From Anaeramoeba ignava BMAN (Eukaryota > Protista > Anaeramoebae): DNA of 64,000 bases. Under the pieces are notes generated by a model. It was not told where the DNA came from. It saw nothing but the letters and a program-made list of their open reading frames with translations, and made no database searches. Where the stretch lies: contig JAPDFW010000117.1 of the NCBI GenBank assembly GCA_028826165.1, forward strand, positions 1 to 64,000, given 5' to 3'. Every line of letters begins with the position of its first letter. Position 1 is the first letter of the stretch. The position numbers were made by a program, and so were the translations under genes. Below, one piece after another: positions 1 through 64,000 of this stretch.

Positions 1-690
1 TTATTATTAAATAATTAATTAAAATATTTTAATAATATTATATTAATTTCTAAATATATTTTGAATTATAATTTAATTAGGAAATGATTTAAAATATAAT
101 TTAATAAATATTCTAAAATTGAATAATAAATAATTAATAATTTATTTTATTATTAAAAATTAATTAAAATATTTTAATAATATTATATTAATTTCTAAAT
201 ATATTTTGATTTATTATTTAATTACAAATTTATTTAAAATATAATTTAATAAATATTTTAAATTGAATAATAAATAATTACTAATTTATTTTATTATTAA
301 AAAATTAATTAAAATATTTAAATAATTATTATTTTCAATTGTTAAATAATATGTTTTGAATTATTATTTAATTACAAAATGATTTAAAATATGATTTAAT
401 AAATATTTTTAAATTTAATAATAAATAATTATTAATCTATTTTATTATTAAAAAATTAATTAAAATATTTTAATAATATTATATTAATTTCTAAATATGT
501 TTTGAATTATTATTTAATTACAAATTTATTTAAAATATAATTTAATAAATATTTTAAATTTAATAATAAATAATTATTACTTTATTTTATTATTAAATAA
601 TTAATTAAAATATTTTTATAATATTATATTAATTTCTAAATATGATTTGATTTATTATTTAATTACAAAATGATTTAAAATATGAATTGA
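1..690. repeat. AT-rich intergenic tandem array, ~146-bp unit, ~4.7 copies (runs off window start)
   Basis: Marker ATTTCTAAA recurs with its C at 50, 195, 491, 636 (spacings 145, 2x148, 145). Confidence 0.9.
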
Positions 691-763
691 AATTTTTTTC
701 CTTTTTTTTTGATTTTTTTTCCTTTTTTATTTTTTTTTTCATTTTTTTATTTCCTTTAATAAA

Positions 764-1294
764 ATGTTTTCAATTTTTCCTTTTTTAAAAACTTCAATTA
801 AAAAAACTTTTCAACCAAATATTTTAAACAAAAAATGTTATAAAATAATATTTATTGGAACAGAAAATTTAGAAAACGAAGATCCAAAATTACATTTTGT
901 AAAAATTCCAGATTCTTGTTTTACAAATTTATTAGAAATTTTCAATGAAATTATCAAAGATTTGGATGAAATTAAAACAAAATATGAAAATGAATTAAAA
1001 AATAATCCAAAAAGTTTAAAAGAAAATCAACTTCTTTTATATTCTTCAAATTACGAAATTTTAAATGGAATTTTAATTTGTTTTCTTCTTTTTAGAATGG
1101 ATTTTACTATTGAACAAATTTTGAATAATTTTTCAGTTGATTTTATTGTTTCGAATTCTTTTTTATTTAATCAAATTCTTCAAATTGAAAAAATTGTTAG
1201 GAATCAAAACTCAATTACTTATGATGATATTCTTGAGCATATTCAAGAAAAAAATTCAAAAAAATGGAAATCAGTTAAAATGAAATTGAATTGA
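764..1294 (+). CDS. Dual-specificity-phosphatase-fold protein lacking the catalytic motif (putative pseudophosphatase)
   Basis: 176-aa intronless ORF. FVKIPDS..TNLLEIFNEIIKDLDE...LLLYSSNYEILNGILICFLL.RMDFTIEQIL...SNSFLFNQILQIEK follows the DUSP pattern but has no HCX5R. TTTCATTTT lies ~25 nt upstream. Confidence 0.55.
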   Translation: MFSIFPFLKTSIKKTFQPNILNKKCYKIIFIGTENLENEDPKLHFVKIPDSCFTNLLEIFNEIIKDLDEIKTKYENELKNNPKSLKENQLLLYSSNYEILNGILICFLLFRMDFTIEQILNNFSVDFIVSNSFLFNQILQIEKIVRNQNSITYDDILEHIQEKNSKKWKSVKMKLN

Positions 1295-1344
1295 AAATGA
1301 TTTTATTTTTCAATTTTTATTTCCAAAAAAAAAACTCAAATAAA

Positions 1345-2150
1345 AGAATCTAAATTATAAAATTTAATCAAGTATTTTTTATTTCCAATTTATTTATAAA
1401 TTGTTATTAATTTTTATTTAAAATTTTTGAAATAAATTTAGTTAAAATTATTAATAAATAAAATAAACATTTCTAAATAATAAATTATAAAGTTTAATTA
1501 AGTATTTTTTATTTCCAATTTATTTATAAATAATTTATTAATAAATTGTTTTTAATTTTTATTTAAAAATTTTGAAATAAATTTAATTAAAATTATTAAT
1601 AAATAAAATAAACATTTCTAAATAATAAATTATAAAGTTTAATTAAATATTTTTTATTTCCAATTTATTTATAAATAATTTATTAATAAATTCTTTTTAA
1701 TTTTATTTAAAATTTTTGAAATAAATTTATTTAAAATTATTAATAAATAAAATAAACATTTCTAAATAATAAATTATAAACTTTAATTAAATATTTTTAT
1801 TTCCAATTTATTTATAAATAATTTATTAATAAATTGTTATTAATTTTTATTTAATATTTTTGAAATAAATTTAGTTAAAATTATTAATAAATAAAATAAA
1901 CATTTCTAAATAATAAATTATAAAGTTTAATTAAATATTTTTTATTTCCAATTTATTTATAAATAATTTATTAATAAATTCTTTTTAATTTTTATTTAAA
2001 ATTTTTGAAATAAATTTATTTAAAATTATTAATAAATAAAATAAACATTTCTAAATAATAAATTATAAAGTTTAATTAAATATTTTTTATTTCCAATTTA
2101 TTTATAAATAATTTATTAATAAATTCTTTTTAATTTTTATTTAAAATTTT
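1345..2150. repeat. AT-rich intergenic tandem array, ~145-bp unit, ~5.5 copies
   Basis: TTCCAATTTATTTATAAA at ~1383, 1513, 1658, 1801, 1946, 2091. Confidence 0.92.
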
Positions 2151-2330
2151 TTTGTGGAAATTATGAGAAAAAAAATAAAAAAATTAGATTTAATTTTCTC
2201 AAAATCCATTTTTCATTTTTTCAATTTTGTTTCAAAAAAAAAAACTAAAAACCAAAACAAAACACTAAAAAAGCAAAAAAAAAAAAATCGAATAAAAAAT
2301 AAAATAAAAAATAAAATAAATAAAAAATAA

Positions 2331-5215
2331 ATGGGAGATTTTCAAAGTTATATAGAAAAATATGAACAATATGAAATGGTGGGTAAAGGAGCATATGGAA
2401 AAGTATTTCGAGGAAAAGAAAAAGCAACGGAAAGAGAAGTTGCAATTAAAGTAGTTGAATTAAATGAATGCACTCAAAAACAAATAATGTATTTGGTTTC
2501 AGAAGTTAGAAATCTTGCTTTGTGTCATCATCAAAGTCTTTCTAATTATATAGAATCTTTTGCTCATGGTTCCACTGTTTATATTATTACTGAATTCATG
2601 TTAACTTCTCTTGCTGAACTTGTAAATTTCAATTTCAAAATCAATTTCAAAATCAATTTCAAAATCAATTTCAATTTCAAAATCAATTTCAATATCAATT
2701 TCAATATCAATTTCAATATCAATTTCAATATCAATTTCAATATCAATTTCAAAATCAATTTCAAAATCAATTTCAATATCAATTTCAAAATCAAAATCAA
2801 TTTCAATTTCAAAATCAATTTCAAAATCAATTTCAATTTCAATATCAATTTCAATTTCAAAATCAATTTCAAAATCAATTTCAATATCAATTTCAAAATC
2901 AAAATCAATTTCAATTTCAAAATCAATTCCAATTTCAAAATCAATTTCAAAATCAATTTCAATTTCAAAATCAATTTCAAAATCAATTTCAAAATCAATT
3001 TCAAAATCAATTTCAATTTCAAAATCAATTTTAATTTTAAAATCAATTTTAATTTTAAAATCAATTTTAATTTTAAAATCAATTTTAATTTTAAAATCAA
3101 TTTTAATTTTAAAATCAATTTTAATTTTAAAATCAATTTTAATTTTAAAATCAATTTCAATTTCAATTTCAATTTCAAAATCAAAATCAATTTCAATTTC
3201 AATTTCAAAATCAATTTCAATATCAATTTCAATATCAATTTCAAAATCAATTTCAAAATCAATTTCAATATCAATTTCAAAATCAAAATCAATTTCAATT
3301 TCAAAATCAATTTCAATTTCAATTTCAATTTCAATTTCAAAATCAAAATCAATTTCAATTTCAAAATCAATTCCAATTTCAAAATCAATTTCAAAATCAA
3401 TTTCAATTTCAAAATCAATTTCAAAATCAATTTCAAAATCAATTTCAAAATCAATTTCAATTTCAAAATCAATTTTAATTTTAAAATCAATTTTAATTTT
3501 AAAATCAATTTCAATTTCAAAATCAATTTCAAAATCAATTTCAATTTCAAAATCAAAATCAATTTCAATTTCAATTTCAATTTCAATTTCAAAATCAATT
3601 TCAATTTCAAAATCAATTCCAATTTCAATTTCAAAATCAATTTCAAAATCAATTTCAAAATCAATTTCAAAATCAATTTCAATTTCAAAATCAATTTCAA
3701 AATCAATTTCAAAATCAATTTCAATTTCAATTTCAATTTCAATTTCAAAAACAATTTCAATTTCAATTTCAATTTCAATTTCAATTTCAATTTCAAAAAC
3801 AATTTCAATTTCAATTTCAATTTCAATTTCAAAATCAATTTCAATTTCAATTTCAAAATCAATTTCAAAATCAATTTCAATTTCAATTTCAATTTCAATT
3901 TCAATTTCAATTTCAATTTCAAAATCAATTTCAATTTCAATTTCAATTTCAAAATCAATTCAATTTCAAAATCAATTTCAATTTCAAAATCAATTTCAAT
4001 TTCAAAATCAATTTCAATTTCAAAATCAATTTCAATTTCAAAATCAATTTCAATTTTAAAATCAATTTCAATTTTAAAATCAAAATAGAGAAAAGTTGTT
4101 GGGATTTTTGATGAAAATAGTATTGCTTATATTTTTTATCAAATTCTTTCAGGTCTTTCTTATATACATAGAAATGATTTAATTCATCGAGATATTAAAC
4201 GTACATCTCAATTTATTATTTATTATTTCAAAAAAATTAAAATTAAAATCAAAATTAAAATTAAAATCAAAATTATAATTAAAATCAAAATTAAAATTAA
4301 AATTAAAATTAAAAATTAAAAATCAAAATTAAAATTAAAATTAAAATTAAAATTAAAATTAAAATTAAAATTAAAATTCAAAATTAAAATTAAAATCAAA
4401 ATTAAAATTAAAATTAAAATTAAAATTAAAATTAAAATTAAAATTAAAATCAAAATTAAAATTAAAATCAAAATTAAAATCAAAATTAAAATTAAAATTA
4501 AAATTAAAACTAAAATTAAAATCAAAATTAAAATTAAAATTAAAATTAAAATCGGAAAAAAATCGGAAAAAAATCGGAAAAAAATCAAAAATAATAAAGC
4601 TGAAAATATCATGATTTCAAGTGGAGGAGATGTAAGAATTGCAGATTTCGGAGTAGTTATATCAAACACCGAATGCAAAAATTCCGAAAAAGATCAATTT
4701 GCCGGAACACCACATTACATCGCACCCGAAATTGCAATGGGAAATAAAAGTTACGACTACAAAGTCGACATATGGTCAGTGGGAATATGTGCCTATGAGA
4801 TTGTAACAGGGTTTGTACCACACGCAAAGGAAGACCAATATGCTGTCCTTGACCTTATTCATAAGCGAGATCCACCGTATCTTGTTGGAAATTCTTCAGG
4901 TTCTTTAAAAAAATTCGTTTCTAGCTGTCTAGTTAAAGACCCCCAAAAAGTTAGTCGTTTTTTTCTTCTCCTCTTTTCTTCTTCTCTTTGTTTCTTATTT
5001 TATTTTTCTTCTTTATTTAGAGACCTGATGCTGATTCTTTGCTTGGATTGAAATTCTTTTCGAAAAAGAAAAAAAAATCTTTTATTGAAATTATAAAGAA
5101 ATTCCAAAATTTAAATTTGGATCAAAAAAATAATCTTCAAAATTCTTTGCAAAATGTTTCAAATGAAAATTCTCCAAAAAAATTTCAAAATGAAAAAGAT
5201 TTTTGGAATTTTTGA
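2331..5215 (+). CDS. STE20-family (GCK/MST-like) Ser/Thr kinase, 4 exons
   Basis: Exons 2331-2621, 4089-4200, 4600-4949, 5021-5215, all GT-AG and in phase. Motifs GKGAYGKV, VAIK, HRDIK|PENI, DFG, GTPHYIAPE, DIWSVG, DPQK|RP. Confidence 0.9.
2622..4088 (+). repeat. 1467-nt intron composed of mixed hexamers (AATTTC/AAAATC/AATATC/AATTTT)
   Basis: GT at 2622, TAG at 4086-4088. The rare variant AATTCC recurs 444 nt apart in similar context, indicating internal higher-order duplication. Confidence 0.9.
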
Positions 5216-5426
5216 TTCAAAAAAATTTTTCAATTTAAAAAAATTCATTTCTTTCTTTCTTTCTTTTTTTCTTTTTTTCATCCTTTTTCTTTAATTGTTC
5301 TAAATACTTTTTTTTATATTCAAAAATGAATCCAAAAAATGATTTAACTTTAAATAAAAAAATAATTTTTCATTTTTTCATTTTTTCATTTCATTTTTTT
5401 GTTAATTAATTAATTAATTAATTAAA

Positions 5427-6770
5427 ATGTTTGGTTTAGTTCAAGGTTTATTTTCACAAATGTTTAAAACACCAGAATATTATATTCTTATTTTAGGATT
5501 AGAAAATTCAGGAAAAACAGTTAAAAAAATAAAAAAAACAAAAAAATAATAAATAAAAATTTTTATTTAAAATAATTTTCCTTATTTTTTATCATTTTAA
5601 AAGACTCTTCTTGAAAAAATTAAAAATATTTATAACAAAGAAGAAGAAACTCCACATAATTTAATATTTCCGACTGTTGGTTTAAATAGTAAAAAATAGG
5701 ATGAAAAATTGAAAAAAAAAATAAATATAAAAATTTGGAATGAATTTTTTAAATTGAAATTAGTTGGTAGAATTCAAATAGGAGGTAATAAGTTTATTTT
5801 TTGGGATTTAGGAGGTGAAAAAGGATTAAGGAATATTTGGAAAAGTTATTATTCTAGTACAAATGCAATTATTTTTGTTATTGATTCTTCGACTCAAAAT
5901 ATAATGAAATCGACTGAAAATGAAAATGAGAATAAAAATAAAAATAAAAATATGAGTAAAAAATTAAAATTCAATTCAAAAATCAATTTAAAATTAAAAT
6001 TAAAATTAAAATTAAAATTAAAATTAAAATTAAAATTAAAATTAAAATCAAAATTAAAATTAAAATTAAAATCAAAATTAAAATTAAAAAATTCAAAATT
6101 AAAAAAAATTAAGAATTAAAAATTCAAAATTTAAAATTAAAAAATTCAAATTAAAATTCAAAAATTAAAATTAAAATTAAAATTAAAATTAAAATTAAAA
6201 TTAAAATTAAATTTAAAAATTAAAATCAAAATTAAAATTAAAATTAAAATTAAAATTAAAATTAAAATTAAAAATTAAAATTAAAATTAAAATTAAAATC
6301 AAAATTAAAATTAAAATTAAATTAAAATTAAAATTAAAATTCAAATTCAAATTAAATTTAAAAATTAAAATTAAAATCAAAATTAAAATTAAAATCAAAA
6401 TTAAAATTAAAATTAAAATTAAAATTAAAATTAAAATTAAAATTAAAATTCAATTCAAAAATCAAAAGATATTCAAAATGAAAAAAATGTTCAAAATCAA
6501 TTAAAAGAAATACGAGAAATTTTTGCGCAATTAATGGAAGAAAAAGATTTAGATGATATTCCATTTTTAGTTTTGGCAAATAAACAAGATTTAGGAAATT
6601 GTTTATCTCCAAATGAAATTGAAGAATGTTTATTTGATTTACTTCCAATAGGCGGTACTTTTAAATTTGTTGCAATTAGTTCTTATACTGGTCAAGGAAT
6701 GAAAGAAGGAATTGATTGGTTAATTGAATATTTAGTTTTACATTCTCTTCCAAATAAAAAAATTGATTAA
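5427..6770 (+). CDS. ARFRP1: ARF-related protein 1 (Arf-like small GTPase), 4 exons
   Basis: Exons 5427-5519, 5604-5688, 5764-5955, 6469-6770. MFGLVQGLFSQMF..EYYILILGLENSGKT|TLLEKIK, PTVGLNIG, FWDLGG, LANKQD. No Gly2 myristoylation site, as in ARFRP1. Confidence 0.88.
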
Positions 6771-6789
6771 AAGAAATCGAAATAATATT

Positions 6790-8500
6790 TTTTATATTAA
6801 AATTGAAATAATAAATTAATTAATATATTTAAGTAAATTTATTTATTTTAATTAAAATAAAAAATATTAAATTAAATATTAAATAATATTATTTATATTT
6901 TAAATAAAAAAATAAATTAAAATATTTTTATTCCATTTTTTTTATATTTAAATTATATTAAAATTGGAATAATAAATTAATTAATATATTTAAATAAATT
7001 TATTTATTTTAATTTGAATAAAAAATATTAAATTAAATATTAAATAATATTATTTATATTTTAAATAAAAAATAAATTAATATATTTTTATTCCACTTTT
7101 TTTATATTATAATTATATTAAAATTGGAATAATAAATTAATTAGTATATTTAAATAAATTTATTTATTTTAATTAGAATAAAAATATTAAATTAAATATT
7201 AAATAATATTATTTATATTTTTAAATAAAAAAATTAATTAAAAATATTTTTATTCCACTTTTTATATTATAATTATATTAATTTTTGAAATAATAAATTA
7301 ATTAATATATTTAAATAAATTTATTTATTTTAATTTGAATAAAAAATATTAAATTAAATATTAAATAATATTAATTATATTTTTAAATAAAAAATTAATT
7401 AAAATATTTTTATTCCACTTTTTTTTATATTTAAATTATATTAAAATTGAAATAATAAATTAATTAATATATTTAAATAAATTTATTTATTTTAATTTGA
7501 ATAAAAATATTAAATTAAATATTAAATAATATTAATTATATTTTAAATAAAAATTAATAAAAATATTTTTATTCCACTTTTTTATATTAAAATTATATTA
7601 AAATTGAAATAATAATTTAATTAATAAATTTAAATAAATTTATTTATTTTATTTTGAATAAAAATATTAAATTAAATATTAAATAATATTATTTATATTT
7701 TAAATAAAAAATAAATAAAATATTTTTATTCCATTTTTTTTATATTATAATTATATTAAAATTGGAATAATAAATTAATTAATAAATTTAAATAAATTTA
7801 TTTATTTTAATTTGAATAAAAATATTAAATTAAATATTAAATAATATTATTTATATTTTAAATAAAATTTAATAAAATATTTTTATTCCACTTTTTATAT
7901 TATAATTATATCAATTTTGAAATAACAAATTAATTAATATATTTAAATAAATTTATTTATTTTAATTTGAATAAAAATATTAAATTAAATATTAAATAAT
8001 ATTATTTATATTTTAAATAAAAAAATAAATAAATATATTTTTATTCCACTTTTTTTATATTATAATTATATTAAAATTTAAATAATAAATTAATTAATAT
8101 ATTTAATTAAATTTATTTATTTTAATTAGAATAAAAAATATTAAATTAAATATTAAATAATATTATTTATATTTTTAAATAAAAAATTAATAAAATATTT
8201 TTATTCCACTTTTTTTATATTTAAATTATATTAAAATTGAAATAATAAATTAATTAATATATTTAATTAAATTTATTTATTTTAATTAGAATAAAAAATA
8301 TTAAATTAAATATTAAATAATATTATTTATATTTTAAATAAAAAATAAATAAAAATATTTTTATTCCACTTTTTTTATATTATAATTATATTAATTTTGG
8401 AATAATAAATTAATTAATATATTTAAGTAAATTTATTTATTTTAATTAGAATAAAAAATATTAAATTAAATATTAAATAATATTATTTATTTTAATTAGA
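6790..8500. repeat. AT-rich tandem array, ~159-bp unit, ~10.5 copies
   Basis: TTATTCCA(C/T)TTTT at ~6931, 7091, 7253, 7413, 7572, 7729, 7886, 8044, 8204, 8364. Confidence 0.93.
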
Positions 8501-8537
8501 ATAAAAAAAATTAAAAAAAAAAGAAAAAAAAAATTAA

Positions 8538-8608
8538 CTCGGCCACCGAGATTTGAACTCGGGCCACCTGAGTGACAGTCAGGCATTCTACCCCTATACT
8601 ATGGCCGA
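8538..8608 (-). tRNA. tRNA-Asp (anticodon GTC)
   Basis: Minus strand TCGGCCATAGTATAGGGGTAGAATGCCTGA-CTGTCAC-TCAGGTGGCCCGAGTTCAAATCTCGGTGGCCGAG: 7-bp acceptor stem, anticodon stem CCTGA/TCAGG, TTCAAAT T-loop, followed by an oligo-T Pol III terminator. Confidence 0.97.
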
Positions 8609-8714
8609 TTTTTTTAATTTTAATTTCTTTTTCTTATTTTTTATTTTCAAAATATTTTATTATTTATTAAATAATTTTATAAAAAAAAATAAATTAAAAT
8701 TTTATTTTCCACTT

Positions 8715-9825
8715 TTTTATTTAAATTAAATCATAATTAAATAATAATTTAATTTGAAATTAATCCAAAATATAAAATAGAATAAAATTATTAATAAATA
8801 TTAAATTAAAATAAATAAAATTAATAATATATTATTTATTAAATATTTTAATTAATTTTTTATTTATAATTAAATCAATATTAAATAATAATTTTATTTG
8901 AAATTAATCCAAAATATAAAATAGAATAAAATTATAAATAAATATTAAATTAAAATAAATAAAATTAATAATATATTATTTATTAAATATTTTAATTAAT
9001 TTTTTATTTAAAAATTAAATCAATATTAAATAATAATTTAATTTAAAATTAATCCAAAATATAAAATAGAATAAAATTATAAATAAATATTAAATTAAAT
9101 TAATTAAAATTAATAATATTTTTATTTATTAAATATTTTATTTAATTTTTATTTATAATTAAATCATAATTAAATAATAATTTAATTTAGAAATAATCCA
9201 AAAATATAAAATAGAATAAAATTATAAATAAATATTAAATTAAATTAATTAAAATTAATATTATTTTATTTATTAAATATTTTAATCAATTTTTATTTAT
9301 AATTAAATCATAATTAAATAATAATTTTATTTAAAATTAATCCAAAATATAAAATAGAATAAAATTATAAATAAATATTAAATTAAAATAATTAAAATTA
9401 ATAATATTTTATTTATTAAATATTTTAATTAATTTTTTATTTATAATTAAATCATAATTAAATAATAATTTAATTTAAAATTAATCCAAAATATAAAATA
9501 GAATAAAATTATTAATAAATATTAAATTAAAATTAATTAAAATTAAAATTATATTATTTATTAAATATTTTAATTAATTTTTATTTAAAATTAAATCAAT
9601 ATTAAATAATAATTTAATTTAGAAATAATCCAAAATATAAAATAAAATAAAATTATTAATAAATATTAAATTAAAATAATTAAAATTAAAATTATTTTAT
9701 TTATTAAATATTTTAATTAATTTTTTATTTAAAATTAAATCATAATTAAATAATAATTTTAATTTAAAATTAATCCAAAATATAAAATAAAATAAAATTA
9801 TTAATAAATATTAAATTAAAATAAT
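8715..9825. repeat. AT-rich tandem array, ~145-bp unit, ~8 copies
   Basis: AATCCAAAA at ~8762, 8906, 9051, 9195, 9339, 9483, 9626, 9772. Confidence 0.93.
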
Positions 9826-9891
9826 TTTTTTTTTAATTTTTTTTTTCATTTTTTTTTTCGTTAAATTTTTTTTTTTAAAAAATTAAAAATA

Positions 9892-11590
9892 ATGATTCAA
9901 TTAGATTCTATTTGGACTGAAGAAGAAATTAGAATATTTTTTCGAGAATACATACAAAATCGTTCAAATTGTGATGAAATTGCAACAAAATTAACAAGAA
10001 AAACAAAAGAAATGATTAGAAATTTTTTTTTAACATTTCATCATTATTTAAACACAAGTGGATCAAATGAAGAAGATTTAATTTTAATATTTAAAGATTA
10101 TACAGATCAAATTCAAATAGAAAATTTTTCACAAGCAAATCTTGTTTATGATTTTGCAAATAAACTTAGTCAAGAATTCGTTTATTCTCAAGAAGCAAAA
10201 TCAATTGTAAATCATCCTTTATATTCAAAAACTGGAAATCAACTTGAAAAAATTGATGTTAGAAGATTCTCTATTTTGGAATGGTTTTATCCTGATATTG
10301 ATGCTCCTTTTTTTCATCAAAATATTCTTCTTTCTTTATCAAAATCTTTTTTATCTTTTAATTTTTCTCAATTTGAAAAATTAACTAAAATTGATTGGCG
10401 AAATGTAAATTGAAATTTAAATTAAAATTAATATATAAAATTAAAATTAAAATTAAAATTCATTTATAAAATTAAAATTTATGAAATTAAAATTAAAATT
10501 CATTTATGAAATTAAAATTAAAATTAAAATTAAAATTAAAATTAAAATTCATTTATAAAATTAAAATTCATTTATAAAATTAAAATTAAAATTAAAATTA
10601 AAATTAAAATTAAAATTAAAATTAAAATCAAAATTTATTTATGAAATTAAAATCAAAATTAAAATTCATTTATGAAATTAAAATTAAAATTTAAAATTAA
10701 AATTAAAATCAAAATCAAAATTAAAATTCAAATTAAAATTAAAATTATTAAAATTAAAATCAAAATTAAAATTAAAATTAAAATTAAAATTAAAATTAAA
10801 ATTAAAATTCATTTATAAAATTAAAATTCATTTATGAAATTAAAATTCATTTATGAAATTAAAATTCATTTATGAAATTAAAATTCATTTATGAAATTAA
10901 AATTCATTTATGAAATTAAAATTCATTTATGAAATTAAAATTCATTTATGAAATTAAAATTCATTTATGAAATTAAAATTCATTTATGAAATTAAAATTC
11001 ATTTATGAAATTAAAATTCATTTATAAAATTAAAATTAATTTATAAAATCTAAAATTCATTTATGAAATTAAAATTAAAAATCGGATAAAAAAAAAAAAA
11101 GATTCGACGCAATTTGGGTGTTCCAAAAAGATTCTCGAAAAATTTTGTAGAACATGAAAAAAAAGTACTTGAATCACATCGAGACACAATAAGAAAACAC
11201 ATAATAACAAACAAAAAATCATTAATTCGAGATTTTTATGAAAAAACAGGATTTTTAGTCATGTTTCGAGATATGAAATTATTAAAAATAAACATGGGAA
11301 CAGTTTTGAAAACAGAATTCAATTCAAATTCTATAAAATATCTTTGTAAATTTCCAAATCCACCTAATCAAACTGAATGGATTAAAGATATTGATGTCAT
11401 GTCAGTTAAAAAAATTACTCATCGTATTTGGTTCGATAGTCTAAATCCAGAATTATTATTTCAACTTAAAGAACTTCTTTCTGGAATTGATACAAAATCA
11501 TATCACAAAAATCAAATGGAAAAAAATCAAAAAATTGAAAGCATTGAAGAAAAAAATTTTCATCAAAAAAATTCAACTGAAAAAAAGTAA
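9892..11590 (+). CDS. LIN9: LIN-9/ALWAYS EARLY-like DREAM (MuvB) subunit: N-terminal SANT/Myb + DIRP + Tudor-like, 2 exons
   Basis: Exons 9892-10404, 11102-11590. The DIRP motif EWFYPDIDAPFF...LTKIDWRN|IRRNLGVPKRFSKNFVEHEKKVLESHRDTIR is restored by splicing. SANT-like WTEEEIRIFF...IATKLTRKTKEMIRNFF at the N-terminus. Confidence 0.85.
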
Positions 11591-11693
11591 AAATAATTTC
11601 ATTTCTTTTTTATTTCTTTTTTTATTTTTATTCACATAAAACAAAACACAAAAAAAAATTTTTTTTTTCATTTCTTTTTAATAATAAATTTTT

Positions 11694-12144
11694 TTATTTC
11701 TTTTTTATCAAATCAATAATTGGATGATTTGTTGGTTTTGCAAAATATTTTTTTGGGTTTTTTGTTTGAATTATAAAGTTTTTTGATTCAAAATTATTTG
11801 AGTTTTTAACCCTAAATGAAGCAGTATCTTTTTCAATTTTTACAATACAATCTACTAAAAAACCACCTGGAAATTCATTTTGAATTATTTTCTTTTCATT
11901 TTGAAAATTTTCTTCATTTTTGATCCAAAAAGAAAAATTTTTTTTTTGCTTTTTTTCCATTTTATCTTTTTTATCTTTTTTATCTTTAATATTAATATTA
12001 TTATGTTTTTTTTGTGAAATTTTAGTTGGTTTTTTAACCGATTTTTTGAATAAATTTTTTAAGATAATTTGCTTTTGTTTGTTTTCTTTGATCTCTTTTT
12101 TTAAATACCCTCTTTTTCATTAAATTATCTTTAATTTGTTTCAT
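11694..12144 (-). CDS. Hypothetical Lys-rich protein, probably with a 1-nt frameshift near 12115
   Basis: The frame of ORF 11694-11960 stays open up to ~12117. ATGs at 12144 and 12120 are one base out of frame across an A-run. Inr-like TTTCATTTT on the minus strand near 12190. Confidence 0.4.
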
Positions 12145-12579
12145 GTTTGAAAAATATTTATTTTTTTTAAAAAAAATCAAAAGAGAAAAATGAAAGAAAA
12201 AAATTACAATTTAAAAAAAAACAACAACAAAAAAAGTTTTTTTTCTTTTTTATTTTATTTTTAATTCAAAAAGAAAAATAATCTTTTCAAATTAAGATTT
12301 TTTTTTAATTTTAAATGCCGGAAAAAAAACTTTAAAAATCACAAATAAATTCAATTAAAAAATCACAATTAAAATCAATTTAAAATTCAATTTAAAGTTT
12401 TTTTATTGATCAAAAAAAAAATTTTTTTTTCTTTTCTTTTTGATCAACAAATAACTTTTTTTTCTCTTTTTTTTTAAAAATTAAAAAAAAATTAAAAAAA
12501 AAAAAGGAAAAAAAATTTTAATTAACAAATAAATTTTCTCTTTTTAATTAGTTATTTTTTTTAATAATTTAATTATTTT

Positions 12580-13670
12580 GAACAAATTCCAAATTTAATA
12601 ATAAATCAAAATTAATTAAAAAAAGAGATATTTTAAAGATCAAAATGAAAAAGATCAATAAATAAATTGAAAAATTATTTTATTAATTTTTAAAAGAAAT
12701 AAAGTATTGATTAATTTATTATTAATTTATATTCCTTTTTTATTTTAATTTTTTAAAACACTTCCAAATTTAATAATAAATCAAAATTAATTAAAAAAGA
12801 GATATTTTAAAGATCAAAATAAAAAGATCAATAAATAAATTGAAAAAAATATTTTATTAATTTTTTAAAAGAAATGAAGTATTGATTAATTTATTATTAA
12901 TTTATATTCCTTTTTATTTTAATTTTTAAAATATTTCCAAATTTAATAATAAATTAAAATATTATTTATTTTTGATATTTTTTTATTAATCCAAAATTTT
13001 AATTTAAAATAAATTGAAAAATATTTTATTAATTTTTAAAAGAAATAAAGTATTGATTAATTTATTATTAATTTATATTCCTTTTTATTTTAATTTTTAA
13101 AACATTTCTAAATTTAATAATAAATTAAAATATTATTTATTTTTGATATTTTTTTATTAATCCAAAATTTTAATTTAAAATAAATTGAAAAAATATTTTA
13201 TTAATTTTTAAAAGAAATGAAGTAATGATTAATTTATTATTAATTTATATTCCTTTTTATTTTAATTTTTTTAAAACATTTCCAAATTTAATAATAAATT
13301 AAAAATTAATTAAAAAAGATATTTTAAAGATCAATTCAAAAATTTGTTTTTGTTTTTGAAAAATTTTTTTTTTGTTTTTGTTTTTGTTTTTGTTTTTGTT
13401 GATATTTTTATTATTTTTTTATATTTTTCTCAAAATTTAATTTTTTAAAAAATTTCCAAAGGTTTTAATAATAAACAAAAAATATTATTTATTTTTGATA
13501 TTTTTATTAATCCAAAATTTTAATTTAAAATAAATTGAAAAAATATTTTATTAATTTTTAAAAGAAATGAAGTAATGATTAATTTATTATAAATTTATGT
13601 TCCTTTTTATTTTAATTTTTTAAAACATTTCTAAATTTAATAATAAATTAAAATTAATTAAAAACAAAAC
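12580..13670. repeat. AT-rich tandem array, ~172-175-bp unit, ~6 copies (one degenerate)
   Basis: TT(A)TATTCCTTTTTATTTT marker at ~12732, 12907, 13078, 13250, 13600. Confidence 0.85.
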
Positions 13671-13824
13671 ATTTGACATTCAAAAAAAATTTGTTTTTTG
13701 TTTTTGTTTTTTGTTTTTTGTTTTTGTTTTTTGTTGATCATTTTTTATTCTTTTTTTTTGTTGATCATTTTTCTCAAATTCAAAAAATTTGGAAAATCAA
13801 AAAAAAAAAATAGAGAAAGGTTTT

Positions 13825-16800
13825 ATGCAAGAAAAACAACAAAAAATAATTGTAATTGGAAATTATGAATTAATTAGAACAATTGGACAAGGAAGTTTTG
13901 GAAAAGTTAAATTAGCAAAACATATTTTTACAAATGAAAAAGTAACTTAATTCAAATAAAAAAAAAAGTGGAACAAAAAAAAATTATTTTTCAAAATTCT
14001 TTTTTTTGTTTTTTTTTGTAAAAAAGGTTGCTATTAAAATTATAAGTAAAAAAACTCTTATTTTAGATCCTGCAGCTCGAATTAGATTTAAAAGAGAAAT
14101 TAAAATTTTGAAATTAATTGATCATCCTTTTATTATTAAATTATTGGAAGTTATTGAAGATAAAAATTATTTTTATATAATAACTGAATTTGCTGAAGGT
14201 GGAGAATTATTTGATTATATTGTTGCTCATAAAAGAGTTAAAGAACCAATTGCTCGAAGATTCTTTCGTCAAATGATTGAAGGTAAACAATTTAAAATAT
14301 AAATCAAAATCAAAATCAAAATCAAAATCAAAATCAAAATCAAAATCAAAATCAAAATCAAAATCAAAATCAAAATCAAAATCAAAATTAAAATTAAAAT
14401 TAAAATCAAAATCAAAATCAAAATCAAAATCAAAATCAAAATCAAAATCAAAATCAAAATTAAAATTAAAATCAAAATAAAAATCAAAATCAAAATCAAA
14501 ATCAAAATCAAAATCAAAATTAAAATCAAAATAAAAATCAAAATCAAAATCAAAATCAAAATCAAAATCAAAATCAAAATCAAAATCAAAATCAAAATCA
14601 AAATCAAAATCAAAATCAAAATCAAAATCAAAATCAAAATCAAAATCAAAATCAAAATCAAAATCAAAATCAAAATCAAAAATCAAAATCAAAATCAAAA
14701 TCAAAATCAAAATCAAAATTAAAATTAAAATCAAAATCAAAATCAAAATCAAAATCAAAATCAAAATCAAAATCAAAATCAAAATCAAAATCAAAATCAA
14801 AATTAAAATCAAAATCAAAATCAAAATCAAAATCAAAATCAAAATCAAAATCAAAATCAAAATCAAAATCAAAATCAAAATCAAAATCAAAATCAAAATC
14901 AAAATCAAAATCAAAATCAAAATCAAAATCAAAATCAATTTATTATTTTAGGAGTTGAATATTGTCATCGATTAAATATTGTTCATAGAGATCTCAAACC
15001 TGAAAATCTTCTATTAGATTCTAGACTAAATATTAAGATTATAGATTTTGGATTATCAAATTTTACAAGAACAGATTTCTTACTAAAAACTCCATGTGGT
15101 TCACCTTCTTATAGTGCACCAGAATTAATTCAAGGAAAATTATATAATGGTGAAAAAATAGATATTTGGTCTTTAGGAATCATTTTATTTGCTTTAATTG
15201 TTGGTCGACTTCCTTTTTATGATCAAAATATCCGAATTCTTTCTAAAAAAATTACTTCAGGAAATTTTCAAATACCTTCTGATTTGTCTTCAGAAGTAAT
15301 TGATCTTATTCAAAATATCATTCAAATTAATCCAGAAAAAAGATTTTCAATCAAACAAATTAAAAAACATCCTTGGTTTTCATTTGAATCCCAAAATTTT
15401 AAATCATCAAAAAATCTTTTTTCTCATTTATCAACAAAAGATCATTTTATAGATTTTGAGATTATTGAAAAAATGAAAAAATATGGATTTAATTCTGAAG
15501 AAATTCTTAGCAATTTACAAAAAAATGAACATAATTCTTTGACAGCAACTTATTGTTTATTAAAACAGAAAAATTTAAGGAAAAAGGAAGAAAAGAATAA
15601 GAGATTAAAATTATTTAAGAATTTGCAATCTCATCGAATTCAGAATCAAAAACAAAATCAAAATCAAAATCAAAATCAAAATCAAAATCAAAATCAAAAT
15701 CAAAATCAAAATCAAAATCAAAATCAAAATCAAAATCAAAATCAAAATCAAAATCAAAATATAAATCAAAATCAAAATCAAAATCAAAATCAAAATCAAA
15801 ATCAAAATCAAAATCAAAATCAAAATCAAAATCAAAATCAAAATCAAAATCAAAATCAAAATCAAAATCAAAATCAAAATCAAAATCAAAATCGAAATCA
15901 AAATCAAAATCAAAAATCAAATCAAAATCAAAATCAAAATCAAAATCAAAAAATCAAAATCAAAATCAAATCAAAATCAAAATCAAAATCAAAATCAAAA
16001 TCAAAATCAAAATCTAAATCAAAAAAATCAAAATCAAAATCAAAATCAAAATCAAAAATCAAAATCAAAATCAAAATCGAAATCAAAATCAAAATCAAAA
16101 TCAAAATCAAAATCAAAATCAAAATCAAAATCAAAATCAAAATCAAAATCAAAATCAAAATCAAAATATAAAAATCAAAATCAAAATCAAAATCAAAATC
16201 AAAATCAAAATCAAAATCAAAATCAAAATCAAAATCAAAATCAAAATCAAAATCAAAATCAAAATATAATTCAAAATCAAAATCAAAATCAAAATATAAA
16301 TCAAAATCAAAATCAAAATCAAAATATAAATCAAAATCAAAATCAAAATCAAATTCAAAATCAAATTATAAACCAAAATCAAAATCAAAAATTGAATTTA
16401 TTAACAAATTCGAATAGAAATCAAAATAGAAATCAAATTGAATTCAAACAAATAATTGGATTTTCTCCAATTAAAAAAAAACAAACATTAAAATTTGACT
16501 TGTTCCAATTGATGAAAAAAAAGAATTAAAAAAGAATGAAATAAACGAAGTAAAAGAAATAAAGGAAGAAAATGAAGAAAAAGTGGAAATTTTCAAAAAA
16601 GAAAAAACTCAAAAAAATCAAATTAATAAAATAAGAAGAGCTTCAATTCAATTTGGAGAATTAAAAACTAAACAAATTCCAAAAAAACCAAATCGAAGAA
16701 AATCAGAACAAATTCCTCAAAAAATACAAAAAGAAATAATTACAAATATTGAAAATGAAATGGAAAAAGAAAAAGAAAAAGAAAAAGAAAAACCAAAAGA

Positions 16801-17077
16801 AATTAGAGGAGCTTTTGATGCTTCAACAACAAGTACAAAATCAAGAAAGAAAATTATGAATGAATGTTTAAGAGTTTTAAATCCAAATCAATTTCCAATT
16901 AAAAAAATTTCCGATTTTGCTTTTAAAACAAAAGTGGGTGTTGTTCAATTTGAAGTTGAAATTGTTCAAATTCCAAATCTTAGAGGAGTAAATATTATTA
17001 AATTTAAAAGAATTGCTGGAGATATTTGGAAATTTCAAAGTGTTTGGAGTGATTTAGTTTCCAAAATGAAACTTTAA
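13825..17077 (+). CDS. MARK/SNF1-family (CAMK group) kinase with UBA, long poly-(NQ) linker and C-terminal KA1 domain
   Basis: Exons 13825-13941, 14027-14282, 14952-17077. [43 protein letters not shown]-like ..[15 protein letters not shown]1 [31 protein letters not shown]. Several single-base indels at 15950-16500 break the frame (probably consensus errors). Confidence 0.88.
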
Positions 17078-17147
17078 AAAAAAAATGAAAAAAAAAAATT
17101 GTGAAAAATTTTTTCATTTTTTTCTCTTTCTTTTTTTATAAAAATTT

Positions 17148-17963
17148 ATGCTTTCAAAAATTTCTAATTTTTCTTCTAATCATTCTGTTGATAAATTTGT
17201 TTTGTCTCAAAATTTTTCTAATTTTGTTGGGAATTTTGCAGAAGAAGAAATTTATAAGAGGAAAAAAGAAATGAGAAAAGAAATCAAAAAGAAGTTACAA
17301 AAAATAAAGTCTGAAGAAATTGAAACAAGATGTGAAATTTATATAAAATGAAATTTAAATAATATTTTTGGATTTGATTTTGATTTTGATTTTGATTTTG
17401 ATTTTGATTTTGATTTAGCAAAAAAAATAGTTGAAAAATTATTTGAACATCCAAAATTTTTAAATAGCAAATCAATATCAGTTTTTGTTAGTTCAAAAAA
17501 ATTAAAAGAAGTGGAAACAAAAGAAATTATCAAGAAAATATTAAAAGATGGAGTCAAAAAATGTTTTGTACCAAGAATAGAATCAATAGAGAAAAGTGAG
17601 ATGAAAATGTATAGAATTTATGATGAAGAAGATTATCAAGAAATGATAGCAAAAGGTGATAAAAAGGAATTATTTGAACCAAATCCATTTTACAAATCAA
17701 AAGGAAGAGAAGAAGCAATTGATTCGAAAACGTTAGATTTAATTCTTGTTCCAGGTCTTGGATTTGATTATAAAAATCATCGTCTTGGAAGAGGAAAAGG
17801 TTTTTATGATAATTATATCCAAAAATGCAATCAATTTTATTCTTTGTTTTCTCTTCCAAAGCCTTATTTGATTGGGTTAGCTTTTGCTGAGCAATTGGTT
17901 AAAGAAATTCCTGTTACTAAAAATGATAAAAATCTTGATGAAGTTATTACCGATGAAGATTAA
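17148..17963 (+). CDS. MTHFS: 5-formyltetrahydrofolate cyclo-ligase with N-terminal extension, 2 exons
   Basis: Exons 17148-17331, 17419-17963. KKEMRKEI, EVET, CFVPRI, LDLILVPGLGFDYKNHRLGRGKGFYD, EQLVKEIPV..ND..LDEVI. Confidence 0.93.
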
Positions 17964-18057
17964 TGAAATTTTGAATAATCTTTAAATCATTTCCGAATAA
18001 TTTTCAATAAAATTTTTTTGATTTTAAATATACTTTTAATTTGAATTTACTTTTATT

Positions 18058-20490
18058 AAATTGAATATTGAATATTGAATTGAATTGAATTAAATATTGA
18101 ATTGAATTGAATATTAAATATTGAATTGAATTGAATTTAATATTGAATTGAATTGAATTGAATTGAATTGAATATTGAATATTGAATATTGAATATTGAA
18201 TATTGAATATTGAATATTGAATATTGAATATTGAATTGAATATTGAATTGAATTGAATATTGAATTGAATTGAATTAAATTGAATTGAATTAAATTGAAT
18301 TGAATTGAATTGAATGGAATTGAATTGAATTGAATTGAATTGAATTGAATGAATTGGAAATGAATTGAATTGAATGAATTGGAATTGAATATTAAATATT
18401 GAATGGAATTGAAATTGAATATTTAAATTGGAATTGAATATTCGAATTCAAATATTAAATATTGATAAAATTGAATATTGAATCGAATATTGAATTGAAA
18501 TGGAATTAAATATTGAATTGAATATTGAATTGGAATTGAATATTGAAATTGAAATTGAATTGAATAAATGGAATGAATCGAATATTGGAATCGAATTTGA
18601 ATTGAATATTGAATTGAATATAAATATTGAATTGAATATTGAAATTGAATTGAATAGAAAATTGGTGAATTGAATATTGAATTGAAATGAATTAAAATAT
18701 TGAATTGAATATTGAATCGAATTGAATTGAATATTGAATTGGAATATAAAAAATTGAATTAAAATTGAATTGAATATTGAATGGAATTGAAATTTGAATA
18801 TTGGAATCGAATTGAAATTGAATTGAATTAAATATTGAATTGAATTGAATTGAATCGAATATTGAATTGAATGGGAATATTGAATCGAAATTGAAATTGA
18901 ATGAAATTGAATATTGGGAATTGAATTGGAATATTCAAATATTGGAAAATTGAATATTAAATATTGAAATTGAATTGAATGAATATTAAATTTGAATTGA
19001 ATCGAATTGAAATGAATATTGAAATTGAAATTGGGAATATTGAATTGAAATTGAAATTGGTGAATGGAATTGAATGAATATTGAATGGAATTGAAATTGA
19101 ATTGAATGGAATTGAATATTGGAATGAATTGAATTGAATTGAATTGGAAATTGAATTGAATATTGAATCAAAATTGAATTGAATATTAAAATTGAATCGA
19201 ATATGAATTGAATAAATATTGAATGAAAATTGAATGAATATTAAAATTGAATATTGAATCGAATTGAATTAAATTGAATTAAAATTGAATTGAATTGAAA
19301 TGGGAATTGAATTGGAATTGAATATTAAATATTGAATTAGGTGGAATTGAATTGAATTGAAATTGAAATTGAAATTGGAATTGAATATTGAATTGGAATT
19401 GAATTGAATAAATTGAATTGAATTGAATTGAAAATGAATCAAAATTGAATGGAATTGAATGGAATTGAAATTGAATTGGAATGAATTGATTGAAATTGAA
19501 ATTGAATGGAAAATTGAATAAATGAATGGAATTGAATGATTGAATTGAAATTGAATGAATTAAATATTGAATATTGAATGAATTGAATATGGAATATTGA
19601 AATCGAATAATGAATATTGAATTGAATCGAATGAAATGGAATATTGAATACGGAATTGAATATTGAATCAAATATTGAATATTGAATTGAAATGAATCGA
19701 ATGAATTGAATGAAATGACTGAAATGAATTGAATTGAATTGAATATTAAATTGAATCGAATGAATTGGAATGGAATGAATTGAAAAATTGAATATTGAAA
19801 TTGAATATTAAAAATCGAATATTGGAAAATTGAATTCGAAAATCGAATTGAATTCGAATTGAAATTGAATTGAAATGAATGAATTGAAATTGAATATTGA
19901 AATTGAATATTGAATAATTGAAATTGAATCGAATGAAATGAATATTGAAATTGGAATTGAATTGAAATGAGAATTGGAATTGAAATTGAATTGAATTGAA
20001 TGAATTGAATATTGAAATTGAATATTGAATATTGAAATTGAATATTGGAATGAATGAATGAATTGAATTGTGGAATTGAATTGAATAAATATTGAATATT
20101 AAATGAATTGAAATGAATTGAATATTGAATTGAATGAATGAATTGAATTGAAATTGAATCAAATATCGAATTGAATTGAATTGAAATTGAATGAATATTG
20201 AATATTGAATGAATTGAATGAAATTGAATATTGAAATTGAATGGAATTGAATTGAATTGAATTGAATTAAGGGAATTGAATTGAATTGAATATTGAATAT
20301 TGAATTGAATTGAATTGAATTGAATTGAATTGAATTGAATTGAATTGAATTGAATTGAATATTGAATTGAATTGAATTGAATTGAATATTGAATTTAATT
20401 GAATTGAATTGAATTGAATTTGTTTAAATTTTCAAATTAAATTAAATTAAATTGAATAAATTGAATTGAATTGAATTGAATTGAATTGAA
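18058..20490. repeat. (ATTGA)n pentamer satellite with ATATTGA variants, ~2.4 kb
   Basis: Clean ATTGA runs at both edges, heavily degenerate centre. Confidence 0.9.
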
Positions 20491-20982
20491 TAATTTGTTC
20501 CACTTTCTTAAATTAAATTGATTAAATTGATTAAAAAATTGTTTTAAAAAAAAAATAAATTAAAAAAAATATGTAAATATAATTTATTATTAATATAAAA
20601 AAATATATAAATAAATAAATAAATTAAATCCCCTTTCAATATTTTAATTTTTAATTTTTAATTTTTAATTTAATTTTTTAATTGAAAAAAATTTTTTTTT
20701 TGTTTTTATGATTGTCATTTTTTTCCTCTCTTTCTTTTCCTTTTTTTTTTTTTTAAATTATAAAAAAAAAACAAAAAGAATTTTTAATTCAAAAAAAATT
20801 TTTTTTGAATAATTTAAATATAAATTCCAACAAATCAAACAAAAGAAAAAAATCAAGCAAAAAAGAAAAGAAAACAGAAAATAAAAAAACAATTTTATTA
20901 AATTTATAAAAGAAAATCCAAATTATAAAAAATAAAAACAAAACAAAATTTTTCAACGGAAAATAAGAATTAAATAAAAAAA

Positions 20983-23900
20983 ATGAATGAAAAAGAAGAA
21001 CCAAAAGTATCAAGAATAAAAAGGGGAATTCAAAGAAGAAGTCAATCAATATTTAAAAAACCACCAAAAACAGAGTTACCAAGATTTGATTTGGAAAAGC
21101 CTCAATTGAACCGAACAATAAAAACAAGTTCCAGATCGATATCAATGCTTGACGTTCAAAAAATCAATGAAAAAACAAGTTCTGTTCGTCAAAAAATAAA
21201 AAATTATTTACAACCGCAATTCAAACCTCAAGAAGAAAATGAACAGAATGAACAACAGCAAAAAGATGCTAAAAGGCTTTACGGTAAATTGGCTAAGGAT
21301 AGATCTCCTCGTACTACTCGTAATTCTAAGCAAGTTCATTTTGCTGTTGAATCAACTCCAACTAATTCTCCTCTTCACGGTCAAAGTCAAAATCAAAGTC
21401 AAAATCAAAGTCAAGAAGGTATGATTTAATATAATTTTAACTAATATTTTTTATTTTTTTATTTATTTATATTTACTTATTTAATTTATTTACATTTATT
21501 TTTTTATTTATATTTACTTTTTTATTTACATTTACTTTTACATTTACATTTACATTTACATTTACATTTACATTTACATTTACATTTACATTTACTTTTA
21601 TATTTACTTTTTTATTTACATTTACATTTACATTTACATTTACTTTTACATTTACATTTACTTTACTTTTTTATTTATATTTATATTTACATTTACATTT
21701 ACTTTTACATTCAAAACAAAATTCCAATTAAAATATAAAATTAAAATTAAAATTAAAATTAAAATTAAAATTAAAATTAAAATTAAAATTAAAATTAAAA
21801 TTAAAATTCAAATTAAAATTAAATTAAAATTTAAAATTAAAATTAAAATTAAAATTAAAATTAAAATTAAAATTAAAATTAAAATTAAAATTAAAATTAA
21901 AATTAAAATTAAAATTAAAAATTAAAATTAAAATCAAAATTAAAATTGAAATTAAAATTAAAATTAAAATTAAAATTAAAATTAAAATTAAAATTAAAAT
22001 TAAAATTAAAATTAAAATTAAAATTAAAATTAAAATTAAAATTAAAATTAAAAATTAAAATTAAAATTAAAATTAAAATTAAATTTAAAATTAAAATTAA
22101 AAATTAAAATTAAAATTAAAATTAAAATTAAAATTAAAATTAAAATTAAAATTAAAATTAAAATTAAAATTAAAAATTAAAAATTAAAATTAAAATTAAA
22201 ATTAAAATTAAAATTAAAATTAAAATTAAAATTAAAATTAAAATTAAAATTAAAATTAAAATTAAAATTAAAATTAAAATTCAAAATTAAAATTAAAATT
22301 AAATTAAAATTAAAATTAAAATTAAAATTAAAATTAAAATTAAAATTAAAATCAAAATTAAATTTAAAATTAAAATTAAAATTAAAATTAAAATTAAAAT
22401 TAAAATTAAAATTAAAATTAAAATTAAAATTAAAATTAAAATTAAAATTAAAATTAAAATTAAAATTAAAATTAAAATTAAAATTAAAATTAAAATTAAA
22501 ATTAAAATTAAAATTAAAATTAAAATTAAAATTAAAATTAAAATTAAAATTAAAATTAAAATTAAAATTAAAATTAAAATTAAAATCAAAATCAAAATTA
22601 AAATCAAATTTAAAGTTATACAATTAAGAAAACAACTAGAAGATAAAGAAAAAGAATTAAGAACAGTAGCTGAATTAGGATTATTAGTATCAAAAGAAAA
22701 CAAAGCATTAATAGCTGAAATTGAAGATTTACAAAATCAATTATTAAATCATGAAGAAGATGAAAATATGCAAACAGAATTACAAGAAATTATTGATGAA
22801 CTTGAAGCTGAAAAAGCTGAACTAACCAAAAAAAATCAACATTTAGGTAGGCAAATAGAAGAAGCAAGTAAAACAAATTATTCTTATCTTCAACAGATTA
22901 ATCAATATGAAGAGGATATTGAAGATTTTAAAAAATCTGATAAACAATTATCAAGATTGAAATTGGAAAATACTGAATTAAAAAATGAAATTGATAATTT
23001 ACAATTACTTAAAAATCAAATCAAAACAATGTCAGAAGAAAAACAAGATCTTAAACAACAAATTTCAAAATTAGAAGTTGATAAAAGTAAAATTAAAATT
23101 AAAATTTAAAATTAAAATTAAATCAAAATTAAATTTATAATTAAAATTAAAAATTAAAATCAATATTAAAATTAAAATTAAAATCAAAATTAAAATTAAA
23201 ATTAAAATTAAAATTAAAATTAAAATTAAAATTAAAATTAAAATTAAAATTAAAATTAAAATTAAAATTAAAATTAAAATTAAAATTAAAATTAAAATTA
23301 AAATTAAAATTAAACTAAAATTAAAATTAAAATTAAATTTAAAATTAAAATTAAAATTAAAATTAAAATTAAAATTAAAATTAAAATTAAAATTAAAATT
23401 AAAATTAAAATTAAAATTAAAATTAAAATTAAAATTAAAATTAAAATTAAATTTAAAATCAAAATTAGCGTATTTATTAAAATCAAATTCAGAACTAAAT
23501 GATCAAATCGATCTTCTAAATGTAGATTATGACAGTTTAAAACTTGAATTAACCAATTTACAAACACAAGGAAGAAAATCAAATCAATATCAAATAGAAA
23601 TTCAACAACTTAAAACACAACTTGATTGGATGGAAAAATTTACAGTTTCATCAACAAAATTAGCAGAAACAGCAGAAACTATAATAGAAATTCATGTTAA
23701 AGATATAATGGATCAAGCAGATGAAGAAAAAAAAATGAATGAAGAAGCAAAAAGAACAATTTCTTTTTTGGTTCATAAACTTCCACTTCATTTTAAAAAA
23801 AAAACACTTGAAGAAAATAAAAAATTTTTTGAAGATGAATTTCATGATACTGATAGTGATTCTGATGATATTAATAGTGATAGTGATTTTGTTGAGAATG

Positions 23901-26900
23901 ATAATGTTCAAAATGGTGATGATTTTGGTTGGTTTGAATTGGATATTGATAAAGGAAATGAAGAAAATGGATTTTTAACTCTTTATGAAGATTCAAGAAG
24001 AAAACTTATTTATCTTGTAATTTTAAATTCAAATTAAATTAAATTAAAATCAAATTTAAAATTCAAAATTAAATTCAAAATTAAATTAAAAATTAAAATT
24101 AAAATTAAAAATCAAAATTAAAATCAAAATTAAATTCAAAATTAATTTATAAAATTAAATTCAAAATTAAAATTAAAATTAAAATTAAATTCAAAATTCA
24201 AAATTAAATTCAAAATTCAAAATTAAATTCAAAATTAAATTCAAAATTAAATTCAAAATTAAATTCAAAATTAAATTCAAAATTAAATTTAAAATTAAAT
24301 TCAAAATTAAATTCAAAATTAATTTATAAAATTAAATTCAAAATTAATTTATAAAATTAAATTCAAAATTAAATTCAAAATTAAATTCAAAATTCAAAAT
24401 TAAATTCAAAATTAAATTCAAAATTAAATTCAAAATTAAAATCAAAATTAAATTCAAAATTAAATTCAAAATTAAAATCAAAATTCAAAATTAAATTCAA
24501 AAAAATTAAAATTAAATTCAAAAAAAATTAAAATTAAAATCAAAATTAAATTCAAAATTAAATTTAAAATTAAATTTAAAATTAAATTCAAAATTAAAAT
24601 CAAATCAAAATTAAAATTAAATTCAAAATTAAATTCAAAATTAAATTCAAAATTAAATTCAAAATTAAATTCAAAATTAAATTTAAAATTAAAAATTAAA
24701 TTTAAAATTAAATTTAAAATTAAAATCAAAATTAAATTCAAAATTAAAATTTAAAATTAAATTTAATTTAAAAATTAAATTTAAAAAAATTTAAAATTCA
24801 AAATTAAAAATTAAAAAAATAAAATTAAAAAAAATTCTAAATTTATTAGTCTTATTTACTTGTTTTTGGAAAACTTTATTTGGATATGGAAACACAAAAA
24901 AATATCTCAGAAAAAGAAAAAAATGAATTACATGAAGAAATTCAAGAATTACAAAGAAAATTAAAACAAGAAATTGAAAAAAATAATAATTTAGAACAAA
25001 TTCTTCATAAAAAACTTAATGAATCTGAAAGTGGAATGAATGAACTTCAAAAAGAAAATGCAAGAAAAATTCAACTTTTAAATGATGAATTAAATAAATC
25101 TAAAGAAAATGAAAAAAAACTTCAAAAAGATTTAAATGCATCAGAAGAAAATAACCGACAATTACAAAATCAAATTGAAGAATTAAAACAATCACTTGAA
25201 AACCAAAAACAATTAACTGAAAGACAACAAAATTTAAACGATTCACTTAAAAAACAATTTGAAGAAAAACAGAAAGAAATGGAAGAAAGATTCCAAAAAG
25301 AAAAAGAAGTAAAAATTCAAAGAAAAACAATCTAGATTTTAAATTTAATTTTATAAATTTGTTTTTAATTTATTTTTGAAAAAGGAATTCGAGAATAAAA
25401 TCAAAAATCTTTTGGCAAATATCCAAAAACTTGAAGAAGAAAAGAAAAATCTTGATAACTTAATCAACGGAAAATATCAATTTGAAATTGACGATTATAA
25501 ATTCAAAATAAAACAACTCGGAGATAAAATTCAGGAATTAAACGACGTATTAAAAACTCAAGAAAACAAATTCAAAAAGGAAATTGAAGAAAATAACGAA
25601 AAATATGAAGATGAAATCAAATCATTAAACAAAAAATTGGAACAAGAAAAAAACTCAAACGAAAAATTAGAAGAACAAATAAAATTTCTTAAGAAACAAC
25701 TTGAAGACGAAGAAAAAATGCGGAAAAAATTGGAAGAACAAAAGAAGGAATTAGAAACCAATTTGCAAATAGCAAACGCAAGAGCAAATGCAGAATATCA
25801 AGAAAAAAAATCACTTGAAGAAGAGAATGTAAAATTAGAAAAGGAAATCAAAAAACTTCGTGCAGAAATTGCGGAATTAAAGAAAAAACTAGAAGAAGCA
25901 CTTTCAAAGGAGCCTCAAGTAGTAATAAAAGAGATATCAATACCGGTTCAGAGCGAACCTGAACCACCAGAAAGAGAAATAGATCTTTTGGAGCAATCAA
26001 TGATTGAGTATATCAATTTTATGTTCAAATACGACCGAGATTTAATTCATATTTTGCCAATGGGAGTTAAAACTCTTGATCTCATCTCGGCAAGTTTGGA
26101 CGGGATTCTTTTGTGCAAATTAATCAATCACGCAATTCCAGGAACAATTGACGAGCGTGTAATAAACATGAACAACCCTTCAGAAGAACAAATAATGGAA
26201 AATATTGTTCTTTGTTTAAATTCGGCAAAATCAATAGGTTGTAATGTTATTGGGATGAAAGCCGAGGAAATTATGAAGGGAGAAGAAACAACAATTCTTA
26301 ATCTTGCATGGGAAATCACAAAGATGGGGTTGCTTTCAAATGTTTCTTTTGAAAGACATCCCGAATTAATTCAACTTTGTGTTGATAAAGAAACAATTGA
26401 GGATATCCAAAAATTATCTCCCGAAGATGTTCTTCTGAAATGGTTCAACTATCATCTCAAGAAAGCCGGGCATCTCCGAAGAGTTTCAAACTTCAACGAA
26501 GACATCCGCGATTCTGAGAACATTGCGGTGCTTCTTCATCAACTCAGCCCTAAAAGATGCCCGATCCAAGGCTTTATCGAAGAAAGTGATTTCGATGTTC
26601 GCGCGGAACTTGTTGTTGCAAATGCAGCAAAACTTAACTGCAAATTCTTCATCTCAACACGCGCGATTGTTTCGGGTCAATATGAACAACTTAATTTGGC
26701 GTTTTTGGCTAATTTATTCCATACTCGCTCAGGTCTGCAAGCAACCCAACAAGAAATTTCAAAAACAGCACTTCAATACGACAAAAGTGGAACAAGAGAA
26801 GAACGCGCGTTCCGCATTTGGATCAACTCAATGGGTATCGAGCCCAAAGTGAATAATCTCTATGAAGATCTCAAGGACGGGATTATATTACTCAAGGTCT

Positions 26901-27496
26901 TGGATCACATTGAGCCTGGTTGTGTTTCTTGGAAAAGAGTCAATCTCCATCCTCCAAATATTTATAAAAAACTTGAAAACTGCAATTATGTCGTTGATAT
27001 CGGCAAAAAATTGGGTCTTCATTTAGTTAATATCTCCGGAAATAACATCCACGAAGGAAATAAAACACTCGTTCTTGGCTACGTTTGGCAGGCAATGGAA
27101 TATCACATCAAATCCATTTTGACAAAACTCAAAGTGATCCAAAGTGGGAAAATAACAGACAGCGTAATGGTCAAATGGGCAAATGAAAAAGTTTCAAATG
27201 CAGGCAAAAAAACTCAAATTCGGAACTTTCGAGATCGATCTATTCGCAACGGTATTTTCTTTGTTGATCTTGTTTATGCTATAAAACCTCAAGTTGTTAA
27301 TTATAGTTTTGTTCAAGATGGAAGTTCTGATTCTGAATGTATGAATAATGCTCTTTATGCAATCTCTTTATGTCGTAAAATTGGTGCTGAAATTTTTGTT
27401 ATTCCTGAAGATATTGTTGAAGTTAAACCGAAAATGCTTCTTACTGTTGTTGGTGAATTGATGAGAGTTTATAAGGAAATTCATCATAAAAATTAA
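20983..27496 (+). CDS. ~1341-aa long coiled-coil protein with a C-terminal fimbrin/plastin core (4 calponin-homology domains), 5 exons
   Basis: Exons 20983-21418, 22616-23086, 23469-24016, 24850-25308, 25385-27496, all GT-AG with matching phases. Fimbrin motifs [82 protein letters not shown]. Confidence 0.88.
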
Positions 27497-27892
27497 ATGA
27501 ATTTAGAAAAGAGAAAAAATTTTTATATTAGAAAAAGAGAAAAAATAATATAATCCTGAAAAGAAAAGAAAAAAAAAATAATATAATATAATCCTGAAAA
27601 GAAAAAGAAAATAATATAATCCTGAAAAGAAAAAAAAAAAGAATGATTTAGGAATTATTTGAAAGTTATTCTTAAATTCTTATTTCTTATTCTTATTCTT
27701 ATTCTTATTCTTAAATTTTTTTTTTCTCATTTGTTTTTGTTTTTTTTTCTTTTTTTCTTATTTTTAAGAAGAAAGAAAATTAAAAAAAGGAAAAATTAAA
27801 TAAAAAAAATTAAATAAAAAAACCTTTCATTTTTTCTTTCATTTTTTCTTTCATTTTTATTTTTTCTAATTACAAGACATTTCAAATTATAA

Positions 27893-29142
27893 ATGAAAAA
27901 AATTTATTTTTTGCTTCTTATTTTTATCTTCACATTTTCAGTAAAAACTGAATGTTCAGATTACACTGATTGTGAGTCCTGCATAGCGGATGCCAACTGT
28001 GGATATTATGCCGACATCCGAAACCAGACGCAACCGTACAAATACACATGTGTAGAGGGGACAGAATTCAATTGTGCCGATCCAAGTTGCGAGACGGAGC
28101 CTCATTTATATTTCCACAATTACTGTCCAATAGACGTTGAATGGTTTGAATCAAGACGAGCAATTCGGAAATATTTACCGGTTCCAATAAGTCATGAAAT
28201 CATTCTTGATATCATTACTTATGGAACCTGGGCTCCGTCCGCAATGGATTACCAACCTTGGCGGTTTTATGTCGTTGAAAATTCCACTTTGATCACAGAA
28301 ATTTCTGACTATATCGTTAAGGTTGCTAATGGTTCTTGTCCTCCACATGTTTTTTATGAGGCTCCTATCGTCATATTTATTTTTACTCTTAATTCCTGTC
28401 CTGGTTTCAGTGATGTTGATGTTGGTGTCGCTTTGCAGAATGTTTTGTTGAGTGCTTATTCTTATGGTCTTGCTACTTGTCCTATTGGTTTTTCTCGTTT
28501 AGGTGAACCTTTAATTCGAGAAGTTGTTGGAGCTGGTGAAGATGAAGTTTTTTCAATGGGAGTATTTTATCAAAACAAAACCAAACAAAACCAAATAAAA
28601 TCAAATATTTAATATTAACAAAATATTTATTAAATATTTAATATTAACAAAATATTTAATATTAACAAAATATTTAATAAATATTTAATAATAACAAAAT
28701 ATTTAATAAATATTTAATATTAACAAAATATTTAATAAATATTTAATATTAACAAAATATTTATTTAATATTTAATATTTAATATTAACAAAATATTTAA
28801 TATTAACAAAATATTTAATATCAATAAAACATCATTTAATATTAACAAAATATTTACAAACATTTAATAAATAATTAATATTAACAAAATATTTAATATT
28901 TAAATATTTAATATATATTTAATATTAACAAAATATTTAATAAATATTTAATATTAACAAAATATTTAATAAATATTTAATATTAACAAAATATTTAATA
29001 AATATTTAATATTAACAAAATATTTAATATTAACAAAATATTTACAAAATATTTTTATTTATTCTTTTAGGTTACTCTCGGTCATCCTGCAATTACAGCA
29101 GTTCATACAAGAAGACCTCCATATATCAAATATATTGATTAA
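27893..29142 (+). CDS. Signal peptide + Cys-rich PSI-like module + nitroreductase (FMN-dependent) domain, 2 exons, 246 aa
   Basis: Exons 27893-28561, 29071-29142. SRRAIRKY, APSAMDYQPWRFYVV, DVGVALQNVLLSAYSYGLATCPIG, spliced G|VTLGHP. Confidence 0.88.
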
Positions 29143-29369
29143 GATTAAATTTTGATTTTTTGAATTTGATTTGATTTGAATTTGATTTGAATTTGATTTG
29201 ATTTCTTTGAATTTTTGGAATTTGATTTTTGGAATTTTGATTTCTTTTTTCTTTATAATCCAAAAAGTTTCAAATCCAAAAAAAAATTTTTTTCATTTTT
29301 TCATTTTCATTTTTTTCATTTTTCATTTTTTCATTTTTTCATTTTTAATTTTAAAATTATTTTTCCCAA

Positions 29370-29948
29370 ATGCAAGAATTTAAACTTGTAATCGTTGGTG
29401 AATCAACAGTTGGAAAAACTTGTTTTTTTTGTAGTTCTTGGGAAAAAGCTTTTCCAAGATATCAACCATTAGCATTTGAACCAAATAGTTTAATAATGAA
29501 AATTTCCGAAGAAAAAAAAGTTTCTTTTCAACTTTGGGATACAGCAGGAAATGAAGATTATGATCATTTAAGACCATTAGCTTATCCAGAAACTGATATT
29601 GTTTTATTTATGTTTTCAGTTATTGATAAAAGATCATTTGAATATATTGAAAAAAGATGGATTCCTGAAATTGAAAAATTTTTGCCTTCTGTTAATAAAA
29701 TTCTTGTTGGTTCAAAAATGGATTTAAGAAAAAAATCCCCAAATAATGATCTAATTATATCAAATGATGATCTTATTCTTCCTGAAATCCCAAAAGAAGA
29801 AGGAATTAAATTGGCTAAAAAAATAAAAGCTTCTAAATATATTGAATGTTCTTCACTTAATCAAAAAGGATTAGAAACTGTTTTTAAAGAAGCTGCAAAA
29901 ATTTGTTTAGAAAAACCTGAAAAAAAGCCAAAATGCAAATTAAATTAA
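29370..29948 (+). CDS. Divergent Rho/Rac-family GTPase
   Basis: KLVIVGESTVGKT, LWDTAGNEDYDHLRPLAYPETD, VGSKMDLR, YIECSS, polybasic tail plus CKLN CaaX-like end; intronless. Confidence 0.92.
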   Translation: MQEFKLVIVGESTVGKTCFFCSSWEKAFPRYQPLAFEPNSLIMKISEEKKVSFQLWDTAGNEDYDHLRPLAYPETDIVLFMFSVIDKRSFEYIEKRWIPEIEKFLPSVNKILVGSKMDLRKKSPNNDLIISNDDLILPEIPKEEGIKLAKKIKASKYIECSSLNQKGLETVFKEAAKICLEKPEKKPKCKLN

Positions 29949-30009
29949 ATTAAAAATTAAAAATTAAAAATTAAAAATTAAAAATTAAAAATTTTGTTTT
30001 ATCCACTTT

Positions 30010-32501
30010 CTATTCAGAATTATCAGGAACAAAATAAAAAGCAGACAAAAAAAGTGCATAAATAAAAACTAAAGCAATTCCTTCAAAATAATTTGCTCTT
30101 CCTCGATTGGACATGTAATTCAAAATCAAAACAGCAAAAATAACACAAAAAACATCCAAATTTGAGAAAATTAAAGTGTAAGAAGTAGAAGCATGACCAG
30201 AACTTGTAAGAGCAGTAAACAACACTAAAACAGGAATTTGAATTAACCCGATTTGGATTGCAGCTGAAGATCCAATTTCAATACTTAAGGAAATATTGTT
30301 TTGTAATGCAAATTGAATTGCATTTACAAATTCTGCTGTGTTTGGAATCAAAGCAATAAAAGTTAATCCAACAAAATTTTCTGAAAGTCCCAATTTTTTT
30401 AAAGATGGTTCAATTTTCTTGGAAAGGATTTCTGCAACAGTAGCAAAAATGACTGTTGCAATAAGAAGAACAATGATAGATTTGAGTCTACTCCATTCAG
30501 GAGCATCATGTTCTGCTTTTTTTTTATGAATTTTTTGATTTTCTTGATTTTCTTGATTTTCTTTAATTTTTTCTTGATTTTCTTCATTTTTTTGATTTTT
30601 TGAATTTTTGGATCGTTTCTTTTGTAAAATTTTCAAATTCTTTCTTTCTTCTTCTCTATTCACAAAATATTGTTGATCATAAATATGAGCATGTGTTTTG
30701 AGTGTATAAACCAATCCCAAAATATAAGCAAGAGGCAAAACACAAGCACAGACATACATCAGAGGTTTTGCTGAATGAGTATAATTATAATCATTATCAA
30801 GATCATGCTCTTTATACGTGCATTCTTGGCAATCCAACGGATTTTGTGAAATACAACTCCCACAAGAAAGTTGATATTTCGCATAAACTTGATAATAAAC
30901 AGTTGGAACAAAACCTCCAATTACTGATATTAATAGCAAAACTGAAGAAACTCCAGCTGAAATTGTGTTGAAACTTTGCTCCTTAAATTTCATCCCTGAA
31001 ATCACCATTGATAATCCAGGAAGTAAAAGCATTGTCCCCATAAGTGATCCAGTAACAGCTGAACGCACCATTTTGAGGAGGTTTTTCTTCACTGAAAAAT
31101 AATATAAAATAAGCTCCACAATTGATCCAAAAGTTGCATTAAGAACGGCTCCAACCGCAAATGTGCTTTGTGCAGAAAGACTGCTGATTGCCAATCCAAT
31201 GAAATATGCACATGGAATTGTTGATAATAAACAAAGGAAAAAAACCAACAATGGATTCCCCAATGGTTTGTCTTCAGGAATAAGCAATCCAAACAATATT
31301 GAGATGACAACTATGGGAATCAAATCAACCAGCAAAATATTCACTCCATTTATTGAATATTTGTAATAATGTTTGTTCACAGCTCGAATTGTGAATAGTA
31401 TCGGTTTTGTCTCAAATCTTGGATTCGATGTGAGAATTTTTGATACTTGAATCAATTCTGGATTTTTCATTAATTCCTTAAAAAGTGTCATGTTGAATTT
31501 TCCCATTGGAATAAAAAATATAAAGAAATAATTCAATAAAAAGGAGATTGTATGTATAATTGCAAGTAAAGGAGCTGTGATTTTTCAATTTATATTTTTA
31601 TATTTTTATATTTTTGAAATTAATTCCTTTTCTTTTGAAAAAGAAATATTTTATTTAATTAATACAAACCAGGAATAATATACCAAAAAAACTTCCCAAT
31701 TTTATCAATTATTGATGATTTTGATTGATTTGATTTGATTAAAAATTTTCCAAATGGCCAAATTATATAACCTGAAAGAATAAATAATTTTTTTGAATAT
31801 TTTTTTCCAAAAAAAGTTAATAACATGATTAATGATAAAATAAGATAAATCAAAGCAAGCCACCATCCAAATAAAATTACCCATAAGATATTTCCAAAAC
31901 TAATAAGACTAGCTAATAATTTTAATTTTATAAATAAATTTTAATTTTATAAATGAATTTTAATAAATAAATTTTAATCACTTTTCTTTTTCCGATTTTC
32001 ATTTGAATTTTCAACAGAATTATCCAAAAAATTATTCATTTCAGGTATTTTTTGAGGAGATTTTCTTTGAATGATTCCTGAACTCCAAGGTTTAAAACCA
32101 AATAAAGCATTTAAATGTTCTTGTCTATTTTTTAAAGAAATTTTTGGAATATTTTCTTCTTTTGAAGAAATATCTTTTTCAGAAGAATCTGAAGTATGAA
32201 TGATTTGATTATTATTGTTATTTTGATTTTGATTTTGATTTTGATTTTGATTTTCAATTTCCAATTCAATTTCATTTTGATTTTCAATTATTAATTCATT
32301 TTCATTTTCATTTTGATTTTGATTTTGATTTTGATTTTGATTTTCAATTTCCAATTCAATTTCATTTTGATTTTCATTTTCATTTTGATTTTCATTTTGA
32401 TTTTGGTTTTCATTTTCATTCTCATTCTCATTTTCAATTATTAATTCATTATCTTGTTGATTATCTAATAAAGAAAGTTGTAAATCTGATTTTAAATTCA
32501 T
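30010..32501 (-). CDS. Cation/H+ antiporter, VNX1/type II CAX-like, with N-terminal YccF (DUF307) module, 3 exons
   Basis: Exons 32501-31982, 31912-31670, 31574-30010. GNILWVILFGWWLAL...WPFGK; alpha-repeats GAVLNATFGSIVEL and IALIPNTAEFVNAIQFA. Confidence 0.88.
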
Positions 32502-32706
32502 TTCTTATTTTATTAAAAAAAAAATGAAAAAATTGAAAAATTGAAAAAAATTTTTTTATTGAAAAAAAAAACTCAAAAAAAATTTTCCTTTTTTGGATTT
32601 TTTTAATTTTAATTTTATCACATTTTCTCTTCTATTAGAAATGAAACTACCATAATTAAATCAAAGAAAATGTGTGTTTGTTTTGTTTTGTTTTGGAAAA
32701 AAAGAA

Positions 32707-34871
32707 TTATTGATTTTTCTTTTGAAGTTTTCTATTTAAATTTCGAATGAGATAAATTGCTCCAAAAACTGGAAGAGCAATTGTTCCAAGAAAAACTAAA
32801 ATATCAAGATGTTTACTAATAATAAAATATGAAAAGAAAAATATTTCGAATTAATTATAAATTTAATTATAAATTATAATTATAATTATAAATTTAATTA
32901 TAAATTTCATTATAAATTTTATTATAAATTTAATTATAAATTTAATTATAAATTTAATTATAAATTTTATTATAAATTTAATTATAAATTTAATTTATAA
33001 ATTTCATTTAAATTTAATTATAAATTTAATTATAAATTTAATTATAAATTTAATTATAAATTTAATTATAAATTTAAATTTAATTATAAAATTTAATTAT
33101 AAATTTAATTATAAATTTAATTATAAATTTAATTATAAATTTAATTATAAATTTAATTATAAATTTAATTATAAATTTTATTATAAATTTAATTATAAAT
33201 TTAATTATAAATTTAATTATAAATTTAATTATAAATTTAATTATAAATTTCATTATAAAATTTAATTATAAATTTAATTATAAATTTAATTATAAATTTA
33301 ATTATAAATTTAATTATATATTTAATTATAAATTTAATTATAAATTTAATTATAAATTTAATTATAAATTTAATTAAATTTATATAATTTTTAGTTTATA
33401 ATTTTAGTTATAAATATAATTATAAATTTAATTATAAAATTTAATTATAAATTTAATTATAAATATAATTATAAATTTAATTATAAATATAATTATAAAT
33501 TTAATTATAAATTTAATTATAAATTTAATTTTAAATTATAAATTTAATTATAAATTTAATTATAAATTTAATTATAATTTTAAATTTAAATTTAATTATA
33601 AATTTAATTATTATAAATTTAATTATAAATTTCATTTTAAATTTAATTATAAAATTAATTATAAAATTAATTATAAATTTAATTATAAATTTAATTATAA
33701 ATTTAATTATAAATTTAATTTTAATTTAATTATAAATTTAATTATAAATTTAATTATAAATTTAATTATAAATTTAATTATAAATTTAATTATAAATTTA
33801 ATTATAAATTTAATTATAAATTTAATTATAAATTTAATTATAAATTTAATTATAAATATAATTATAAATTTAATTATAAATTTAATTATAAATTTAGCAA
33901 TTAGAAAGCTTACAATCTTCCTTCAGGAATTGGAAGTTCTTCAGTAATCCAAACAGATTTTGTATCGATATATTCTTTAATTCCAGAAGTAGATCTTTGG
34001 AAAAATATTCTTGCAGAAGGAAGAGTAAATTCTTTTGAAGTTTCATCAAGAGAAAAAGCTTCCAAATCACTGAATTTAATCAAATATTCATTAAATTGCC
34101 AAGAAACAGTTGCCTAAAAAATTATAAAATTAAAATTAAAATTAAAATTAAAATTAATATTAAAATTATAATTAAAATTAAAATTAAAATTAAAATTAAA
34201 ATTAAAATTAAAATTAAAATTAAAATTAAAATTAAAATTAAAATTAAAATTAAAATTAAAATTAAAATCAAAATTAAAATTAAAATTAAAATTAAAATTA
34301 AAATTAAAATTAAAATTAAAATTAAAATTAAAATTAAAATTAAAATTAAAAATTAAAATTAAAATCAAAATTAAAATTAAAATTAAAATTAAAATTAAAA
34401 TTAAAATTAAAATTAAAATTAAAATCAAAATTAAAATTAAAATTAAAATTAAAATTAAAATTAAAATCAAAATTAAAATTAAAATCAAAATAAAATTAAA
34501 ATTAAAATCAAAATCAAAATCAAAATCAAAATTAAAATTAAAATTAAAATTAAAATTAAAATTAAAATTAAAATTAAAATTAGAATTAAAATTTTATGTT
34601 GAGATTTTTATACCTTAGAAAATTTTGCAAGAGGAGTTCCAGAAAGTAAAGTAAATTCAGGTGGAACTTCATCAATAAAATCAATATCCAAAACTTCGAA
34701 AGGTTGTTCTGCAATTAATCTTATTCCAAGACGAATTGAATATGTTTTGTTATTTTGATAAAATGCTTCTTTTGAAACTTCAATAAATCCGTTGTTTGTA
34801 AGTGAACCTTCAAATGCAAAAATATATGGTAATGCAAATAGTATTATAATTACCAATTTTGTTATCTTCAT
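32707..34871 (-). CDS. Type I membrane protein resembling translocon-associated protein beta (TRAP-beta/SSR2), 3 exons, 188 aa
   Basis: Exons 34871-34614, 34113-33914, 32815-32707. Signal peptide, DIDFIDEVPPEFTLLSG (cf. DVELSDDSFPPEDFGIVSG), FTLPSARIFF, one C-terminal TM helix and a basic tail. Confidence 0.6.
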
Positions 34872-34989
34872 TATTAATCCTTTTTTTTTCTTTTTTTTTT
34901 GGAAAAGAAATTTGAAAAAAATGAAAAAAAAAAATTTAAAAATTAAAAAAAATTTTTTTGTTTAGTTTTTTTTCTTTTTTTAAAATTTC

Positions 34990-36295
34990 TTTAATAAACA
35001 TATTTACTTAATTTTAATAACTTTAAATTAATAATTAATTATGTTTTTATTTTTATTTAATTTGAATTAATAATATTATTGATTAAATTAATATTTATAT
35101 CTATTTATTCATTTTATATTTAAATAATTAAATTGAAATATTTTTAATAAACATATAAACTTAATTTTAATAACTTTAAATTAATAATTAATTATGTTTT
35201 TATTTCTATTTAATTTGAAATAATAATATTATTGATTAAATTAATATTTATGTCTATTTATTCATTTTATATTTTAATAATTAAATTGAAATATTTTTAA
35301 TAAACATATAAACTTAATTTTAATAAATTTAAATTAATAATTAATTATGTTTTTATTTTTATTTAATTTGAAATAATAATATTATTGATTAAATTAATAT
35401 TTATATTTATTTATTCATTTTATATTTTAAATAATTAAATTGAAATATTTTTAATAAACATATAAACTTAATTTTAATAAATTTAAATTAATAATTAGTT
35501 ATGTTTTTATTTCTATTTAATTTGAATTAATAATATTATTGATTAAATTAATATTTATATCTATTTATTCATTTTATATTTAAATAATTAAATTGAAATA
35601 TTTTTAATAAAAATATTACACTTAATTTTAATAACTTTTAAATTAATAATTAATTATGTTTTTATTTCTATTTAATTTTAAATAATAATATTATTGATTA
35701 AATTAATATTTATGTCTATTTATTCATTTTATATTTTAATAATTAAATTGGAATATTTTTAATAAAAATATTTACTTAATTTTAATAACTTTAAATTAAT
35801 AATTAATTATGTTTTTATTTCTATTTAATTTGAAATAACATTATTATTGATTAAATTAATATTTATATTTATTTATTAAGCTTATATTTAATAATTAAAT
35901 TGAAATATTTTTAATAAAAATATACACTTAATTTTAATAACTTTAAATTAATAATTAGTTATGTTTTTATTTCTATTTAATTTGAAATAATAATATTATT
36001 GATTAAATTAATATTTATATCTATTTATTCATTTTATATTTTAATAATTAAATTGAAATATTTTTAATAAACATATTTACTTAATTTTAATAAATTTAAA
36101 TTATTAATTAGTTATGTTTTTATTTTTATTTAATTTGAATTAATAATATTATTGATTAAATTAATATTTATATCTATTTATTCAGTTTATATTTTAATAA
36201 TTAAATTGGAATATTTTTAATAAACATATTTACTTAATTTTAATAACTTTAAATTATTAATTAATTATGTTTTTATTTTTATTTAATTTTAATTT
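34990..36295. repeat. AT-rich tandem array, ~153-bp unit, ~8.5-9 copies
   Basis: ATGTTTTTAT at 35041, 35194, 35347, 35501, 35656, 35809, 35961, 36114, 36267. Confidence 0.94.
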
Positions 36296-36492
36296 TTCAT
36301 TTAATAAGAAAAATTTTGGAAAATTAAATTTGGAATGTCAAAAAAAATTCTAACAAAAAAAAATTATTTTTTTCATTTTCATTTTCATTTTTTTTTTTTT
36401 AGATTATTAATCAACAATTAATTAATTAAATAAATAAATTTTGATTACAAACTTATAAATAAAAAAAATAAAAAAAATAATTAAATTTTAAA

Positions 36493-39400
36493 ATGAGTGT
36501 TTTACTTTTTATTTTAATTTTTGGGGGTATTTGTTGTTTTTTATTAGCTTTTGGTATTGGAATGAATAACGCAGCAAATTCGTAAGTTTAAAATTAAATT
36601 AAATTAAATTAAAAAAAATTTTTTTCTTCTTTATTTTTTAATTAAAATATTTTTTTCCGATTTTTAAATTGAAAAATTTAATTTCTTTTTTTTTTTTTAA
36701 AAGAATTTCAACTGCAGTTGGTTCAAAAGCAATTTCTGTTAAAAAAGCATTGATTTTAGGAAGTTTTTTTGAAGTTTTTGGAGCTGTTTTAATTGGATCA
36801 TTTGTTGCTAAAACAATTTCTAAAGGAATTATTGATCCAAATGATTTTATTGGAAAAAACAAACAATTTTCACTTGGTATGCTTTCTTCTTTACTTGGAA
36901 GTACTCTTTGGCTTTTTCTTGCAACTTATTGGGCGTAATTTCTATTTTAAAATTAAATTTAAAATTAAAATTAAAATTAAAATTAAAATTAAAATTAAAA
37001 TGAAAATTAAAATTAAAATCAAAATTAAAATATAAATCAAAATCAAAATCAAAATTAAAATCTAAATCAAAATTATTTTTTTTAAATAGATTACCTGTTT
37101 CAACAACTCATTCAATAGTTGGGTAAATAAATATAAATAAAATATATAATCCAAAAATAAAATAAAATATTAATTATTTTTTTGGTTGTTCCACTTTTTT
37201 TTAATTAAAATTTAAAGAGGAATTTTGGGATTTGCAATGTATGTTTATGGTCCAAAAGTTGTAAATACAAAATCATTAATAAATATTGTACTTTCATGGG
37301 TTATTTCACCTGTATCAGGTTTTATAGTTTCATGGGCAATGTATACATTAGTTAAAAAAACAATACTAAACAAAAAAACAAATGAACAAAGTTTTAAAGC
37401 AGCAAAACTTTGGACACCAATTCATTTTGGATTTACAATATCAACAATGATACTTTTCTTTCTTGAAAGTAGCTCAAAATCATTTAATTTTAAATTTGCA
37501 ATTTGGATAATGGTTTTAATATTCTTTTTATCATGGATTTTAGCATGGTTTATTTGTTATAAATGGATTTTAAAAATTTATCTCAGAAAAGCTTTAAAAC
37601 CTAAAGAATTTGATATTGATGTTGATGAAATGAGAAAACAAATTGGAGTATTTGATTCTTTTGAAATAATTGATTTAAATTTAGAAGAATATCAAGATCA
37701 TGGATTTATTAAAGATGAAAGAGCTGCTGAAGAATTTAAATTTATTATTGAACCAGAAAAATTAACTGAAATTCCAGTTGATGATAAAAATTGGAAAATT
37801 TTAACTGAAGATGAATTTATAACTGAATTTTCTGAATCTATTCCTGATAATAAATCAGAAATTAAATTGGAAGAATTTGAACTTCAAGAGTTAAAAACTG
37901 ATGAAGATCAAAATACAGATCAAAATAAAGATCAAACTGAAACTAATTTTGATGATGATTATGAAGAATTAAATTTAATGAAACAAATTGAAAATAAAAC
38001 AAAACAACAAATTAAAGAAGGAAAAGATCCAAATGAACCAGTAATTTCACCTTATAAAGTTGAAATTGAAAAACTTGGAGGAACAGTTCCATTATTTATG
38101 TTATTACAAGTTATAACAGCAATGTTTGTTGCATTTGGACATGGAGGTGTAAATAATCAATTCAAAAATCAATTCAAAAATCAAAATTAAAATTAAAATC
38201 AAAATAAAATCAAAATCAAAATCAAAATTAAAATTAAAATTAAAATTAAAATTAAAATTAAAATTAAAATTAAATTCAAAATGAAAATCAAAATTAAAAT
38301 TAAAATTAAAATATAAATTAAAATTAAAATTAAAATTTAAATTATAATTAAAATCAAAATTAAAATTAAAATTAAAATTAAAATCAAAATCAAAATCAAA
38401 ATCAAAATCAAAATCAAAATCAAAATCAAAATCAAAAATAAATTTAAATTCAATTTAAAATCAAAATCAAAATCAAAATTTAAATTAAAAATTATTTAGA
38501 ATGATACTGCACTTGCAACAGCACCATTTGGATCAATTTATAGTGTTTATACATCAGGAGATGTAACAAAAGCACAAGTTTCATTTTGGGTTCTTGCAGT
38601 TGGAGGATTTGCATTAGCATTAGGATTATTAATATTTGGACATAGAGTTTTAATAACAGTTGGTGAAAAAATTACATTATTAACTCCAACTGGAGGTTAT
38701 ATTTCACAATTATCAACAGCATTAACAACAGTTGTTTGTTCGCTTTTAGGAATGCCTATTTCTATAACACATATTCTTATTGGAGCAGTTCTTGGATATG
38801 GAGTTAGTCTTTATGGTAGATTATTAAATTAAATTATTAAATAAAATATTAAATAAAATATTAAATAAATTATTAAATAAAAAGTGGAATAAAATATTAA
38901 ATAAATTATTAAATAAAAAGTGGAATAAAAAGTGGAATAAAAAGTGGAATAAAATATTAAATAAATTATTAAATTAATTATTAAATAAAATATTAAATAA
39001 AATATTAAATAAAATATTAAATAAATTATTAAATAAAATATTAAATAAATTATTAAATAAATTATTAAATAAAATTATTAAATAAAATATTAAATAAAAT
39101 TATTAAATAAATTATTAAATAAATTATTAAATAAATTATTAAATAAATTATTAAATAAATTATTAAATAAAATATTAAATAAAATATTAAAATAAATTAT
39201 TAAATAAAATTATTAAATAAAATATTAAATAAAATATTAAATAAATTATTAAATAAAATATTATTAAATAAATTATTAAATAAAACATTAAATAAATTAT
39301 TAAATAAAATATTAAATAAAACATTAAATAAAAATATTAAATAAAATATTAAATAAATTATTAAATAAAAAATTATGGAATAAAATATTAAATAAAATAT

Positions 39401-39991
39401 TAAATAAAATATTAAATAAATTATTAAATAAAAGTGGAATAAAAATTGGAATAAAAATGGAATAAAAAATATTAAATAAAATATTAAATAAAAAAAATGG
39501 AATAAAATATTAAATAAAATGTGGAATAAAATATTAAATAAAATATTAAATAAAATATTAAATAAAATATTAAATAAAAAGTGGAATAAATTATTAAATA
39601 AATTATTAAATAAATTATTAAATAAAATATTAAATAAATTATTAAATTAATTATTAAATAAATTATTAAATAAAATATTAAATAAAAGGTGGAATAAATT
39701 ATTAAATAAAATATTAAATAAAATATTAAATAAAATATTAAATAAATTATTAAATAAAATATTAAATAAAATATTAAATAAAATAATAAAAAGTGGAATA
39801 AAAATTGGAACAAAATATTAAATAAAAATATTATTTTTAATTTCTTAATAGGTTGGTCAACTGGAATTAATGGAAAAATGATTTTTAAAATTGTTGTTAG
39901 TTGGTTAGTTACTCTTCCAATTTCTGCAATTACAGCAATTATGATTTTTTCAATTCTTCGTCCTTTATGTGGAAATTTTATTGAAGATTAA
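36493..39991 (+). CDS. PiT/SLC20 (PHO4-domain) inorganic anion transporter, copy 1, 6 exons
   Basis: Exons 36493-36581, 36704-36934, 37090-37122, 37218-38148, 38500-38815, 39852-39991. AFGIGMNNAANS|ISTAVGS, LPVSTTHSIVG, SWVISP, HGG|ND, GMPISITH, SWLVTLP. Confidence 0.92.
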
Positions 39992-40372
39992 AATCAAAAA
40001 ACAAAATTAGGAATTAATTTTTGATTACTTATTAAAATTTTTTTTAGAAAGAAATTTGAAAATAATCAATAAAAAAAATCAATAAAAATCAATATATAAA
40101 ATCAATAAAAAATCAATAAATAAAATCAATATTAAAAAAAATATTTTTTTATTGATGAAAGAAAAGTTGATTTGATTTTTATTTAAAATTAAAAAGAAGA
40201 AGAAAAAAAATTTATTTTTTAATTTTTTGATTTTAATTTGCTTTGTTGGTTTTTTTATTTTTAATTTTTAATTTTTTTTATTTCATTTTTTTTCTATTTT
40301 TCCTCATAATTCCTAAATAGAATTTAAATAAGAATTTAAAATAGAATTTAAATTAAAATTTATAAAAACAAA

Positions 40373-43300
40373 ATGGGAGTTTTATTATTCTTTTTAATTT
40401 TTGGAGCAATTTGTTGTTTTTTAATGGCTTTTGGTATTGGGATGAATAACGCAGCAAATTCGTAAGTTTAAAATTAATTAAAAAAAAAAGAAAAAAATAA
40501 AAAAAAATTTATTTTGTGATTTCTTTCACCTTTTTTTCTAAATTCTCATTTGAAAATTAATCAATCAAATTCAATCAATAAAATATTTAAATAAAATCAA
40601 TATTAAATCAATTATTTCAATTGATGAAAGAAAATTTAAATCAATTTGAATTTTTATTTAAAATTAAAAAGAAGAATTCAATTTGGTTTTTATTTTTATT
40701 TTTATTTTTAATTTTTATTTCATTTTTCTATTTTTCCTCATAATTCAATTAAATAAATTTAAATTAAAATTTAAAATAGAATTTAAATAAGAATTTATAA
40801 AAACAAAATGGGAGTTTTTATTCTTTTTAATTTTTGGAGCAATTTAATTTTGTTTTTAATTGGCTTTTAATTATTGGGATGAATAACAATTCAAATTCAA
40901 TTCAATATTTTAAAATTAATTAAAAAGAAAAAAATTTAAAAATTTATTTTTTGATTTCTTTTCATATTTATTTTTCAATTTCTCAAAATTCAATTTCAAT
41001 TTAAATTAATCAATTCAATATTTAATTCAATTCAATATTCAATATTCAATTCAATTCAATTCAATATTCAAATCAATATTCAATTCAATTTAATTTAATT
41101 CAATTTAAATTAATTCAATATTTTAATTCAATTTAATTCAATTCAATTATTTAATTCAATATTCAATTCAATATTCAATTTAATTTAATTTAATTTAATT
41201 CAATTCAATATTCAATTCAATTTAATTTAATTTAATTTAATTCAATATTCAATTCAATTCAATTCAATATTCAATTTAATTCAATTTAATTCAATTCAAT
41301 TCAATTCAATTCAATTCAATTCAATTCAATTCAATTCAATTCAATATTCAATTCAATATTCAATTCAATTCAATTCAATTCAATTCAATTCAATTCAATT
41401 TAAATCAATTCAATTCAATTCAATATTTAATTCAATTTAATTTAATTTAATTTAATTCAATTTAAATCAATTCAATTCAATTCAATTCTATTCAATTCAA
41501 TATTTAATTCAATTCAAATCAAATTAAATTAAATTCAATTCAATTCAATTCAATTCAATTCAATTTAATATTCAATTCAATTTAAATTAAATTAATTCAA
41601 TATTTTAAAGTGTCGGAACTGCAGTTGGTTCAAAAGCAATTTCTGCTAAAAAAGCGTTGCTTATAGGAAGTTTTTTTGAATTTTGTGGAGCTGTTTTAAT
41701 TGGATCTTTTGTTTCTCAAACTATTCGTAAAGGAATTATTACAACTACTGATTTTATTGGAAATGAAAAAGAATTTTCTCTTGGTATGCTTTCTTCTTTA
41801 CTTGGAAGTACTCTTTGGCTTGTTCTTGCAACTTATTGGGCGTAATTTCTATTTTAAATATAAAATTAAAATTAAAATAATTAAAATTAAAATCAAAATT
41901 AAAATCAAAATTCAAATCAAAATTAAAATTAAAATCAAAATCAAAATCAAAATCTAAATTAAAATTAAAATTAAAATCAAAATTAAAATTAAAATTAAAA
42001 TTAAAATTAAAATTAAAATTAAAATTAAAATTAAAATCAAAATCAAAATTAAAATAAAAATCAAAATTAAAATTAAATTTAAAATTAAAATTAAAATTAA
42101 AATCAAAATTAAAATTAAAATTAAAATTAAAATCAAATTCAAAATCAAAATCAAAATTAAAATTAAATTCAAAATCAAAATCAAAATCAAAATCAAAATT
42201 AATATCAAAAATCAAATTAAAATTAAAATTAAAATCAAAATTATTTTTTTTAAATAGATTACCTGTTTCAACAACTCATTCAATAGTTGGGTAAATAAAT
42301 ATAAATAAATAAAAAATAAATATAAATATAAATATAAAAATAAAATAAAATATTAATTATTTTTTTGGTTGTTCCACTTTTTTTTTAATTAAAAATTAAA
42401 GAGGAATTTTGGGATTTGCAATGTATGTTTATGGTCCAAAAGTTGTAAATACAAAATCATTAATAAATATTGTACTTTCATGGGTTATTTCACCTGTATC
42501 AGGTTTTGTAGTTTCATGGGCAATGTATACATTAGTTAAGAAAACAATATTAAACAAAAAAACAAATGAACAAAGTTTTAAAGCAGCAAAACTTTGGACA
42601 CCAATTCATTTTGGATTTACAATATCAACAATGGTACTTTTCTTTCTTGAAAGTGGATCAAAATGGTTCAATTTTAAATTTGCAATTTGGATAATGGTTT
42701 TAATATTCTTTTTATCATGGATTTTAGCATGGTTTATTTGTTATAAATGGATTTTAAAAATTTATCTCAGAAAAGCTTTAAAACCTAAAGAATTTGATAT
42801 TGATGTTGATGCTCACAAAATGAATCATCAAATTGGAGTATTTGATTCTTTTGGAATAATTGATTTAAATTTGGAAGAATATCAAGATCATGGATTTATT
42901 AAAGATGAAAGAGCTGCTGAAGAATTTAAATTTATTATTGAACCAGAAAAATTAACTGAAATTCCAGTTGATGATAAAAATTGGAAAATTTTAACTGAAG
43001 ATGAATTTATAACTGAATTTTCTGAATCTATTCCTGATAAAGAAGCAGAAATTAAATTGGAAGAATTTGAACTTCAAGAGTTAAAAACTGATGAAGATCA
43101 AAATACAGATCAAAATGAAAATAATAAAGATAATAATAAAGATAATAAAAAAGAAGTTAGATTTGAAAATCAAACTGAAAGTAATATTGATGATGATGAT
43201 GATTTTGATTCTAATGATGAATTAAATTTAATGAAACAAATTGAAAGGAAAAGAAAACAAAAACAAATTAAAGAAGGAAAAGATCCAAATGAACCAGTAA

Positions 43301-44662
43301 TTTCACCTTATAAAGCTGAAATTGAAAAACTTGGAGGAACAGTTCCATTATTTATGTTATTACAAGTTATAACAGCAATGTTTGTTGCATTTGGACATGG
43401 AGGTGTAAATAATCAATTCAAAAATCAAAATTAAAATCAAAATCAATATTAAAATTAAAATTAAAATTAAAATTAAAATCAAAATCAAAATTAAAATATA
43501 AATTAAAATCAAAATTAAAATTAAAAATAAATTTAGAATTAAAATTAAAATTAAAATTAAAATTAAAATAATCAAAATCAAAATCAAAATCAAAATCAAA
43601 ATCAAAATTAAAATTAAAATTAAAATTAAAATTAAAATCAAAATTAAAATCAAAATCAAAATTAAAATTAAAATCAAAATTAAAATTAAAATCAAAATTA
43701 AAATTAAAATTAAAATTAAAATCAAAATTAAAATTAAAATTAGAATGAAATTAAAATCAAAATTAAAATCAAAATTAAAATTAAAATTAAAATTAAAATC
43801 AAAATTAAAATTAAAATTAAAATTAAAATTAAAATCAAAATTAAAATCAAAATTAAAATCAAAATTAAAATTAAAATTAAAATTCAAAATCAAAATTAAA
43901 ATTAAAAAAATTCAAAATTAAAATTAAAATAAAATCAAAATCAAAATTAAAATTAAAATTGATTTAGAATGATACTCCTAATGCAACAGCACCATTTGGA
44001 TCAATTTATAGTGTTTATACATCAGGAGATGTAACAAAAGTTCAGGTTTCATTTTGGGTTCTTGCAATTGGAGGATTTGCATTAGCATTAGGATTATTAA
44101 TATTTGGACATAGAGTTTTAATAACAGTTGGTGAAAAAATTACATTATTAACTCCAACTGGAGGTTATATTTCACAATTATCAACAGCATTAACAACAGT
44201 TGTTTGTTCACGTTTAGGAATGCCAATTTCAACAACACATATTCTTATTGGAGCAGTTCTTGGATATGGAGTTAGTCTTTATGGTAGATTATTAAATAAA
44301 ATATTAAATAAAATATTAAATTAATTATTAAATAAAATATTAAATAAAATATTAAATAAAACATTAAATAAATTATTAAATAAAATATTAAATAAAAAAT
44401 AAAATATTAAATAAAACATTAAATAAATTATTAAATAAATTATTATTAAATAAAATAATAAAAAGTGGAATAAAAATTGGAACAAAATATTAAATAAAAT
44501 ATTATTTTTAATTTCTTAATAGGTTGGTCAACTGGAATTAATGGAAAAATGATTTTTAAAATTGTTGTTAGTTGGTTAGTTACTCTTCCAATTTCTTCAA
44601 TTACAGCAATTATGATTTTTGCAGTTCTTCGTCCTTTATGTGGAAATTTTTCTTTAAATTAA
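40373..44662 (+). CDS. PiT/SLC20 inorganic anion transporter, copy 2 (tandem paralogue), 6 exons
   Basis: Exons 40373-40461, 41611-41841, 42258-42290, 42402-43404, 43968-44283, 44523-44662. Same intron positions as copy 1 and near-identical exons. Confidence 0.9.
40560..40960 (+). pseudogene. Degenerate duplicate of the PiT copy-2 promoter and exon 1, inside its own intron 1
   Basis: AAAACAAAATGGGAGTTTTTATTC...TTTGGAGCAATT...ATTGGGATGAATAAC at ~40800-40890 repeats 40365-40450 with indels; the upstream sequence repeats ~40100-40360. Confidence 0.7.
40990..41600. repeat. (TTCAA)n pentamer satellite (reverse complement of the 18-20 kb satellite) in PiT copy-2 intron 1
   Basis: Long TTCAA/TTTAA runs. 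Confidence 0.88.
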
Positions 44663-44780
44663 AAAGAAATCAAAACAAAAATTAAAATAAAAAAATTTTT
44701 TTTTCGTTTTATTTTTTTGGATTGAAAAAAAAAATTTTTGTTTGTTTGTTTGATTGATTTTTTGAATTGAAAAAAAAAAA

Positions 44781-47014
44781 TTAAGGAACGGATTTAAGAT
44801 AAAAAATAGATTGAGAATCATGGTCAGAACCACAACGATCACTTTCCCAATCTCTCATTGCTTGAGAACAATCAAAAACGTTAAACTGCTTGTCAATACA
44901 AAAACCGATTTCATGAAGAACAACTTGATCACCATAAAAACCGCAATGAAAAGTGGCATTTTTTTGAGTAACTGAACGGATTGCATTATCAAGTTGGTTA
45001 TAAGAATAAGGAATAGAATTTGAAGGTAAAATTTGAGAATTAGCAAGAAAATCTGCCGGATTCAAACGGTTATGAAGAAGAATTGCTTGTCTAAAATAAT
45101 CCTTTTCGGTTTTTAATTCACTTAAAGAACAAGTTCCATGTGATTCCCAGTTTGTTTTCCAATAATCTTCAGGATTTGTAAAGTTCCAAATGTCGGGCCA
45201 CATTATTGCTAATAATGAATGAAATGTTGATACTTCTGCATAATTGAATGGATATGTTGAACTACAATTCGTTGGTGTGTTGTCTTCTGTTCGAGGAATA
45301 AATGTTAGAATGGAAAACATAGTGTACCAGCTTGGAATTGTGCAATTATTAGGTGGAAGACAATGTGAAGTTGGCCATCTTTTATAAATTTTGAAATAAA
45401 TATTGAAATAAATTTTAGATTTAAATTTTGAAATAAATTTGGATATAAATTTTAATATAAATTTTAATATAAATTTTAATATAAATTTTGATATAAATTT
45501 TAATATAAATTTTGATATAAATTTTAATATAAATTTTAATATAAATTTTAATATAAATTTGGATATAAATTTTAATATAAATTTGGATATAAATTTTAAT
45601 ATAAATTTTAATATAAATTTTGGATATAAATTTTGGATATAAAATTTTAATATAAATTTGGATATAAATTTGGATATAAATTTGGATATAAATTTTGATA
45701 TAAATTTTAATATAAATTTTAATATAAATTTTGATATAAATTTTAATATAAATTTTGGATATAAATTTGGATATAAAATTTTAATATAAATTTGGATATA
45801 AATTTGGATATAAATTTGGATATAAATTTTGATATAAATTTGGATATAAATTTGGATATAAATTTGGATATAAATTTGGATATAAATTTGGATATAAATT
45901 TGGATATAAATTTTAATATAAATTTGGATATAAATTTGGATATAAATTTGGATATAAATTGAATTGATATAAATTGAATGATATAATTGAATTATTTAAT
46001 TGATATAACTAAAGTATTTAATTGAAGTATAAAATTAAATAAAATATTATTATAAATATTATTATTAAATTGAATTATTAAATTTTAATATAAATTAAAT
46101 TGAATAACTAAAGTATTTAATTTAAGTATTAAATTAAATAAAATATTATTGTAAATATTATTTAATTGATATAACTAAAAGTATTTAATTGAAGTATTAA
46201 AATTAAATAAAATTGTAAATATAATTGTAAATATAATTATTAAATTTTAATATAAATTTGGATATAAATTTGGATATAAATTTTAATATAAATTTGGATA
46301 TAAATTTTAATATAAATTTTGGATATAAATTTTGAATTATTAAATTTTAATATAAATTTGGATATAAATTTGGATATAAATTTTAATATAAATTTGGATA
46401 TAAATTGAATAATTGAAGTATAAAATTAAATAAGATATTAATTGTAAATATTATTATTAAATTGAATTATTAAATTTGGATATAAATTAAATTGATATAA
46501 CTAAAAGTATTTAATTTAAGTATTAAATTAAATAAAATATTATTGTAAATATTATTATTAAATTGAATTATTAAATTTTAATATAAATTAAATTGAATAA
46601 CTAAAGTATTTAATTTAAGTATTAAATTAAATAAAATATAATTGTAAATATTATTAAATTGAATTATTCAATTTTAATATAAATTTTGGATATAAATTGA
46701 ATTATTAAATTTTAATATAAATTTGGATATAAATTTGGATATAAATTTTAATATAAATTTGGATATAAATTTGGATATAAATTTTAATATAAATTTGGAT
46801 ATAAATTGAATAATTGAAGTATAAAATTAAATAAGATATTATTGTAAATATTATTATTTAATTGAATTATTAAATTTTAATATAAATTTTGATTTAAATT
46901 GAATTATAAATGGTTTTACGTTAAACGTAAGTGATAAAAATCAAAATCTGTATCAGAATTTGAAAAAGAATAAAGAAAAAGTAAAGAAAAAAATAGAAAA
47001 TTAAAAGAATTCAT
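44781..47014 (-). CDS. Secreted RNase T2-family protein with degenerate catalytic sites, 2 exons, ~230 aa
   Basis: Exons 47014-46920, 45378-44781. Signal peptide, [10 protein letters not shown]|[42 protein letters not shown]. Confidence 0.88.
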
Positions 47015-47120
47015 TTAAATTATTAATTTTGTAAAAAAAAGGAAAAGAAAAAAAATAAAAAAAAATTTTTTTCGTTTTTTAATCATTTTTTATTTTTTAT
47101 TTTTTATTTTTTTTTTATAA

Positions 47121-49070
47121 ATGCAACGTTGTTATTATGAAATACTTGGAGTTGATAATTCATGTTCAGAAGAAGAAATCAAAAAAGCTTATCGTAGAAA
47201 AGCATTAGAATGGCATCCAGACAGAAATCTTGGAAATGAAGATGAAGCAGCAGAAAAATTTAAGGAAATTCACGCAGCTTACACTGTCCTAAGTGACAAA
47301 CAAGAAAGAGCATGGTATGATGATCATAAAGACTCTATTTTAAAAGGAAACGATGGAAGAGAAGAACAAAATCCAGGAATAAATTTATGGCCATTTTTTA
47401 AAGCATCTGTTTATTCAGGATATGGAGAAAAAAATCCAACAGAAAAAAATTCAACGGAAAAAAATTCAACGGAAAAAAATTCAACGGAAAAAAATGTCAA
47501 AAAAAACTTCTTTGAAGTTTATAGTGAAGTTTTTCAAACAATCTTTGAGGAGGAGCAAAATCAAATACCAAAAGAAGAACAACCAACATACAATTTGGAA
47601 TTTGGAGACCTTGATTCGGATATCCAGGATGTTTTTGATTTTTATTATTACTGGTCAAATTTTGTGAGCAAAAAATCATACAGTTGGTGCGACTTATACA
47701 AAACCAGTGAAGCTTCTAATCGGCAAATAAGACGTCAAATGGAAAAAGAAAACAAGAAAAATAGAGAAAAGCATAGAAGGATGTTTAATGAGCAAGTTAG
47801 AGCTCTGGTCGAGTTTGTTAAGAAAAGAGATATTCGGATCAAAAATTTTGAGAAGAAGAAAAAAGAAGAAGAAGAAAAAATGGAAAAAGAAAAGGAAGAA
47901 TTAGAAAAACAAAGGAAAATCATAGAAAAACAACTTGCAAAGCAAAGACGCAAGAAAAATGCAGAAGTTTTGGAACAAAATTTTGCGGAAATCAATCAAG
48001 AACAATTAGAATTGGATGAAATGTTTGCTTTTCAAGAAAAGAAAAAACTTGAAAAAAAAAAATTGAATAAGGATTTTTTTTGTCCTGTTTGCAATAAAAA
48101 TTTCCGCACAAAAAATCAATGGATAAACCATCTTCGTTCCAAAAAACATAAATCAAATGTTTCTGAAATTAAGGATTTAATGAATGAATTTGAATCAGAA
48201 GTTGATATTCCTCTTGAATTGAAAGAATTTGTTTTGATTCATGAACAATTTGATAATCAAAATGATTTGATTAAAAAAATGGAAACAGAAAAGAAGGAAG
48301 AAATGAAGAGGAATCAAAAGAAAAATGAAAATCAAAATATAAATCAAAATATAAATCAAAACAAAAATCAAAACAAAAATCAAAACAATAATCAAAACAA
48401 AAATATAAATCAAAATCAAAAGAAAAATCAAAATCAAAAGAAAAATCAAAATCAAAATCAAAAGAAAAATCAAAATCAAAAGAAAAATGAAAATAAAAAT
48501 CAAAATCAAAATCAAAAGAAAAATATAAATCAAAATCAAAATCAAAATCAAAATCAAAATCAAAATGAAAATCAAAATCAAAATCAAAATCAAAATAAAA
48601 ATGAAAATAAAAATATAAATCAAAATGAAAATCAAAATCAAAATCAAAATCAAAACAAAAATCAAAATAAAAATCAAAATCAAAATAAAAATGAAAATAT
48701 AAATATAATTGAAAATGAAATTGAAAATGAAAATGAAAATGAAAATCAAAATCAAAAGAAAAATGAAAATGAAAATGAAAATAAAAATCAAAATGAAAAT
48801 AAAAATCAAAATCAAAATCAAAATAAAAATGAAAATATAAATATAATTGAAAATGAAAATGAAATTGAAAATGAAAATCAAAAGAAAAAAAAAATTCCTC
48901 AAAAAAAAACTCGTGAAGAAAAATTAGAAGCAAGAAGAAAAAGAAAAGAAAAATTAAAAGATAAAAAAATGAAAAATTCTTTCAGTTGCAAAACTTGTGG
49001 AACAGTTTTTGCTTCAAGAAATCAATTATTCAAACATATTAAACAAACTGGACACGCATCTTATAAATGA
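47121..49070 (+). CDS. DNAJC21: DnaJ subfamily C member 21 / Jjj1 (J domain, zuotin-homology region, two C2H2 zinc fingers, N/Q/E-rich linker)
   Basis: [38 protein letters not shown]; [16 protein letters not shown]; [16 protein letters not shown]; [24 protein letters not shown]. Confidence 0.95.
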
Positions 49071-49193
49071 AATAGAATTAAAATTAAAATTAAAAATTAG
49101 AATAAAAATCAGAAAAAAAAAATTTTTTTATTTGAAATCAATTCAAATGGAAAAAAAAAGGTTTTGTTTTGTTTTGTTTTGTTTTTTAAAAGT

Positions 49194-50687
49194 TTAATTG
49201 GTCAAAATTTGTTTTTGTTCTTCTTTTTGTTCTTCTTTTGTTTTTTCTTCTATTTGATCTAAACTGGGAAAATTCAATTTATTTATTATTTCTTTTGGTT
49301 TTTCATCAGGAATTTCCAATTCATTTGAATTCTCCAAATTTTGTGAAGATTGCAAAGTGAGTTGTTCAAGTTCTTTTGATAATTCATCATCATCTTCATC
49401 TCCATCAATTAGATTTGTTGTTGAAATTCCAGTTGAAAGCGCATCTTCAATTTGTTTTTGTTCATCCATTGCATCTTGCAAATCATCAATAACATCCTCT
49501 ACAGTTTCAGCAGTGAAACCAGCATCTGTTGTTAGCGCTTTAAACGCTTGAGTGCCTGATTTCATTGCCTCAACAATTTCTTTATCTGATTCTGTTTTTT
49601 CAATCTTGAAAAGAATTTCTTTTAAAGTATCAATTGATTGATTTCTTTTTGAAAGTGTTGATTCTAAATTTTTCGCTAATTTCATTTGATAAAGCGCAAG
49701 TTTGATATTGTTTTTCTTTTTTTGTGCAAGTGCAAGTTGTTTTTTATGCTCAATTTCCGCTTCAAGTGATTTTAATTGGGTTTTCAATTTGCAAATTGCA
49801 TTTTTTATTGTTGCAATAGTTTGTTCAACTTGTGAAAATGATTGAATTTTTTCCTTTAAAGAATTTGGTGATGAAAATATTACTCCTTCAATCTTGGTTT
49901 GATCTTTTTGATTTGGAATCACAAAACATTTTTCTTGAGTAACCAAATAATACAAACTCAAATAAATGATTTTTTTTGTTTCTTCATCAATCAAATTTAT
50001 ATTTGATTTTGAATTTGAATTTGATTTTGAATTTAAATCTTGATTTTGTTGGAAAATATTTTTTCCCAATTTGAGTATTTTGTCAACAGTCAAAACTCTT
50101 GAAACCAAACTTCCTGTAAATTTTGCGTGAATAATTTTCAATAGTTCGTTTGATTTCTTTTCAATTTGTTGGAAAACAAGATATTCTTGATTTGAATTGT
50201 CATTTTTGACAGATTTTTCATTTTTTTCATTTGATTCAAAATCATATACAAAACTCCCCAAATAAACAACAGGTTTTTTAAGAACATTATCATAAATCCA
50301 AGAAAAAACGCCTTGACTATCATTACTATTTGATTTATTGGGATTATTATTAGGGAAAACTGATTTGATTAGATCCAAACTAAATCCTTTTTGATTTTTC
50401 AAAAAACTGTCAATTTTGCATATTTTGTTTTGTTTTTCCAAATATTGAAAAATTGCAGGCAAACAAACTGGAATCATTCCTTTTCTTGTGAATTTTTTTC
50501 TTATAATGGATTCTGTTATGATTGACCAGTTGAAATGAGAACTGCATGATTCAATTATATTTTCCCAAAATTTGATTCTGTTTTGATAAGCATCGGGTGC
50601 TATTTCTGCATTGGGAAGTTCTGAAAAAAGAACGTTAATTCTTGAATCATCTTCCCATTCTGGAAAATTTTTAAGAAATTCTTCCAT
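49194..50687 (-). CDS. CHMP7: CHMP7 (ESCRT-II/ESCRT-III hybrid)
   Basis: N-terminal RINVLFSEL..YQNRIKFWENII..FTRKGMIPVCL winged-helix-like region plus C-terminal Snf7 domain (ALYQMK..KEIVEAMKSGTQAFK..VEDVIDDLQD..DELSKELEQL). Confidence 0.85.
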   Translation of the reverse strand: MEEFLKNFPEWEDDSRINVLFSELPNAEIAPDAYQNRIKFWENIIESCSSHFNWSIITESIIRKKFTRKGMIPVCLPAIFQYLEKQNKICKIDSFLKNQKGFSLDLIKSVFPNNNPNKSNSNDSQGVFSWIYDNVLKKPVVYLGSFVYDFESNEKNEKSVKNDNSNQEYLVFQQIEKKSNELLKIIHAKFTGSLVSRVLTVDKILKLGKNIFQQNQDLNSKSNSNSKSNINLIDEETKKIIYLSLYYLVTQEKCFVIPNQKDQTKIEGVIFSSPNSLKEKIQSFSQVEQTIATIKNAICKLKTQLKSLEAEIEHKKQLALAQKKKNNIKLALYQMKLAKNLESTLSKRNQSIDTLKEILFKIEKTESDKEIVEAMKSGTQAFKALTTDAGFTAETVEDVIDDLQDAMDEQKQIEDALSTGISTTNLIDGDEDDDELSKELEQLTLQSSQNLENSNELEIPDEKPKEIINKLNFPSLDQIEEKTKEEQKEEQKQILTN

Positions 50688-50774
50688 AATAAAACAATGA
50701 AAAAAAAAATTTTGAAAAGAAAAAAAATGAAAAAAAATTTTTCCGATTTTTAATTTTTTTTTTTAATTTTTCCG

Positions 50775-51650
50775 ATTTTAATTTTAATTTTAATTTTGAT
50801 TTTAATTTTGAATTTTAATTTTAATTTTAATTTTAATTTTAATTTTAATTTTAATTTTAATTTTAATTTTAATTTTGATTTTGATTTTGATTTTTGAATT
50901 TTATTATTGATTTTAATTTTTATATTAATTTTAATATTAATTTTGATTTTGATTTTAATATTAAATTTAATTTTAATTTTAATTTAAATTTTAATTTTAA
51001 TTTTGATTTTAATTTTAATTTTAATTTTAATTTTAATTTTAATTTTGATTTTAATTTTAATTTTAATTTTGATTTTAATTTTAATTTTAATTTTAATTTT
51101 AATTTTTAATTTTAATTTTAATTTTAATTTTAATTTTAATTTTGATTTTAATTTTAATTTTAATTTTAATTTTAATTTTAATTTTAATTTTAATTTTAAT
51201 TTTAATAATTTTTGATTTTTAATTTTAATTTTAATTTTAATTTTGATTTTTAATTTTAATTTTAATTTTAATTTTAATTTTAATTTTTTTTAATTTTTTT
51301 TAATTTTAATTTTGATTTTAATTTTAATTTTATTTTGATTTTTTTTAATTTTTGATTGAATTTTTGATTTTAATTTTAATTTTAATTTTGATTTTAATTT
51401 TAATTTTAATTTTTGATTTTAATTTTTTTAATTTTTAAATAATTTTAATTTTAATTTTAATTTTAATTTTGATTTTAATTTTAATTTTAATTTTAATTTT
51501 AATATTAAATTTTGAATTTTAATTTTGATTTTAATTTTAATTTTAATTTTAATTTTAATTTTAATTTTAATTTTAATTTTGATTTTAATTTTAATTTTGA
51601 TTTTAATTTTAATTTTGATTTTGATTTTGATTTTGAAAATGAATTTTGAT
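50775..51650. repeat. (AATTTT/GATTTT)n hexamer microsatellite, intergenic
   Basis: Continuous hexamer run between the CHMP7 5' end and the BTB-TLDc stop codon. Confidence 0.9.
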
Positions 51651-51651
51651 T

Positions 51652-53093
51652 TTAATTCAAAAAACATTCAATTTCTTCAATAGGCCATGTTCCTCCATGT
51701 CCTGCAAAAAAATTATTTGATTCTTCTGTTCCATATTTAATTCCTTCTGGTAAAACATACCAATATCCAAAATAAACTGATCTACCTTGATTCATATTTG
51801 AAGTATTAATACCTAAATCAATTCCATTTCCAAATGTTGGTCCATAATTTGAAACATAATAAAGAGATTTATCTGGATTTTCTTTTTTGATTGGAATTTT
51901 TTGAGGTGAATAATTTTTTGGATTTTTAATTGTAAAAATAAATGCATCTGGATCTGCAATATATATATAATCTTTTCCTTCAATCCATCCTACTTTTGTA
52001 TAACCTCCACAAATATAATTATCTTTACTTTTGATAATAACTAATGTTTTTCCTTGATTATCACATTTTTCATGAAAAATTTTTGAATCAAATCCATCTC
52101 TTTTGGCTGAAAATCCTAATTTTATTTTAGAAAAGAATTCATTATCATTTATCCATTCTTTTATAAGATTTAAATGTTCTTTTTCTTGAATTATTGTTGA
52201 ATTAAATTTGAATCTTGGTTTGAAAATGAATGAATTTTGATTTTCTTTTTCAATAAATTCTTTTAACTTTGTTTCATTTTTTTGATCAATTTGAAGTTTT
52301 TGTAATTCATTTAATTTTTCTGAAATTTGATTTGGAATTAAATCTTCTTTCAAAATATCTTTAAGTTCGTTTTTGAGAAATCAATAAATCGGATTTTTTG
52401 AATAATATTTGAAATTTGATTTTTTAATTTATCTTTTTCTTCTTTTTTTAGTTTCTGATTTTTCTTTTCTTGATTAATATTTGATTTATGTTTTCCCCAT
52501 TTGATTATTGATTCAAATAGTTCAAATTCATTTATTAAAATTTCATCATTTAATAAAATTGAATTTAAATGATTTTCTTCAAGTTCAAGAAAAAATGAAG
52601 TTTTTATAAATTTATCAAAATTTTCTAAAATAAATTTATAAGAAGAATCTAATAATATATTGAAGTTCATTGAATCAGATAGTTTAAGAATATCAACAAT
52701 AGTTTCAATTTGAAAATTGTTTTTGATAAAATTTGAAACAATTTCAGTTAATTCATCAATTAAATATTTTGATGAAAAAAATAAAATTTCTATTGCATTT
52801 TCTAAATTAATTTCAATTTTTCCTGAATAAAAATAATTCAAAATTGAAGATAGGATTGAACTTGAAACATCTTGAAGAATCATTTTATTTTCTTGATATT
52901 CTTTCATTTTTGATTTGAAAAGAGATTTAAAATATTGACTTCTTGAAGAAAGAATTGATTTATGAGTTTTAAATGAAGTTTGATTTTGTTCACAAATTAT
53001 TTCAAAATCAAAATAATTTTCTTCTTCATTTTGATTTTGAAATAAATTTTTTAAATCATTTGAAAGTTTTTCTAAATTTGAATAAGTTTCCAT
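51652..53093 (-). CDS. BTB/POZ-BACK-TLDc protein; one missing A at ~52370 splits it into two ORFs
   Basis: FKTHKSILSSRSQYFKSLF (BTB), EFELFESIIKW..IRFIDF (BACK), FSAKRDGFDSKIFHEKCDNQGKTLVIIKS..GGYT..YGPTFG (TLDc). Adding one A to the A5 run gives ..FSKNELKDILKEDLIP. Confidence 0.85.
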
Positions 53094-53173
53094 TTAATTT
53101 AAAAAAAATGAAAATTAAAAAAATTAAAATTAAAATTAAAATTATTTTTTTTTCATTTTTTTTCATTTCAAAA
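53094..53173. promoter_or_regulatory. 80-bp bidirectional promoter with opposed TCATTTT initiator-like elements
   Basis: Minus-strand TTTTCATTTTTTT at ~53101-53113 and plus-strand TTTCATTTT and TTTCATTTC at 53151-53169 lie between two divergent ATGs. Confidence 0.65.
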
Positions 53174-54964
53174 ATGAATTATTGTTTATTTTTTGGTTCA
53201 AATCAATCACAAAAACTAATAAAAAATGAACCAAATATAATAACAAAACCAATTCAATTTAAATTTGAAAATGAAAATGAAAATGAAAATGAAAATGAAA
53301 ATGAAAAACAAATTAAACAAATTTCAACAAGTTCTTTTTCAACAATTTTCCTTTTTAAAAATGGAAAAGCAATAGAATATTCAAATGAAAAAGATTCAAA
53401 ACAAAATCCTTCAAAAATCCAAATTGAAGAAAATATTCAAAAAGTAACTCTCAGTAGTCAAAATGAAGTTATTTTAACAATAGAAGGAAATGTATTTGCA
53501 AAAGGAGGATATATTGATTCAGAAAATACAAAAGAATTCATAAATATTTCATCATTAATTGAAGATACAAATGATAGAATAATTCAAGATATTACTTGCT
53601 CTGCTCATTCATTTTACTTATTAACTTCAAATCAAAATGCTTATGGATTTGGTTCAAATTATTATGGTCAACTTGGTTTTGATTTTACAAAATTTTATAA
53701 AACAGAAAAACCAATTTTAATGATGAAAAATGTTTCTAAAATATTTTCAGGAACTACTTCTTCAAATCATGTTTTTCTTTTAAATTCAAATCAAGAATTA
53801 TTTGGATGTGGTTGGAATTATTATGGCCAACTTGGTTTAGATAAAGGAATAAGACAAATAAAAACTAATAAATTAAACAAAATTCAAAATATTCCAAAAG
53901 GCAAAATAATTGATATTCAATGTGCAAGTTGGTATTCAGTAATGTTGATTGAAAATCAAAATCTAAAAAGAAAACTTTATTCATGTGGAAGATATCTCCA
54001 TAATGGACTTGGGAAAGAAGATCGAAATACAACTGAATTTACTGAAATTAAATCACCTTTATTTGAAAATGATGATAATATTCTTGAAATTTCTGTTGGA
54101 TGTTATCATACTTTGATTTTAACTTCCAAAGGAAAACTGATCGGTTTTGGAAGTAATAGTTACGGTCAATTAGGAATTGAAGACATTGAAAAAATACAAA
54201 CAATTCCAATTCAAATTGAACTTCCTAAATTAAGATTTAATGAAAATATTTCTAATTATCATCTTTCTTGTGGAGATTCCAATTCATTTATTTATTATTC
54301 TCCTTCTTCTTTTTCCAATCTTGAAGAAGATTTGATAAAATTATTTAAAAGAAAAGAATTTTGTGATATTTCATTTAAAACAGAAAATGGAGAAATAATC
54401 AAAGCTCATAAATTAATATTAAAATATAGATTAAATCAAAATCAAAATCAAATTGAAAAACTTCAAGAAATTATTTCAACTAAATCAATTAAAGAATCAA
54501 ATCAAATATTTGAAATGATTTATTCAAACAGAATAATAAATCCAAAATTATATTTTGAAATTAAAGAAATTATAAATTCCAATGAAAAAATTGAAGAAAC
54601 AATTAAAAGAATTTATTTAAATGAAAATGAAAAAGATTTTATAATTGAAAGAAAAGAAAAACAATATAAATTCCCTAAATTAATATTAATAATGAGAAGT
54701 GAATTATATCGAGGAATGTTTTTATCTGTAACAAATGATAAATCTAATAAAGTTACAGATTATAGTGAATTAAGTAATAAATCATTTCAAATATTTGAAT
54801 ATTGGATTTATTCAAATCAAATTAAAGATGAAATTCAAATTACACAAGAAATAATTGATGAAATTGAAACAGGAATTGATTATTTTCAATTAAATCAAAC
54901 AAATCCAAATTTATTTGATTTATTAATTAACAAATTTAATAATCAAAATCAAAATTCAAATTAA
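53174..54964 (+). CDS. RCC1-repeat + BTB-like domain protein (intronless, ~596 aa; true start probably ATG 53174)
   Basis: GSNYYGQLG, GWNYYGQLG, ISVGCYHTLILT..GSNSYGQLG repeats; EFCDISF..IKAHKLILKYR and a second BTB-like LILIMRSELYRGMF. The ORF-track extension to 52973 is antisense to the neighbouring gene. Confidence 0.88.
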   Translation: MNYCLFFGSNQSQKLIKNEPNIITKPIQFKFENENENENENENEKQIKQISTSSFSTIFLFKNGKAIEYSNEKDSKQNPSKIQIEENIQKVTLSSQNEVILTIEGNVFAKGGYIDSENTKEFINISSLIEDTNDRIIQDITCSAHSFYLLTSNQNAYGFGSNYYGQLGFDFTKFYKTEKPILMMKNVSKIFSGTTSSNHVFLLNSNQELFGCGWNYYGQLGLDKGIRQIKTNKLNKIQNIPKGKIIDIQCASWYSVMLIENQNLKRKLYSCGRYLHNGLGKEDRNTTEFTEIKSPLFENDDNILEISVGCYHTLILTSKGKLIGFGSNSYGQLGIEDIEKIQTIPIQIELPKLRFNENISNYHLSCGDSNSFIYYSPSSFSNLEEDLIKLFKRKEFCDISFKTENGEIIKAHKLILKYRLNQNQNQIEKLQEIISTKSIKESNQIFEMIYSNRIINPKLYFEIKEIINSNEKIEETIKRIYLNENEKDFIIERKEKQYKFPKLILIMRSELYRGMFLSVTNDKSNKVTDYSELSNKSFQIFEYWIYSNQIKDEIQITQEIIDEIETGIDYFQLNQTNPNLFDLLINKFNNQNQNSN

Positions 54965-55224
54965 AATTAAAATTAAAATCAAAATTAAAATTAAAATCAA
55001 AATTAAAATCAAAATCAAAATTAAAATTAAAATTAAAATTAAAATTAAAATAAAAATTAAAATTAAAATTAAAATTCAAATTAAAATTCAAATTAAAATT
55101 AAAATTAAAATTAAAATTAAAAATCAAAATTAAAATTAAAATTAAAATTAATATTCAAATAAATTTGAAGTTTGATCATATTTGAATTTTACAATATCCC
55201 TTTTTCTTTTTGATTTTGTTTTTT

Positions 55225-56700
55225 ATATAATCAAAATTAATTAAAAAAGATCAAATAATTTTAAGTATTTTGCTTTCTAAAAAAGTAATTTAATAAAAGA
55301 AATAATTTTTTTTTGTTTTAATAAATAAATGTTTAAAAAAGTTAATAAAATTTCTTTTGAATTCTTTTTTGATTTTTTTTGTTGTCTATTTTATGTTGGT
55401 ATTTTTCATCAAGAAAAATTGATCAATTAAATTATTTAAATTAAAAATAAAAAATAAAAATAACCCCTTTCTCTAATTCTTTATTCTTTCTTTTTGATTT
55501 AATTTGTTTTTTATTATATAATTAAAATTAATTAATTAAAAAAGATCAAATAGTTTTAAGAATTTTGCTTGCGAAAAAGAAATTTAATAAAAGAAATAGT
55601 TTTTTTTTGTTTTAATTAATAAATGTTTTTAAAAAGCAAATAACAATTCTTTTTTAATTTATTTGTTGATGATTTTGGATTGCTATTCTTAAAGAAAAAT
55701 TGATTAATTAACTTAATTAAAATAAAAATAAATAATAAGGGGATAAAACAAAATAAGAGTTTTATTTTTTATCTTCCTTCTTATTTTCTGATTTGATTCT
55801 TTTATTATTTATGATTTAATTTGTTTTTTATTATATAATCAAAATTAATTAATTAAAAAAGATCAAATAGTTTTAAGTATTTTGCTTTCTAAAAAAGTAA
55901 TTTAATAAAAGCAATAATTTTTTTTTGTTTTAATTAATAAATGTTTTTAAAAAGCAAATAATAATTCTTTTTTAATTTATTTGTTGATGATTTTGGATTG
56001 CTATTCTTAAAGAAAAATTGATTAATTAACTTAATTAAATAAAAAGAAGAATAAGGGGATAAAACAAATTAAGAGTTTTATTTTTTATCTTCCTTCTTAT
56101 TTTCTGATTTGATTCTTTTATTATTTATAATTTAATTTGTTTTTTATTATATAATTAAAATTAATTAATTAAAAAAGATCAAATAGTTTTAAGTATTTTG
56201 TTTACGAAAAAGAAATTTAATAAAAGAAATAGTTTTTTTTTGTTTTAATTAATAAATGTTTTTAAAAAGCAAATAACAATTCTTTTTTAATTTATTTGTT
56301 GATGATTTTGGGTTGCTATTCTTAAAGAAAAATCGATTAATTAAATTAATTAAATTGAAAATAAATAATAAGGGGATAAAACAAAATAAGAGTTTTATTT
56401 TTTATCTTCCTTCTTATTTTCTGATTTGATTCTTTTATTCTTTATGATTTAGTTTGTTTTTTATTATATAATCAAAATTAATTAATTAAAAAAGATCAAA
56501 TAGTTTTAAGTTTTTTGTTTGCGAAAAAGAAATTTAATAAAAGAAATAATTTTTTTTGTTTTAATTAATAAATGTTTTTAAAAAGCAAATAAAATTAAAT
56601 AATAATTCTTTTTTAATTTAATTTGTTGATGATTTTGAATTGCTATTCTTAAAGAAAAATTGATCAATTAAATTATTTAAATTAAAAATAAAAAATAAAC
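55225..56700. repeat. Tandem array, ~316-317-bp unit, ~4.5 copies
   Basis: GATCAAATAG at 55544, 55861, 56177, 56494; GGGGATAAAAC at 55739, 56055, 56372. Confidence 0.93.
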
Positions 56701-57100
56701 TATTTTCTTTTTTTATTCTAATTAATTTTTTTTTAATTACTTGAAAATAAGTTTAGGGTATATTTTAACTTTAAGTAAGTTAAAAAGAAGAAAAAATTAA
56801 TAATAAAAAACACTTCAAAAAAAAAGCAAAAAAATTTTGTTTTTGATCAAACAAAAAAAAAAAGGATAAAAGAACAAAAATAATTTTTTTTATTCATTTC
56901 TTTCTTTCGTTTTTTTTTTAAAAAAACAAACCAAAACCAAGTTACTTTTCTAATTCTATTCTATTCAATTCTATTTTAGTAAATTAAATTAATTCAAAAA
57001 AATTATTTTTTATTTTGCCCTCACTAACTTCGAACTTTCTTTTTTTTTACTTTTTGAATAAAATAAAAAAAATAATAATAATAGGGGATAAAAAAGGAAA

Positions 57101-59161
57101 ATGAAATTTAATCTGCTTTTTGTTCTTTCTTTGGTATGTTGTACTTTGTTGGTTCAATCTCAAATTACTGAAATGAATTCTCTCAATTTCACAATTGGAA
57201 TGGATTATGTTAATGCAATTTTTATTGATGAAGATGCTGGATTGCTTTATTTTCTTGATCAAAGAAATAATGGTGACGATTATATTTGGACATATGATCG
57301 ATATACTCTTGATATTTTGAATTATACTAATATTGGAGTTTATTATTATCCATACAGAGGAATTGATACACAAAACAAACTATTATATCTTACAAATTAT
57401 TATGGTCAGTTTATCAAATTTGATTTGACTACTATGGAAGTTGTGAGTCAGTGCTACTTGAGTCATGGTATTCCTCACAAAGTTGAACTTGATCTAGTTA
57501 ATCAAAAAGCTTATATTGGGGATTATTATCCATATGTTACCAAAGTTGATTTGTCTTCTTTTACTCAAGAAAGTGTATTAACTCTAGTTAATTATTTTAC
57601 TGGAAGTGTGATTGATGTTGATAATGGGATATTGTATGCTGCAACAGATTCAAGTTCTCAAAACAACGCAACTCTTCACAAAATTGACTTATCAACTTTT
57701 ACTGAAGTTAATTCTATTTTGGTAAACTCATCAGGAATAGCAAGATTAAAGTATGGAGTGATTGATAGTGGCAATCAAATGATGTATTTTGGAACTGATC
57801 AATATTCAATGAATATCGTTAAAATCAATTTAACAGATTTCACATTAGTAGATTCAACAACCATCTCATCTACTGGTGGTTGTTATGGAGCAGGAATTGA
57901 TACAACAAATGGACTTGCTTATTTCTTCTCTCAGTATGGAAATCTCATGAAATTGAACTTAACAAGCTTCACATCAACTGGTTCAACCTATTTCCATGAC
58001 GCTTACTATGTTCCCATAGTTTTTGATTCATCTGCTTCAAATGCATATCTCGGATTAGACTACGCTGATGTTATGCAAATTAATTTACCTGCACTTACAG
58101 TAGGAAATAGGAGTGATTCTATTGTTTATACAGAAGTAGAATTTCTTTGGGTTGATGAAATAAATCAAATTCTTTATCTTTACTTTGGCAATGTTGGAGG
58201 AATAATCGTTAAAATTGATATCACCTCATTTTCACTTGTTGATTATTTGGTTCTTGGCTTGTATGAGGAGATAGATTATGGAGCAATAGATAGTGAAAAT
58301 GGATTCATTTATATTTTCCTCAGTACTGGTGATTTAGATATTGCTAAAATCAGATTATCAAATTTCACTCTTGATGGAATTGTTACACTGGAGACAAATC
58401 TATATGTAGATATGGGTGTTTTTGATACAGAAAATCAGATTTTGTATCTTGTAATCTGGAATAGTACAGATTATGAAGAATATTTAGTTAAAATGAGTTG
58501 TCCAAATTTAGAAATTATTCAATCTTTCATTTTATCAAGTGATGCCTCCTTCGATGATATTTTACTTGATTCTTCACGTGGATATCTTTATATGTTGATT
58601 TATGATTATTATGAATCAGAATATTTTATAAATCAATATCAAGCATCAACATTTAATCAAGTTGGACAAACTAATCTAACAGAATATAATATTGGAGATT
58701 GGGCTTTGGATAAAACTCATCAATTCATTTACTTTTTTGATTGGGATAATTATGCAACTTGTAGAATTAATTTGAATAATATGCAAGTTGTGGATTGTTT
58801 GGATATCACTATGGATGATTGCTATTCCTTTTTCATTACTTCAGGTGACTCTTATCTTTTCATGGTAATTGATTTTTACAATTCAACTTCTGATGAATAT
58901 GAAGGAGCATTAGTTCAAATTCAAACAAGTTCAAATCAATTAGTTTCATTCACACCATTTGATTATGAATTATTTTATGATTATGAGTCTTGTTATGATC
59001 CAACAACAAATTACGGATATTTGATTGATTATTATTCAACTCCTGTTACTCTTTATCAACTTTCCTTTCCACCACCAATTCCAAATCCTTCTTCAAGTCA
59101 ACAAACTCTTTTCTCCTTTTTCATTTTAGGAATAATGATGATGATTTTGGGATTCTTTTAA
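57101..59161 (+). CDS. Secreted, probably GPI-anchored beta-propeller surface protein (YVTN/YncE-like repeats)
   Basis: Signal peptide, ~14 repeats of (G/V)ID..N..LY..../ IVKI(D/N)L..FT, many NxS/T sequons, Pro/Ser spacer and a terminal hydrophobic tail (SSSQQTLFSFFILGIMMMILGFF). Confidence 0.75.
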   Translation: MKFNLLFVLSLVCCTLLVQSQITEMNSLNFTIGMDYVNAIFIDEDAGLLYFLDQRNNGDDYIWTYDRYTLDILNYTNIGVYYYPYRGIDTQNKLLYLTNYYGQFIKFDLTTMEVVSQCYLSHGIPHKVELDLVNQKAYIGDYYPYVTKVDLSSFTQESVLTLVNYFTGSVIDVDNGILYAATDSSSQNNATLHKIDLSTFTEVNSILVNSSGIARLKYGVIDSGNQMMYFGTDQYSMNIVKINLTDFTLVDSTTISSTGGCYGAGIDTTNGLAYFFSQYGNLMKLNLTSFTSTGSTYFHDAYYVPIVFDSSASNAYLGLDYADVMQINLPALTVGNRSDSIVYTEVEFLWVDEINQILYLYFGNVGGIIVKIDITSFSLVDYLVLGLYEEIDYGAIDSENGFIYIFLSTGDLDIAKIRLSNFTLDGIVTLETNLYVDMGVFDTENQILYLVIWNSTDYEEYLVKMSCPNLEIIQSFILSSDASFDDILLDSSRGYLYMLIYDYYESEYFINQYQASTFNQVGQTNLTEYNIGDWALDKTHQFIYFFDWDNYATCRINLNNMQVVDCLDITMDDCYSFFITSGDSYLFMVIDFYNSTSDEYEGALVQIQTSSNQLVSFTPFDYELFYDYESCYDPTTNYGYLIDYYSTPVTLYQLSFPPPIPNPSSSQQTLFSFFILGIMMMILGFF

Positions 59162-59333
59162 CTGATCTTTTTTTTTTTCTTTTTTTTTCTTTTCTTTTCT
59201 TTTCTTTTTCAATTTTCAAAAGAAGTTAATAAAAAGATTCCAAATCATTTCTTTATTATTCTTTTTCTAAATTGAAATTTTAAAAAATTTTTCATTTTTT
59301 TCTTTTCAAAAAATTAAAATAAAAATTGAAAAA

Positions 59334-61849
59334 ATGTCATTCAATATCCTTAAAGAAATTAAACCAATTTTTCCAAAATCAGAAAATTATAAAATTTTAC
59401 AACAAACACTTGAAAAAAAATCACAATTAATTTATGAAAAATTTGAATATGAAAAATTACAAAAATCAAAATATAAAGAATTAATTTTTCAAATTGATTC
59501 ATTATTTAAACCTGAAGAAAACAAGAACAATAATAAAAAATCAAAAAAGGAAAGTAAACATCTTCGAATTTCTATTGAAAGGTAAAAAAAAATTTGATTT
59601 TGATTTTGATTTTGATTTTGATTTTAATTTTGATTTTATTTTAATTTAGATTTCTTCATAGAATTACCAATTTTGTTCTTATTCCTTTTATTCAAAACAA
59701 TTTAATTCAAGAATGGTTTGATATTCAAATTAAAAAAATTGCTTTATCTTCTTTTCGTCGAAGAAAAAATCACGATTTCTCAAGTTTTCTTGGTTCTTTA
59801 AATACAAGTTCTTGTTCTCCAAAATTATGGAATTCAAATATTATTCAAGCTGCTGTAAAGTTTTTAGAGGATATTTCAACTGAGATTATCAATTTCGGAT
59901 CTTTTGATTTTATTAACAAACAAAAACTAAAACAATTTCAATTTAAATTATCTCAATTCCTAATTCCTCAAAAAGAAATTGAAAAGAAAAAATCAAACCA
60001 ATCGAGAATTCCAAGTCTAGAAGAAATATCAAGAAGAGTTATTGAAAATACTTTATTTATTTGCGAAAGTGATTTAGGAGAGCATTTGCCTTTAAATATT
60101 ATCGAAAATATTTTTGATGAAATGAATTTAAATGGAATAATTACTACTTCAAATATTTCAAATTTCAAACAACTCGAAGTTTTGGATTTCAAAGGAAATT
60201 TTTGGCTGAATGACAATACTGTTTCAAAAATTAGCAGTTTTGATCGAGTTTTCGAATTGAATTTTACAGGATGTTCATCTTTAACTGATGAAAGTTTGAA
60301 AATTATTTGCGAAAATGAAATGTTCCAAAAAAACTTGGAAGTTTTAATACTCGGAATTTGGAACGGAAAGCCTTTTCATCGACATGAATCGGATTGCCAA
60401 ATACCATTGACGTATTACAATTCAACATATCTTCACGAAGAATGGATCTACCTCAAAATATCAGAAGATGCATTTGTTAATTTGAAACATTTGAAAAATT
60501 TAATTTATTTGGATATCAGCGGATGTCTTGGGAAAAATAACCCCAATTTGGAATACATCCAAGATCACCACGCTGGAGAAAATTATCAAGAGAAGATTTT
60601 CAGTGAATTTTTACCGCAATTAAACCATTTGCAAACTCTTATTTTGGGAAAAGATGGAATAACAGCTCCAATCGTGGAAATGATTCCTTCTTCAATAATA
60701 AATTTGAAAATTACAATTTCTGCGTGCTCAAACATAATCAAGAAGCAACATAATCAAAATCTTGCTCATATTTACAGTGGAGTGCGAAAAGAAAGCAGAT
60801 ATAAAATGATCTCAGCTTTCCAGAAACTTGATCACCTGAAAATTCTCTCAATTTCCGAAATCAAACTCTCACTTTATACAATAAGATCATTTGATAACCC
60901 AGACCAAAACGGATATCTTTTGGATCATCAATTCGCATCCTTATTACAAAATTGGAAGCAATTAGCCTATTTGAAAATTGAGCCCTTTGATGATCTTGTT
61001 GATTTTGAAATGACTCGAGATTGGATTCCAAGTTTTTCTTCACAGCTCTTATCGCTTGATTTATCAGGAAATAAATGGATAAACGATGATATCTTAATTG
61101 GACTTGAGAAGGAATCTAAGGGGTTGTCAAGATTGGCACTTCTTCGTTCATTAGATTTATCAAAAACAACGATATCCGACCAAATTTTATGCAAAATACT
61201 GCCAAATTTATTCCAATTAGACTATTTGAATCTGCAATCAACAAGAGCTGGAAATGAAACGATCAAATACATCAACGAATATTTAAGAAATCTCACAGTT
61301 TTAAAACTCGGGGGCAAAAATTCGGACCAAATTGCAAATATTACAGACGAAGGAATTCGTGAACTAGCTTTGAATCAAAGCATCCAAAAACTTTTTCTTT
61401 TATCATTCCCTAATGTCACTATATTAACTGAATGTGATTGTTCTAAATCCGATAAAGAAAGTGAAAAATGCGTTTTTTTTCTTCCCATTTGGAAAAATGT
61501 TCAGGAATTATATTTCAATGAAATGAGAATTGGCGGTTTATTCAAACATTTACAATCAACTCATGATCAAACATTTCTTCATCATTTAATTCATTTTGAT
61601 TGCCAAGGAACTGTTGAATGTGATATTTATGAAGGAAATTATTTTCATCTTCATAAAATTTATTCAGAAAATGTTGAAAATATTAACGCAAGAGTTTTGG
61701 ATCCTTCTCAGTACAAAATTGATGGATCTTGCTTGAAAAAATTAATCAATTTAAAATCTTTTGTTGTTTCTGAATCTGAAGGTTTTGGTGGGTTTTATCC
61801 GTTATTTTTTTGTAATTGTCCAAATCATCTTCCTTTGAAAAACAATTAA
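59334..61849 (+). CDS. LRR (RNI/AMN1-like) protein with BC-box/cullin-box-like motif, 2 exons
   Basis: Exons 59334-59581, 59650-61849 in phase. RIPSLEEISRRVI...LGEHLPLNIIENIF precedes LRRs (LEVLDFKGN, LNFTGCSSLTDESL, LDISGC, LDLSGNKWIND, LDLSKTTISD). Confidence 0.8.
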
Positions 61850-61918
61850 AATTTACAATTAAAAAAGTGGAATTTTTTATTTTTCTTTTTATTTTCTTTT
61901 TTTTTTGAATTTCAATTT

Positions 61919-62860
61919 GAAAATGAAAATCCAAAAAGAAAACTTTATTCATGTGGAAATTATGAATATAATGGACTTAATCAATATAATTATGAATTTA
62001 CTGAAATCAAATCATCTTTATTTGAAAATGATGATAATATTCTTGAATTTTCTGTTGGATATTTACATACTTTGATTTTAACTTCAAAAGGAAAATTAAT
62101 TGGATTTGGAAATAATAATTTTGGTGAATTAGGAATTGAAGACATTGAAAAAATACAAACAATTCCAATTCAAATTGAACTTCCTAAATTAAGATTTAAT
62201 GAAGATATTTCTAATTATCATATTTCTTGTGGAGATTCCAATTCATTTCTTTATTATTCTCCTTTTCTTTCTTCTTTTTCCAATCTTGAAGAAGATTTGA
62301 TAAAACTATTTAGAAGAAAAGAATTTTGTGATATTTCATTTAAAACCGAAAATGGAGAAATAATTGAAGCTCATAAATTAATATTAAAATATAGATTAAA
62401 TCAAAAAAATGAAAATCAAATTGAAAAACTCCAAGAAATTATTTCAAAAAAATCAATTAAAGAATCAAATCAAATATTTGAAATGATTTATTCAAACAGA
62501 ATAATAAATCCAAAATTATATTTTGAAATTAAAGAAATTATAAATCCAAATGAAAAAATTGAAGAAACAATTAAAAGAATTTATTTAAATGAAAATGAAA
62601 ATGAAAAAGATTTTATAATTGAAAGAAAAGAAAAACAATATAAATTTCCAAAATTAATATTAATAATGAGAAGTGAATTATATCGAGGAATGTTTTTATC
62701 TGTAACAAAAAATACTTCTAATAAAGTTACAGATTATAGTGAATTAAGTAATAAATCATTCCAAATATTTGAATATTGGATTTATTCAAATCAAATTAAA
62801 GAAGGAATTCAAATTACACAAGAAATTATTGATAAAATTAAAATTCTAAAAATAAATTGA
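61919..62860 (+). pseudogene. 5'-truncated fragment of an RCC1-BTB paralogue
   Basis: Closely matches ~53950-54865 (ENxNxKRKLYSCG onward), has no upstream in-frame ATG, and diverges and stops at IIDKIKILKIN*. Confidence 0.8.
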
Positions 62861-62900
62861 TTTTATTTTTAAAATTTATTAAAGAAAATCAAAATCTTCT

Positions 62901-63609
62901 TTACAAATTAAATTGATTTTGATTTTGATTTTGATTTTGATTTTGATTTTGATTTTGATTTTGATTTTGATTTTGATTTTGATTTTCTATGATTGAATCT
63001 TCTTGATTAATTAATTCTTCAGAAAAAAATTGAAAAAAAATATCATTTGCAAGTTGAGAAATTTTTGAATTTTGATGATTAAGAAGATTTTCAAGTTTTT
63101 GAACGAGATTTGCTTCTTCAAAAAGAAAAGCTATTTCATTAATAGAAGAATCAGTAATAAAATCACCAATTGATAACATTTTTGAAATTCCTTCTAAAAT
63201 AATTTGAATCAAAACAGGATCATTTGAATCAAGTAAATCAACATAAGGAGAAGCGCCATTATTTTTAAGAAAATCCTTGACGCCTAAAATATTTCGATAG
63301 TAAGCAAGATAAGAAATTGCCCAAGCTGCTTCTTTCTTTGTTTTGAATTCATCTGTTTTCATAATTGCAACTAAAATTGGAATTGCTCCATTTTGTATCA
63401 CTTCATTTTGTTGTGATTCAGTTCCTGCGCAAATGTTTGATATTGCCCAACATGCATTGTTTCTTTCAATTTCGTATGAACTTGTTAACATTTTTACAAG
63501 TGCTGGTATTGCTTTTTTTTCGATTACATATTCTGAAATTTTATCATTTCCGCTGAGAAGATTTGCAATTATTTTCAATGATGGTATATGGAGTGATTGA
63601 TTTTTATGA
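62901..63609 (-). CDS. Importin-alpha (karyopherin alpha), last exon only; upstream intron runs off the window
   Basis: ARM repeats IPSLKIIANLLSGND, NNACWAISNICAG, EFKTKKEAAWAIS, LENLLNHQNSKISQLA; acceptor TAG on the minus strand at 63612-63610; poly-NQ tail. Confidence 0.85.
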
Positions 63610-64000
63610 CTAACAAAAATAAAATATTTAAAATAAATATTTAAAATAAATATTTAAAATAAAATATTCAAAATAAATATTCAAAATAAAATATTCAAAA
63701 AAATATTTAAAATAAATATTTAAAATAAAATAAAAATAAATATTCAAAATAAATATTCAAAAATAAATATTTAAAATAAAATATTTAAAAATATTCAAAA
63801 TAAATATCCAAAATAAATATTCAAAATTTAAATATTCAAAATAAATATTCAAAATAAATATTCAAAAAAAATCCAAAAATAAAAATAAATATTTAAAATA
63901 AATATTCAAAATAAATATTCAAAATAAATATTCAAAATCAAAAAAAAATTTATAAAAAAAATATTTCAAAAATATCAAAATCCAAAAAAATAAATATTCA

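What the first reader, a model, noticed from the sequence alone, without database searches (positions are those of the whole stretch)
20983..27496. Dynein-adaptor-like CC1-box coiled coil fused to a fimbrin actin-bundling core
Seen: five exons splice in phase into one ~1341-aa protein with a disordered N-terminus, several hundred residues of coiled coil, then a complete 4-CH fimbrin core with no EF-hand headpiece. The coil begins with LRKQLEDKEKELRTVAELGLLVSKENKAL (~22624-22710), which the ORF track misses. Established: this resembles the CC1 box (AAxxG) at the start of the coil in dynein activating adaptors (CDR2 DLQLAAELGKTLLDRN, BICD2 KIQAAEYGLAVLEEK, HAP1/TRAK KERDLELAARIGQSLL, Spindly). 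Inference: one polypeptide could couple dynein/dynactin to bundled actin, an architecture I do not know from any described protein. Caveat: the first Ala is Val here, a change known to weaken LIC binding in animal adaptors.
Basis: partly seen in the sequence, partly recalled or inferred. Interest (0 to 1): 0.82.

Follow-up and report, generated by a model that had tools for sequence, protein, structure and literature searches.

The report
Long coiled-coil fimbrin of Anaeramoeba
This gene of the anaerobic amoeba Anaeramoeba ignava encodes an actin-bundling fimbrin core on the end of a very long coiled coil whose first helix carries a conserved motif resembling the dynein-binding "CC1 box", but it lacks the box's key first alanine and the other hallmarks of a dynein adaptor.

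Summary
Five exons (20983-27496, + strand) join in phase through GT..AG introns into 1341 codons. The product has a disordered basic N-terminus, about 550 coiled-coil residues with a hinge, and a complete 4-CH fimbrin core with no EF-hands. A spliced RNA-derived contig confirms intron 4. Paralogues, a public transcript and Anaeramoeba flamelloides orthologues support the other junctions.

The genome is Anaeramoeba ignava. It holds five such genes, and A. flamelloides has the same architecture. No relative of the N-terminal module turned up outside the genus.

The motif [V/L]-A-x-x-G-L-x-[V/L]-[S/T]-[K/R]-x-N is the most conserved spot of the N-terminal 400 residues. It sits in the same heptad register as the BICD2 CC1 box. 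The genome also has a dynein-1 LIC with an FFxxVL helix, dynactin p150 and p62, and a canonical adaptor (AAQIG, then LFSEV 255 residues later).

Against a dynein adaptor:
- The core 'd' alanine, which forms the LIC pocket, is Val or Leu in every member.
- One paralogue has lost both Ala and Gly.
- There is no Spindly motif and no CC2/HBS1 box.
- The coil breaks about 25 residues after the Gly.
- No profile similarity to HAP1_N, BicD or solved adaptors.

Most likely this is a dimeric long-tether fimbrin with an unidentified N-terminal partner. I put the dynein-LIC reading at about 0.18.

The parts
20983..21418 (+). Exon 1: start codon and 145 aa of basic, Ser-rich, disordered N-terminus (ends in phase 1)
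   Evidence: ORF and donor GTATGA at 21419. 56% identical to the N-terminus of the C126 paralogue and transcript P0121. No Pfam domain.
21419..22615 (+). Intron 1, made of (ATTTAC)n and (AAAATT)n microsatellites; absent in paralogue C126
22616..23086 (+). Exon 2: first coiled-coil segment (157 codons with the split ones)
   Evidence: Paralogues at 72%, 40%, 36% and 34% identity in the same genome. Alignment A2.
22666..22701 (+). Conserved CC1-box-like motif VAELGLLVSKEN, with V at heptad d, A at e, G at a and N at the next a
   Evidence: Invariant R..A..GL.....N cluster in A3. Register. Present in 4 of 5 A. ignava paralogues and in A. flamelloides P0122 and P0124.
23087..23468 (+). Intron 2, (AAAATT)n microsatellite
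   Evidence: The junction is reproduced in transcript P0121 (LDK-R-SLLKS).
23469..24016 (+). Exon 3: end of the first coil, conserved W-x-E-K helix, acidic disordered loop, start of the hydrophobic K-R-K-L-x-Y-L helix (hinge module)
   Evidence: The AF2 model of the paralogue shows low confidence or disorder here.
24017..24849 (+). Intron 3, AAATTCAAAATT-type microsatellite
   Evidence: The junction LIYL|SYLLVFGKLYL is matched by P0121, P0001 and P0005.
24850..25308 (+). Exon 4: second coiled coil (153 aa)
   Evidence: Covered by contigs of run X1.
25309..25384 (+). Intron 4 (76 nt), confirmed as spliced
   Evidence: Joint 25308->25385, skips 76, GT..AG, contig depth 114.6 in run X1.
25385..25972 (+). 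Exon 5, first part: about 195 aa of coiled coil leading directly into the fimbrin core
25973..27496 (+). Exon 5, second part: complete fimbrin core (4 CH domains = ABD1 + ABD2) and stop codon
   Evidence: Pfam CH, 4 stretches, E 1.3e-72. Arabidopsis fimbrin core 1PXY E 2.8e-130, S. pombe fimbrin 1RT8, human plastin-3 7R94.

Best explanation
The locus is one expressed gene of an Anaeramoeba-specific family of long coiled-coil fimbrins. Shown: a 1341-aa product with a disordered basic N-terminus, a 52-residue first helix carrying a strongly conserved motif with an atypical core (Gly and Asn at 'a' positions), a short break, a long helix of about 190 residues, a hinge with an acidic loop, about 350 more coil residues, and an intact four-CH fimbrin core in place of the usual EF-hand-plus-core layout. 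Inferred: the coil forms a parallel dimer. The molecule would then carry two actin-bundling cores at one end of a tether of up to about 80 nm (549 coil residues at about 0.15 nm each) and two copies of the N-terminal motif at the other end. It would link or space actin bundles and attach them to a partner recognised by that motif. The partner is not identified; dynein LIC is one candidate, but the motif lacks the defining first alanine. Calcium control through EF-hands is absent. Regulation may lie instead in the basic, Ser-rich N-terminus, which is speculative.
For: Gene model. Domains. Family: five genes with the N-module plus fimbrin core in this genome; A. flamelloides orthologues of 1274-1307 aa. 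A search of 1.84 billion representative proteins found no relative of the N-module outside Anaeramoeba: 7 hits, of which three short or unnamed ones are weak coil matches. The invariant cluster E.E.R..A..GL.....N is the densest in the 400-residue N-module. AF2 helix and break pattern. No profile match to any dynein-adaptor family. No Spindly or CC2 motif.
Against: Dimerisation, orientation and tether length are inferred from sequence only. A conserved Gly at a core 'a' position with Ala at 'e', in the CC1 register and at the coil start, is exactly what a LIC pocket would need in part, so the partner may after all be dynein. Nothing is known about localisation.
Confidence: 0.6

Rival explanations
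1. It is a true dynein-dynactin adaptor with a variant CC1 box (phi-A-x-x-G). The N-terminal helix binds the LIC FFxxVL helix, the following coil lies along dynactin, and the fimbrin core makes bundled actin the cargo or anchor.
For: 7 of 15 identities with the BICD2 CC1 box as quoted. Identical heptad register. Position at the coil start. Conservation across two species. LIC helix FFQDVL matches the essential F447/F448/L451/L452 pattern of human LIC1. Dynactin p150 and p62 are present. A conserved helix follows a disordered loop 271-291 residues after the Gly, close to the roughly 260-residue spacing reported for adaptors. Radial microtubules from an acentriolar centrosome are described in Anaeramoeba.
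Against: The 'd' alanine, which with the Gly forms the LIC cavity (PMC7655957), is Val or Leu in every member. A-to-V double mutants of BICD2 and Spindly lose LIC1 binding (PMC5379953). Paralogue C93 lacks both Ala and Gly. No L-phi-x-E-phi motif lies 120-420 residues downstream and there is no Q..[HY] box, while the canonical adaptor on C46 of the same genome keeps AAQIG and LFSEV at +255. A coil break, or a Pro with a 4-residue deletion, lies 23-27 residues after the Gly. hhalign probability against the C46 adaptor is 2.6%. No adaptor appears in the PDB profile search. In Nesprin-2, putative CC1 and Spindly motifs were not sufficient for direct recruitment.
Confidence: 0.18
2. The conserved motif is purely structural, for example a trigger, register-setting or flexibility site of the coiled coil (Gly and Asn at 'a' positions), and binds no partner. 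The protein is simply a dimeric fimbrin cross-linker.
For: Asn at 'a' positions commonly sets the register of a parallel dimer (general coiled-coil knowledge). The strictly invariant positions in all five A. ignava paralogues are K..N..L..EIE.LQ.Q, downstream of the Gly. Paralogue C93 keeps these while losing Ala and Gly.
Against: The invariant Arg, Ala, Gly and Leu at non-core and core positions, kept between species whose surrounding coil has diverged to E about 1e-5 to 1e-8, point to a surface under selection, which suggests a ligand.
Confidence: 0.17
3. The fusion is a gene-model artefact: a coiled-coil gene and a fimbrin gene lie side by side and are not one transcript.
For: The only transcript spanning all junctions (P0121) is a mosaic of two paralogues and stops before the CH domains.
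Against: E5 is one open frame running from about 195 coil residues straight into the CH core. The E4-E5 splice is seen in RNA-derived contigs. All junctions keep phase and homology in five paralogues and in A. flamelloides proteins of 1274-1307 aa.
Confidence: 0.03

Closest known systems
Fimbrin/plastin (Arabidopsis fimbrin core 1PXY, S. pombe Fim1 1RT8, human plastin-3 7R94)
   Same: Complete four-CH core (ABD1 + ABD2) aligned end to end, E 2.8e-130 to 2.1e-118 and about 45-50% identical to many eukaryotic fimbrins.
   Different: There is no EF-hand headpiece. Instead there are about 840 N-terminal residues of disordered region, coiled coil and hinge. A coiled coil would make the protein a dimer, whereas classical fimbrins bundle as monomers (general knowledge).
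CC1-box dynein activating adaptors (BICD2, BICDL1/BICDR1, Spindly, HAP1, TRAK)
   Same: The motif lies at the start of a long coil in the same heptad register. A (e), G (a), L, V and flanking E residues are shared with BICD2 residues 39-53. A long coil and a downstream break follow at a comparable distance.
   Different: The first Ala (d) is Val or Leu. There is no Spindly motif and no recognisable CC2/HBS1 box. The coil breaks about 25 residues after the Gly. No profile similarity was found, and the cargo end is an actin-bundling core.
Canonical HAP1_N-type adaptor of the same genome (G000 contig C46, about 150.6-152.2 kb, minus strand; L018)
   Same: Same organism and the same presumed LIC partner. 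A coiled-coil protein with the motif near the coil start.
   Different: It has the textbook DLLLAAQIGQSLLQTNYSL and NSLFSEVRKV 255 residues later. HAP1_N scores 34.7 bits in the genome scan and 33.5 bits on the ORF translation, straddling the 33.9-bit cut-off (sequence). The fimbrin family matches neither HAP1_N nor this protein.
Nesprin-2G
   Same: One polypeptide with an N-terminal CH actin-binding domain and a distant region that recruits dynein-dynactin (PMC11310688).
   Different: It is built of spectrin repeats, anchored by KASH, has a paired-CH rather than a fimbrin core, and recruits dynein through BicD2. Its own putative CC1/Spindly motifs are not sufficient, which is a caution for motif-only calls.
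Cortexillin / alpha-actinin-type dimeric CH cross-linkers
   Same: CH-domain actin binding combined with a dimerising rod, giving a bivalent cross-linker (general knowledge, not tested here).
   Different: Those have one ABD per chain at the N-terminus. Here a full two-ABD fimbrin core sits at the C-terminus of a much longer rod.

Membership tests
Fimbrin/plastin | Four tandem CH domains forming two actin-binding domains | tested here: met
   Pfam CH, 4 stretches, E 1.3e-72. 1PXY chain residues 12-500 aligned to query residues 6-493, E 2.8e-130.
Fimbrin/plastin | N-terminal EF-hand calcium-binding headpiece | tested here: not met
   No EF-hand family in any of the five exons at E <= 1. Many protist fimbrins of about 510-530 aa also lack it.
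CC1-box dynein activating adaptors | A-A-x-x-G, with the first Ala at core 'd' and Gly at core 'a' creating the LIC cavity (PMC7655957) | tested here: not met
   Gly at 'a' and the second Ala at 'e' are present. The 'd' residue is Val (window, C126, A. flamelloides) or Leu (P0001, P0002), never Ala. C93 has T and T in place of A and G.
CC1-box dynein activating adaptors | Motif at the N-terminal start of a long dimeric coiled coil | tested here: met
   The motif is 17-28 residues into E2. In P0001 and P0002 the Gly is residue 28 of the protein. AF2 helix 7-58.
CC1-box dynein activating adaptors | CC2 box / HBS1 (Gln, then His/Tyr or an acidic patch) about 30 residues after the Gly on a continuous coil | tested here: not met
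   No Q..[HY] in any member. There is an indel, a Pro in P0001 and P0002, and an AF2 break at +23 to +27. The looser 'Gln plus acidic patch' definition is trivially met in any E/Q-rich coil, so it says nothing either way.
CC1-box dynein activating adaptors | Spindly motif L-phi-x-E-phi about 230-290 residues downstream, after a coil break | tested here: not met
   No match 120-420 residues after the Gly in any member. The control C46 adaptor has LFSEV at +255. A conserved but different helix (K-R-K-L-x-Y-L) follows a disordered loop at +271 to +291.
CC1-box dynein activating adaptors | Profile similarity to HAP1_N, BicD or solved adaptor chains | tested here: not met
   No match that supports membership in the Pfam scans. 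The only HAP1_N hit, in P0001 at E 0.075 and 12.7 bits, aligns to profile positions 167-271, away from the CC1 region. hhalign against the C46 adaptor gives 2.6%. The PDB profile search returns only generic coils.
CC1-box dynein activating adaptors | Direct binding of LIC helix 1 and activation of dynein-dynactin motility | not testable with these tools
   No multimer prediction or experiment is available. The partner exists: LIC C-terminal exon with FNQFFQDVLSDKKK; its best PDB relative is DYNC1LI2, E 1e-14.
CM1 / centrosomin motif 1 (Pfam Cnn_1N) | Match to the CM1 profile at a consistent position, above threshold | tested here: not met
   Sub-threshold hits in 3 of 6 sequences scanned (24.1, 17.2 and 10.7 bits; cut-off 28.5). 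The two strongest place the conserved Gly at different profile positions (about 9 and about 37), so this is coil noise.

The most novel reading that the evidence does not exclude
The phi-A-x-x-G helix is a lineage-specific LIC-binding variant of the CC1 box. These proteins would then be dynein (or dynein-dynactin) adaptors whose cargo end is a fimbrin core. They would let the radial microtubule array of Anaeramoeba pull on or position bundled actin directly, with a non-canonical pointed-end contact such as the conserved K-R-K-L-x-Y-L helix about 280 residues downstream.
Probability: 0.18. Interest if true: 0.8.

Novelty: new variant of a known kind. Interest (0 to 1): 0.45.

Why it matters
Fimbrins are usually compact, monomeric, EF-hand-regulated bundlers. 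A family in which the headpiece is replaced by about 800 residues of coiled coil with a conserved terminal motif is a different way to use the fimbrin core, probably as a long dimeric tether. It has expanded to five genes in one small amoeba genome. If the motif does bind dynein LIC, this would be a direct, single-polypeptide coupling of the dynein machinery to bundled actin. It would also be a natural example of a CC1 box working without its first alanine, which bears on how adaptors are recognised from sequence. Either way, the locus comes with a ready internal control: a canonical AAxxG/LFSEV adaptor and a conserved LIC helix in the same genome.

Tried and rejected
Only E4-intron 4-E5 could be laid, so introns 1-3 rest on homology and on a public transcript.
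- A word-based search with the N-module of P0001 found only P0001 and P0002, so the exhaustive profile search was used instead.
- A MAFFT alignment with exon fragments as separate rows misplaced the E3 pieces (A1) and was dropped. Contiguous database proteins of the paralogue (P0121, P0131) served as proxies.
- The CM1 (Cnn_1N) lead was rejected as inconsistent coil noise.
- The protein-atlas feature search gave only generic coil clusters, with a Spindly fragment cluster at rank 18, score 0.92 and 118 shared features, which is below the level that indicates kinship.
- HOOK was not found in the genome, and BicD gave only 24 bits, below its cut-off.
- The search of earlier findings returned nothing bearing on this gene.
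- No paper in the library holds both 'Anaeramoeba' and 'fimbrin'.
Full report
**What is there**

The window is extremely AT-rich. Between 20983 and 27496 on the + strand, five open segments join through GT..AG introns in matching phase:
- E1 20983-21418
- E2 22616-23086
- E3 23469-24016
- E4 24850-25308
- E5 25385-27496

The total is 4026 nt, or 1341 codons plus stop. Introns 1-3 (1197, 382 and 833 nt) are almost pure (AAAATT)n-type microsatellites, and intron 4 is 76 nt. Where a contiguous sequence was needed I used database proteins of the paralogues.

**Transcript and homology support for the model**
- The only public run holding the locus (X1, stored as contigs) contains a contig that skips exactly 25309-25384 (GT..AG). 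It therefore holds spliced RNA-derived sequence and confirms the E4-E5 junction.
Introns 1-3 therefore have no read evidence.
- They are supported otherwise. In the paralogue on contig C126 the E1- and E2-homologous parts are one uninterrupted ORF.
- The A. ignava Trinity transcript ORF P0121 and the GenBank protein P0131 carry the same E2/E3, E3/E4 (…YL|SYLLVFGKLYL…) and E4/E5 (…QKEKE|EFENK…) joins.
- The same continuity is seen in A. ignava P0001, P0002 and P0005 and in A. flamelloides P0122 and P0124.
- E5 itself runs without interruption from about 195 coil residues into the CH domains.

**Organism and family**

Contigs C112 and C64 of the window's own assembly encode the N-termini of the NCBI proteins P0001 and P0002 of Anaeramoeba ignava letter for letter. 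The genome (42.8 Mb, 147 contigs) is therefore A. ignava.
- It holds about ten fimbrin-core genes.
- Five of them (C118 = this window, C126, C93, C112, C64) carry the same N-terminal module upstream.
- An exhaustive profile search of 1.84 billion representative proteins with the E2 module found seven hits. Two are A. ignava family members. Two are A. flamelloides 'fimbrin-1/-2' proteins of 1307 and 1274 aa with the same layout. The other three are weak matches to short or unnamed sequences, one of them in nine scattered stretches of an 1851-aa protein.
- The word-based search with the N-module had found only the two closest paralogues.
- The architecture therefore appears specific to Anaeramoeba and conserved across at least two species. 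It is present in public annotation only as 'fimbrin', and no paper in the library holds both 'Anaeramoeba' and 'fimbrin'.

**Domains**

E5 contains four CH stretches (E 1.3e-72), and no exon has an EF-hand. The core aligns end to end with the Arabidopsis fimbrin core 1PXY (E 2.8e-130), S. pombe fimbrin 1RT8 and human plastin-3.

Everything upstream gives only sub-threshold generic coiled-coil hits. An AF2 model of the paralogue's N-module (built on P0121:140-530 with alignment A3, mean pLDDT 73.8) shows:
- a helix at 7-58
- a break at 59-62
- a helix at 63-249
- low-confidence short helices and a disordered acidic loop to residue 309
- a helix resuming at 310

**The motif**

Its core, VAELGLLVSKEN, is at 22666-22701. 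Across paralogues and species it reads:
- TVAELGLLVSKEN (window, C126)
- TLAT[LI]GLELSKRN (P0001, P0002)
- EVA[MK]AGLRV[ST][KR]EN (A. flamelloides)

In the five-sequence alignment A3, 9 of the 22 invariant columns fall within 36 columns around it (L17, E25, E27, R29, A32, G35, L36, N42, L52). This holds even though the surrounding coil has diverged so far that the A. flamelloides proteins score only E 9e-9 and 9e-6.

The best heptad register is the same in all members: V/L at d, A at e, G at a, V/L at d, N at a, L at d. That is the register Lee et al. 2020 describe for BICD2 39-EKIQAAEYGLAVLEE-53, with A43 at d and G47 at a (PMC7655957). The window shares 7 of those 15 residues.

Only 6 Gly occur in the 549 coil residues. 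The pattern A..G..[LIV]...N..[LIV] appears in 0.08% of shuffles. The resemblance is therefore real, positioned as in adaptors, and under selection.

**Is the partner there?**

Yes.
- Two nearly identical DLIC genes lie on C113 and C59, matching Pfam DLIC at up to 66.8 bits. Their best solved relative is cytoplasmic dynein 1 LIC2, E 1e-14.
- Their C-terminal exon contains …TDTFNQFFQDVLSDKKK…. This is the FFxx[L/V]L pattern whose Phe and Leu pairs (F447/F448, L451/L452) are essential for adaptor binding in human LIC1 (PMC6336354).
- Dynactin p150 (66.5 bits) and p62 (52 bits) are present.
- The same genome encodes a textbook CC1-box adaptor on C46: …DLLLAAQIGQSLLQTNYSL…, scoring 34.7 bits for HAP1_N in the genome scan and 33.5 bits on the ORF translation (cut-off 33.9), with NSLFSEVRKV 255 residues after the Gly. 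That matches the average spacing of about 260 residues reported by Gama et al. 2017.

**Why I do not file it as a CC1-box adaptor**
1. The first alanine is the core 'd' residue which, with the Gly, makes the cavity for the LIC helix. Here it is Val or Leu in every family member and never Ala. A-to-V double mutants of BICD2 and Spindly lose LIC1 binding, and a CC1-box Ala-to-Val mutation in fly BicD is hypomorphic.
2. Paralogue C93 keeps the downstream K..N..L..EIE.LQ.Q but has Thr in place of both Ala and Gly.
3. No L-phi-x-E-phi motif lies 120-420 residues downstream in any member, and there is no Q..[HY] box. The organism's canonical adaptor keeps both motifs in textbook form, so its dynein and dynactin surfaces are probably conventional.
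4. The coil is interrupted 23-27 residues after the Gly, where the heavy-chain contact should lie, by an AF2 break, an indel, and a Pro in P0001 and P0002.
5. No profile-level similarity was found. The Pfam scans gave no supporting HAP1_N or BicD match; the single HAP1_N hit, in P0001 at E 0.075, aligns away from the CC1 region. hhalign against the C46 adaptor gives 2.6% and does not align the motifs. A profile search of all PDB chains, which include adaptor-containing dynein-dynactin entries such as 6F1T and 7Z8F (listed), returns only generic coils.
6. There is a published caution: putative CC1 and Spindly motifs in Nesprin-2 were not sufficient for direct dynein recruitment (PMC11310688).

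On the other side, recent work stresses that HBS1 and Spindly motifs are weakly defined and that adaptors are hard to recognise by sequence. A conserved helix also follows a disordered loop at a conserved +271 to +291. I therefore keep the dynein reading alive at about 0.18.

**Best reading**

This is a dimeric, long-tether fimbrin. Two four-CH cores sit at one end of a rod of up to about 80 nm. At the other end is a conserved N-terminal docking or structural motif preceded by a basic, Ser-rich disordered region. The function would be to link or space actin bundles and attach them to a partner not yet identified. The steps shown are the gene structure, the domains, the family and the conservation. 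Dimerisation, geometry and the partner are inferred.

**Novelty**

This is a new variant of a known kind: a fimbrin with the EF-hand headpiece replaced by a long coiled-coil module. It is lineage-specific and undescribed in the literature searched, though present in automatic annotation.

Noticed in passing
G000 contig C46, about 150.6-152.2 kb, minus strand (L018:142-1767:-): A canonical CC1-box dynein adaptor candidate in A. ignava. HAP1_N scores 34.7 bits in the genome scan and 33.5 bits on the ORF translation (cut-off 33.9). It has DLLLAAQIGQSLLQTNYSL and a Spindly motif NSLFSEVRKV 255 residues downstream. It would serve as a positive control for any LIC-binding test in this organism.
   Followed up: partly
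G000 C113:101500-108000 (L007) and C59:467500-474500 (L008): Two nearly identical copies of the dynein-1 light intermediate chain gene, each with a C-terminal exon carrying FNQFFQDVLSDKKK (a LIC helix-1-like motif). Dynactin p62 is also present twice (C112, C16). This suggests segmental duplication, uncollapsed haplotypes or polyploidy.
   Followed up: partly
window 20983-27496 compared with G000 C126:~557.9-562.9 kb (P0131): Mosaic divergence between the two closest paralogues: E1 56%, E2 72% and E3 65% identical, against E4 93%, E5 coil 94% and CH core 96%. This is consistent with gene conversion of the 3' two-thirds or with much faster evolution of the N-module. Intron 1 of the window gene is absent in C126.
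   Followed up: partly
P0131 (KAJ5066885.1, 1778 aa) and P0121 (EukProt c21782_g1_i1, 760 aa): The GenBank model of the C126 paralogue is fused to about 470 N-terminal residues that begin with a signal-peptide-like stretch and contain a hydrophobic segment. They look to me like a separate membrane-protein gene (ribophorin-I-like; not tested), so this is a probable merged gene model. The Trinity transcript begins at MAYNLQKKP instead. That transcript is itself a mosaic, C126-like in E1-E3 and 100% window-like in the E5 coil, and it ends before the CH domains.
   Followed up: partly
window 24973-25631 in run X1: A low-depth (4.4) contig joins 24973 to 25631 with 23 unrelated A-rich letters in between and no GT..AG ends. 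This is probably an assembly chimera across similar K/E-rich coil-coding repeats rather than an isoform.
   Followed up: no
window 20983-21418 (E1) and the N-termini of P0121, P0122 and P0124: The disordered N-terminus is basic and rich in R-x-x-S/T patterns (RRSQSIF, RSISML; RTMSMK and RTMSLK in A. flamelloides). These could be kinase sites that regulate the adjacent conserved helix. This is pure speculation.
   Followed up: no
G000 C36, C67, C64:1216538, C105, C104: Five further fimbrin-core genes without this N-module. Some carry other coiled-coil extensions (P0003 789 aa, P0005 1094 aa, P0004 577 aa). This is a large expansion of fimbrins for a 43-Mb genome.
   Followed up: no
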